Shown: piece by piece, positions 1 through 64,000 of the stretch
Position numbering within the stretch: the stretch's first letter is position 1
Layout of the letters: the number at the start of each line of letters is the position of its first letter
NCBI GenBank assembly: GCA_964016885.1
Contig: OZ024748.1
Location: 58,652,001 to 58,716,000 of the forward strand
Length of the DNA: 64,000 nucleotides
Direction of reading: 5' to 3'
Source: Eledone cirrhosa
Taxonomy: Eukaryota
Position numbers and translations under genes: made by a program
The notes under the pieces: model-generated
Told to the model about the DNA's origin: nothing
The model's database searches: none
What the model saw: the letters and a program-made list of their open reading frames with translations, nothing else

Positions 1-2074
1 TCTTTTTGCCTAGTCATAGTGGCAATATAATTTTCACAATATTAAGACATAATTAGATCTTTCACAAGCTCAATTTAGGAATCTCATACTTTGTGTTTCG
101 AATCCATTTCAATGAGCTATCTAAGGTCTGTCTTTAAAACGTTAATCTTCCTGTTCATTACAATTCCCTTCTAAACGTATTTCACTGATCTTTCACGATG
201 TCACTATTTACTCTTTGCTAATTTTTTTCTTTTACAAAATTATTATTGATTACACGTAGAGATAAAGAGAGGTGATATGGTCCTATCTGGTACTTCCAGA
301 GCTTGTGGCAAAGAGGGAGGACGTTATCCTTAAATCGCATAACCCAGGTGAATAACTACAACCAGGTTAACTCCGCAAAAATACTTCCAAGGAACAGAGG
401 GTGAACAAGACGGTGAAATTAGGTCTACCACGCAATTCACATAGAATAGTTAAAAGAATGTTGATTTTATTTGGGCACAAAACCCGCAAATATGGAGGAG
501 AGGGATATGTTAAATAAATCCATCTATTGATTGAATGAGCTACTAAATCTTACTCAAATTACGCTCACAAAAATTTGAAAATGTTTTAGATAATATAGAC
601 TTGGAAATCTGATCTACAATAACAAAATATGATCGACGTGGCTGGAAAAGTTTTTTATGATAGGTCTATTTATCGAGCACAACCATGGGTGTAAAAATGA
701 TTTAACAACACAATTCCACAGGTAAACGGGGTCAAATAGTAATACTAAGACTTGAAAATTATGAACAGGAATGGAATTTAAATTTTAAATTAAACTTTTC
801 TAGCCAACACACAAATAATATTAGAAAATTTATCTCGTGATGAAATCTAAATTGAAATCTTAACCTTTGTATGGATATTTGTGATAATTCTAGTTATGAA
901 TGTCGCTGCTTATCAAAAAGCGGGAAACTTTGTGAAAATAGAAATTAAAAGGGAAAAATTAATGTTAATAGCTCAGTTGTATGTAATAAAAGTCATTTCT
1001 AAAGAACAATGACGTAAAGCAATGGCGGATAATCGAATCACAAAACAGGTAATCTCCGGATTTGCGAATTTAAGACAGGTTTTTTGTTTGATTCGTGAAG
1101 TTGGTATTTCCTTCTTTCGGGAAAAAAACAATAAAAAAAAACAAATTATTCTCATTCAGTTATCTCCAAAGAAAACGTTGAATGATTCTGTTGACATTTT
1201 AAGGAAGGAAAATGAATGAAGATGCATGCATAAATCTAAAACAAACAGAGATATTTAAATAAATGTAATCGATTCATTTTTTTTTTATATATTTTTAAAT
1301 ACCTTATTAAGTCGATTATAAAGTTAATTTTTAAGACGGTGTTGTGAATTCTGTAAAAGTCAAGCAATGTTGAACTTCTGATAATTCCGAAACAAATGAA
1401 GGCATCGGGAACAAGAAGAAAATTAAATGTTTTGTATTTCTGAATCTTAAATTAATTTCGAGGATTTCAGGGCGTTAACGGAGGAGATAGTGTAAAAAAT
1501 GTAAGACGTATTATTTTATTTTTATATTGTAAACATTTTCTTCAGTTTTTCTTTTCTTGCAAATAACGATATTTTAGAAAAACCAATGAAAGATCAGGCT
1601 TAATTGTCGATGAGATACAATTTGTAAAATAATGACACGCAATGCCTTATAGATAAAAAGAGACAGTAAAAATATTTAAGGATTTCAGTGATTCAAGATT
1701 AGGAATAATAACGGGTTCCAATTTAAGGATAACACCAGCACTTAGGTGCACAGGAGTATTGATTAAACCGGCCCCACTAGATACATTATTTCGTCAACGA
1801 AAACGGTGGTGTTTAAAGCCGCAATTGAAACGATCCTAACTAATTACTGCGAAAGGTCATGCCCGACATTCTAGTGATTCTGTGAATGAAATACCCTACA
1901 ATACGAATAATTACTGTTTGCTGTTATTGACGTAAAGCAGTATTTGGGATTGAAATACATCTAATTGATTACACAATACATTTTTAGTGCCCCTATATTC
2001 CAAGTCTCAAACATAACGGCGTTAACTTGGCTTTTCTAAATATGTACATAAAGTAACTAACATATATATATATA

Positions 2075-2356
<282 letters not shown>

Positions 2357-2383
2357 AGTTCCACAATAGTTAGTTCACCATAC

Positions 2384-2422
2384 TGGGAACAATTGTTTCA
2401 CATTGTTCGGATCTTCAGCCTT
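2384..2422 (-). ncRNA. Degenerate minimal hammerhead ribozyme (mirror copy)
   Basis: Minus strand aagg-CTGAAGA-tccgaacaatgt-GAAAC-AATT-GTT-ccca; core intact, stems I and II weak. Confidence 0.4.
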
Positions 2423-2479
2423 GTCTAAGTAGAGTTGTAGGTACAGTTGCTTTTCCTCTTCCGTACAATGTTATTTAGA

Positions 2480-2520
2480 CAGAGCTGATGATCCGAATAA
2501 TGTGAAACAATTGTTCTCGG
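2480..2520 (+). ncRNA. Minimal type I hammerhead ribozyme, partly decayed
   Basis: cagag-CTGATGA(2485-2491)-tccgaataatgt-GAAAC-AATT-GTT-ctcgg; gag/ctc stem I, palindromic stem III; same family as 44502-44541. Confidence 0.55.
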
Positions 2521-2613
2521 TATGGTGAACTAATTGTTGTGGAACTACTTCTACCAAACTCGTCCCATAGACTGAGTGCTCTACTAATACGGATATAACC
2601 CACCAGTGTTCTA

Positions 2614-2674
<61 letters not shown>

Positions 2675-2754
2675 CGAAGGAGGTGTGGTAAGGAATCAGA
2701 TGGACCATAACGCACCAGAGTACTGAATACTTAGGGTAGTAGAGTGGGTAATAG

Positions 2755-2858
2755 GAAAACGTTTGACCCCGACAGCAGAGCTCAAGCCGTTACGACGGCT
2801 ATTTCAGTCCAGAAATAGCCGTCGAAACGGCTTGAGCTCTGCCGTCGGAGTCAAACTT

Positions 2859-2862
<4 letters not shown>
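2755..2862. repeat. Fold-back element in (TA)n; same family at 25404-25640
   Basis: gtttgaccccgacagcagagctcaagccgt...acggcttgagctctgccgtcggagtcaaac; 2672-2732 is the reverse complement of ~25595-25655. Confidence 0.9.
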
Positions 2863-2943
<81 letters not shown>

Positions 2944-5900
2944 TGAAATATTCAAGGCATTAACTTAAAAACACAAATCTAAGCATATTTAGTCAGTAAC
3001 TCCATCGTATTTTTCTATTTCGGAACTACATTACCTTAAATGTTTGAATAAGTATTTCTCACATCAGTATAGATAAACACATTACTAGGGGGTAAACCGT
3101 TTGATTATATTCATCCCGATGACTGAACAATACTGTATTTTATCGAAAGCAGAGGAACAAAAAAAAAAAGATATCCTGATTGAATTGATGTATTCACGTT
3201 AGTTTTCTATCGTTTTTCCGATTTGAACTTGGAACGTAATTAGGTCCCCAAGAAAGTCTACCATCGATCACACTTTCGATTCAGAATACTATGAATATAA
3301 TCGCAGATAGCCGAATAGAAATCGCGTCATTGGGAACGGATATACAACCGCGGTAAACGTCATAGAGAAGTTATATATTTGCCTAGGGTAGAAGTCACAT
3401 TATTTAAGTACTATATAAAGAAACGTAATATATTTTAAACTGTGGGAACTGATATCAGTAAATATATGACAGATATACTAAAAACTCCTAATTTATGATT
3501 TAAGCCTCATCATAAAATAAATTTGTTCATTACCCTTTAAAGTAACAGATATTAGGTCGCAGCTAAGATTGTGTATATACATTTGTCTGTGCGTGTGCTG
3601 TGTTTATAGTGCGACTGTGATTTTTTTCTCCTGGATTCGTGTCAGCCAACGGTTCGAAAGTTTGATATTTCTCATCTAGAAATTGGCATTCCTTCTCTTT
3701 TTCAAAATGTACTACAATTATAAGAGCCAGCATGTGTATAATGATTTCTCAAATCGGCTAAATTTTATTTTCAAATCTTCCAGGTAGATTACACCCAAAT
3801 GTCGCCCGGTGAAGATTAGTTTAAAATTCTCTTAGTTGTATATATTTACATCTGATGTTTCTTTCCCTTGATAGTATAAATCTTTCATTTTTGTTAATAC
3901 GTTCTAAATGTCTTTGATAAGACCAGAGGTGGGGTAAATAGTCAGACTGTATGCTTGCGAATAACTGCATATATTTCGTTATACGAAGAGTTCAGATTTT
4001 ACCTTTCGTTCTGAAAGAATAGTAACCGTAGAAATTAAGGGTTATCCAACTATATCTCTTACAGACAATTATATTTCGTCCAAGATATTAATCAAAACTT
4101 TGTTTAATATATTTGCAAACAGTATCGTAAACCACATTAACAACTGTAGTCATTCACAATGTAGAATACACGTATTAAATGTAGAAAGTTTACATATTTT
4201 ATATCTTTAATTAGCTGCCATGTGTTTGAAAAGAGATAGAATGGAAAGGCATAACTTTCGTAACCTTCTCAGTTATGTTAATCATGTATTGAATGTATAT
4301 CACTGTCTATGAAAGTGACGTTGTAATAAGCGTACGCTGTTATATAAAACAATATCAGTTTCTCTACATGGGACAATTTGAACTTGAGTATAATAAGAGC
4401 GTATATTTAGGCTGGATTTAAACCAGTATATAAATAATTGTTAAATAAACACCCGCACATTGTTTTAATATGTTCATAGTATCTGACTTATCTACTTAAT
4501 TTTTTGTTACAATACAACAAACGAATATTCAATTTACTGTCTGGAGATTTTGATAATAATGCATGTAGATCGATAATGTAAAATGATAGGACTTAAGTGT
4601 TAAATGAGAATGTAATCAGTATTTAAAGATAATATGTAATTCATTTATATATTTTGGTTATAGTTTAGATAAAGCATCTGGAAATAGATAAAGATGTATA
4701 ATTATGTTTATCGCCTTGGTGCAAATCTAAATGCGTGAAACAGATAACGAAGTGATAATATGATTATTTTTAACCTAACTCGAGTTTATAGCAAGTATAT
4801 ACGTTAAATTATCTCGTCCGAAATAACTCAATGAACGTCTGTTTTGTTTTTATCGATTTCATTTAGTTTGGTGAAAGACTAAATTTGAAGAATATGGGAT
4901 TAACTCCAAACAACTATATCAGTGAAACAATTTGGAAACTTTACGAATACATAGTATAAACTCAATAAAATCGACCCCCTAGTATATTACAGTTCTTATG
5001 ATATTGGCTCTGAGGTAATATAAAGACCTTTGGAGCACATTTAATCTTGATTCTTTTGAAAGGAACAAAATGATATAAAGCATTTTGTTTCATCCGACAT
5101 TGATTCCCCCATTCCACGGCCACATATGTATGAATTATATATATATATATAAATAAGTTTGTTTTAAAACAGCAAGGGATTTCAAATATAATTAGAATAT
5201 AAACTTTCGCCGTATTTTCTACTAAAAGGATTTTAGCCTGATAGTGGGGTTTAAAACCCGTCTAAAATTGGAAAAGAGTGAATATTGACGTACATGTATC
5301 TAGATACATGTATAAACACACTCTTACAAATACATTTAAGTATATATATATGTACTTACGTGCATATGTGAGTCTGTATGTCAGTGTCTATATATATACT
5401 TGCATACATATGTGTGTCTGTATGCCAGTGTGTATAAATATATATATATATAACTCTACATTGGCATTAGTTATTATGGGCTTCATACCTTTCCTATGTA
5501 AGGTAATTAAAATGGTTCTACTGAGGAGTCGAACCTAGCTTAAGATACCAACTTTCCAAAGCTTTGTAACACTCTGTACGACGACATTAATTGTTTATTA
5601 CAGATACAACTATTATTAGCTTTAGTATATTATTTCGTCTCGGAAATAGTTAATTGAATCGCGTTGACTGAAATTTTATTTCAAATTATGAGCTAAATGT
5701 AAACATGGAGAATAAATTAGCAAAAGACAATTTCCTATCCAATTGTGTCTGCATTAATGTTTATCTTTGACTAAATATGGTTTGTTCGAAAACAAGAAAT
5801 AAAGAATTAATAACATTAATATCGATTATTGCCTCTCAATTTATTATCTTTTCACGCTAGAAACAGCAAAGTTTGAAAATTACTTTATTTTTAAAAACAA

Positions 5901-6399
5901 CAACTATCATTTTCCTTATTTACGTGCGTATTTAAGAACATTCAGAATTGTTCTATGCTATTTAGTTACAAAATTGTTTGCTATATCCATTAACTTATTT
6001 TCATAATTTTTCTCTTCTGTAATATTTATTAATAGCGTTAGCCCCATGGAGCAAACATTAATGTTTAACGTTTTAAAAACTACTCTACAAATCGAGTTGG
6101 AAAATGGAACAAACTTTTGATGACCTGATATTTATAACTTTCTTAAACTATATGTGAATAATAAGATTGATACTTTTAGTTTTCATCAAAGAAGTATTAG
6201 CGCCAAACATACATTGATAACTACTGTATTACACAAATAACTCAACTCTTATCCTACAGTGTTTATAAACGAGTTTGGTATATTCCTCTCCTCTAGACGT
6301 CCATGGCCATAGAGATACGATATTGTTGTTTTTATCATTCAAAGATATGCGGTATAGAATATTGCTGGATAATCTCATACTAATAAGGATTCCAGCGCC

Positions 6400-6530
6400 G
6401 AAACGAATAGTCGTTAGAACGCCAGATAGAATGCTTTATGGCATACATTCTGGCTCTCTGTTCGAATCTCGCCGAAATCAACTTTGTCTTTCGTCCTTTC
6501 GAAGTCGATAAAAAAGTACCGGTCTCTTAC
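6400..6530 (+). mobile_element. Old tRNA-derived SINE copy
   Basis: gaatagtcgttagaacgcc...gttcgaatctcgccgaaatcaactttgtctttcgtcctttcgaagtcgataaaaaagtacc matches the window's main SINE. Confidence 0.75.
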
Positions 6531-8105
6531 TTTGTCGATTCCTCCTCTATATCTCTTTCTCATGTCCTTTCTCTCACATTCTATACTTCTCTTGCAGGCC
6601 CTGAGAAGCATGGGCTCCACCTGACCTAAAATGCCCAAGAAGCACTGTATGTCAATACGGCATCCCTATGACTCTATACATACAATACAATAAGGATTCA
6701 TAGGATAGGCATAAGCTATTACGTTTTAGACGTACACTTGTTACACTTACTACTACTGCAAATTATATTTCCTTGTCTTAGATTACACAAAGAGGTTTAA
6801 TACTAATGCTACTCTTACGAATACTAATGATTTCAAACTAGGTTCAATTCTAGCAAATTTGAGACAGGTTGATTATATAGACTGGTACGTTATTTTATCG
6901 ACAACGAAAAGAATGAAAGCCCAAATTACCCATCTCTGGATTTGAACTCAGAACTAAAACAGCCGTAATAAATACGGTATTTATCTGACATTCTTACAAT
7001 CTCCATATACACCGCTCTACAGCATGTTACTACTAACATCACTGCTACTCTTGTATGTAATATAATTTTGTCTGATCCGTCAAGTATATTTATCATTTCC
7101 TGACATTTAATTACTTGTGTTGGTATGGAGAAATCTAAAAACTTTATAAAATACTATTTTACTGCATTAGTATTTACATTAAACCTTGGGAAGTTTGTAA
7201 ATTGAGATAAATTTGCTTGCCGTGGGGAAACGAAAATCATGATATTTCCAGCAAAGCTCCCCCTCCTTATTTTCCTTCAATAATCGAAAGGTTTTTGTTC
7301 AATAAATCAGGATTCTTCTTTCCCTATAGCATATCGAACGTCATGAAATAATTTGTTACTAATGCAGAGCCACACTATTTGCTTCGGATTTTACTTTTTC
7401 TTTATTTATTTCAATCCTAGAAGTGCATCATACCTAAGTCTAACTTTTATTCTAAACATATACAACACTGTTTTGTCAAGGGAAATCATTGGTGTTGTCC
7501 ATATTCTTCTTGCCAAGATTAATTTTTCCTATCAGTTCATGATTGAAGCAATGTGGATTACAGTAATGTTTTCGCAATGTGATTGTTTAACTATATGCAC
7601 GGCATTTCACCATATAACTCCTTCACTATACGCACGAATATCTATTGATATGTAAAGATTTAGTTTCTGTCTTTGTCCCTGTTTTATATTTCGTGAATGT
7701 AATAAATGAAAGAAATCTCAATGCGCCACGTAAATGTCTCATGATCAAAGCAGAAAAAAATCTAATTCGTTACACTGAAGAATGGTGAAAAAGACATGAT
7801 GTAATGGTCTATATATTTCTAAGTGGATACCTTCGTCTCTATCACACAGAGCAAGGGTGTCATCCCGGGACCCAAGATGTTAAATATTTCCACAGAAATT
7901 GTTATGTAATGTGATGAGAGTATTTGAGTTTCTGAAATGTTATACTATTGAAGTGCCGTCTTATCACTGTTATGTCTTGAAAATCAAACAAAAGCCGACA
8001 GATCCATGAGAATGACAAAGTTTTAATCATTCTTGGTTGTACTCAATTCGCCTTCCTTTATACCACAAATGACATTATGAATGGCATCTACACCACAATC
8101 TATTT

Positions 8106-8191
8106 CAGATCTACCAGCATCTAAAACCCCAAACGGGGAGTAACATAAAAAAGTGTCCCAAAATGTCCGACGGGGAGAGATGACAGCTCTG
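8106..8191. mobile_element. Short copy of the CAGACCTG-ended MITE family
   Basis: cagatctaccagc...gatgacagctctg with the internal aaaaccccaaacggggagta motif shared with other copies. Confidence 0.65.
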
Positions 8192-8881
8192 TTATCTGTT
8201 CCTTCGAAATACAGAGTTTCGATCTTAAAAGAAAAACGCTATTATTTCTCTTATTCTCATGGTTTAACACATTTCATATGACTATATAAAGTCATAATGT
8301 TACTATTTTACACAGTGACACTATTTTATCAGAGAGGTTATTTCTATGGAGTTTAGATCGTTGAAAGTTTCAAGGCTTAAAGGGATAAAATAAAATGTTT
8401 CGCTTTGTTTTATCAAACAGAGACAAGATAATACTAGTCTTCCTGGAATATAGCTACCATACAATTACTAATGAAATGTAATTTGTTCAGTATCTCTTAT
8501 AATCAAATTATACTAAAAACTAAATAAATGAGTGAGAGGATGGAGCGAATGTGGAAAGGAAAGAAACAATATGAAGCCTCTTTTTGTTCTTTTATAATAC
8601 TTTTCCCTTTCTCTATCTTTTGTTTCTAAATAATTCAATTATCCGAAGGAAGCAATTAGTAAACGCCATGGAAATTAACTTCGAATTGTTAACGTGATGC
8701 AGGAAAGATATGTTATTAGTCCCAGGAAGTTAGAAATGGTGTTTTGACATCAATGATGTTTCTTTTTGTGAATTGAAAATGTATCGATTAATTTATTTCG
8801 CAATCGATTATTTTCAATTATTATAGTATTATATATCATAATATTTTTATATTAAGATATCTGTAAAACATTTATATATAT

Positions 8882-9446
8882 ATATTGTTATACTTGGGGA
8901 AGGTCATATTGTTGTAATAATATTGCCAGAATTAATAAAAGCACACATTCACTGTTTGGTTGGTTTTCGCTTCTGTATCTTTTATATCAGTTAATTTATT
9001 CGGTCCACAATGTTTACCATTGACTGACCAACGTTCAAAAATACAGATATAATATAGACACAAACACATATATATATAGTCTAACAAAGTTCTTTCGTTG
9101 CGCATCTGCAACATCGTCAGTGGTGCTATTATGTTTCCTCCTGTTGCATTGTATGTCTACGCCATCTTTATTTATTTACAATGCAACAGGAGGAAACATA
9201 ATAGCACCACTGACGATTTTGCAGATGTGCAACGAAAGAAGTTTCTTAGACTATGTATATGTGTTTCTGTCTATATTATATCTGTATTTTTGACCGTTGG
9301 TCAGTCAATGGAAAATATTGAGGACCGAATAAATTAACTGATATAAAAGATACAGAAGCGAAAATCAACCAAACAGTGAGTGTGTTCTTTTATTAATTCT
9401 TGCAATATTATTACAACAATATGAACCTCCCCAAGTATAACAATAT
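8882..9446. repeat. Long inverted repeat (~270-bp arms, 23-nt spacer) with a hammerhead-like core in each arm
   Basis: Arms 8882-9153 and 9177-9446 are reverse complements with scattered substitutions; flanked by TA-rich runs. Confidence 0.95.
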
Positions 9447-9512
9447 TTGTTTCGACACACGATTTCATATCAAAAACATCGCAAAACAAATATATATATA
9501 TATACATACATA

Positions 9513-9611
9513 CAGGGTGTCCCAAAAAGTGTATACACAATTCAATAGCAATCAAATAAATATTGCCGTGGGTGGTAATCAAAGTGCATGTATATTTTGG
9601 GGGACACCCTG
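9513..9611. mobile_element. Tc1/mariner-type MITE
   Basis: ta|CAGGGTGTCCCAAAA...TTTTGGGGGACACCCTG terminal inverted repeats; left TA present. Confidence 0.8.
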
Positions 9612-10758
9612 TTTTCCTCTATATATATACTGTATTATGAAAAGCCCGGTACTTAATCCTTGAACTCATTAAACTACATGGGATTAACGCGATTCTTTAA
9701 CTCCGTTTTTTCATTTGATATACATTATATATATATGAAATATATGGAAGCTGTATTCTGTAGGCTTAAGAATAGGTTATATGGGGTCATGCACACACAA
9801 TAGTTATGGGTCTTCCATAGGTTTCGGTGATGATTTCTCATGTATTTGATCCACTGAACTACTTATTCAATAAATTAACGTGGAAGTGGCTGAATATTCT
9901 ATTATTATCCCTACGCTTAAAGTAGTTCCCATTGAGATTCGGCGTAACACTGAATGTGACTATGTTGGGCATTTGAATTACATATAGAATGTTCTTCCAG
10001 CCAGCTTTATTCCACAATGCTTGTAGAGATCAGTTCGCCATGCAGTGGCACGTAATTATTTGCAAGGAAATATTAAAATCCCTCACTTATGCATGGAACT
10101 TCATTCACCTATAAAAAGAATTACCACGAGATCTCGTAAATCAACGAGTTATCACGTTACTGCGCAGTGAGCTGATTTTTATTTTTATCGGTTACTTGGC
10201 AGAGTCAATGGAAGACCTGCCATACTTGCCACGTTGATGCAGTTTAAAAACCAGGCTGAATATTTGCAGATATGTTTGTAAACTGTGAAGCCCACCAGAA
10301 GAAGTGTTTTGTTATATTTTTATCACTTACTTGGCAGAGGAGGGGCGGTGTCCATAATATATTGAAGACCTTATATAGTTATTACGCAGGTTGAAGAATA
10401 TGCAGATATATGTCTACTGTAAATTGTAAACGCCACCTAAAGATATAAAGGTAATGTGCTAATGTTTAATTTCTAAGGTTGTTTTGGAATATTTTGATTG
10501 TGCAAAATCTTACTGAACATTTGAGTAGCATTTTCTCTCCTGGAGAAGTGATCGGGTGCATGTTATTATTGTCTCACATCAGCCCTAGTCGAGTAGATTA
10601 TTGATCAAATGCGTTCTAGCCGTGATTAACACCTCTTTGTTTTAATACTTTATATCGGATTATAGGATCTTATACTATTCCATTTCTTATTGAGTATGTA
10701 TTTTGTGAAATTTTATGTCACTGTGGCAATTCAAGTTCCTACATTGAAATACCCTTGT

Positions 10759-10854
10759 CAGAACTGTCACCGATGGGGGAGATTTCCCAACTGTCAACTC
10801 TCCCCATCCTGCTTCAATGCTCCCCGTTTGGGTTTTTGTAGGTTAGCAGTTCTG
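10759..10854. mobile_element. MITE with perfect 6-bp TSD
   Basis: ccttgt|CAGAACTG...CAGTTCTG|ccttgt; internal ctccccgtttgggttttt family motif. Confidence 0.8.
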
Positions 10855-12080
10855 CCTTGTAACAGTAGTCAGCCCGTTAGTATCATATTTCAAATTAATT
10901 TCTGGTTCAGGTTTTCCACAGCAAAGTTTTAATTAATACTGCAAGCTATCACTTCAAACATACTTGTTATAGTGTCCTGTCCATATAACACCATATAGAC
11001 GTAGATGCGACGATAATTTGTAAGATGAATGTTTTAGGAGTATATATATGTATATATATATATATATATCGATACAGGTAGGATGCGAACGAATGAGGCA
11101 GTCATCATCCAGTAAGTGTTCCTCAAAGAATTTTATCAATGGCTAAAATACGTATATTTTTATGTTGTGTCTGTTTTGTCAGAACATGGAAGACAGCACA
11201 TGACCTATCAAATTCTTCAATTAATGAATATCAGGCATATAAAAAAGTGTTTTACTCTTTCACTCGGCAGTTCTTTCTTGTTTTGTTTGTATTCACCCAC
11301 CCTACCTAGTGAGGGTAGTTCAATAACATATCTTACCAGGAAAAATGTATTCAAGTCCAGTTGCTAAAGAAAAGCTAATAAGTATTATCTACACCACCTA
11401 AACACAGCAGTACGAATACATAATAGATGCTATAGAATTTATATCTAATATCCATATCAAAACTTATTCATTGAATAAACTATGACATTTCGTCTGACCA
11501 TAATATTTGTATACGTATCCGTACATTAAACTACCGTCATAAATAGGTTATGCTATCTAAAGATTTCAGGTCTTAGCTAATACAACATTTTTAGTTCGCC
11601 GTGATAGTGATAAAGCCTTGAATATCTCCAAATTTATAACATAAATACTCAACTTGTGAGAATCTAATCAACTATTTAAACACATACAAAGCTGTTTGTC
11701 AACCGCATAACCAAGTAGCATTGACAAAGTCACATTCATAGAGACCTACAATGATTATACATTAAACAAATATATTGGAATAGCATTGGGAACGTGCTGC
11801 ATGAAGAGAAGCGTTCCATGACTTGGATAGAGAATCTAATCTGGGCCTATTTACAGTTTGGATTTTGTCTTTAAATATCTTATCTTTTACTATTTATTTC
11901 CAATATTTGAAGGTGTTATAGTGAGAACAAATATTTAAAATAATATAATGGAAGTTACTATTGATACGATATGCGTATTTCTCATATATGTGTGTTTATG
12001 TATATAATGCCATAAACTTATCCACACATTATATATTTATATATATATATATATATATAGTAATAATAATAAATTTGATA

Positions 12081-12115
<35 letters not shown>

Positions 12116-12654
12116 ATTTGCTGCTTTGTACGAAGTTTGTGGAAAGAATAGTGATTTACGTATCCGAATGAAAAAAATTACTTTGCGCATGTCTGTGGCA
12201 CGTGGGAGTGTAAATGGGTGCACATATTCCGACCTTAAATGTATCTCTATACTGGTATGATAGTTTTGAATATCAAAGGCTACACTAAAAGCTAACGTGA
12301 AATGTGCACTATTTCATATCAATTTTGAATAATGAATTCAATTTATTTTCTCAATAACTTGTACATTTCGATAAAATCTGTGTAACAGTAATTTATATCA
12401 CATGATGGGACAAATTTCGTATATCTTGGTTTGTAGTCAACTTTTACCCGAGGGCAAATTACTATATTCAATGCATCTATCTGAAATGTGTTACCAATAA
12501 GGAAATTTCGCGAGGTAGGACGGCTGTTGCAGGGAGTGTCGCTGGTCATTATCCGTAGAAATGCTTTTTCATGTTGTCTACAGCCGAAACACCGTTCTGA
12601 CTTCGGCATAGTCTGTCACCGTCTACCCTGCCCCCTTTTTTTTCTTCCATTGCC

Positions 12655-12805
12655 TAATAATGTTCTACTTTTGGCACAAGGCCAGCAATTATCCCAGTGT
12701 ATTACTGGTACTTTATTGTATCGACCCCGTAAGGATGAAAGGCAAAATTAACCTCGGCGGGATTTGAACTCAGTCCGTAAAGGGACGTAACTGTGCTGCA
12801 AAGCT
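12655..12805 (-). mobile_element. tRNA-derived SINE, 5'-truncated
   Basis: Reverse complement of gagttcaaatcccgccgaggttaa...tttcatccttacggggtcgata...gtaccagtaa. Confidence 0.85.
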
Positions 12806-13146
12806 CAATTGCCTAATATTTCTCTTTTTCCTCCGTTTACTCACACTTATAGCATTTATAGTATTTCCCAATGCTGTATTTTTCTATATGTTGACTAAAT
12901 ATTAGATTCTTAATTATTTTATGTAATTTTATCCAAGAAATATATCATGAAATAAAATACTACCATTAGAAAAGAAATTTTAAAAAAACAGGTGTTTATA
13001 GATATATTAGCTGCCGTTGTAAACCAAGGTTTTATTGCATTATTGTTTAATAACGTGTTACTAGTAATATATTATATTGTGAACCTTATTTTACACTAGC
13101 ATGAAATATATATTATATATATATATAAGCATCTTAATTATTTAGT

Positions 13147-13555
13147 AATAATGGTTTCTACTTTAGGCACAAGGCCAGCAATTTGGGGTGGAAAGGAAAG
13201 TCGATTAACTCCACTCCAGTACATTATTTGTGCTTTATTTTATCGATCCCGTAAGGATGAAAGGCAAAGATAACCTCGGTTGGATTTGAAATCGGAACGT
13301 AAAGAGCCATAAATCTATGCCGCGAAGCATGGAGTCCGGCAGTAATACTGAATAATGGTCTCTGATTTAGGCTGAAGGCCAACAATTTTTCGGTGGGGAG
13401 GCTGGATTATATCGGCTTGTGTGTGCCACTGGCACCCAGTAAGGATGAAAGGCAAATTTAACCTCCGTGGGATTTAAACTCAAGCGACGTGACTATATGC
13501 CGCAAAGCTTGTTGTCCGACGCTGTACCGATACTGCCGATCGAACTTCCTTAGTA
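13147..13555 (-). mobile_element. Two adjacent SINE copies
   Basis: Two repeats of aaggatgaaaggcaaa..taacctc...gattt.aa, each with an aggccagcaatt-type tail. Confidence 0.85.
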
Positions 13556-15395
13556 ATAAGTACAAACAAAAAGGTTAACTATGTTCCATTACGTCTCAGA
13601 TGGGCTCTGGCAAAATTTGAACAGTGTCCCAGTGTCAGTAAATTATATATTCACAATGCTAGCTTGGAATCATATAATGTCAAGAGGTTTTCAGGTCATT
13701 GTGAGATTTTTTATATTGAATATATTTGATTTCCTTTAAATTATTATGTAATAAAAAGTCTATATATATTTATCGTTATGGATACGGTGATTTCATACAT
13801 TGAGCTCAGAACGTAGGGGCCCAAATGAAATCTTCATCGCACCCCTAACGACTGTGAAATCTACCGCCTTCTATTTAAATTCTTATTTTCTAAAGATACT
13901 TTAGAAGTATCTATGACAACTTACTAGAAATTTCCATTTAGTATTATTGCAAAATTTTATACAGGATACTTTAAGACAAACTGTTACAAACTACTTGTTA
14001 CTATGGTATAGGCAGTTTCACTGATAGATGCACTTCAATGAAGATAAAATCGATATTTAGAGATGAGAAAGATCAGAAAATGCTACATACACGCCCATTT
14101 TGAGAATCAATAAAGGTATGTTGGATTTAAGTGTCAAAGGTGTGAATGCTTTGATGCTGTGAAGAATAGTAGTAATAATATTTTGTAGGAAAGGAAGAAC
14201 GTTTCTGCTTCTAAGTTGATAGCATAATAATAATAATCTTATATGAAGAATAATAATGTTTGATAGGGACTGTTTCTTCCAGGACATGATGTGATCGCTA
14301 CTGAAACTATTAATTTGATTTAGATGTATAGTTTTGTACTACATAGCAACAAAATATAATATTGCGCATATAAATACATGGTGGTGATACAGAATATTTG
14401 TTGTGAAGATTTATAAACTTCTTATACATATTTCGGTTATCAATATCAAACTCTGTGCAGTATATTATTAGTCTTTTGTTTTAATGATAATGCACAATGT
14501 CACACACTCTGCTAATGCACTACAAGTTGTGGAACCATTATAGGCAAAATAATCCAATGCAAATAGTACATTAGATGTGTTTGTGTATGTGCAAACGAGG
14601 ACATTTATATGCATATATGTGTGCATAAGTATATATATATATATACTTATGCACACATATGAAGCGTGAAACTAAGATTTTTTTTTTTGTATCTCTGTAC
14701 ATACATATGATCTATATATCTATAAATGTGAGTAAGTTTACATATGCATGTATATATAAATGTCTAGGTGTACATAAATATGTATATATTGATTTTTGTA
14801 CATACGTGTGGGGGGGGGGGGGGGGAGAGAAAAAATATCGAAACCTGTGTTAGTGCTCTCTCCCTGTTTTCAGTTACTTCTGGTAAATGCATTAAGTCTG
14901 TTACTAGATTTGAGGCAGAATAGAGAATGGATGTTTACTACTCGTGGTACCAGCATCTATTTTCTACAGCTTATATATATATATATAATGTGTGTGTAGA
15001 GAGAGAAGTTTAATTTACATATAGTTAGATTTGTATTGTTTATCGACATATTTCGCACGCTTCGCAGATTTATTCAGGGTCACCCATAGAATGTATGAGC
15101 CTGATTCTATAGTCAATCTGCTCTTCTCTTCAGGCGATTCAACAAAAATACAATATATATTTTCTTAAACAAAAGCCTCATTGCTGAATTCTATCACGTA
15201 GTGAATAGTTGACTTCCATATTATAGGATTTCTGATGAAGTGTGATAAATAATTAAGTACTGCATATTATCGAACAATATATATTGTAGTCAGCATATGT
15301 TGACAATCTATAATAAACTAGGAAACATATATAAACGCAAATAAATTCCTAACCTTCTTCACGCAAACGTTTTATTCTTCTAGGTGCAATACTTG

Positions 15396-15436
<41 letters not shown>

Positions 15437-15481
15437 TAATTCAAAATATTAACAAAATATAGACATTCTTGTGATCAAGTA

Positions 15482-15548
15482 TATTTTATTATACATATTT
15501 CAGAGGTATGAAGCTATCTTCAACAGTACGTCCTCATCAGATAAAATA
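15482..15548 (-). ncRNA. Type I hammerhead ribozyme
   Basis: tattttat-CTGATGA-ggacgta..(tgaag atag cttca)..tacctct-GAAAT-ATGT-ATA-ataaaata; perfect 8-bp stem I, 7-bp stem II with one mismatch, AUA cleavage triplet. Confidence 0.75.
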
Positions 15549-16064
15549 AGATGATGCATGACATACCTTGACTAAGTAGATGGTTAAAATTCAGTCATGG
15601 CAGTGAATAAGATGCGACAAAACTCAATATTTATGAATGTATATATTTGTTAATATTTTGAAGTAATATTAATATATACGGAAGACCATAACTGTGGAGT
15701 GCTTCTAATCTATTGTAAAACTTTATTCATGGATTTATTCATTGAAACTTGTTTAACCTTTAAATATATATATATATATATATATGTATATTATATATAT
15801 ATTATATATGTATATTATATATATATTATATATGTATATTATATTATATATGTATATTATATACATATAAGTAGAAAGGGCAGTAAAGAGCAATCAGCAA
15901 ATAATTTGAAAATTCAGAGGAGTTCATTTAAGGATTTGACTCATCTGTCTATCAACTGATTCCAGATGTGAACACTTCTATTTTTTCAGATGCCCTTCAA
16001 GAAAAAGACGAGTTTACGTCCGGAATCATCTGGTAATGTGCATATATTTCAAATGGTTAACTTG

Positions 16065-16069
<5 letters not shown>

Positions 16070-16115
<46 letters not shown>

Positions 16116-17199
16116 ATATAATATAATATATAATATATAATATAATATAATATAATATAATATAATATAATATAATATTATATAATATAATATTATATAA
16201 TATAATATTATATAATATAATATAATATTATATAATATAATATAATATAATATAATATTATATAATATAATATTATATAATATAATATTATATAATATAA
16301 TATTATATAATATAATATAATATAATATAATATAATATAATATAATATTATATTATATTATATTATATTATATAATATAATATTATATAATATAATATAA
16401 TATAATATTATATAATATAATATAATATAATATTATATAATATAATATAATATAATATAATATTATATAATATAATATAATATTATATAATATAGTATAT
16501 ATAATATAATATAATATAGTATATATAATATATATAATATAATATATATAATATATATAATATAATATATATTATATAATATATATTATATAATATATAT
16601 AATATATAAATATAATATAATATATAAATATAATATAATATATATATATATAATATAATATATATATATAATATAATATATAAATATAATATAATATATA
16701 TATATAATATAATATATATATATATAATATAATATATATATATAATATAATATATATATATAATATAATATATATATATATAATATAATATATATATATA
16801 ATATAATATATATATATAATATAATATATAAATATAATATAATATATAAATATAATATAATATATATATATAATATAATATATATATATAATATAATATA
16901 TATATATAATATAATATATATAATATAATATATATATATAATATAATATATATATATAATATAATATATATATATAATATAATATATATATATAATATAA
17001 TATATATATATAATATATATATATAATATAATATATATATATAATATAATATATATATATAATATAATATATATATATAATATAATATATATATATAATA
17101 TAATATATATATATAATATAATATATATATATAATATAATATATATATATAATATATATATATATAATATAATATATATATATAATATATATATAATAT

Positions 17200-17230
<31 letters not shown>
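16070..17230. repeat. ~1.15-kb nearly pure A/T satellite, (TA)n then (TATAA)n then ~18-bp units
   Basis: Read directly; only two G residues seen; source of the spurious 236-aa ORF. Confidence 0.98.
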
Positions 17231-17231
17231 A

Positions 17232-17607
17232 AAACGTTTGGGGTTGGGAGGCCAAGACAATGCAGGTATGGATATAGAATATAAATGCAAGTGCAAAAGA
17301 AATTGTTGACAATTAGTCTTATCTTAAATTTATTTAAATATCCTTAATTTTCGAGATAATCTCTTCTTCGGAGGGAAGTAAAGGGTTAATCCAGTGTTCT
17401 AATTATCTTGCCAAGTCATGCCTTGGCAAGATAATTAGAACACTGGATTAACCCTTTACTTCCCTCCGAAGAAGAGATATTATCTCGAAAATTAAGGATA
17501 TTTAAATAAATTTAAGATAAGACTAATTGTCAACAATTTCTTTTGCACTTGCATTTATATTCTATGTCCATACCTGCATTGTCTTGGCCTCCCAACCCCA
17601 AATGTTT
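17232..17607. repeat. Near-perfect spacerless palindrome (~187-bp arms)
   Basis: Centred on CATG at 17417-17420; about three substitutions and one 2-nt indel between arms. Confidence 0.97.
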
Positions 17608-17640
17608 ACACCTCATTACGCAATGCTTCAAGTAAACTAC

Positions 17641-17674
<34 letters not shown>

Positions 17675-18237
17675 ACACATAGAGGAGGGAGACGGGGAGG
17701 ATGAGAGGAAAGGAGGCAGACAGGGAAATATCGTGAACAATTATTTGTGGAAATGTGTTCTGTTAACATAGCAGAAAGATATTTGAAAGATGCTTAACGG
17801 AAGCACCTAAGTTGAACATAAACATTATTTTACTATGTTTTGAAATATAGATATATTTAACACACATGTATGTATTATTGTCTTTGGTATCATGTGTTTA
17901 TCATTGCCATAATATAACACATTATACTTCTCTATGGGGATTGCAAGTTTACGATTTATTTGATTTTTAACTAATGCTTCAAGAATTGTTATATTTTATT
18001 GCTCTAAGGCGCATGAATAAAATAATAGATGCCAATTATATGGAGGTCCCAAAAGCATACATATTTCTCTTAGCAAATGTTCACTCTGACATATATAGCT
18101 ATAAAAATGTGTCACTTAATGTTGAAGACATCAAATCTACAGTATCAGGATACGAACTGATGATTATATTAAGTTGTACGGCCAGATTCCAGTTTAGTCT
18201 TTGATGTGAATAGATTTTAATATTTGATACATACATA

Positions 18238-18442
18238 AGGGCGGTGGATTAGCAGTATCAGTGCTTTGCGGCCTAGTTATCGCCTTTTGCGATCTCAGTT
18301 CAAATCATGTCTGGGTTAGCTACGTCTTTCGTCTTTACGGGTTCGATAAATTATAGTAGCAGTGATGAACTGTGGTCAATTTAATCGACTTTCTCCGCCC
18401 TCAAAATTATTGGACGTGTCCTTAAATCAGAAACCAATATTT
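18238..18442 (+). mobile_element. Full-length diverged SINE
   Basis: agggcggtggattagcag head, gttcaaatc B-box, aaaccaatatt tail. Confidence 0.8.
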
Positions 18443-18972
18443 AATACATAACTTCCCCGTACACATAAGTTCAAGTTCTGCTCAGCTTATCAGGATTTCT
18501 AGTGTTTATTTGTGCTAAGAATCATAGTCACTATATCAGTTTGTTACTAGTTTCTATTGAAACACTACAAACATATCAACCCTTGGTATTTTCATTCATT
18601 TTTCTTCTTCATTTTTGTCCAATATTTGCGTTTACAGTGTTATGTTCCCCGTGGCAGGAAAAACAGGTAATGTTCGGTCGAGAAGTACACAATAAGAAAT
18701 AGTTGGATATTGAGATGAGATGGTCAACACAGATAATCTGGAATTCATGTCGAAATACTTTAAACAACATCGGGTACAATATCCTAAAGTAATCTCTAAT
18801 AATAATAGTAATAAAGTTCATGTATTTACCAATACTATTTTAATTTTTCACTATAACTTTTTTCTATTGTTTCTTTATAAAAATCAGATATTTTCTTTTC
18901 TTTTTTTTTTTCCTTAGCAACATAGTATATTAAATACTGGTTTGTGTGGAGGTGTGGGTTTGTCAGAAGAAA

Positions 18973-19014
<42 letters not shown>

Positions 19015-19500
19015 AATATATATTAGTGGGTGTGTGTGTATATACACACACACTATATATATATAATGTGTGTAGGGGGGTTACGTTTGTGGGTGTGTAT
19101 ATTTGAATAGGTTAAATTCAATTGTTATTGCACCCTCCTTTATATTTCATTTGACATAAGAAACGATCGTGACATTTGAAGTTTGCTAGTAAGAACGAAC
19201 AAACACGCACATTCTAATCACATTCCTATATACTTCGCTATATCTTCTCGCCTTCTCATTCTCACGTTCGTTTCTTTCTTGTTTTGTATATTTGTTGGGG
19301 TTTTCTTTATTTTATATTGATTGATGTATATTTAATACATACATGCATACACGGTCACACTCCCAAAGAGACGCAACCCCACTCACGTGTGCGTGTGTAA
19401 TTTTGCTGTGTATATATATATATGCATACAATCATACACACACATAGATTCTGTTATTATATGCGTATATATATATATAATATATATAATTTTGTGAATA

Positions 19501-19535
<35 letters not shown>

Positions 19536-20864
19536 TATACGTATATATAATATGTATATATATATAATTTTGTGTACATAAACATATACATACAAGCATA
19601 CATTCTGATGTATGTAGATATATGTACGTACATATGTAAGAGAGAGAGAATTTTAAAATACCTTTTCTTCATCTATTCACATTGACTGCCTCTCCCAAAA
19701 TAAACTTAAATTTACATATCTTCAAATTCCACCTTAACTATCATAATAAATCTAGAATATTGATGGTGTTGATCATCATAATAATAATGTGTGTGCAATC
19801 GAATATTATATGTAGGTTCTATGAATACATGCAATAAAATACGGTTTGATACATATGTAGATGTGTACGTGTGTAATAAAATATTTTATGTATGACATAT
19901 ATGTCAAAGTACTTCCTAGAAGATATATATATACATACCTTTTTATGTATGTATATGAATGTGTATGTATATATGTATGAATGTATACATGTGTATATAT
20001 ATATATATGTGTGTGTATATAGGTATATATATATATGTATATATTTAGTCATCTTCTTCATACTAATGTTTTCTCTTTTGAGAGCATGTATTAGCAAGTT
20101 TTCTATGTGTTGGTATTGGCACATGGGTGTGTACGATTCCAAAATTATTGCTTTCTTATGAAATACTGTGATTATATATATATATATATATATATAATAT
20201 ATGCGCATAGATGCAAAAAGACGCCATTTCACTTCAATAAAAATAGAAAGCAGCTTACATAAACACATACACACATACACACATACACACATGCACACAT
20301 GCACACATGCACACATGCACAACTGAGTGAACAAGACACATGAAGTTATTGGCAGCACCAAAATTTTCTCTGAAGTTCACTCGAAAAGAATGATGTGAAT
20401 AGCGTCCATAAAGCTATATTAATATTTACTCAGGAAAAAAGCATGACGCTTCTAACTTACACGAAGGAATTGTATGACAACAAATCGATAGATTCTGATA
20501 GTTTATCTTCGATGACCATCTTAGACAACGAGCCACCATTTTGTATTCATCGCTCACAAACGATTTTTATCTCTTGGAATGCTGACATTCAGTAAAAGTC
20601 ATTTTCTTTGCCTGCAGTAGCATTTTACACATAATGAAAAAAATATATGATTAAATATATATCACTCAAGCGCTGCTCTTTGAGGTTTTGTACCGGGACT
20701 AGGTATATTGGATGTGTAAATACACGTAAAAGGGGGGGGCCTTATCCTTTGACTTTTATCCTTTGACTTAACGATTATTATCAATGTTTGACCATATTAC
20801 TGATCCTCATATAGATACTGTAGAATTCGTGCAGTTCATATCCTTATCAAACCAATATAGGTTC

Positions 20865-20991
20865 TGGTATGGCTGTATCGTTAAGTTCTCTTCGTCAATA
20901 CGTGGTGTTGTGTTCAGTCCCATTGCATGGCACCGCTTAATATACCTGAGATTGATCAAGACCTGGTAGACGGAAATTGTGTGGAAGCCCA

Positions 20992-20997
<6 letters not shown>
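20865..20997 (+). mobile_element. Degenerate second SINE family ending in (TA)n
   Basis: A/B-box-like tggtatggctgtatcgttaag and gttcagtccc, then tggtagacggaaattgtgtggaagccc; recognised by recall only. Confidence 0.55.
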
Positions 20998-21053
<56 letters not shown>

Positions 21054-21210
21054 TAATAAATGTGAAGTCTAAAATCCAAAGAGGGCTCGATAAGGATAAA
21101 TATATATCAAATATATAAGAATCATTGATCTGTTATTTTAATAAATATTTGCTCTAAGAATCGCTGCTTTCACCCTTTATGGGATCTTCTTATTTATTTA
21201 TTTATATATG

Positions 21211-21250
<40 letters not shown>

Positions 21251-21969
21251 AAGCATACGTGTATACCTATGTTTATGTCCTGTAACTTAGCAGTTTAACA
21301 AAAAGAAGTCTATAAAATGTGTAGTAGTAATTTCTGTCGCTGGTGTTATTGCTGCTGTTTTCATTGTTATTGTTGTTTGAAGGAATGACTTGGCAAAAGT
21401 TGCAGTGGTGAAATGCCATGCGTTATTTCATTTGCTCTTTAGATTCTGAGTTCAAATTCCATCGAGGCCAAATTTTCTTTTTAGCAATTACGGGTTTAAG
21501 AAAATATTAGTCAAATACTCTGTCATTGATCTCCCACCGCTTCCTTCCTTCCTTCCTTCCTTCTCTCTCTGAACCTTCCACGCCCTTATATCTGCCTCTC
21601 CCCTCTATCTCTCCCTCCTCCCTCTATCTACCCCCCTCTATATCACCCCCCACCCAGTCCCCCTGTATCACCCCCACCCAGTCCCCCTGTATCACCCCCA
21701 CCCATTCCCCCTATCACTCCTATATCTCCATTCGCTCTGTCCCCACTCTCGCTCTCTCCTTCTCACACACAATCCCTCTTCACTCTCCTATATACCTTTC
21801 CTACACTCTCCCTTTTTCCCAATCTGTCTTCCTCACTGTTTCCCGCTTTCTTTCCCACACTCTCCTACTTTTTCTCCCACCCTCTCTCGCAATTTGTATC
21901 TCCCTTTCTCCCCCCCCCCCCTCAGATCCAAGATATATCGAAAAATAATGGATTTTACATTTGAGACAA

Positions 21970-22265
21970 ACCAGCATTTTTTTCAAGGAAGATTCGAAGT
22001 TGATTATATCGAGTATCCATTACTGGTTCTTGTTCTCCACTCAATAAGGATGAAAGCCAGAGCTAACCTCGGCGGGATTTGAAATCGTGATAATGGTTTT
22101 TAATTTAGGCACAAGGCTAATATTTCTGTGGGCGGGGAGGTCGATATAATCGATCCTAGTGTTAGTGGTACATTATCTTTTCGACCGCGTAAGGATGTAA
22201 TGCAAAGATAGCCACGATGTTATTTGAACTTAGAATGTAAATGGAAGTAACTATATGACGCATGT
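21970..22265 (-). mobile_element. Two degenerate SINE copies
   Basis: aaggatgaaagccagagctaacctcggcgggatttgaa and a second tail-to-body copy from ~22092. Confidence 0.7.
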
Positions 22266-22822
22266 TTCCCCGACATTCTTACGATACTGACAATCCATCG
22301 TCGTTTTTAACGAACAATGAAATAAAATGTCTAATAAACTACTGCAAAATAATAGAAAACACGTACGATTGTCTGTCAGGTTCATTGTTTTATAGACATT
22401 AGTGACATGAAGGAAATTGGAATGGCTACAGACCAAAAGTATAATCTTTCCGGCAACTTACTGTACATTCTATTACAGTCGTCAAATTGAAAACATAAAA
22501 TATGGATGTCTAACTGATGTAGAAACTGCAGGCATTGATTTGCGATTAAGAAGTCCACTTCAAAACTATTTTGTTAACTTTTCAACCCCATTACAGAGTT
22601 TTCGCAGGTGACTTTCATTATGAATTTTATTTTATCGACCCTGGAATTATGAAAGATAATATTGACCTCGGAAAGTTTTGAACTCAAAACATAAAGCAGT
22701 TTGTTGTTGCTCTGACGATTCTACCAGCCCATAATAGTAACAAAAGCATTAATAGATTTTTTGGTTTTTATCTTTGGTTTTTTACTTTTATTTTTCATAC
22801 TTATGTATTTATATTATTGGTC

Positions 22823-22856
<34 letters not shown>

Positions 22857-24569
22857 CCAATTTACCGATTTAACATTTTACTGATTCAAAAAAATAAAAT
22901 GAGAGTTTTAAGTTTCTTTTTTTACTCCAGTCTATCAATATTCATTACAAATGTATCTAATGGATCGTCAGACTTACATTATTTAAATATCATATTCTTA
23001 GCTGGGGGATATCTCTCTTATCTTTTGTATTTTTTTCATAAATATCTATATTAAAATTTGTATTACTTCAAAGTTCACGTTGAAAACTATGTTTGTTTTT
23101 AATGTAAGATATATTAAAAGGAAAGGAAAATTTTAAGAAAACTATTATAATTTAGAGGATGGTGATGTGAATGAAATGTTACTTACATACTACACTGAAA
23201 TAACAATATAGCTGGCCGAGTCAGAAGTGTCTTCGTCAATTAGATTTTAATTCACAGGTTCGAATCACTTAAGCGGACGACTCGCATCGTATTTAGCACT
23301 CAATTTAACCTCTAAGTGTAGGTTACCAAGGCCGCGAATTGGCAGTCATTAGAACGTCGGTTATAATGATTTGCAGTATTTGCAGTGACTCAAATCTCGC
23401 CAAGGTCAACTTTTTCTTTCATCCATTCGAGGTCGATAAAAAAGTATGAATCTAGTATGTTGTAAAATTCTCTTCTCTATCTCTTCTTCACTTTCATTGA
23501 CTTACTCTATCATTTTTCTAGAAAAGAATCGGCTGTACTCAGGCCTGGAAATGAGATGAGCTTCACCAGGTTTACAAGTATGTAAGTACGGCGCCATCTA
23601 TGACTCCCTTTGAGGTTATGGGACAATGCCTTGTATTCATGGAGTAATCCTTCGACGCTACAATATTACAATTTAGTGATTTAATGTTCTCACAGCCTTG
23701 AGTGAGCAGACTTATTAATAACTATATTTCAGCCACGTGAAACCTGATGGTTAGGGGAATTTATATTATCGCATATCTCCTGTCTCGGTGTTTTCCACAT
23801 ATTTAAGACAACAGGATATGATTGAGATATGCAACATGAATGTTATTTCTAGTACATTCAGTGACTACGAACATTCTCCTGTTGATTCCATATTTGATCT
23901 ATTGTCAAACGCATTCTATATATCAACTGTTGGCTTTCTATATATAGGAATACATTATTTAACCTGTATTTCCTGTGTTAACCTAGCTTACTACGATTAG
24001 TGGTATGGGATTAGGCAGTTATTTTTAGCATAGTTTAGTGTAGGCACTACTGACCTTTATTCTCGACTGTAGCTACTTCGTTTTTTTTCTAATGACACAA
24101 CGAATTTTATAAATAGTTTAAGTCTCGTTCCTTCTTTCGCGGCTCTATAAGAATAAAATATATTGAACCATCTTCCAATGTAATATGTTTACAGTATAAA
24201 TATATTTATACGAACGGCCTCCATCTATGAACCAGCCTGGCATTATACTGTCATTGGAACAGAGGTCTTTGACAGCCAAACAAGTTAATTATTGAAACAT
24301 ACACGTGGGATAATAAACCTCGAGCACACTTCTAGAATCATTATCAAAATTTAGATCGAAGAAAGCGGCGCCCGAAGAAGATAATATGAAATGTGATATA
24401 AATGGCGTAAATCATGTTTTATACAAGTGTAAATTAAATTGCTTGATGATGATGAGCTAAAGTTGCATTTGATAATGGTATCTAAATTCGATCATATCGC
24501 TAGAATAATATTAGGTTAATGTTCATGTTATTTCCAAGCATCACTGCGCTCAGTTCTGATTTGATTTGA

Positions 24570-24601
<32 letters not shown>

Positions 24602-25334
24602 GCAATGTTAATTGAATACGATATTGTTTGAAGTATGTATGAAAATTTATTTGAAAAACCTCATAGGAACTTTTCTGGTTACGTGAAGCATGTAATACTG
24701 CCTATCAACTCCAGGTTTCAATAGAGAAAATCCTCTCCAAAAAATTTGTAATTAGTTTTGTTAATGAGTTATCACCCTTTCTTCTTCTTTATAGATTTCA
24801 TACAAATATCAGGCTTCATTTTTTTATTTTTTTTTTATTTTTTTTTATTGAAACAATATCTAAAGGCAGAATATTTCCGATGATTTTTCATTTTAAATAA
24901 ACCTCGTTGAAAGAGTTTCGAATTCCGTGTAAAACTCGAACGTATATATTTAGTTTGTATTTTTCTATCATGTTGTGGATGTCCGTGAACTCAGAATTAC
25001 TAAATTAGTGAGACATACTCACTAATTCATGACATCCCGAGTTCGATCCCAATGCAATGTATCTTGCCTACGTATTTACAATAGACACGTATCAATCCAG
25101 GTTTTGAAAATGGCATTGGGTGAATAACCAGCTGATTATATGTAGTGACATATATTGTCACGTTGAATCTCCCTGAGATTACGTATCTGTGGGGGGGGTA
25201 TGGTGCACGTTAATTTCTCAAGTAGGCTGCTCGTTTGATTGAATAACTAAATCATTCAAAGTTGAAATCAATAAATATCCGTTACCATTCCATTCACTGA
25301 TATTCATAATCAGCGTCAATACATCTTCTCTATT

Positions 25335-25397
<63 letters not shown>

Positions 25398-25403
25398 AAA
25401 ATG

Positions 25404-25640
25404 TATGACTCCGACGGCAGAGCTCAAGTTCTTTTGGCGGCTATTTCTGGACTAAATTAGAATGTTTAGCGTGGTCAATAAATAGCCTATTCATTTACTA
25501 CGCTAAAAATTCTAATTTAGTCCAGAAATAGCCGTCGAAACGGCTTGACCTCTGCCGTCGGGGTCATAAGTATTGAGTACTCTGCCGTCGGGGTCATAAG
25601 TATTGAGTACTCTGGTGCGTTATGGTCCACCTGGTCCCTT
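25404..25640. repeat. Fold-back element (IR 25404-25568) with a 30-bp tandem duplication
   Basis: tatgactccgacggcagagctcaag...cttgacctctgccgtcggggtcata; ctctgccgtcggggtcataagtattgagta occurs twice. Confidence 0.9.
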
Positions 25641-25674
25641 TCCACAACTCATTCGTTTATATATATATGAATGT

Positions 25675-26223
25675 TTTTGCAATACACTGTATGCTTAATT
25701 AAAAGCATTTCGAAGACCTTACGCTATTGTTTTAGAGTAGTGACAGTCTCACTTACTTTAAATTTTCAGCAGTCACTACTCTAAAACAATAGCGTAAGGT
25801 CTTTGAAATGCTTTTAATTAAGCATACAGTGTATTGCAAAATACACTATATATACATTCATATATATACCCCTATTTCAGAGCACCAATTCTAATTTTCA
25901 ATTTCTGCTTGACCGGCAACCGCTCTGTATAATCAGTTCCTGATTATTACTAGAATTCTATAAGAATCAAACATTCATGATTTTCAGCAAGCAGGAGGAG
26001 TACTTGGCTTTGATAAGTACCAATCAGTACCAATCAGTACGAAACAGAGCTGTCAGCTTTATCTCCCCTGTTTAGTGACACTCACATACTTTAAAATTTC
26101 AGCACTCTAAAACAATACCGGAAGGTCTTCGAAATGCTTTTAATTAAGCATACAGTGTATTGCAAAATACACTATATATACATTTATATATATATATATC
26201 GCTATTTCAGAGCACCAATTCTA

Positions 26224-26229
<6 letters not shown>
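25675..26229. repeat. Inverted plus tandem repeat triad
   Basis: 25675-25744 is inverted relative to 25772-25841; ~25757-25900 is repeated directly at ~26088-26229. Confidence 0.9.
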
Positions 26230-26268
<39 letters not shown>

Positions 26269-26350
26269 GAGATAAGCGGAACAAGTAAAATTCAAACAAT
26301 CTTTCAAAATAAATTCAAAAAATATAATTTAAATATTTACCTATCCATAT

Positions 26351-26431
26351 TGCTTTTACCGACGGTTTCGCCTCACAAAAGATTGGAAATCCGAGGGACT
26401 TCCAATGGAAAGTTCGGCTCTTCAGAAAGCA
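26351..26431 (-). ncRNA. Type I hammerhead ribozyme with extended stem II insert
   Basis: tgcttt-CTGAAGA-gcc..46 nt..ggc-GAAACC-GTC-GGTA-aaagca; perfect 6-bp stem I, 3-bp GC stem II base, GUA triplet. Confidence 0.85.
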
Positions 26432-26758
26432 TTTTCCCTTACATAGGACATAAAGTCACATAGCCGGCAAATATAGTGCTTTCAGCCAGCTAGTGCAGGA
26501 TCGAATGGGGCCGTAAACGTGACCTACACGTGAACGGGTCGTTAGTAGAAGCGGGAGTAGCATAGATGTGTTGTCTGCCACACCACTAAAAATAGCAGCT
26601 GGGTAAACAACGGATTTTTTCTCTACACATGGGAGATTTACATAAAATGAGATCAATATCCCCACAGGTACTTAGTACCCTCGGAAATATATAGGGTGTC
26701 TATGATATTAATTTGACATACCAGAACTATAAAATTGAGATAAGTGGAACAAACTTAG

Positions 26759-26789
<31 letters not shown>

Positions 26790-28944
26790 TGTGTGTGTGA
26801 TGTACATATAATCAAATATAAAGATGGAAATATTAGCTTTTAAATCGTTTTACTATCGTATATAACTTTTCACATACATTTGAACTTTGTATATATATAT
26901 TCTAACTTTGCGCGCGCTCTCTCTCTCTCTCTCTTTGTGTCTCTCGCTCTCTCTCTCGCTCTCTCTTTCTATCTCTCTTTCTATCTCTCTTTCTCTCTCT
27001 TTCTCTCACTCATGTAGATTGATAGGTAGATATAGCGATCTCATTCTTCCTAACTTGTATAATACTCATCATTGTTAGATTCTAATATGTCTGAACCCTG
27101 TCCGCTGCCTTCACTAGTTAGGAGTAGATCTGATCTTTCAAGCTATCTGTATTGATTATATTACTGAACCGTCTATATTCCGTCACCTTATTTTATGAGA
27201 ATTATCTCCTTTAAAGATTTTAAACACTCTTAGATGGAGATTTTATCTCATAATTGCTGGGATAATATCAATTTATTTACGTCTTGCACTTCACTATATT
27301 AAATATATGAGACTCTACCGTGTTTATCGTATCCAAAGTTACATCAAAATGCCTGCAAAGGCATATATATGACTTGTGATCCAATCGACTAATATTTTAT
27401 TTACTTGGCCATCTCGATTGAGGAAGAACCAACATAGACCTGCCATTTTAGTAATATTGAATACTGTATAAAGATTCGTATCAAAACATTAGAATCGATC
27501 TTATTATGTAGGATAGCAACATAAATATCCCCAGAAGAGTGATAGTCAAACGGAATGTTTTCTGTGAAAATATAATCTTTGATATCTAACAATAGATATG
27601 ATATTACCATAGAAACCAGTCTGTATCAATGATTTCTTTTTCAAATATCACTGCCTTCCATCTTCCATCCTTATTTCAAAATACATTTTATCATATCAGG
27701 TCTTGTTTGGTTAAGTATGTCAGATATGAAACTGTTACCATAGTAAATAAGAAACTGAAGTTAAGAAAATGAATTTCAGATTCGATGTTTTCTATATTCA
27801 ATTAAACGTCGCTGAATTTTAGAATGGAACGCGCCTGGAATGTTCTATCTCCAAAGCATTAATTCATCAAATTAAATTGCTTATCCTCTGAAGTTGAACA
27901 TACTTCCAAAAGAATATTAAATGGAGAAAATAATTTATCATTTCTAGCTTTGATATAATATTGAATTCTGCTGTTCTTATATAAAGCCTTAAATGTGTAG
28001 TACATCAATACCAAATAAAATGATCCGTTTGATTAAGATCTTGTCTACACAATTAGGTCTTTCGAGGTTCAATCCCACTATAGGATAATTATATGAAATG
28101 TTTTGTTCTATAAACTATCGCTTATTAGTGAAGAACGTTAGAGGATATCAATGGTGAATACACATACAGCCCACACACACACGCCTCCAACACACCCACA
28201 CACGTATCTGTCCATGTGTGTTTGTGATTTTTATTTAATTCTGTGTTTCTGTATATCAAAAATCGCGACATCTATTTTCAGTCTACAACTTTAAAAGGCA
28301 GATCAATATATAAGTGCCAAACTGAAGTAAATCTTAATATCAAAACGAGCGACTTTACTCTTTAATGCGGTACCCCATCCTTAACATAGTTCAATAACTG
28401 AAGCTAAAAAAATAAAATATTAAATCCCCTGTCAGCCTTTCTACTCCCCCGACTATTTTTATAGCTGTTTCATTCGCAATAATTGTCATGAGATTTGCTT
28501 TCTTGGGAAGAGGGTTTATGTTTAGAGAATTAGTCAATTAGATTGTCCAAATATGATAGCTTTGCTTTGCCAGAAAATTATCTATATTGATTAGGTTTAA
28601 CGACCATCAACAATGTAGAAACATTTATCCCGTTGGGAAACTTATCATCGCAACTAATCGCTTCATTCCTAAACATTAAATAATTCTTTTTTTTATTATA
28701 AATATATCACAAAGTATATAGAATAAAGCATAGAGAATTATCATAATCTAATCTAATGCAGATGAATTTTTTTCAATTTGTATTTGGAGACAATTTGTAT
28801 AGACTGCTAGCCCACTATTGAGGCGTAACGAAGCCCAAGTGTCTTCTTTATAAATCTGCGGTTTTGTGGCATATATAACGACTCTACATAATAGAGGTAG
28901 CCCACTAACATTTACTATCAGACTGTTAAAACTGACTTAAGTAT

Positions 28945-29280
28945 GCCACTATCAGGAGGAAAGACATATGATAAAATTATCAATAAGAAACATATATGGC
29001 AGAACTATCAGGAGGAAAGACACGGTAGACCCCTAGGTAAGAAACATGCGTATATGGTAGAACTATCCGTAGGATAGTTCTACCATATGATAAAACTAGC
29101 GGTAAGAAACATAGATGGCAGACATATCAGTAAGAGCCATTTATAGCAGAACCATCATTAAAAAGGACCATAAATGGTAGAACTCTCAGTAAGAGAGACA
29201 CGTAAACGGTAGGGACCATATCTGGTTGGACCAACAGGAAGAAAGATTATTGTATGTTAATATCAGGAAAAAACATATGG
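28945..29280. repeat. Degenerate tandem repeat
   Basis: Recurrent atatgg(t/c)agaactatcag(g/t)a(a/g)gaaac-like units of roughly 27-30 bp. Confidence 0.7.
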
Positions 29281-29794
29281 TCTAATTTAATTTAATGTTC
29301 AACAATAGGACACAAAATATATGGTAAACCTAATTTAAGTGTGTCACTTTCAGGCAGAAATATATATGACAGTATTTAAGATACACTACAAGCAAACTAC
29401 AATATATATGGTAAGGTAAGTTTAGGTACATCACTACCATGATGCATATTACACATATAACTCACTAATATTTATTTGACTGTTTATAATCATGTCAAAT
29501 AGTTTTCGCCAGTAGACAGGAATGTGGCACTTCGTGAATGTAAACTTCAGTATTGTAGACACTTTGTAGTTTTATATGGGTTTTTGTTATATTATCTTCA
29601 TAACCATTTGCCAGACGTTTACTGCCATCGTATAGTTTGTGGGATTATTTCTTTTTTTTTTCTTTTTCTTTTTGTATTTTCCATCATTTTCCGCCATCTT
29701 GAATATGTAAGCAAACAACTTTAAATACCAAATTCCTGAGTTGTATCCGGCTTTAAATAAGCAGTAATCTACATGAAAGAGACGACAATTCGGA

Positions 29795-30087
29795 TGTGAA
29801 TGATGGTCACGATGACGACGGTGATGGTGACGATGGTGGTGATGGTTACGATGATGGTCGTGGTGATGATGACGGTGGTAATGATGGTCGTGGTGATGAC
29901 GGTCGTGATGATGGTGGTGGTGATGACATTGGTGAAGGTGTTGATGATGACGGTAGTGGTGATGACGACGGGGGTGATGGTGACGACGATGACGGTGATC
30001 GAGATGACGACGATGGTGACGACGATGGTGATAGTGGTGGCGATAATGATGATTAGGTGGAGGAGGATGTTGCTGACGACGAAGATG
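29795..30087. repeat. Imperfect GAT/GAC/GGT trinucleotide tract
   Basis: Read directly; open in three frames as low-complexity peptides. Confidence 0.95.
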
Positions 30088-31074
30088 ATATATTGTCTAG
30101 TTGTGTGTCTTGCTAACACCAAACATCTACTTTGTTTGTGGAAGGCTCAGATATTTGGCTCAACAGAGAACAGCTACATTTTGACGTAGCCAAGTAATAA
30201 TTATATTAATTGGAGCCCAGTTGGAGTCTTACAATAACGATAAACAGAAACAGTGAAGTTTTGTTCATATTTCCTCGTCTGTTCTTCACAATTAGTGTAT
30301 CTTTCTTTCAAAAGACATAGACAAGCAAAGACTGTTATTAGCATTCAGTAACGCTTCCATCATCCTGGAGTTATTTTAATAATATTCCAACAGACTACTA
30401 TGAAGAACTATTCTACAGAAATGAAATATATTGTGTCTAAGTCGATATTATTCCAGTCTTAACTTGTCTATATTTGCTATTGAAATAAAGTTGTGAAATT
30501 ATTTTTGTTTCTTATGAGACATTGTAAATCGTGTGGTTAATGTCGTTTTGAGAAAAGCCAGGACAGTACAATCCAGAAATAAAGAATGTATATTTCTGGG
30601 AAATATCTGAGCTGTATGATCTTACGATGAGAAGTAATGGTGCTTCTGTCGGTCGGACGGCTGGTATTTCAGTTGTTTTATCACGTGAAATGTATGTGTA
30701 CAGGAACTGCCCGATCGTGAAATGTAAGTGTACAGGTCTGGGCATTCCACAAATATTTCTACATTTAACCTAGTTCTCAGGGTGATTCGCCATTACACAA
30801 TAGGTAACATGTCTGTCTCTTGGCTTTGCTTGTACATCACATTTTTTTACCAGTTTAGTAGAGCATAGCAATCTGAAGGAATGTGTTTAGGTAGCGAGCC
30901 CGAGTCTGAGCAAAGAGTGTATTTTATTTTCTGAAGACAAACGTTGAAAATACCTTCAAGTTACGGATTGGTCACATCACCTGAATTCATATAACCGTGC
31001 ATACATACACATTTATACATAGATGTAGATAGTTGGATATGCACATACATACATGCATGCATGCATACATGCAT

Positions 31075-31670
31075 GGTGACTGCCAACTCGTTTTCGAGGA
31101 CGGCCACTACTTTATATCCATGTAGAACCCATACCGATACGCTGAACAAGTGTGACCTTTTAGTCCAGACTTGAAAACTCTGGTACAAACACTACACTTG
31201 TGACAATTATTGACAGATAGTTCTGGGCCCATGGTACCATGTGACAAGTGCAGAGATCTCCAGATATAAAGCAATGCCTGTGCCGTGAAGCTTTTATAGT
31301 GAGCAAAGGCACTGCACAAAGCCAGTCCCACTCTTTTAACCAACATGATATTTACCAAAAAGAACAGGTCAACATCATTGGATACCATCAGAGTTGCAGG
31401 TGTTATATCAGTTTTCCTTCTCCTAGAATTCTGCCTTGACAAAGGCTAAGGGGCCATCTCTCCCGGTGATTTTTGGATGACCATTGACTCTTAAGATCTC
31501 CTTTGACAGGTTTTGTTTTTAGTCCTGCAGGATGTCTAAAGTCACCCTCCTCACCAAGAAACCTTGGTGGGGTTGCCAGTTTAGTCGCCAACGACCCGAC
31601 CATGAGACGGGTTGTACTGGGATAGATGTTACCAGTCGCACCAACTGGTGAACACACCCACACCACACAC
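31075..31670 (-). mobile_element. Possible 5' UTR fragment of an RTE-like LINE
   Basis: GC-richer island; minus strand ggcagaattctaggagaaggaaaact resembles a motif I recall from RTE 5' UTRs; no ORF support. Confidence 0.4.
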
Positions 31671-32458
31671 ATTATGTAGTCGATATTGTGCTATGCAGTC
31701 TTAAGACTGTTGAAAGTAATCTTAATATATTGTATGAAATGTGTTCTCTTCAAATGCATTTACCTTATAAATCTCTATTTGTTCGCATTCGTATATGTAT
31801 ATCTCTGGAAATGTAGGATATTTCCGCCATAACAATCCACATATCACTTAACCTTCGGCGGAAATAATCTGAAAAGTAGCCAAGTCTCTATCGAACTGGT
31901 TTTCTGTTCTTTGCTTTTCTTTCAGCTTAATACAAATCCGCCGTAAATTTCAATATTCCCGATATACATAAGGTTCTCTCACCAACATAAATTTAGACGT
32001 GGCTCACACGCACCAAGCGACATACAATAAGGAAAGTAAACGCGCTGCGAAAAAGGATTTTAGATATAATTGATGAGACAAGAAGGATAATTACCTCGTC
32101 TACCTGGTTTATTATATTATTATTCATATTAATTCCTAACGTGAACACTAGAACAAAGAATACATAAACGATAAATGCAGTCGACTGAAGTTTGTCAGAC
32201 GGTTCTCAGTTAAATTAGTGACATAAGTTGTGAATAATAAGTATAGAGCGTGATTAAATATCGGCTACAATCTCTGACTACTGGGAATTTTCAAACCTCA
32301 ACGGCGCCATCAATAACTCTTCATAATTCATAAATTTCTTCTGACAGATTCATCACTGAACCCCCAAGAATCTCTGACTTTGAAAGAAAAATAACATCCG
32401 TCACAAAGTAAATATTTTGTTGTTGTCTTTTAACATATTTTAAAATATTTTGAAATTA

Positions 32459-32507
<49 letters not shown>

Positions 32508-32668
32508 CTACCAAAATATACGGTAGTGTCCAATCCGTATGAAGAACTAAATGTAATCCAAATATCATGAAAAGAGAACATGCATTCAAAGATGTTCGAT
32601 GAAAATCATAGGAAAACAGTCAAGTTAAATTAATAAAAACAATGAAAAAGTTCCTTATATTAAAAAAT

Positions 32669-32802
32669 TCATCATTTTACGATCGTTTCTAGAATGTATG
32701 TGTGTTGGTATGTTTATCATATAGATCTATGTAAAAATATTACAAATTATCAGAGGAAATATACATATGTTCACATATACACGCTGTCTTCAGAAATGAT
32801 GA
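32669..32802 (-). ncRNA. Type I hammerhead ribozyme in the Penelope 3' repeat
   Basis: tcatcattt-CTGAAGA(32793-32787)-cagcgtgtatatgtg..cacacatacattcta-GAAAC-GATC-GTA-aaatgatga; 9-bp stem I, 12 of 15 pairs in stem II, palindromic stem III. Confidence 0.85.
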
Positions 32803-33342
32803 TTTGTTTATTGAAAAAAAAAACAAGATTTTATATAAAAGGTCTGTTTGGGAACAGGTTTTGAATTGACCAATAGAAAAGTAGTTAGAGGTGAGGTTGA
32901 TAAAATAGTGGTGGTAGAAATTTAATTTAGGGGTAGAGGAGTGCAGACTTATGTTTTGAATGAAAAGAATACTTTGAATGAAAAGAATACTTTGGGGGTG
33001 AAAAGGGGTCAAGCCAGTGAAGGGTACATGACAATTTGATGTTATTAAAGAATGTTAAAAACGAAGGAAAATAAAATTTTGGGATAAGGGTAGTAGTGAG
33101 AAATACCAATCTTATATAAACTACAAGGAATCTAGATTCATAACAGGAAATTAAATTAATTTATAGGTATACTTTTAGGTATTAATTTTAGGAAAAGAGA
33201 GCTGTAAGAGGGAAATAAAATTGTTCTCTGTAGTAAAGTACTAACTATTGGTTAACTAAATTTTTAAAAAAATAATTATATGTAAAATATAAGTGTAACG
33301 TGTATATTAATTAGGTTTATAATATTTGAAGGTTCTTATAAT

Positions 33343-34598
33343 TCTATGAGTGCAAGATATAATTAATTCCTGTCGCTTATTTAATAGGATATATATCCTT
33401 AGATTTCATGATTTCAAAAAGTTCCTGGGATCATAACCTACAGCCAAGGATGTTGTATTAGCTATAATTATTGTTTCAGCCAAGGATGTTGTATTAGCTC
33501 ATGCGGCATTTTTAAAACTATCTTTGTGGGTATTAAATCTTACTTTAAATTGGTTAGACGTAGCTCCTATATATGAATAAGTGGAGTCCTTAGTGCTAAT
33601 TTTACATTTATAGACTGTTATTAATAAGACAATTTCCCTTTAATGGGCAATTTCTTTTGATTCTACAGTTACAACCTTTCGTGAATATTATATCAGGGGA
33701 GTTAGTCAAATTTGGTGTGGAATTTACTCGACTTGTTATAAGTGAAGGAGATGGTGGTTTGTTGCGGTTTATTTTAGTATTATGGTTGGTTTGATGTGTT
33801 GGTGGTATATTTGTCGGTTTTTTTTTTTTTACATTTATATGCGTTGTACGCACTTATATTTTGTTGTATATTTTTGGTAGTGGAGTAAGAAAATTTGACA
33901 CTTGATCTATTTAAAATTTGATGGTATTTATGGTTTAACGGGAAGTTTTTGTCTAGGATAATAAAAAACTTTTTAGGGATATTATCTTTAATTTGTAGAT
34001 ATATATTATATATAGGTTTAGTTAGATTAACTGATTTAGGTGTTTTAGTCTGATTACTAGGAATGTTGTTAGTAATGTTAACATATATTGGAGTATTAGG
34101 ATGAATGGTTTTTTGAAAGTCATATTTTATGTGAGAAGAGGTAGAGAAATTAAGTTTTAGGTTGGTGTTTTTAGGTGTAGTGTGAGTGGCATTTAGGTGT
34201 GGGTTTTTCATTTGGTGTTTGTTGGTAATATTGGGTTGTATGTTTGAAGTATTATTGGTGCAAGGTATATAGACTAATTTGTTTCTGTGGCCGCTTATAG
34301 CTAAAGCTTCGTTATAAAAGGGCGCATTTTTATCGAATACATCCTGGTTAGATGAAAGGTTAGAGATTCTGAGTAAGATATTATATGCTAGGTTTTTAAG
34401 GATAGATCTAGGGTGATTGGATTGTGAGTGTATGTAATGTAAGTTTTGGTTAGGTTTATGGTAAGGTTGGTAGATACTCGTAGATAGGTCTAAGGTTATA
34501 TCTAGGAAATTGACTATTTTATTGGTATTTTCAAATGTAATAGTGAGATTGTAATAGTCTTTGAGGAAAGTTCTAATAAGTCTTTTCTTTTTTTTCAT
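33343..34598 (-). pseudogene. Disrupted Penelope RT-thumb / GIY-YIG endonuclease ORF
   Basis: VNFLDITLDL, YIHSQSNHP, RISNLSS, KFSYS, CNCRIKRNCPLKGNC, VYKC..SYIGATSNQFKVRFNTHKDSF and C-terminal LLNKRQELIISCTHR; frameshifts and deletions. Confidence 0.93.
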
Positions 34599-34672
34599 TT
34601 TCTGATAGGGTACTGGAATTTCAGAAGGAAAACTGGACTAGAAATACATATAGTAATCTCTGCGACATTACT

Positions 34673-34819
34673 TTGGTAATTTGGGCGGAATCACTAGAGC
34701 CCAATCTTAATTTATATTTTCCCCACCTTAAAAGTGGTTTATATCGTGATGACTGTCTTCTTCTTTCCACTAATCTTAGCCTATCAGAAATTGAAAAAAA
34801 TAAAAAACTTTTTAGAACT
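34673..34819 (+). pseudogene. Inverted Penelope RT catalytic fragment (YRDD)
   Basis: SGLYRDDCLLL...LSEIEKNKKLFRT; 34780-34819 duplicates 34569-34609 in inverted orientation. Confidence 0.85.
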
Positions 34820-35330
34820 CAGACAATAAAGGGCCGTAACTCTTTGCTGCAAAGCATGTTGTCCGACCCCCTACCGATACTGGCAATCCACCGCCCTTAC
34901 CCATAACTAATCTTAACTGGGAGCTGTAGCATTAGTTTGTAGTGATAGATAAAACGGAACCCACTTGTTACAATATCATTCTTTAATGTAGAGTATAAGT
35001 CCGTGTTAGGTTCAAATCCTGCAGATGTTGATTTCGCTTTTCATCCATATGGGGCCCGTAAAATAAAGTACCAGTATCCCACAGGGGTCCGTTTAATCGA
35101 TCTTCTCCCCCCCCCCTCAAAAAAAGAATTGTGGGCATTTTGCTCCAATCAGAAACCGTTATTATAACTCCCTGTAAGGGCGATGTATTGGCAGTCTCTG
35201 TTGAGTGTCGGATAACATGCTTCACTGCATAGTTACATCCCTTTGCGTTCTAATTTCAAATCCCACCGAGGTTAGCCTTGCTTTTCATCTTTTCGGGGTC
35301 GATAAAATAAAGTACCAGTAATGCACTAAA
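34815..35330. mobile_element. SINE cluster: minus-strand head 34815-34897 and plus-strand copies ~35000-35165 and ~35177-35330
   Basis: Matches to the main SINE head, B-box and gtcgataaaataaagtaccagt core. Confidence 0.85.
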
Positions 35331-35401
35331 TCAGAAACTATTATAACTACTTGTCAAACTCGATAAAGAAAAGAAAACTCCCGATTCAAGAAATATAACA
35401 T

Positions 35402-35594
35402 CAGACCTCCCAACTCTCCTCGTCCGACGGGGAGATTTCCTACCCACTTTGGGGTGAGTGAGAGATGTCTTCACTGTGAAAAGGATATAGCTTTCCTGAT
35501 GTAAAATCTTTCCATTTTGCCTCATTTCTAACCGGTTGGGGGCATATCGTTTCATGGTTCTCCCCGTTAGGGCTTTTAGAGTTTGGTAGGTCTG
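35402..35594. mobile_element. MITE, 6-bp TSD family
   Basis: taacat|CAGACCTCCCAACTCT...AGAGTTTGGTAGGTCTG|taatat (5/6 TSD match). Confidence 0.8.
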
Positions 35595-37669
35595 TAATAT
35601 GCATATTAGGAAATTACATTTCGGTGTTTTCGAACCAGATTTTATCAACAACTTTGCTGCTTTCAATTATTTTGTTTCACAGTGACTGAAATTATAGAAA
35701 GCCGCCTCTAGTACACAGAGCAAATAAAGCGACATGAAAGGGTATTTCTATATTCACACTAGCTCTCTATCAGTTTCATTTTGAATTGAATACTGTGACC
35801 CTCTGTGTTTATACCTTCGTCCTCAATTAGAGAATACTAAGAAAATGTGTTTGGTATTCTCAGCCCTATTCTCTTGCATAACAACGCCTGGAATATACCT
35901 GTATCTTTTAATCATATAGATCCCAAATACTTGATATATATTCGTTTCTTATATCCAGAGAGAATGAAACACGACATTTATCTCGGCGAGTTTTGAACTT
36001 AGATCTTAAAAGACCAAAAATAAATACTGCAAATCCGACTCTATAACGAGCCTTCTAATTTCACTGCGTTGATATTAAAACACTGATACACACAAGTGGT
36101 TATATATGCTCATATTTGAAATAAGTGTCGTTATTTATTACTCTAGTATACTTCTGACTTAAATTATACATAGGTTTGACATCTTTATAGAAGTGTATTT
36201 GATGTTCTGTAAGACAAACGAGAAAGTTAGCAAAATATTATAACTATTGCCTCTGAAAATGTATACAAAATGAGTTATTATATTACACATATACGCTGAA
36301 ATAGTTGTTCCATGATTTAGTTACAAAAATAATTTCCATAAATTTAAATAACTTGCTTAAGTGTTAGGCACAATAGACAGTCTTTCATGTTACCGTCTAG
36401 CCTACAAAACAAAATTAGTAACGTAAATACGATAGCCTCTCGTTTTAAGATGGAAATTTGTTTACGGTGTATACTTTGGTGAAAGCAAAAAGAGAACATT
36501 TACAGGCAAAATAGAAAGGATTCCATCAACTGATAGTAGTATATTCTTAACGATAATAATCTTATTCTCAAAGGAGGAAAGAGAAAGAATGGAACATTGT
36601 ATTGTGTGATATTCAGCAAATAACTTTGGAATGTTTACCATAAATTTCAATATCTATATAGCTTTCTAGAGAATGGTGAGTGGCATGTATATTATTCAAG
36701 CCGTTCTCAAATAACGGGAAAGTTATTGTATACAAATGGTAATGGACGTTGCTTTGGTCTGTTGTTTTGTGGGAGATAGTAAGTGTAAAAGAATAGAACA
36801 TATTTTATTTATGACAAACATAAACTTTCACATTAATAGAATCATTACTTGCCTGCATCAAACTGTAACATTTCCATTAAGCCAGATGTCTTTAAGATCA
36901 CCAATTCTTAGAAAATAGATTATACATCATTGGTTATGCAATGATTGTGAAACTAACTGTTTTCGCGCATCCCACAGTTTTTACAAATAAAAGAAAAACA
37001 AACTTGAGCAAAATATTTAACGTTAATAACATTGTAAGAGACAATACGATAAGGAGAACTTAAATAGTATAAGAGAATGAACAGAAATCATTCATGTATA
37101 TAGCAATCATATTTTGATAGATTATCACTGTGGAGAGACACTGGTTTCTAAGTCAATGGGCTACAGACAATCGACTGGATATGTATCTCTTCGGTACTGC
37201 TATTATAGATATAGTTATGAATATTAGCAGCAATATTTTCGGAACACGCCATTGTTTTTTTTTTATAAATGTTCTCTCTTCCAACAACAGAAATATTGGA
37301 AATAAAACTAATTTTATGTGGTGCCATATTCATTATACAATCAATTGCAATCTGTTGTCAATATTGTTAAATCATAACTACATTCATTTGTTATTCTAAT
37401 ATCTAATAGTGGTGGTGATGGGTGGGGAGGAGAGGCAAGGACGGAAGAGTTATTTTAATACACCAGAATGAATATAGTAAGAGTGTGGGTGATAGTGGTT
37501 GTAGCAGAAATGCCGAAATCTTTATAATTACTTGTCTCTCTCTTATATAGTGTGAGTATGTCTATGTATGTATATATGTTATCTCATTCTCTTAATTTCG
37601 AGTATATTTTTTTGACCGGCCACCTTCCTAGTGGCAAGGTTGTAAAAGAAAAGAAAAGAAAAGAAATTG

Positions 37670-37843
37670 TCATCCCTTGAATCGCAAGAATGTTTTGCAA
37701 ATGTTGAAGGTGCCAGCTTTCGCAACCATTTGTAGACTATGAATTAGGGAGCTGCGCTTTTTGTCCGCAAATCCAAGTTCAGTCATACTTTGGTCCAAGC
37801 GGGTTGGTATATAACCCGTAGCTCCAATAATGATGGGTATGTG
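37670..37843 (-). pseudogene. C-terminus of an R4/Dong-like non-LTR retrotransposon restriction-like endonuclease
   Basis: Manual translation HIPIIIGATGYIPTRLDQSMTELGFADKKRSSLIHSLQMVAKAGTFNICKTFLRFKG*; PIIIGAxG..LQ..A..GT..I..FL pattern; absent from the ORF track. Confidence 0.75.
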
Positions 37844-38054
37844 GGGGGGGGGACGCAGGCAGGCATTGTACCAGTAAAACTCTTCACCGAATTGCGAAAC
37901 AGTTCTACCCTAAAGCTGTCTGGATGTTTAATAGTTATCATAGTAGGTTTGTATACCTTGATTTATCCTTTTTGAGTTTTATGAACGGTACTATCTTTAG
38001 TCAGTATTTTCGTCTCCCTGGCGTTTTCTGCCCCTTGTGATTTGACCGTATGTA

Positions 38055-38094
<40 letters not shown>

Positions 38095-38322
38095 AAATCT
38101 TATCTTCTTATTGCCTCCTCCTTATTGAGGACGCCTTTTTATGTAAACTCCCTCCATTGTACTTGTCCCACTTTTTTATGCCCTGGTGGCAAATAAAAAG
38201 AAAGTTATATATATATTTAATCTGTGTTCGTCTCTCTTTACTGTGTTATAGCGCCCGGAATTTTTTTTTTCTTGAGCTAATTTCATTGTAAGGGACTATT
38301 GTGAATGTTTAACTCTCTCTCG

Positions 38323-38355
<33 letters not shown>

Positions 38356-38646
38356 AGTGGGGGCACAAGGGAAAAAGGGCAGTCCCGTCTCCACAGTCGA
38401 CTCCTGTAAATCAACACGGTTTCGGTGTATTACGACATAACAAAACAGGCAGACAAGTTATGCAAATTACACAAACATAGCGTGCGCAGCAGCTTAACCA
38501 AATGAGAAAAAATATGAAAAGGAGAAAATAGTAAAACATGAGAGAATACGAACTGTAGTCCAAGGGTGAGACAAAGGAAACTGAGGCGTAGAACGGTAAG
38601 AAGGGTGAATAGAAGAAAGCAGGCCGAGCGGTAATGTCTATTATAG

Positions 38647-38710
<64 letters not shown>

Positions 38711-38804
38711 CATTTGCTTCTACAGAGCTAGACTGGTTCATTCAGGAGAAATCATTCCTGATGATTTCTCTCGAACGAAACACTTCTAGTCCTGTAGAAG
38801 CCAT
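38711..38804. repeat. Short imperfect hairpin element in (TA)n
   Basis: gcttctacag/ctgtagaagc outer pair and gagaaatcat/atgatttctc inner pair. Confidence 0.75.
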
Positions 38805-38837
38805 GTCTATATTGACACACACACGCACATTTATATA

Positions 38838-39727
38838 CGAGGTGTGTCAGAAAAGTTCCAGGACTGATGTCACAACAGATTTATTTCAAACCCAAACTTC
38901 GCACTAAGAGTTTTCTCCTTCAATGTAATCCTCCTGGAGTATGCAACTGTAATCTTAGCTCTCTGCAGCCATAAAACTTTTTTCTACATAATTTTATATA
39001 CATATCCTCTGTTTCGTGTCGTCAAGCAATGAGCACAGAGCAACGAACGAACTTAAACTCCGTCAGAAGCATTGGGGTTGCTGCAGCAAGTGTATAGAGA
39101 TCAGACGATCTCACGCTCACGTGTTTTTTAGTGTTGCAAGAGGTTTAAAGCAGGTCGCGAGGACGTGGAAGATGACCGCCAGGAGCGGAAGGTCCTCAAC
39201 AACCAGGACTGAGGTCAACGTTGAGCGCGTCAGGCAGATGGTGCGTAGCGATCGTCGGCTGACTGGTGGCAAATGAGCTGGGCATGAATCGGGACAGCGT
39301 CTGGAAGATTCTCACTGAAAATTTGAACAAGCGGAAAGTCTGCGCGAAGATGGTGCTAAAAACTGCTGAACGATGGCCGGAAGGGTCGATGCATTCAAGT
39401 GCGCTAGGACATCCTCGAGCGTCTTGAAACCGAATCAGACTTGCTAGGGACAGTCATCACCGGAGTGATTGATCTTCGAGTACGACTCTCGGGGGGGGGG
39501 GGGCCGTTTGGAAGACGTGGACGACATCAAAAAGGCCGTGACGACAGAACTGCGGAGGATCCCGGAAAAATCCTTCCAGGAGTGCATGCAAGCGTGGCAT
39601 AAAAAGGATGGAAAAGTGTATTAGACTCCAGGGGCATTATTTTGAAGGAGAAAATCCCTAGTGTGAAGTTTGGGTTTGAAATAAATCTTTTGTGTCAGCA
39701 GTCCTGGAACTTTTCTGACCCACCTCG
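38838..39727 (+). mobile_element. Internally deleted mariner element with ~100-bp inverted ends
   Basis: TA|CGAGG..CCTCG|TA; remnants KRFKAGREDVEDD, RSGRSST, SDRRLT, RKVCAKMV, TVITG, KCIRLQGHYFEG; most of the DDD domain is missing. Confidence 0.95.
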
Positions 39728-40199
39728 TATATAAATGTGCGTGTGTGTGTCTGCGTACGTACTTGTGTATTACGTTAAAAGTTCACGTTCATTTCACGAC
39801 CATCCTGTTTCGCTGGTCGAATATATCGACACGGAAAGTTATCGTCGAAACCGATGAAAGCCCAACTCATATACAGAAACATACACAACATATACTTATG
39901 TAAGTTGTCTGAAATCGGATAGTGTTACATGAAAGTGTCTCGCATATACTTTCGTCTTACTAATAAACATTAAATTTAAATTTACCTGCTAATTATCAAG
40001 CCAACACTATTTACGCGTTGCTGCTTGGTTTTCCATTATTGTTTTCCTATTTCTTCTAATTAATATATTTATTTGTACATGGAATTATATCGTATTAAAA
40101 ACAAATAACGGAAAAATTTCAGAGATTTTCTAATTACTAATGGGATAATTAATTTTAGAAAAATCGACCCTCTTTTCTTTCCATATATGTATCCATATG

Positions 40200-40410
40200 T
40201 TTCCATATACATATGTTTTCTAAACGTGGCACGAGGCCATATACTTGGAGAAGGGTAAAGTAGATTATATCGACACCCAATATTTAAATGATACCTTATT
40301 ATATCGACTATATATGCAGCAAAGACTAAGTTGACCTTAGTGTCATTTGAATTCAGAACGTAGAAAATTGTAACAATTTTTGTCTGACACTCGAGTAACA
40401 CTACCAATCT
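40200..40410 (-). mobile_element. Old SINE copy
   Basis: ggcacgaggcc tail, aagttgaccttagtgtcatttgaattcagaacgtag body. Confidence 0.65.
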
Positions 40411-40940
40411 TTGTCTCTTTTATGTTAATGTTACGTTGGCTCTCACTAAGAAGTATCTTTATGATCCATGTGGCTGTAACACACTGAGCCACTTGAACGG
40501 TAATTTCACTTGTAGACGATTCAGTTGTTTAAATAACTGGAATCCGCCCCGTCAGAGCAACGTACATCCATCCATCACATTTTTATCTATAACATTTACT
40601 TTCAGCAATGTGAATATTAAATCACAACACTGATTTATGTAAAACACTCTATATTTCCAAGAACAATATCCCCCGACTCCCCTCAAAATGACATAAAACG
40701 AGTATGGCACAGCAGCTTCTAAGAAACGGATATATATTGTTTTTAGTTGTTTCCTTAAGGGATTCCATACAATATCCATCAACGGCCCTCAAACAAATTT
40801 TCTTACCTTAGTTGTTTTGTTTTTTTATTATTCTACGTAAAGAGTATATTGATTTCATGATTATATTTGGTGCCAAATTAATGAGTTTTCTTAAAATATA
40901 GTGTGCACTGACTCACCCACACTCTCTTTCTCTCTCGCTC

Positions 40941-40990
<50 letters not shown>

Positions 40991-41019
40991 AGAGAGAGAT
41001 ATGTGTGTGCGTAATACAT

Positions 41020-42209
41020 TATAATGTCTATATATAATGTGTGTGTGTATATATAATGTGTGTGTGTGTATATATAATGTATGTGTGTGTGTATATATAA
41101 TGTATATGTGTGTGTGTATATATAATGTATATGTGTGTGTGTATATAATGTATATGTGTGTGTGTATATAATGTATATGTGTGTGTGTATATAATGTATA
41201 TGTGTGTGTATATAATATATGTGTGTGTGTATATAATATATGTGTATGTATATAATATATATATGTGTATGTATATAATATATATATGTGTATGTATATA
41301 TGTGTATGTATATATGTGTATGTATATATGTGTGTGTATATATGTGTGTGTATATATGTGTGTGTATATATGTGTGTGTATATATGTGTATGTATATATG
41401 CGTGTGTATGTATGCGTGTGTATGTATGTGTATGTATATATGCGTGTGTCTGTATATAGTATACGTGTGTGTGTGTGTCTGTATATATGTGTCTGTATAT
41501 ATGTGTGTGTATATATGTGTGTGTATATATGTGTGTGTATATATGTGTGTGTATATATGTGTGTGTATATATGTGTCTGTATATATGTGTGTGTATATAT
41601 GTGTCTGTGTATATTATGTGTGTGTATATTATGTGTCTGTATATTGTGTCTGTATATAATGTGTGTGTATATATGTGTCTGTATATAATGTGTGTATATG
41701 TGTCTGAATATAATGTGTGTGTATATATGTGTGTGTATATTATGTGTCTGTATATATGTGTGTGTATATTATGTGTCTGTATATAATGTGTCTGTATATA
41801 TGTGTGTGTATATAATGTGTGTGTATATAATGTGTGTGTATATAATGTGTGTGTATATAATGTGTGTGTATATAATGTGTGTGTATATAATGTGTGTGTA
41901 TATATGTGTTTGTATATAATGTGTGTGTATATATGTGTTTGTATATAATGTGTGTGTATATATGTGTCTGTATATAATGTGTGTGTATATATATATCTGT
42001 ATATAATGTGTGTATATATATATATGTGTGTGTGTGTGTGTATTATGTGTGTGTGTGTGTATTATGTGTGTGTGTGTATTATGTGTGTGTGTGTGTGTGT
42101 ATTATGTGTGTGTGTGTATTATGTGTGTGTGTGTGTGTGTATTATATGTGTGCGTGTGTGTGTATTGTGTGTGTGTGTAGTATATATATATGTGTGTGTG
42201 TGTGTATAT

Positions 42210-42240
<31 letters not shown>

Positions 42241-42335
42241 ATATTATATATATGTGTGTGTGTGTGTGTGTGTATATTATATATATATATATATGTGTGT
42301 GTGTGTATATTATATATATATATGTACGTATGTGT
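41020..42335. repeat. TG/TA-based minisatellite (12-18-bp units)
   Basis: Read directly, e.g. (gtgtgtgtatataat)n. Confidence 0.97.
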
Positions 42336-42855
42336 ATACATTACAATATAGCTATCTATATCAACATGACATATGACATCTAACACGATTTATTTAACAT
42401 CACGTATCTTTAATGTAATTATCTTCAACTGTGATTAACCTCAAACTCACTTAACCCATAATTAGAAATGTATTACTTGGAAACACACATCAGACTGCTT
42501 TATTATTCAGTTGCATATAACGTTTCTCGCGGGCTTGTACTGATGGAAATACTTTTAAAAACTTTGGTTTTAGGCATTACAAATTTAATGACTTTTTTAA
42601 TCATATAAAAGACAATGTTTGTACAGTTCAGTCTCCGTTTCCTGCCATGTTCCATAGCTGTGAAATATGTACAAACACAGACACATATGTTTGCATGTAT
42701 AGTGAGTCTTGTTACTCTGAAGTTTCGCCTCTTTCTTAGAGTCATAAGAGACACCTCACTATTCAGCCCTAAAATAAGGAATATTTAAACTATTCTTAAG
42801 TATTGTATATTCTTATCTCTCGGTCGTGAACTAGATACGAATATATATATATATA

Positions 42856-43525
42856 TATAAGGAATTTATATCTAGTAACATTTATATACACACAGATGCA
42901 TATCAATGCTAGCAAATATATAGGTTTTGTCTTATTAACAATGTGGTTCAATGCATGGGGTTGCAGAACAATAATATGAGAACATAAAATAAGAAAATTA
43001 TAAAATTAACTTACTTACTAAAAAAATCACTTCCAACTAATTAGTTTCTGGAATGGAGTAAATATATTTTCCGAAGAAACATATAGAAAATCATTCCGTC
43101 ATCAGGAAAGTCTTTTTCCGTATAGGTCTCCAGGCATAGCGAGGACACTGGAAACTTATTAAAAAAATAATTCAGTGGAATGGAAATAGCGATGCGTGGA
43201 CTGGATTCCAAGCCATTGAGAAAATCACTGCCTCTATGTCCGTGGCAAATTCAAAAAGAATCAATCACGTGACATCTAGGTCAATCAGTGGAAAGCGAGT
43301 GGTTATTAAGACAGCGGCTAGCTTACTACCATAGTAGCAGTCATGGCCAAATATTGCTCGACAAATGAATTGGAGATAATTATAAGGAATTTATATCTAG
43401 TAACATTTATATACACACAGATGCATATCAATGCTAGCAAATATATAGGTTTTGTCTTATTAACAATTTACTCCATTCCAGAAACTAATTTTTTAGTAAG
43501 TTAATTTTATAATTTTCTTATTTTA
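42856..43525. repeat. Direct plus inverted repeat module with a truncated hammerhead
   Basis: 87-bp identical direct repeat at 42856-42942 and 43381-43467; 43467-43525 is an inverted copy of ~42985-43062 with small deletions; bounded by (TA)n. Confidence 0.9.
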
Positions 43526-43530
43526 CGTCT

Positions 43531-43567
<37 letters not shown>

Positions 43568-44461
43568 TAAAATAACAGATGCTCTACAGTTCTTATATAT
43601 TTGATATATATTTATCCTTATCGAGCCCTCTTTGGATTTTAGTCTTCAAATTTATTATTATTACTATATATATGTATATATGGAATTTACTGTCGAACGG
43701 CAAGAGTTCATCCATCGGGCTCAGATTCTAAGATATATATATATATATATATATATTAGTAGTACAGATTAAAGTTTAAACAGGAGAGGGCAAACTGTCC
43801 AAGTATCGGTCGATCTCTGATAGGTTTGTGGTGGAGCCTGTAGCGATGGAGTCTTCAAGGCGTTCTTGAACCCCGGAGCACTGCTATCGTGTTGGAGTTG
43901 GCGGCCCCGCGAGGAGATATAGTGGCTATTCAACCATTATATTCTCCATCCTGTCAGCCGAGACCAAGCGGTAAAGAGTAAAATAGTTGGAGGTGGAGGA
44001 TACACGTTCGGATGGACAAACACACAAAATAGATGAAAAGTGTGTACATAGAACGAAAGAAAACGTATTTCAAGTTTACCACTATAGGCGTCTTGTTGTT
44101 AGGTAGTTGATGCAGCATAACATATCATTATAAAAAGTCACCTTAGCTTAGAATCTATTACGAAGTTTATATCTTCCACAATTCGAAAAGGGAAATGACT
44201 GAGCGACTGAAATACGACTGGAGCAGATGTAGAGATATAAGTTCGTGACAAATATCTTCCGGGATTTAGTTTTATTTCCAGATAGTACCGGTTTCAACAT
44301 ACTGAATATGTTCTTTGGAAAGATATGTTTGTATTTATTTGTGTCTATACATGGGCATATTATCTGGGCATATATATATATATATATATACATATTTGTA
44401 TTATATATATGTGTGTGTGTATGTAATATATATATATTGTGTGTGCGTGTGTATACGTATG

Positions 44462-44493
<32 letters not shown>

Positions 44494-44501
44494 CACACAT
44501 C

Positions 44502-44541
44502 CCGAGCTGAAGATCCGCGAAGGTGAAACAATTGTTCTCGG
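44502..44541 (+). ncRNA. Minimal type I hammerhead ribozyme
   Basis: ccgag-CTGAAGA-t-cc-gcgaa-gg-t-GAAAC-AATT-GTT-ctcgg; perfect 5-bp stem I, palindromic stem III, GUU triplet. Confidence 0.75.
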
Positions 44542-44572
44542 CATGGTGAACTAACTGTTGTGTAATCACTTC

Positions 44573-44790
<218 letters not shown>

Positions 44791-44869
44791 TAAACGATCG
44801 ACTTTTTGTCAAATCGGACCGAGGGAACAATGTTTCCGTTGGTCTTTCCAATTGCTAATACTATCTATC

Positions 44870-45009
44870 GGTCGCAACTCCAGGTAGAAGGAGCAACGTG
44901 AAATAAAGTGTCTTGCTCAAGGACATAACGCATCGCCTGGTCCAGGAATCGAACTCACAACCTTACGATTGCGAATCCAATTCTCTAACCACTCAGCCAC
45001 ACGCCTTCA
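44870..45009 (-). mobile_element. tRNA-derived SINE of a third family
   Basis: Minus strand gtgaaggcgtgtggctgagtggttag (A box), gagttcgattcc (B box), tgtccttgagcaagacactttatttcacgttgctcc; related copy at ~49328-49540. Confidence 0.85.
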
Positions 45010-45039
45010 CATGTATATATATATAGATGTATATATACA

Positions 45040-45058
45040 TGTATGCATGTATATATAG

Positions 45059-45103
<45 letters not shown>

Positions 45104-45160
45104 TGTATGTGTAAATGTGTGTGTGTATATATTTATATATAGGTGTATTTGTAAATGTGG

Positions 45161-45199
<39 letters not shown>

Positions 45200-45211
45200 T
45201 GTATTTGTAAA

Positions 45212-45248
<37 letters not shown>

Positions 45249-45423
45249 TTGTATTTGTAAATGTGTGTATATATATATTGGTGTATTTGTAAATGTGTGT
45301 GTGTATATATATATATATATATTGGTGTATTTGTAAATGTGTGTGTGTATATATATATATATATTGGTGTATTTGTAAATGTGTGTGTATATATATATAT
45401 ATATATATTGGTGTATTTGTAAA

Positions 45424-45454
<31 letters not shown>

Positions 45455-45510
45455 GTGTGTATTTGTAAATGTGTGTGTGTGTATGTATATATATATATAT
45501 ATATATATAT
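45040..45510. repeat. Minisatellite with ttggtgtatttgtaaatgtgtg(TA)n unit
   Basis: Roughly ten units with variable TA/TG lengths. Confidence 0.95.
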
Positions 45511-45686
45511 AGGGACATACAGACAGGTAGGTTCAGAAAAAACATTGAGTTGCGTCGGCAAATAATGTAAACCGAGTGGGCGAGGGAATGAAAGGAAACC
45601 AACGGAACAAACAATATCCGATTTTCAACCATCCGTTCTAGACGCAGACGACATATCCAAACTGTCTCTATATATCTTTTCGATAT

Positions 45687-45722
<36 letters not shown>

Positions 45723-45757
45723 GGTGTGTGTATATTATATACATTTTTACATTTCTT

Positions 45758-45796
<39 letters not shown>

Positions 45797-45997
45797 TGTT
45801 GTATATTATAGAGATTTTTACATTTCTTAAATAAGAAGTCGTTTTCTTGTGTTCACGTCGTTACTAGAGAACAAGTTTGGATAAATTTGCGTTCCTTGCA
45901 GACGTTACGCATATTTGGCAACTTTCCCTTCGATATGCTGACTAATTTCCTCCTCAAAACTTGAAATTAGTAAATGAAACTTTGAGGAAACAATGTT

Positions 45998-46042
<45 letters not shown>

Positions 46043-46305
46043 GAAAAATGGCGTGCTGCGTGGTTGCAGTGGGTTACATATGAATAAAATTAATCCTCCA
46101 TCAGTGATCTTCCGACCTTCATTGGTATGTCTTCGCTTTAAATATCATATACCTCTGGGACACGTAAAATAGGGTGAAGCGAGCGAGACATGTAAACAAA
46201 TAGAGATGGTAATGCAACGGAAAGAGAGGAAGGGGAGAAACAAGTCCGGTGAAATCATAGACGAGAGGTAAAGACCATCCGGTATATATATATATATATA
46301 TATAA

Positions 46306-46772
46306 CTAGCTAAACTACCCGTCCTTTGGACGGTTCTTGTAGCTTTCGATGTAGCTCATTAACCTAAACAAAGTAAATTTGAATACATAGAAGAAAAACG
46401 TAGGGCACTATTCCAGCGAAATGATATTGTTATTATTTTTGTTTCAAGTAGTATAAATTGCTGGTTGTGAAGTTATCTTTGTTTCAAAAGGTTATAGATT
46501 GCTGGTTGTGAAATATACGAAATGATATTGTTATTATCTTTGTTTCAAGTAGAAAGAGTAAATTAAAACCCGACTGAGGCTAATTTCGAAAGATAACTCT
46601 TGATTAGGAAACATTTATTTAATCACGAAAATCCAGATAAATAACCGAAACTTGTTAATGTCTCCAAAGGCCCCAATATCGATTATTGAAAGTCTTTGTA
46701 GATCATGTAAAGGTGTTGTGCAAGGAGAAGCTCTGTAAAATATTTCAAAGAAATCGCATGAATGGTTTAGAA
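46306..46772 (-). mobile_element. Probable non-autonomous Helitron, 3' part
   Basis: Minus strand ends CCGTCC-aaa-GGACGG hairpin, 9 nt, then CTAG followed by T. Confidence 0.65.
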
Positions 46773-47419
46773 CACAGGTTGTCAACCCATTTAGGCTAAA
46801 TGTACCCTTTTGTCCCTCGAAATCACGAAATGCCCCCCCTCTCTACACTATTTTTCCATTTTTCAATATACTACTGATTTTGATATCTGTAGATTACTAA
46901 AAAATTGATTAATAATATTCCAAAGATACCATTGCAGGCAGCTGAGAGTATAAATACATTCCTTGAAAGGAAATATATAAATTTCAAAAAAAGGAACATA
47001 AATGTTCTTTTTTATGAATAAGGACCAGTTGAATTTGTTATATTCCCACCAGGCGATGCCAGCTATTTTGAACATTTATACAAGAGCAACTCTGTCTATC
47101 CCAAGTGTACGCTTATCTGGAAAAAAGTGGCAATTATATCATTTCAAAGCTTTCCAATTTTCCCTTTAATGTAACAGCTTAGAGACCACGGAAGAGGGTT
47201 TTCATGACTACGCGGGAGGGTATATTTATTAGTAAATGGTAAAATATATACAACAAATGAGTAAGTGAATTGTAGTAGATGGTTTCCAGACCAGTCAGAC
47301 TGCAACTACAAATAAAAAAAATTGTTAGTTTGCTTTGTAACAATAGCATATCCAAGTTTGCAGATAAATCAACTTACTTTAACTTTGACCTCATTTCAAT
47401 GGGACCCTTGAGCTTTATG

Positions 47420-48440
47420 GAGCCTAGCTGGATTTTCGTAAGATTTAGCCGGAGATCTCCACATGTAATTACATTGTAGCAGTTGCGAGCCTTACTGTGC
47501 AGTCTGTAAACAGCACCAAACCTCCTCTTGACTAAGTATGAGCTTGGAAAAGGCAAAGCAAATCTCTTAGCCTCTGTATGTAGGTGTGGAAATCGACGCT
47601 GAATTTCCTCTTGCATCCAAAAAAGGGGTTCACCTATTTTGGGAAATATAATTTTGATCATGTCATCTGCTTGAAGTTCAATGAATTCTTCCTGAAATAT
47701 AACGTCCAAATCATCGAGGTTAGCTATTAAGGGATCTGCTACCCACATTGGGATGTCCATCGGCAAAAGGTCGACAAACCGTTTTCTCATGTTGTCTTGT
47801 AGCGCACGGAGGTGAGCAGTATAAATTTGGAGTTGGTCATCGCTTACAATGTTTTGAACATTGGCGACACTATGAAAATTATAGAATTCCCGTCAACAAA
47901 GATTCCTTTCGATGACATTCAATTTGGCCAGGAATTTTTTCACAGCATTCCTTGCTTTAAGCAAGGTGATCTTCTTCCCCTGCAAAGCCAAAATGATGCT
48001 ATTGCATTTGTCGATGATGTCGGTGAGGTAGGCGCAGTTTTGCCTCTCATCGAGGGTTTTCTTGTACAGTTCTGTGTTGCGTCCTCGCAGAAACTCAATG
48101 ATAGTCGAACAGTTCAAAGAAGTGAGTAAGGCACTTGCCCTTTGAAAACCACCTCACTTCATTATGAAGGATCAACTTGACGAATTCTTCGTCATTATCT
48201 TGGCACAGTTGCCGGAAAATTCGTTCATTGAGGGAATGCCGTTTGATAAAATTGATGACATCAAGGGCCACCTGCAAGGACTTGCTCAGTGGCTTGCTGA
48301 GTTGCTTGACAGCCAAGTGTTGTCGATGAATGATACAATGAACAACAAATACAGATAGATTTTCTCTCTTCAGAAGAGTGACAAAACCCTTATGTTGGCC
48401 GACCATTGCTCTAGCGTCGTCCGTAGCACATGATACAATG
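47420..48440 (-). pseudogene. Frameshifted Buster/Charlie (SCAND3/ZBED8-like) transposase, C-terminal half
   Basis: CATDDARAMVG, VHCIIHRQHL, HNEVRWFSKG, AYLTDI, LQG, LPFPSSYLV, GDLRL across three ORF-track pieces. Confidence 0.93.
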
Positions 48441-48715
48441 TGTGTTGTATTTGGTCCTAGATGTATGTATTACCTTCCTGTGTGTTGTAGGTAGTCCTAG
48501 ACGTATGTATTACCTGTTTATGTATTGCATGTGGTCTTAGATGTATTACCTGTTTATGTATTGCATGTGGTCTTAGATGTATTACCTGCTTATGTGTTGT
48601 ATGTGGTCCTAGATGTGTGTATTACCTGCTTATGTGTTGTATGTGGTCCTAGATCTGTGTATTATCTGATTGTGTTGTATGTGGTGCTAGATGTGTGTGC
48701 TACCCGCTTCTGTGT
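48440..48715. repeat. 36-40-bp minisatellite (~7 units) inside the hAT element
   Basis: Unit tgtgttgtatgtggtcctagatgtgtgtattacctgctta. Confidence 0.92.
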
Positions 48716-49669
48716 TTTTTTTTTGTTTTTTTTATTTGTAATATTATTTATACAATAGGAAATAAAATAGATCTACATAGTGTTAACTCGTTACGGTTGT
48801 GTCAATAATTCCAGACATGAAATACATTGTTATCTGTGAAGGAAAGACAAGATTTTAACTGGCTACGCTTGAAGTGTCCTTGACCCAGTTGACTGTGGGT
48901 TTTTCTATTGTTAGGATCTCAATTGCCGGTTAATGTCTAGACACGCCTGCACACCTGCTCACAGCTGCGGTCAGACCATAGTTATGCTGTGTACATGCTC
49001 ATTCAAATGCATTCACACTGGCTGTCTCAAAGACATACAAATATAGCTTATAAAACTTACCAAAGTAAGAGCCTTCTAGTGCACTCCAAAGAACCAAACG
49101 CCCCCCCCCCCCCCCCCATACCCCTTTCCCTTTGCTCCCAAACGCCCTCCTGGAGTTCCGAAACGCCCCCTGGGGGTGCATATGCACCCCGTTGAGAACC
49201 TTTGGTTTAGAATATATGAGCCCTCATTAAAAAAGCTCCACACACACGCACGCACGCATTCACACACGCATTCACACACGCATTCACAGACATGCATTCA
49301 CACATACATCAATACTACACTGGATTGTGAAGAAGTGTAGTTTGGTGGTTAGAAGCACACACATATTAGAGCATGGAGCTTGGGAGTTTGATTCTAGGAC
49401 TGGGTGATGCGTTGTGTTTTTGACAAAAAAAAACACTTTATTTCACGTTGCTCCAGTTTACACAGCTGTAGAAATGAGGTGCGATGTTACTGGTGTCAAG
49501 CTGTATCGACCATTACCTTTCCATTGGATAACATTGATGACGTGGATGTTTATGCAGGTTTGGCGGACAACATATCTTCAAGCAGAATGATGGGTTCACT
49601 TTCGAAGAAGATACTTGTTTCAAGAGTGAAACTCTACCTGCCCACACTCATCAGTTCTAATATTTAACA

Positions 49670-50130
49670 GAAGGTTGGTGGATTTGGTAGAATTATTAGA
49701 GCTTCATAAGGGCGGTGGACTGGCAGTATCGGTAGAGCATCGGACACCATGCTTCGCAACATAGAGTTACGGCCCTTTATGATCCGAGTTCAAATCCCGC
49801 CGAGGTTAACTTTGTATTTCATCCTTACGAGGTCGATAAAATAAAGTACTAGTCACGCACTGAGGTCGATTTAATCGACTTTCTCCTCCCCAAAATTGCT
49901 GGCCTTGTGCCTATATAAGAAACCATTATTAGAGCTTCGTATAACATACTATTACAGTGTTTGTTCTGCTTCTTTACATCTTGAGTTCAAATTCTGAAAT
50001 AGTCCATTTTGCCTTTTATCCTTTCGGGGTCGATAGAATAAAGTAACGCTCAAGTACCATGGTTGATATCATCAAATCTGTCATTCCCTTAGGTGTGTTG
50101 GCTTTGTGCCTAAATTGCAAATTAATATTT
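49670..50130 (+). mobile_element. Young SINE (49709-49930) nested in an older SINE
   Basis: attattagagcttc is duplicated on both sides of the young copy; the older copy's head precedes it and its body follows. Confidence 0.85.
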
Positions 50131-52388
50131 TGTGCCACTGTCCATGGGATCAGTGCAATATCTTTACTGGGATACGAACTCCAGAAATTTAGTAGTGAAA
50201 TAATATACACATTTAATCACCTACGAATATCCGTGATTGTTTCAGACATCATCATAGTTTATATTCCTAAATAAGCAGTAGATATTGAAAATTAAACTTT
50301 TAACTAAACCAATTTGAAAGATTACACCAGAAAATATTCTTTCTAAATGTATGTTTACTTCCCCCAATTATTTCTGCTGTCACTCCTAGCAGATTAGTTT
50401 AGGATATACAGAGTAACTGTCACTGGATTTATTAGTGTAGGGTAGGTATTTGATAGCGTCATTCAATTAACATATATTTGTGTATTGTCTTGTAGTCTTA
50501 TGTTAATGGTAAAGTATATTCAGTGATTAAATTCAAAGAATTGTTTATACGTTTGTTCGGATTCTTTTTATTGTCTTGTATGCATCGTTTTGTGACAGGA
50601 AGCTGTATTTTAGTTTTTATATACTAGACTAGACTAATAAGATTATTTAAATATTGCGAAACATTAGTTTTTAAACAATACATAGCGTGACAGAGAAATT
50701 AAATCATGATTATAAAAAACGTAATTCTTAGAAACGAATGTTTGCCGTAAGACGTTCGCTTTACATCTGTTTAATCTTGGGATCTAACCCGCTACGGGAT
50801 ACGATAGAAAAATTGTTTCTGCGATAGCCTCGGGCCAACCAAAGCTTTTATATGGAATCTAATGGATATTAAAACGCTCTGGGGTGGTGCAGTAATTCGT
50901 TTGCACCTGAAAGGTCTCACTACATGACACAAACCCGGGTCATGTGTTTTGTAGAAGACCAGTATTCACACATGCACGCCAATCTCCCCTCTCTATATCA
51001 CCGATGTTGTCCAAATGAAAAGTAAAGTTCGAAGCAGCCTAACACAAAAGAATGTCAATCAATTTAAGAATGAACCCAACAGTTGCCGCTTTTACTCATT
51101 TTTATCCAGCTTAATGGGCTAGGAATACAGGATATAAAGCATATTATTCAAGGATACAACTCTCCGACCAGTCCGAGAATTGAACTCGTGATCGTATGCC
51201 CAGTATCATAACGTTTTGGTCATGAGCCATTACATTCATTGGTGAAATGAAATTATTAACAATACATGAAAATATCACCAGCAATTACCTAATTGTCCTA
51301 GAGAATTATTTCATTTTCCATTATGTTTCCACATCTTTGTCGGTTATTTCGAACATCTATTCTGCATGTGGCTGTAAAAAGTGATTTATGTTTGCATACA
51401 ACAAAGAGGAAATGTAACGTCTAAAGAAAGAACAGCGAAGTTTGCTTTCTCGCTACAAACAAAAAGAAAGATATCGGCAAAGTCATTTACTGGGAATGGA
51501 ATTGTTATGATGCTTTAAAGAAAATGCAAAGAATTACTTAAGGAAAAGTGCTAATAATTCCTTTGGGTTTCACTAGAACCACATCTTGACAGTAACAAAT
51601 GATAATGTTGACAACGAGAACTATGTAAACAAGACACCGTTATATGAAAGATGTTTTATTTTCTTCACAACCACTCGAGCGAACATGTACAAAATGGGAT
51701 TGATTAGCTGTCACGAGAGGTTGAGAACACTCTGGATTTTTTTGTTTTTATCTGCCTTATCTTTATCTGTGTTATTGGTTATTTGTTTGTTTTTATGTGG
51801 GCCGACAGTTGTGTGTGATTTCTTTTAATGGGATGCCGAATGATGCTTAGGGAAATCGATATGAGTTCTGTATAAATGCAATCCTCGGCAATAAGGTTTC
51901 GATACCAGCTTTCTTTCTCTTTTGTTTACGTTATTAATTCATGTCCTACATACGTTTCTTAATAGCATTAACATCTACTGGGTGAAGTGGAAATACCACA
52001 ATTTATGGATGTATATTGTACTAATTTCAAGCATAAATTGATAGATCTTCATAACATTGTGTCGTTGAGTTAAATATTTCGACCATGCCTGTTGTTCTTC
52101 CATAGTTAAGGACACCCAGAGTAATACTATAGATAATTACAAACAGTCAAGATATTTCAGTGTAGTAGTCGTTATTCTATGTTATTTATCTCATCTTACA
52201 CTTTGATTTCGTATATAATGACAAAGTTTAAAATAGATATAAACAAGGGAAATAGTCGGCCACTGTGCATAACTGAGAGTTGATAACACTCGTACTTGAC
52301 AAAATAGTTATCGTCTACCACAAGAGAAATAGAGATTCGTAGCAAGTCACCGATATATCACTTTGATTTTATACCTGTCCATTGAATT

Positions 52389-52571
52389 GATTGGCAGTAT
52401 CAGTAGAGGGTCGGACGCCATGCTTTCCAGCATAGTTACGTCCCTTTACGATCTGAGTTCAAATCCCGCCGAAGTTAACTTTGCCTTTCATCCTTACGGG
52501 GTCGATAAAATAAAGTACCAGTAATGCACTGGTGGATTGCTGGTCTTGTGCCTAAAGTAGAAACAATTATT
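52389..52571 (+). mobile_element. SINE, short-tail subfamily
   Basis: Near-identical to 55805-55978. Confidence 0.9.
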
Positions 52572-53269
52572 TTAATATCCTTCCGATACAACTTTCTAAA
52601 TATTCTTCCTATACATCTTTCTAAATGTGCTGCAAATATTCAACTTCGTTTGCTTCATTTACCTTTTGCAACAATAGGCGGCTACTACGTATAGTGTGTA
52701 CCTAGTTTTAAGAGTTGTACCGGAAATTAAAATGTTCATTTTGATGACACAACAATATATTGAATATTATGGAATTTTCAAAAATGTCAAATATAATGGA
52801 ACATATCTCCTGTCCAGCGATATATTTCCAACAAACGATTAGTAATAGAAGAGACAACATTCTGATTGTTATGTGTACTTGACGAGATGTTTAGTGAAGA
52901 GTGAATGTTAAAGAGACCGACAGCAGTGAAAACAATAAAAAAATAATATAACAAGTAACAGATATGAGAAATATGCAAGATTATTAGGGAAATGAATGGC
53001 AGGCCTTGAATCATAATGAAAAATTAAAAACATAATATTCTAGCTGAGATTGAAGGGGGCCATCACTTTCTTTAGTGGGTTTTAGCCATCACGACACAAT
53101 CAAGAATATTTTGAAACGCCTCCTTCGTGCAAAGGAAACATTTTGTGTAACTTTACAAGGTTGTTGGTATTGTATCTCACAATCATCAAATCACACTTAA
53201 TCAATCGGAGTGTATGATTGATTCATAATATATCGAACACAATGGGATAACATTCAGAGTAGGCAACAG

Positions 53270-53437
53270 CAGACCTGGCGACTCTCCAATTGGGGTGGAG
53301 GAGAGGTGTCTTCTCTTGTGAAGATGATTATAGCTTTCATTTGGTAAAATCTCCCAATGTTTGCCTCATTTGCCCCCATTTGTGGCACCTTTTATCATGG
53401 TACTCCCCGTTTGGGTTTTTAGAGGTTATCAGGTCTG
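53270..53437. mobile_element. MITE, 6-bp TSD family
   Basis: caacag|CAGACCTG...CAGGTCTG|caacgg (5/6 TSD match). Confidence 0.8.
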
Positions 53438-55804
53438 CAACGGTGATGTTAACAGATAGATGAGTCTGAAGTATATAACATATATAGTTTATAAGTTATG
53501 TTAGTCAGTTGATTCACGTTGGGGAGCAAAGAAATCTAACGTTTTCCTCTTCGGAGAGAATGTAGAGACCTTATTGCCGAGGTCATAAAACTGTGAGGGA
53601 AAAAGAATCAATAGAATCGAAATATGTGGAGACCGAAATGAATGAGGAAGCAATGAGTATCTTGTGAGAGATGTAAGAGATGCACATCACTCCTCTTCAA
53701 ATCTAGTTGAAGATTACTCAAGCCCCTATACATCATTCCTATTTTTTGTTTCATTTTCTCATCCTTAAGTTTGCGGCCTGGATAACAAAGAATTTAGGTA
53801 ATATAAAGTATTTGGGCCAACACAATGAATCACTGACATTCATTCTCTTTAAAAGTCATTAATCACGTACGTAAATTCTTTTTTTTTTTTTTTTTTACAC
53901 CCAATTTGAACTGACATATATCAAAGGTGTTCCAGGCCTGATCCTCAAAAGCTACATTGTCCAATGTGTACTTTTTTAATTTAACGCGGTTGGGTATGAT
54001 TTGAGAAGATTTGGTCTCTATTTCTTGCAGATCGAATGACTGTATATATTGTCCAGATATTGGCGCTGTACATGCGTAAAGAGATTTTAAATTACAGCAG
54101 CAACGTATCAAAACTTTGTTATTTATTCAACTCCCCGACAAATTAACAATATTCTAATTTAACTCGGCAATCTTTCTATTGTTGTACGTCAATCCTGGCA
54201 AAGCTGTAGTAACATACGACGTTTATTGGACATTTTAAACCTCTCCAAGTCTGAACACAGCCGATGTTTTTCAGAGAATTGGAAAGAAGAGTATCAACCC
54301 CATTACTGAACTGGTTCTTTTTTTATTGAACCCGAATTAATAAAAGGTAAATTTGACCTCCGCAGGATTTGAATTCAGAGTGCAGAAAGCTGGGATGAAT
54401 ACCATTAAGTATTCTATCAGACTTTCAAAACATTCTAAGGATTCCGTGCTTATTTCTACCATATTACCAGTTTTAAAATAAAGTAAACTTATCATTACAT
54501 AAAAATATCTAATTATCGAATTGCACTGCATTTAATATCATCAGTTATTGGAATCATAGAACAACCTATAGTAATCCATTTATTTCGTATCACATTTATT
54601 TCTTCACACTTTTCTTGGAAACCTCACGAACGATTCTCGGTTGAATATTCAAAGTACTTTACTGTTGCTTCTATTAATGATTCCACTAGCACAACCTCAT
54701 ATATAATGACTATTGTGTAGTCGAGTGGAATAGTAAAATTAAACTTACAGCTGACTGAATACAAACTGTTCTTAATTCCGAGTTGCAATACTTTACTTTA
54801 TCTTCGTACAAAAAAAATATAGAATGAAAACTTCTGAGAAGCTACTGGGGTGTGTGTGTGTGTAACTTAATTGATAGGATTTTGCGTTGAATTAAATGCC
54901 TAGCTATTTGTTTCAGTCAAGGTATTTGGTTTCAAATACCGCCAAGATTAACCATACCTTTCATCTTTTCATATTGTGATCGATAAATAAAATACTAATC
55001 GAACCAGAACTGTTAAAGAGCCACAAAGCATGTTTTACGGTATTTGTTCCGACTCTCTCTCTCTGCTCTAAATTGACATCCTACCTTCTGGCACCCAGAA
55101 AAGATGAGTTGCTTCTGCCTACATTTCTAATTGAAATATAGTGTAAGCAATGGTTGATAGTTTCCCTGGTTCAAGCTGACGATCGGATCATTTCCCCTTT
55201 TTTTTTTTACTCTCAGAATCAAAATATCGTTGTTCTGTTCTGTACAATCACTGACTTAGAACTACAGCAGCTAAACATAATATCACTGAAACATTTGAGG
55301 AATTGAAATGTTGTGGCATTCATTTTGTTTTCATGATGAATCAGATGTGGAGCTGACGTGAACTTGCTGCCTTAAACATTCAAATCCCTCATTTTATTAT
55401 CATGACTAGCAGAAAAACCACCCTTCGGGTGATTTTCTGCTAGCATGTATAGTGTGTATATTGATATTATAGACAAATATATATGCATGTAGATATGATA
55501 CATCAAATAAAATCCTAATTGACAATATACAAAGAAATTGAACGAAGTCTGTGTTACAGTCTTCTGTAATCAGTAAAGTAATCCATGTTACATTAAAAAA
55601 AGACATATATATAAACATCATTAGGAGAAAATTAGCGACGGAAATATATGCGATATTTTCAAAAGTGTTATAATATAACGGCCGCTAACCGGAAGTGTTG
55701 ACCTTTGAAAATGTTAAAGAAGTGAATCTTTAAATAAGCTATAAAATATATTTAATCAACAGCCACGAAATTCAGCACATAAATTATGTAATATTCATTC
55801 ATTT

Positions 55805-55978
55805 TGGCAGTATCGGTAGAGGGTCGGACGCCATGCTTTCCAGCATAGTTACGTCCCTTTACGATCTGAGTTCAAATCCCGCCGAGGTTGACTTTGCCTT
55901 TCATCCTTACGGGGTCGATAAAGTACCAGTAATGCACAAGGTAATTGCTGGCCTTGTGCCTAAAGTAGAAACAATTAT
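55805..55978 (+). mobile_element. SINE, short-tail subfamily
   Basis: tggcagtatcggtagagggtcggacgcc...gagttcaaatccc...aaacaattatt. Confidence 0.9.
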
Positions 55979-56179
55979 TTATTCAAAGTAATCCAACTTA
56001 TTTTACAAACGGGGTAAAAAAATATATTCTGGACGCAGTCCCGCACTCCTTTCTTTATTATAGTTAAGATAATATACGTTATCACCAAACCCATATTTAC
56101 ATGGCTGGCAAGGGTGATGTTATATGTTGACTGGATTGACCTTATGCTATGACTTAGAAATTGTTGAAGGACGTCATGC

Positions 56180-56321
56180 AAGACCTGCCAACATCTAAAC
56201 ACCCAAACGGGGAGTACGATGAAGAAATGTGCCCTAAACTAGGGAGATTTACATAATGAAAGTTATACCCATGTTCACAAGAGAAGACATCTTTCGTTGG
56301 TGGAGGGGTGTGACAGGTCTG
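56180..56321. mobile_element. MITE, same family, reversed orientation
   Basis: agacctgccaacatctaaacacccaaacggggagtac...tgacaggtctg. Confidence 0.7.
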
Positions 56322-56496
56322 CCATAAGTTGTTGTGTGGTTAATAATATTTGGAGTCTATGTAGTTTCAGCCGACCCTCGTAATCTACCACGCTGTTTAC
56401 CAGACGCACCTGGCACTTAGGTAGTTATAGTGAAATTCACTTCGTTGCGAGTTTTAGGTTCAGGTCACAGAGCATCCGCCTTTTCTTCCACGCCCT

Positions 56497-56683
56497 AATA
56501 ATTGTTTCTACTTTTACCCAGCAAATTACCCAGTGCATTACTGGTACTTTATTTTATCGATCCCGTAAGGATGAAAGGCAATGTTAACCTCGGCCGGATT
56601 TGAACTCAGATCATAATGGGCCGTAATTCTATGTTGTAAAGCATGACGTCCGACCCTTTACCGATACTGCTAATCCACTCCCT
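56497..56683 (-). mobile_element. SINE
   Basis: Full reverse-complement match; ccctaataat occurs at both ends. Confidence 0.88.
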
Positions 56684-56862
56684 AATAATGTTCATATAGC
56701 CCTACTCTTTAACCTCTGACTAAATTGACCCTTAATAGATTAGAACTCAACATATACAGCGCGTTAATCATTTTACTAGCACGTTACCAGCAGCTAATCA
56801 CCATTAAGTTTTACTAAATCAGAAATACCATGAGATATCACATTTGCTAGACTAAACGGACT

Positions 56863-58040
56863 TTCTCTCTCTCTCATCCGTTCACCCACTCTCTCTCTCA
56901 TCCGTTCACCCACTCTCTCTCTCTCTCTCTCTCATCCGTTCACCCTCTCTCTCTCATCCGTTCACCCTCTCTCTCTCTGTCGTCATTTCACCCTCTCTCT
57001 CTCTCTGTCGTCATTTCACCCTCTCTCTCTCTCTCTGTCGTCATTTCACCCTCTCTCTCTCTGTCGTCATTTCACCCTCTCTCTCTCTGTCGTCATTTCA
57101 CCCTCTCTCTCTCTGTCGTCATTTCACCCTCTCTCTCTCTGTCGTCATTTCACCCTCTCTCTCTCTGTCGTCATTTCACCCTCTCTCTCTGTCGTCATTT
57201 CACCCTCTCTCTCTGTCGTCATTTCACCCTCTCTCTCTGTCGTCCTTTCACCCTCTCTCTCTCTCTTCCTTTCACCCTCTCTCTCTCGTCCTTTCACCCT
57301 CTCTCTCGTCCTTTCACCCTCTCTCTCGTCCTTTCATCCTCTCTCTCTCTCTGTCTCTCGTCCTTTCATCCTCTCTCTCTCTCTGTCTCTCGTCCTTTCA
57401 CCCTCTCTCTCTCTCGTCCTTTCACCCTCTCTCTCTCTCGTCCTTTCACTCTCTCTCGTCCTTTCACTCTCTCTCTCTCGTCCTTTCACTCTCTCTCTCG
57501 TCCTTTCACCCTCTCTCTCGTCCTTTCACCCTCTCTCTCGTCCTTTCACCCTCTCTCTCGTCCTTTCACCCTCTCTCTCGTCCTTTCACCCTCTCTCTCG
57601 TCCTTTCACTCTCTCTCTCGTCCTTTCACCCTCTCTCTCTCTCTCGTCCTTTCACCCTCTCTCTCTCTCTCTCGTCCTTTCACCCTCTCTCTCTCTCTCG
57701 TCCTTTCACCCTCTCTTTCTCTCATCCTTTCATCCTCTCTCTCTCGTCCTTTCATCCTCTCTTTCTCTCATCCTTTCATCCTCTCTTTCTCTCATCCTTT
57801 CACCCTCTCTCTCTCTCGTCCTTTCACCCTCTCTCTCTCTCTCTCTCTCTCGTCCTTTCACCCTCTCTCTCTCTCTCTCTCTCGTCCTTTCACCCTCTCT
57901 CTCTCTCTCTCGTCCTTTCATCCTCTCTCTCGTCCTTTCACCCTCTCTCTCTCTCTCTCGTCCTTTCATCCTCCTCCTCTCTTCTCTTCTTCCTCTCTGT
58001 CCCCCTTTCTTTATCCTTTCCTTCACCCTCTCTCTCTCAT
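56863..58040. repeat. CT-rich minisatellite (tcgtcctttcacc(ct)n, ~20-26-bp units)
   Basis: Read directly; the unit changes in blocks along the array. Confidence 0.97.
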
Positions 58041-58388
58041 TTCTTTATCCCCCTCCCACTATCTCTATCCACCTCCACTTTAGTAATTATAAATTCATTC
58101 AGCAACTCATCGCTTTTCTTGTTTTCCCTCGTTTCTGTTATTTAACACATTTCCATTCGTTCTCACTTATAAATTAACTACGCAAGAGCTAACTAAATTC
58201 AACATTATCACATTAACTTGCGCTCATCACACTTCATTTTCTGCGCAAGTATTATCAACGATCGTATAAACCTTGTTTCTTCGCTACACTGATACGCGAA
58301 CCAAGTTAACCCACGATCTATTACAGTGTAATAATTACACTGTGTGAACTAATAATATAATTTGTGTTTAGATTAGGCAACTACTCAA

Positions 58389-58796
58389 GGAGGGTGAGCT
58401 GAGAAATTCATAGGCTGGCTATGAAGATTGCTGATAATTGTGAAATTTTGCATGCATTAATTTCAACTCTTTTTATCATTAACTGCTTTGTTCCTTTCCA
58501 AGGACTTTGTTGAAATATAGACTTCATTTGGTCATGCCAACGTGTCAGCCAACTCGGCTTATACATTACATGGGTACATACACTTATATGTTATACATAC
58601 GAAGGTCGGCTCAAAATTCATAGGCTGGCTAAGAAGGATTGACACTAGAGCTGTGAAATCGTGCATGCATTAATTTCAACTATTCTTATCACTAACTGCG
58701 TTGTTGCATTTCAGGGACTACGTTGAAATATAAACCTCATTTTGTCAGTCCATGAGAGTAACTTGGTCAGCCTATCAACTTTTCAACTGACCCTCA
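58389..58796. mobile_element. Two mariner-type MITEs (~58389-58550 partial; 58600-58796 complete)
   Basis: TA|CGAAGGTCGGCTCAAAATTCATAGGCTG...CAGCCTATCAACTTTTCAACTGACCCTCA|TA; shared tgcatgcattaatttcaact core. Confidence 0.8.
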
Positions 58797-59275
58797 TATA
58801 ATATATTCACTGGGATTTTCTCCTAAGTAACTTGAAGTCAGTAACATCACATAATAGAACAAGAAAAGTTGTATCATCATATTATAACCCAGGCCCCACT
58901 GATGAGCCAAGTCCCTTTCCATCAGTCGTGCAGTGACTCGTCTTCCATCTTCAGCCTTGTTGTTTCGGCCACAAACCCTGGGTGTATTGTCTGAAATGCG
59001 GAGGAGAGGAATATAGTTAAATCCGGGGCTTGACAGACCGAGTCCTCTTTGTACTAGTCTCCGTTGTGACCCTTGGCGTCCTTGTTCACCGCACTACTTA
59101 TTTCTGGTCATTCACCACGATATCGCTTTTACCGCTCTGTCCACGGCGCACGCTGAGACTCATGTTTCGGGTTCCACCCCACCCCCACCCCCACTTTTTT
59201 TTCATTGCTTGATCCTTTTCTTTTCCTCGTTTTTCTTTCTTTTCTGTTCCCTTTAATGGCGTATTTTGTTTTTCT

Positions 59276-59437
59276 TAGATACCTGTCAATATGTACTTTA
59301 CATAGATACCTCTCAATATGTACTTTACATAGATACCTCTCAATATGTACTTTACATAGATACCTCTCAATATGTACTTTACATAGATACCTCTCAATAT
59401 GTACTTTACATAGATACCTCTCAATATGTACTTTACA
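59276..59437. repeat. 27-bp tandem repeat, 6 copies
   Basis: tagatacctctcaatatgtactttaca; one substitution in the first copy. Confidence 0.97.
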
Positions 59438-59966
59438 TTGATTAAATGTCTTCCTACGTCCATTTCATTCATATTACTGATATCTACAATATTTTAGCGA
59501 CAGAGCATCGTATGCCTTAGGGTAAATGAAAAGTTAAAAGTTCGCATGCTCGGCAAGGTATTGTTAAACCGACATGAAACAATGAAAGGTTTATACCACG
59601 TCACCATGATTGTAGTGAATCGTGGGGTTTCCTTTCAAGTCACGACAACACGACACATGTCAAGAGAGAATTTCGCTTACGTCATTTTTGTCACGTTCTA
59701 CTCCAGGCGTGTAATAAGCTATTGAGCTTAGTAAAGCTAAAATTCAACTAAACACTTGATAATCAGTCACAGCGTGTTTCATCTTACGGCAGGAAATTAA
59801 GCCATTCTACAGTATTTATTTAGAGGGAGATGTAAACATGGTTGTATAAACCTTCCTTTTTATCAGTACAAGTTACAAGATAGAGATTAGAAACAGCTGC
59901 TTGGTAGTCCGGTACACAATTAAATCGGACATTTGGGATGTCATATAAATGTTATATTACCTAATA

Positions 59967-60246
59967 CGAGGCCTGTCTAAAACGTTCATAGGCTGAAAAG
60001 TTCATAGTCCCTCGAAAGAAACAGTGCAGTTCTAGTAAGAAGAGTTGAAATTAATGCACGCAAGATTTCACAGCTCTAGCATCACTGTTTAATGGAAAGG
60101 CTAAATGAGGTTTATTTTTCAATATAGTCCATGAAAAGAAACAATGCAGTTATTAATAAGAAGAGTTGAAATTAATGCATGAGAGATTTCACAGATCTAG
60201 CATCACTCCTTTACAGTCAACCTGTGATCGTTTAGGTTCACCCTCG
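59967..60246. mobile_element. Same mariner-type MITE family, reversed, with internal duplication
   Basis: ta|cgagg..ttcataggctg and ..accctcg ends; aagaagagttgaaattaatgca occurs twice. Confidence 0.75.
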
Positions 60247-60469
60247 TCTATCAATGATATGGTGAAAGACAACGTGCCCAAAGTGTCTCGCAGTAAAGTC
60301 GAGCCCGAAGCCTCGTGGTTCTGAAGCGAATGACATATCTTCATAGCCATGCGTTAGTCCATTTGAAGTGATGTGTCAATAAACCATTGGTTCAACACAT
60401 TACAGATGGTTAGATACAGAATGAAACAAAGAAGCAACTTGGATGACTAGATGGTTTCCTGAGCTCTCA

Positions 60470-60700
60470 TAATAATGATTTCTACATTTGGCACAAGGCC
60501 AATAATTTGATGGGGAAGGGGAAAGGAAGAGGAAAGTAAATTAAATCGACCCAGTGGGTAACTGGTACTATATTTTATAGATCTCTTGAGGATGAAAGGT
60601 AAAGTTAACCTCGGCGGAATTTGAACCCAGAACGTAAAGGGCCGTAACGCTATGCTGCAAATCATGTCGTCCAACGATCCACTAATACTGTTAATCTAGT
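60470..60700 (-). mobile_element. SINE
   Basis: Reverse-complement match to the main family. Confidence 0.88.
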
Positions 60701-60969
60701 AATAATTGCATCCATATCATTGTGAATGGCTAAGTGTACTTTTGGTTCTTTATAGTGCTTTTAAGGTTCCCTCTTTTAAATTGAAATCCTTTTCTTTAAA
60801 AAAAAAAAAACACATTGAAGTATATACTAACATCTTTAATGCAGTGATCTCCTTAACAGGTATTTTCTTAAACTTACACCCGCAGTGAACATGAAAAAGA
60901 ATCACATAATTTTAATGATTAATTTTGGTAAAGGCAAGAGAGAAAACTTCAAAACATAAATTGATATTA

Positions 60970-61154
60970 CCGGATTTTCCAGCGTCGAAGATGCTACTCT
61001 TTTCCTAAAATAAGCCTCCAAAACCTACCATGGGTCCTGGAGGTCGATGGTTGCATTTTTGTTTATTTATTTATTTAATTTTTTACAAATTTTTGGTTGT
61101 CAAAATTAGGGTGCATCCTCGAGGACGAAGCGTCTTGGTCGCCGGGAAATACTG
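60970..61154. mobile_element. Tc2/pogo-like MITE
   Basis: TA|CCGGATTTTCCAGCGTCGAAGATGC ... GCGTCTTGGTCGCCGGGAAATACTG|TA imperfect TIRs. Confidence 0.65.
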
Positions 61155-62029
61155 TATTTAAAATGATATATGAACATAAATTTGAGTGTAGTTTAGATTG
61201 TATAGGCAGGAACACTGACAAATACAAACATGTGATAGATCCCATGCAACAAATCTTGAATACGTTGGGGTACTTGTATTAAATTCTAGTTCTTTATACA
61301 TCTTCCATAGATATGTTGTAGACTACATTTCCGTTTATCCTGATACAATGTCAGTCAAATAAATTATTGGCTAGCTCCTTCTGGTCTTGAAATTTCTTCA
61401 ACGAATACTAGATAATGGCATAACAAACGGAAACATTGAACAGTAAGAGACGAATATAATAAGAAGATGATACATTTACCAATATTGCGATAAATAGAAG
61501 ATATTATTAATCGAGAAGGAGCAGGCGAGGGGGCGACCCATTCATGATAACAATGAAGCGATGTGTGATGAAATGTAGAAATATATGTGAGTTGGCCGTT
61601 TAAGGATATATAGCTGTGTGAGTTTGTCTTAATGTATACATATATATACATACATGTATATATAAATATATTTACATATATATATATATATAATAATAAA
61701 TATGTGTGTATATATAATATACATATATAACATTGAAGTATATACTTATATAGAAATACTTGCATATACTTATATAGAAATTGATGCACTTATATGCGTG
61801 CGTGTGTGTATATATATATATTATTTATATTAAAAGGAACGATGTGTGTGTGTATGGTGATATATATTTATAAACAGACGCGCGCGCACCCGCCCACCTA
61901 TGGACACACACACACATTTGTATTGATTTGCGAGAGAAGATTGGAAAACTAATATCATACGTTCATACATCTCTTTCGATTTTCTGACTCAGTGATTTTC
62001 ATGTTTTTATTACTATCTTCACGGTAATA

Positions 62030-63157
62030 TTATTAACCTTTTGGGCCCAATAACCTCGATCAGAACAATACACAGCTTGGTATTATTGCCTTCCATAGAA
62101 AGTCTCTATTAATTCCTTCCTCATACGTATCAATCATATTATTGTTATTTGGGGATTTTTTTCAGGTTTTTTTTCTTAAAATATATTCTGAATATATAGA
62201 TCGACGTAACTTTTAAAAGGTTTTCAGTATATTATTTCTACATAGCACGTATTGAGTACTACTGTGTTTTAACACGCAAATGCTTCCCCACTTGATTAGC
62301 GTTTTTCATTATTATGTATTGCTGTTGTGGCAGTGGATTGGTAGTATCGGTAGAGGGTCGGACGCCATACTTTGCAACATAGAGTTATGGCCCTTTATGA
62401 CCTGTGTTCAAATGCCACCGAGATTAACTTTTCCTTTTATCCTAACGGAGTCGATAAAATAAAGTACCAGTCACGCACTGAAGTCGATTAAACGACTTTT
62501 CCCTCCCCCAAAATTGCTGGCCTTGTACCTATATAAGAAATCATTATTATGTATTGCTGTTAGGGCGGTGTATTGGCAGTATCGGTAGAGGGTCAGACGC
62601 CATGCTTTGCAGCAAAGAGTTAGGACCCTTTATGGTCTGAGTTCAAATCCCGCCGAGGTTAACTTTGCCTTTCATCCCTACGGGGTCGATAAAATAAAGT
62701 ACCAGTAATGCACTGGGATAATTGCTGGCCTTGTGCCAAACATAGAAACAATTATGTATTGCTGTTATTGGGTGGTGGATTGGTACAATCGGTAGAGGGT
62801 CGGACGCCATGCTTTGCAGCATAGAGTTACGGCCCTTTATGATCTGAGTGCAAATCCCGCCGAGGTTAACTTTGCCTTTCATCCTTACGGGGTCGATAAA
62901 ATAAAGTACCAGTAATGCACTGGGATAATTGCTGGCCTTGTGCCAAAATTTATTAACCTTTTGGGCCCAATAACCTCCATCAGAACAATACACAGTTTGG
63001 TATTATTGTCTTCCGTAGAAAGTCTCTATTAATTCCTTCCTTATACGTATCAATCACATTGTTTTTACTTAAACTATATTCCCAATACATAGATAGACGT
63101 AACTTGCAAAAGATTTCAGTATATTATTTCTACATAGCACGTATTGAGTACTACTGT
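62030..63157. repeat. Direct duplication (~62030-62265 and ~62950-63157) bracketing the SINE trimer
   Basis: ttattaaccttttgggcccaataacctc...attgagtactactgt present twice with substitutions and indels. Confidence 0.92.
62327..62946 (+). mobile_element. Head-to-tail SINE trimer
   Basis: Three copies, each preceded by attatgtattgctgtt (62311, 62546, 62751). Confidence 0.93.
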
Positions 63158-64000
63158 ATTGTAACTTGCACATGCTTTCCCAGTTGTTTAAAGTTTTTCA
63201 TTTTTAAGTATTGTTGTTGTTTTTCTTTTTTTCCTTTTCATTTTCCTTTTTGTTTTTCTTCCTTTTGTTTTATTCATTCATCTTCTTGTGTAGTATTGTT
63301 ATGCCATATTCCTGCTTTATTTCTTAGTTTTTTCATAAAATGTGTCTGTTTTTATTTATTAACATTTCGCTTTTTTGCTTCTTATTCTCATTTTTGTAAT
63401 ATTATTAAAGAAATAATTCATACCAATTCTATTATTATCATGGTTGTGTTTGTTCTTGTTGTTATGTATATATATATATCTTCTTAATCGTTTAGTTTTG
63501 TGGAGAGTTTTGAAAAAGCAATTAATTGTATGGGGGAAATATTATTTTTGAAGAATGGTAAAATTCAATAACTACTGCGCTAATTTATATTTCAACTAGA
63601 CTAATACAGAACCAGAGAAAGTCTTTCTTCCACCGTTTCGTCTGCTAGACGTCGAAAATATATTTCAAATGACAACTATATCGTATTTTGAAAAACAGAA
63701 CATTGAACATTGTCTGTTTCATATATTGTTTGAAAACCCAAAAGGGTTCATCACTGCTGGAACGCCTTTAGTTAAAAGTGTACTCGAAACTTTTGTAAAG
63801 AACAACACGGTAAAACAGATCAACTTCTGGGACGATAACCAGAAACTGGGAAGTATTTGAGCTTATGGTTGCGCTTATATATTTATGAGCAATATATCAG
63901 ATATACTTTGCTGCCAATGTAGCAGATATCGGTACATTCTCTTGCGTGTATAAAGCAGAATCTCAAATATAACGGGTAATGAAATAAAAATGTATTGAGA

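Follow-up and report, generated by a model that had tools for sequence, protein, structure and literature searches.

A relic of a Hydra-clade Penelope-like element in Eledone cirrhosa with a candidate hammerhead ribozyme and an unusually long stem II

The window analyzed here, a 64,000-nt stretch of Eledone cirrhosa DNA, contains a rearranged Penelope-like element (PLE) that consists of five pieces, with frameshifts, stop codons, a deletion in the endonuclease and an inverted 5' piece of the reverse transcriptase (RT), and continues through an untranslated region (UTR) and a hammerhead motif to a (TA)n repeat (Table 1). The single stop-free stretch, of 285 codons (34637-33780), fits a profile of 55 related ORFs with an E value of 1.6e-44 and has a best identity of 49% over 114 aa. 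A previous, sequence-only reading of this DNA described a Penelope ORF followed on the same strand, after ~540 nt, by the hammerhead. The element is indeed an RT/GIY-YIG PLE, but it has no intact ORF, the linker, GIY-YIG domain and C-terminus lying in other frames with stops; the main piece is on the minus strand, as described, but the RT motif GLYRDD is on the opposite (plus) strand, and stem I begins ~505 nt after the last stop codon (33307). The Pfam match to the GIY-YIG domain (E 0.0029) is below the cut-off, and loose ends of other copies of the family fall at 33442 and 33470. At 34250-34040 on the minus strand, ~60 extra N/T/P-rich residues are inserted in frame between the thumb and the linker; these are not in the profile of the relatives and are located outside the stretch covered by reads.

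The inverted piece joins the main piece head-to-head, and the 44 nt at its end are a repeat of those with which the main piece starts (38 of the 44 identical). The two breakpoints nearly meet, which suggests that the 5' inversion arose by an event of the twin-priming type, the mechanism of 5' inversion in L1; alternatively, the repeat beginning at 34820 could have shortened an already inverted copy at a later time. PLE copies with an inverted 5' part are common (PMC8557442 section 6). Sequence related to a dispersed SINE-like repeat family, with 8 copies of a 141-nt core (34820-35330, 52390, 55803, 62339-62935 and others), begins where the inverted RT piece ends. The opposite, 3' end of the element is at 32502, and 773 reads of other copies (run X7) enter TA repeats beyond 32519; the window copy departs from the other copies at 32575-32636.

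Table 1. Features of the element and hammerhead motifs in the window (window positions; motif details are predictions)
Feature	Positions	Strand	Remarks
Inverted 5' piece: RT motif 4 (frameshifted) and GLYRDD (motif 5)	34613-34819	+	profile positions 358-396
Stop-free stretch: RT motifs 6-7, thumb, linker	33780-34612	-	by profile of 55 related ORFs
CxCx5Cx5C linker (CNC-x5-C-x5-C)	33629-33673	-	out of frame with stop-free stretch
GIY-YIG core (VY...YIG...R...H), ends in stop	33499-33615	-	CCHH cysteine pair absent
Endonuclease deletion, filled by short duplication	33442-33470	-	other copies differ here
C-terminus with LLNKR and CxH (CTH), then stop	33307-33405	-
3' UTR, ~505 nt	32803-33306	-	covered by other copies
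Stem I, 5' strand	32802-32794	-	pairs with 32677-32669
Catalytic core CUGAAGA	32793-32787	-
Domain II, 97 nt	32786-32690	-
Domain II, helix IIa, 14 positions	32785-32772 / 32691-32704	-	inside C.A flank
Domain II, 2x2 loop between helices IIa and IIb		-
Domain II, helix IIb, 11 positions	32769-32759 / 32707-32717	-
Domain II, short IIc, then apical 5-bp hairpin		-
GAA	32689-32687	-
Palindromic stem III ACGAUCGU	32686-32679	-
H17 (A)	32678	-
Stem I, 3' strand	32677-32669	-
3' tail beyond predicted cut	32503-32668	-	high depth at 32510-32589
(TA)n at element 3' end	32470-32502	.
Hammerhead motif, 50-nt domain II, C.A flank, palindromic stem III	43105-43035	-	175 nt before (TA)n
Hammerhead motif, 49-nt domain II, G-C closed, 11-bp inner hairpin (z -4.3)	26425-26357	-	91 nt before (TA)n
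Hammerhead motif, 8-bp stem I, 32-nt domain II	15540-15490	-	60 nt before (TA)n
Short hammerhead family with palindrome ACAAUUGU	2388-2424; 2485-2515; 44507-44536	-; +; +

The clade of the element was assigned by comparison with related ORFs. A homologue search yielded 6 proteins among 1956 candidates, and an alignment of these retrieved the best 80 of 282 metagenome loci and 11 loci from genome_contigs; in viral_contigs, no related ORF was found. The comparison profile comprises the 55 of these 91 loci whose ORF is 600 aa long or longer. All five pieces of the window element fit this profile in order (positions 358-723), with no other match below E 1 among the 2091 window frames. The marks of the Hydra clade are RWK, DKT, a CxCx5C linker, CxxC before a conserved E, CxH, and the absence of CCHH (PMC8557442 section 11). 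Among the 55 related ORFs, RWK/RMRW was found in 46, DK[TS] in 52, GLYRDD in 53, CxC..Cx5C in 52, CxxC..E in 52 and the C-terminal CxH in 48; a CCHH-like pattern occurs in 2. In the window copy, the N-terminal RWK and DKT (present in 46 and 52 of the 55 relatives) were lost by 5' truncation, and the CxxC before the conserved E (52 of the 55) falls in the 33470-33442 deletion. The CxH after the conserved N is present (LLNKR...CTH), GLYRDD, NFLDITLDL and SNHP match Hydra ORFs, and the (TA)n insertion site is a typical Hydra target. In the supplement of PMC8557442, LYRDD is confined to Hydra rows among the 12 of its 15 places that were listed.

The sequence-only reading had called the element Neptune-type, and Neptune elements likewise combine a C-terminal GIY-YIG, a preceding cysteine linker and (TA)n targeting. 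However, Neptune rows in the published alignment have a CX2-5CxxC linker and, ahead of YVG/YIG, another pair of cysteines (PMC8557442); the window element has CxCx5Cx5C in place of the former and lacks the latter, with no paired cysteines from VY to YIG, and its C-terminal CxH and the GLYRDD, NFLDITLDL and SNHP motifs are those of Hydra ORFs, making the Neptune assignment hardly credible. Naiad and Chlamys PLEs, which have an N-terminal endonuclease, are ruled out by the C-terminal endonuclease of the window element. By motifs and similarity, we assign the element to the Hydra clade (Craig et al. 2021, PMC8557442; e.g. Hydra-1_Obim and Penelope-17_HM), with which it shares the order of RT and GIY-YIG, the CxCx5C linker, the absence of CCHH, the C-terminal CxH and the (TA)n end, as well as a type I hammerhead, located in the 3' end, whose stem III is near-palindromic and 3-4 bp long, a frequent mismatch flanking stem II, and inverted 5' pieces (e.g. 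Penelope-13_HM). It differs in the 97-nt domain II, compared to 12-26 nt in the 26 Hydra rows of File S2, in the ~505-nt 3' UTR and in the ~60 extra linker residues. The hammerhead sequence itself is unlike that of Hydra-1_Obim, which has a 23-nt domain II, so that the two belong to different families.

With its CUGANGA, GAAA and UH segments arranged about three stems, of which stem I is the open one, the hammerhead has the features of type I. We recovered the previously noted 9-bp stem I (all Watson-Crick pairs), palindromic stem III and GUA site on the minus strand, and the same predicted cut, between 32678 and 32677; self-cleavage is predicted at this GUA. In a scan for the pattern CUGANGA...GAAA-palindrome-UH with a stem I of at least 7 bp, this was the sole motif in the window with a perfectly palindromic stem III and such a stem I, and none of 200 dinucleotide shuffles in 2-kb blocks yielded one. 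The R10.1-Y11.1 pair that closes stem II is absent, its place being taken by a C.A mismatch followed by A-U. A mismatch at this flank is common in the clade: among 28 relatives, 17 have one, and the flanks are U.U in 14, G-C in 11, C.A in 1 and other in 2. U.U in this position is reported to be tolerated in hammerheads (PMC3088659). One related element (L030) has a hammerhead with the identical C.A flank 3' of its ORF and a long 3' UTR (479 nt), but a 21-nt domain II. A second core nested in the arm, CUGAUAA at 32753, was rejected because the G at 32747 in other copies makes no core.

What sets this hammerhead apart is domain II, about four times the usual length. Small-helix-III PLE hammerheads have reportedly been described by Lunse et al. 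in 2017. Folded in isolation, domain II forms an irregular hairpin of -19.4 kcal/mol, a stability equaled by 3 of 500 and 4 of 200 shuffles in two controls; position 32783/32693 is unpaired both in the window copy and in the listed letters from other copies. The sequence-only reading regarded the ~97-nt stem II as much longer than usual, and by our count by eye, the 26 Hydra rows of PMC8557442 File S2 have domains II of 12-26 nt, the longest among all PLEs there being ~50 nt in two spike-moss elements. The latter, PLE-X1_sMoe and PLE-X1_sTam, provide a precedent for long arms; they are, however, endonuclease-less plant elements in 28S rDNA, with an arm half as long and without the 8-nt palindromic stem III. 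We also scanned those 75 of the 91 related loci in which the end of the ORF could be located and was followed by 150 nt or more, allowing domains II of up to 200 nt. A hammerhead was found behind the ORF in 51 of the 75, with a domain II of 12-31 nt; a relaxed pass over the other 24 gave 5 with 21-29 nt, 1 poor match, which was rejected, and 18 without a hammerhead. These loci are often near-duplicates, so that the counts are not independent. The locus L024, with a 191-nt spacing and a non-canonical core, was rejected as a chance match.

Standard searches, as had been anticipated, miss this hammerhead. The published min-HHR descriptor limits stem II to 7 bp and its loop to 10 nt (26 nt in total) and requires GAAANNUH (PMC4209133 supplement), and the window hammerhead fails it with both its 97-nt domain II and its 6-nt inner palindrome. 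With Rfam (4227 families, E up to 1), 87 window matches were obtained, none to a hammerhead family; given that Rfam also missed the short motifs in the window, the long arm is not the specific cause of this miss. With a covariance model built from the 28 relatives, 19 matches were obtained (E up to 5); the hammerhead at 32.7 kb was not among them, although the model weakly found the motifs at 15.5, 26.4, 43.1, 44.5 and 2.4-2.5 kb. Exact patterns of the window hammerhead had no match in genome_contigs or in viral_contigs. The association of PLEs with hammerheads, which the sequence-only reading proposed to link the ribozyme class to an RT/endonuclease, does hold in that the hammerhead belongs to the 3' end of the element, but it is not new: hammerheads at PLE 3' ends were published in 2014 (PMC4209133) and those of Hydra elements in 2021 (PMC8557442 File S2). 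The arm is the novel part, and no description of a stem II of ~100 nt in a PLE hammerhead was found in the literature searched, mainly open-access papers.

A long arm in a single decayed element might be an insertion private to the window copy, or a late, non-functional expansion in a family with a short active hammerhead. In favor of this explanation, all 51 hammerheads behind related ORFs have arms of 12-31 nt, and domain II resembles the local TG/TA/CA microsatellites. The other copies of the family provide the relevant evidence. Records from 4 of 9 listed runs were placed on 32510-33700 at a likeness of at least 80% to the window copy, a limit at which short-armed relatives would appear only as joints or loose ends. 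They comprise 2579 (X1), 66 (X5) and 1527 (X6) contigs from three organisms, and 7301 X7 reads, with depth in 30, 29, 28 and 30 of the 30 bins for X1, X5, X6 and X7, respectively. The depth, whose sum should not be taken as the number of copies, has its maxima over the hammerhead and at the 3' end and drops from the 3' arm to the 5' arm (in X1, 339k, 176k, 72k and 21k per bin). Overlapping pieces tile the hammerhead, the UTR and the ORF, and none of the listed records is long enough to include the complete hammerhead or all of the stretch, so that we infer the long arm of the other copies from these overlaps.

In organism A, most copies differ from the window copy at 7 listed places in domain II. 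Four of the differences repair a mismatch (32714, 32747, 32768 and 32769): three of these are in helix IIb, on both arms, bringing it to 11 of 11 pairs, and one is in IIc. Of the remaining three, one turns G.U into A-U, one turns G-C into G.U, one leaves a mismatch, and none breaks a pair. For comparison, 99 of the 291 possible single changes in domain II would break a IIa-IIb pair, and 11 would repair one; the chance of the observed pattern, ~3e-4 for IIa and IIb only, is indicative, the IIc register having been chosen after the letters were seen. In organism C, position 32785, in the first stem II pair, is G throughout (264/264 depth), a letter that is in the minority elsewhere, and loose ends (unphased) give C opposite to it; this change looks compensatory. 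Among the 40 difference rows listed, beyond which lie a further 236 difference rows and 28 indel rows, none affects the core, stem I or stem III, and stem I/III pairing is thus kept across copies (unphased). The possibilities that other copies lack this pairing, or that the 3' region is an unrelated insertion, had been raised from the sequence; instead, the copies cover both arms with stems I and III kept, and coverage runs from the ORF through the hammerhead into (TA)n.

The arm does vary. In one X6 contig, 49 nt of domain II are replaced by 6 (making it ~43 nt shorter), which would fit a private arm, 58 X6 contigs carry a different 3' arm, insertions of 2 or 4 nt in helix IIa are found in 252 and 282 of ~2470 X7 reads, and 910 X7 reads diverge at 32706. 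However, a joint skipping the entire arm is absent among the 15 of 38 joints listed, both arms and the apex are deeply covered by contigs and reads from three organisms, and the letters of other copies pair better than those of the window copy. The explanation by an arm private to the window copy is therefore already largely refuted and, in our estimate, highly improbable. We read the long arm as a trait of the family that appears to be under selection for pairing, with a variable sequence, and that has decayed in the window copy. Beside stem I, many copies carry insertions, of 6 nt at 32661 (1025 of 1348 X7 reads) and of 2 nt at 32801 (171 of 455), which could lengthen stem I past an internal loop.

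Taken together, these observations indicate that the window probably contains the dead copy of a Hydra-clade PLE, truncated and inverted at its 5' end, from a family with many copies. The element ends in (TA)n, and the stem II of its type I hammerhead motif is a hairpin of ~97 nt that is family-wide; cutting is predicted in dimers only, likely in transcripts of tandem copies. In folding calculations, the stem III of the monomer, 2 bp with a GAUC loop, comes to +2.4 kcal/mol alone, and the intermolecular ACGAUCGU duplex, of 8 bp, to -10.0 kcal/mol; the lowest fold of the monomer (-25.8) buries the core, compared to -24.1 for the active fold. Hence, a lone stem III would be too weak, and two copies would pair their ACGAUCGU palindromes into 8 bp, forming two active cores. 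Cleavage is likely to be slow and dimer-dependent; for PLE hammerheads with a weak palindromic stem III, dimer cleavage at low rates has been reported (PMC4209133, PMC6765202 and PMC7761336). In tandem (pseudo-LTR) transcripts, the cut after GUA would likely release the downstream unit with a free 5' end. Inserted copies extend ~175 nt beyond the predicted cut site, so that the cut does not define the 3' end of the template. The long arm would be a rigid extension outside the core that likely originated by slippage of TG/TA/CA repeats and is kept paired by selection such that the core still folds. The window copy itself is probably inactive because helix IIb pairs were lost and a partner is absent in the window. 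The anatomy, the clade motifs and the long arm of the family are what the sequences show; at every step of this scheme, catalysis and function are inferred.

The minimal PLE hammerheads of Cervera and de la Pena (2014) share type I, the palindromic stem III, the predicted dimer cleavage and an extra nucleotide after A9 with the window hammerhead, which breaks both their limit of 26 nt for domain II and GAAANNUH (PMC4209133). The Poseidon element PAc of the green anole (PMC11167929) is also a PLE with a pseudo-LTR hammerhead, but it belongs to another clade, has a short stem II and has been tested in vitro, whereas the window hammerhead is predicted from sequence. In the same account, the cut of PAc in vitro is protein-assisted and dispensable for insertion (in the one PLE tested), and reverse transcription begins at internal sites that give a genomic tail. 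A cut that does not set the 3' end fits this anole element (PMC11167929); that its cleavage is dispensable for insertion also counts against the scheme proposed here.

Additional hammerhead motifs are present in the window, among them three with long arms, found in a scan that allowed a near-palindromic stem III. Together with the hammerhead at 32.7 kb, the long-armed motifs number four, each of them on the minus strand and followed by (TA)5 after 60-175 nt, against a mean of 0.1 per window in shuffled sequences (10 of 100 shuffles had one). The previous suggestion that the hammerhead of the element anchors the interpretation of the other modules holds only loosely, the other three long-armed motifs being families of distinct sequence, with no ORF of theirs in the window. 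The 43.1-kb motif gives an AT-rich, gapped alignment with the hammerhead at 32.7 kb, in which the resemblance is limited to the base of stem II. The element around the 43.1-kb motif (~43500-42860) carries the 3' half of this motif in inverted orientation at ~43485-43460, has an 85-nt direct repeat at each end, and resembles a short non-autonomous PLE. Of the short hammerheads, those at 2388-2424 and 2485-2515 form a head-to-head inverted pair between microsatellites; at 38752-38812 (+), the hammerhead model matches weakly (E 0.019, poor stems). Close to the 3' ends of Naiad_Obim and Naiad_Ovul, GAAAC precedes CUGAUGA by ~25-30 nt (PMC8557442 File S5), which, judging by the letters, is the order of a permuted hammerhead; an interpretation of the motifs with arms of 32-50 nt as the 'half core' Naiad ends of PMC8557442 was not supported. 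Six short motifs gave no match in the supplement of PMC8557442, in which line breaks may hide matches. The window also contains near-perfect long inverted repeats (8882-9446, 17371-17466 and 2758-2859), which are MITE-like hairpins and account for spurious microRNA matches in Rfam. Its sequence is rich in AT and in microsatellites, in the manner of octopus genomes. Two frames at 47374-48469 (-) resemble what we take to be a broken hAT-type transposase, and a frame at 38992-39276 (+) presumably corresponds to the N-terminus of a mariner transposase.

The four motifs, which are unrelated and have arms of 32-97 nt where 0.1 are expected, bear on the possibility that the arm has a job of its own, docking on an extended stem I or binding a protein of the element or a double-strand RNA-binding protein of the host, and thus tuning or switching cleavage. 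The ~25 bp of pairing preserved in three organisms would agree with this, the insertion behind 32661 could extend stem I beyond a bulge, and cutting by the anole PLE hammerhead requires an element protein (PMC11167929). However, the arm differs in sequence and length between subfamilies, the apical sequence is not common to the four motifs, a loop-loop complement was not identified, and the need of the core to fold suffices to explain the pairing; we therefore consider such a function unlikely and prefer the passive, paired extension described above. Also a matter of conjecture, and in our opinion doubtful, is the broader proposal that hammerheads with arms of 30-100 nt form a sub-type of their own, kept by selection, at the ends of PLEs that target (TA)n in this animal lineage, abundant and missed by current descriptors, with the arm being a functional module (a tertiary dock or a protein platform) that would control dimer cleavage.

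The association of a PLE with a hammerhead is by itself ordinary, and the window copy is dead. The role of hammerheads in PLEs is, however, still debated, and a high-copy family with a paired arm of 97 nt is a natural test: the many copies permit analysis of covariation, and comparisons of long with short arms and of monomers with dimers are simple. Given that four motifs with arms of 32-97 nt lie within one 64-kb window, descriptors with short loops undercount hammerheads in such genomes, and this extends to calls of 'no hammerhead'.
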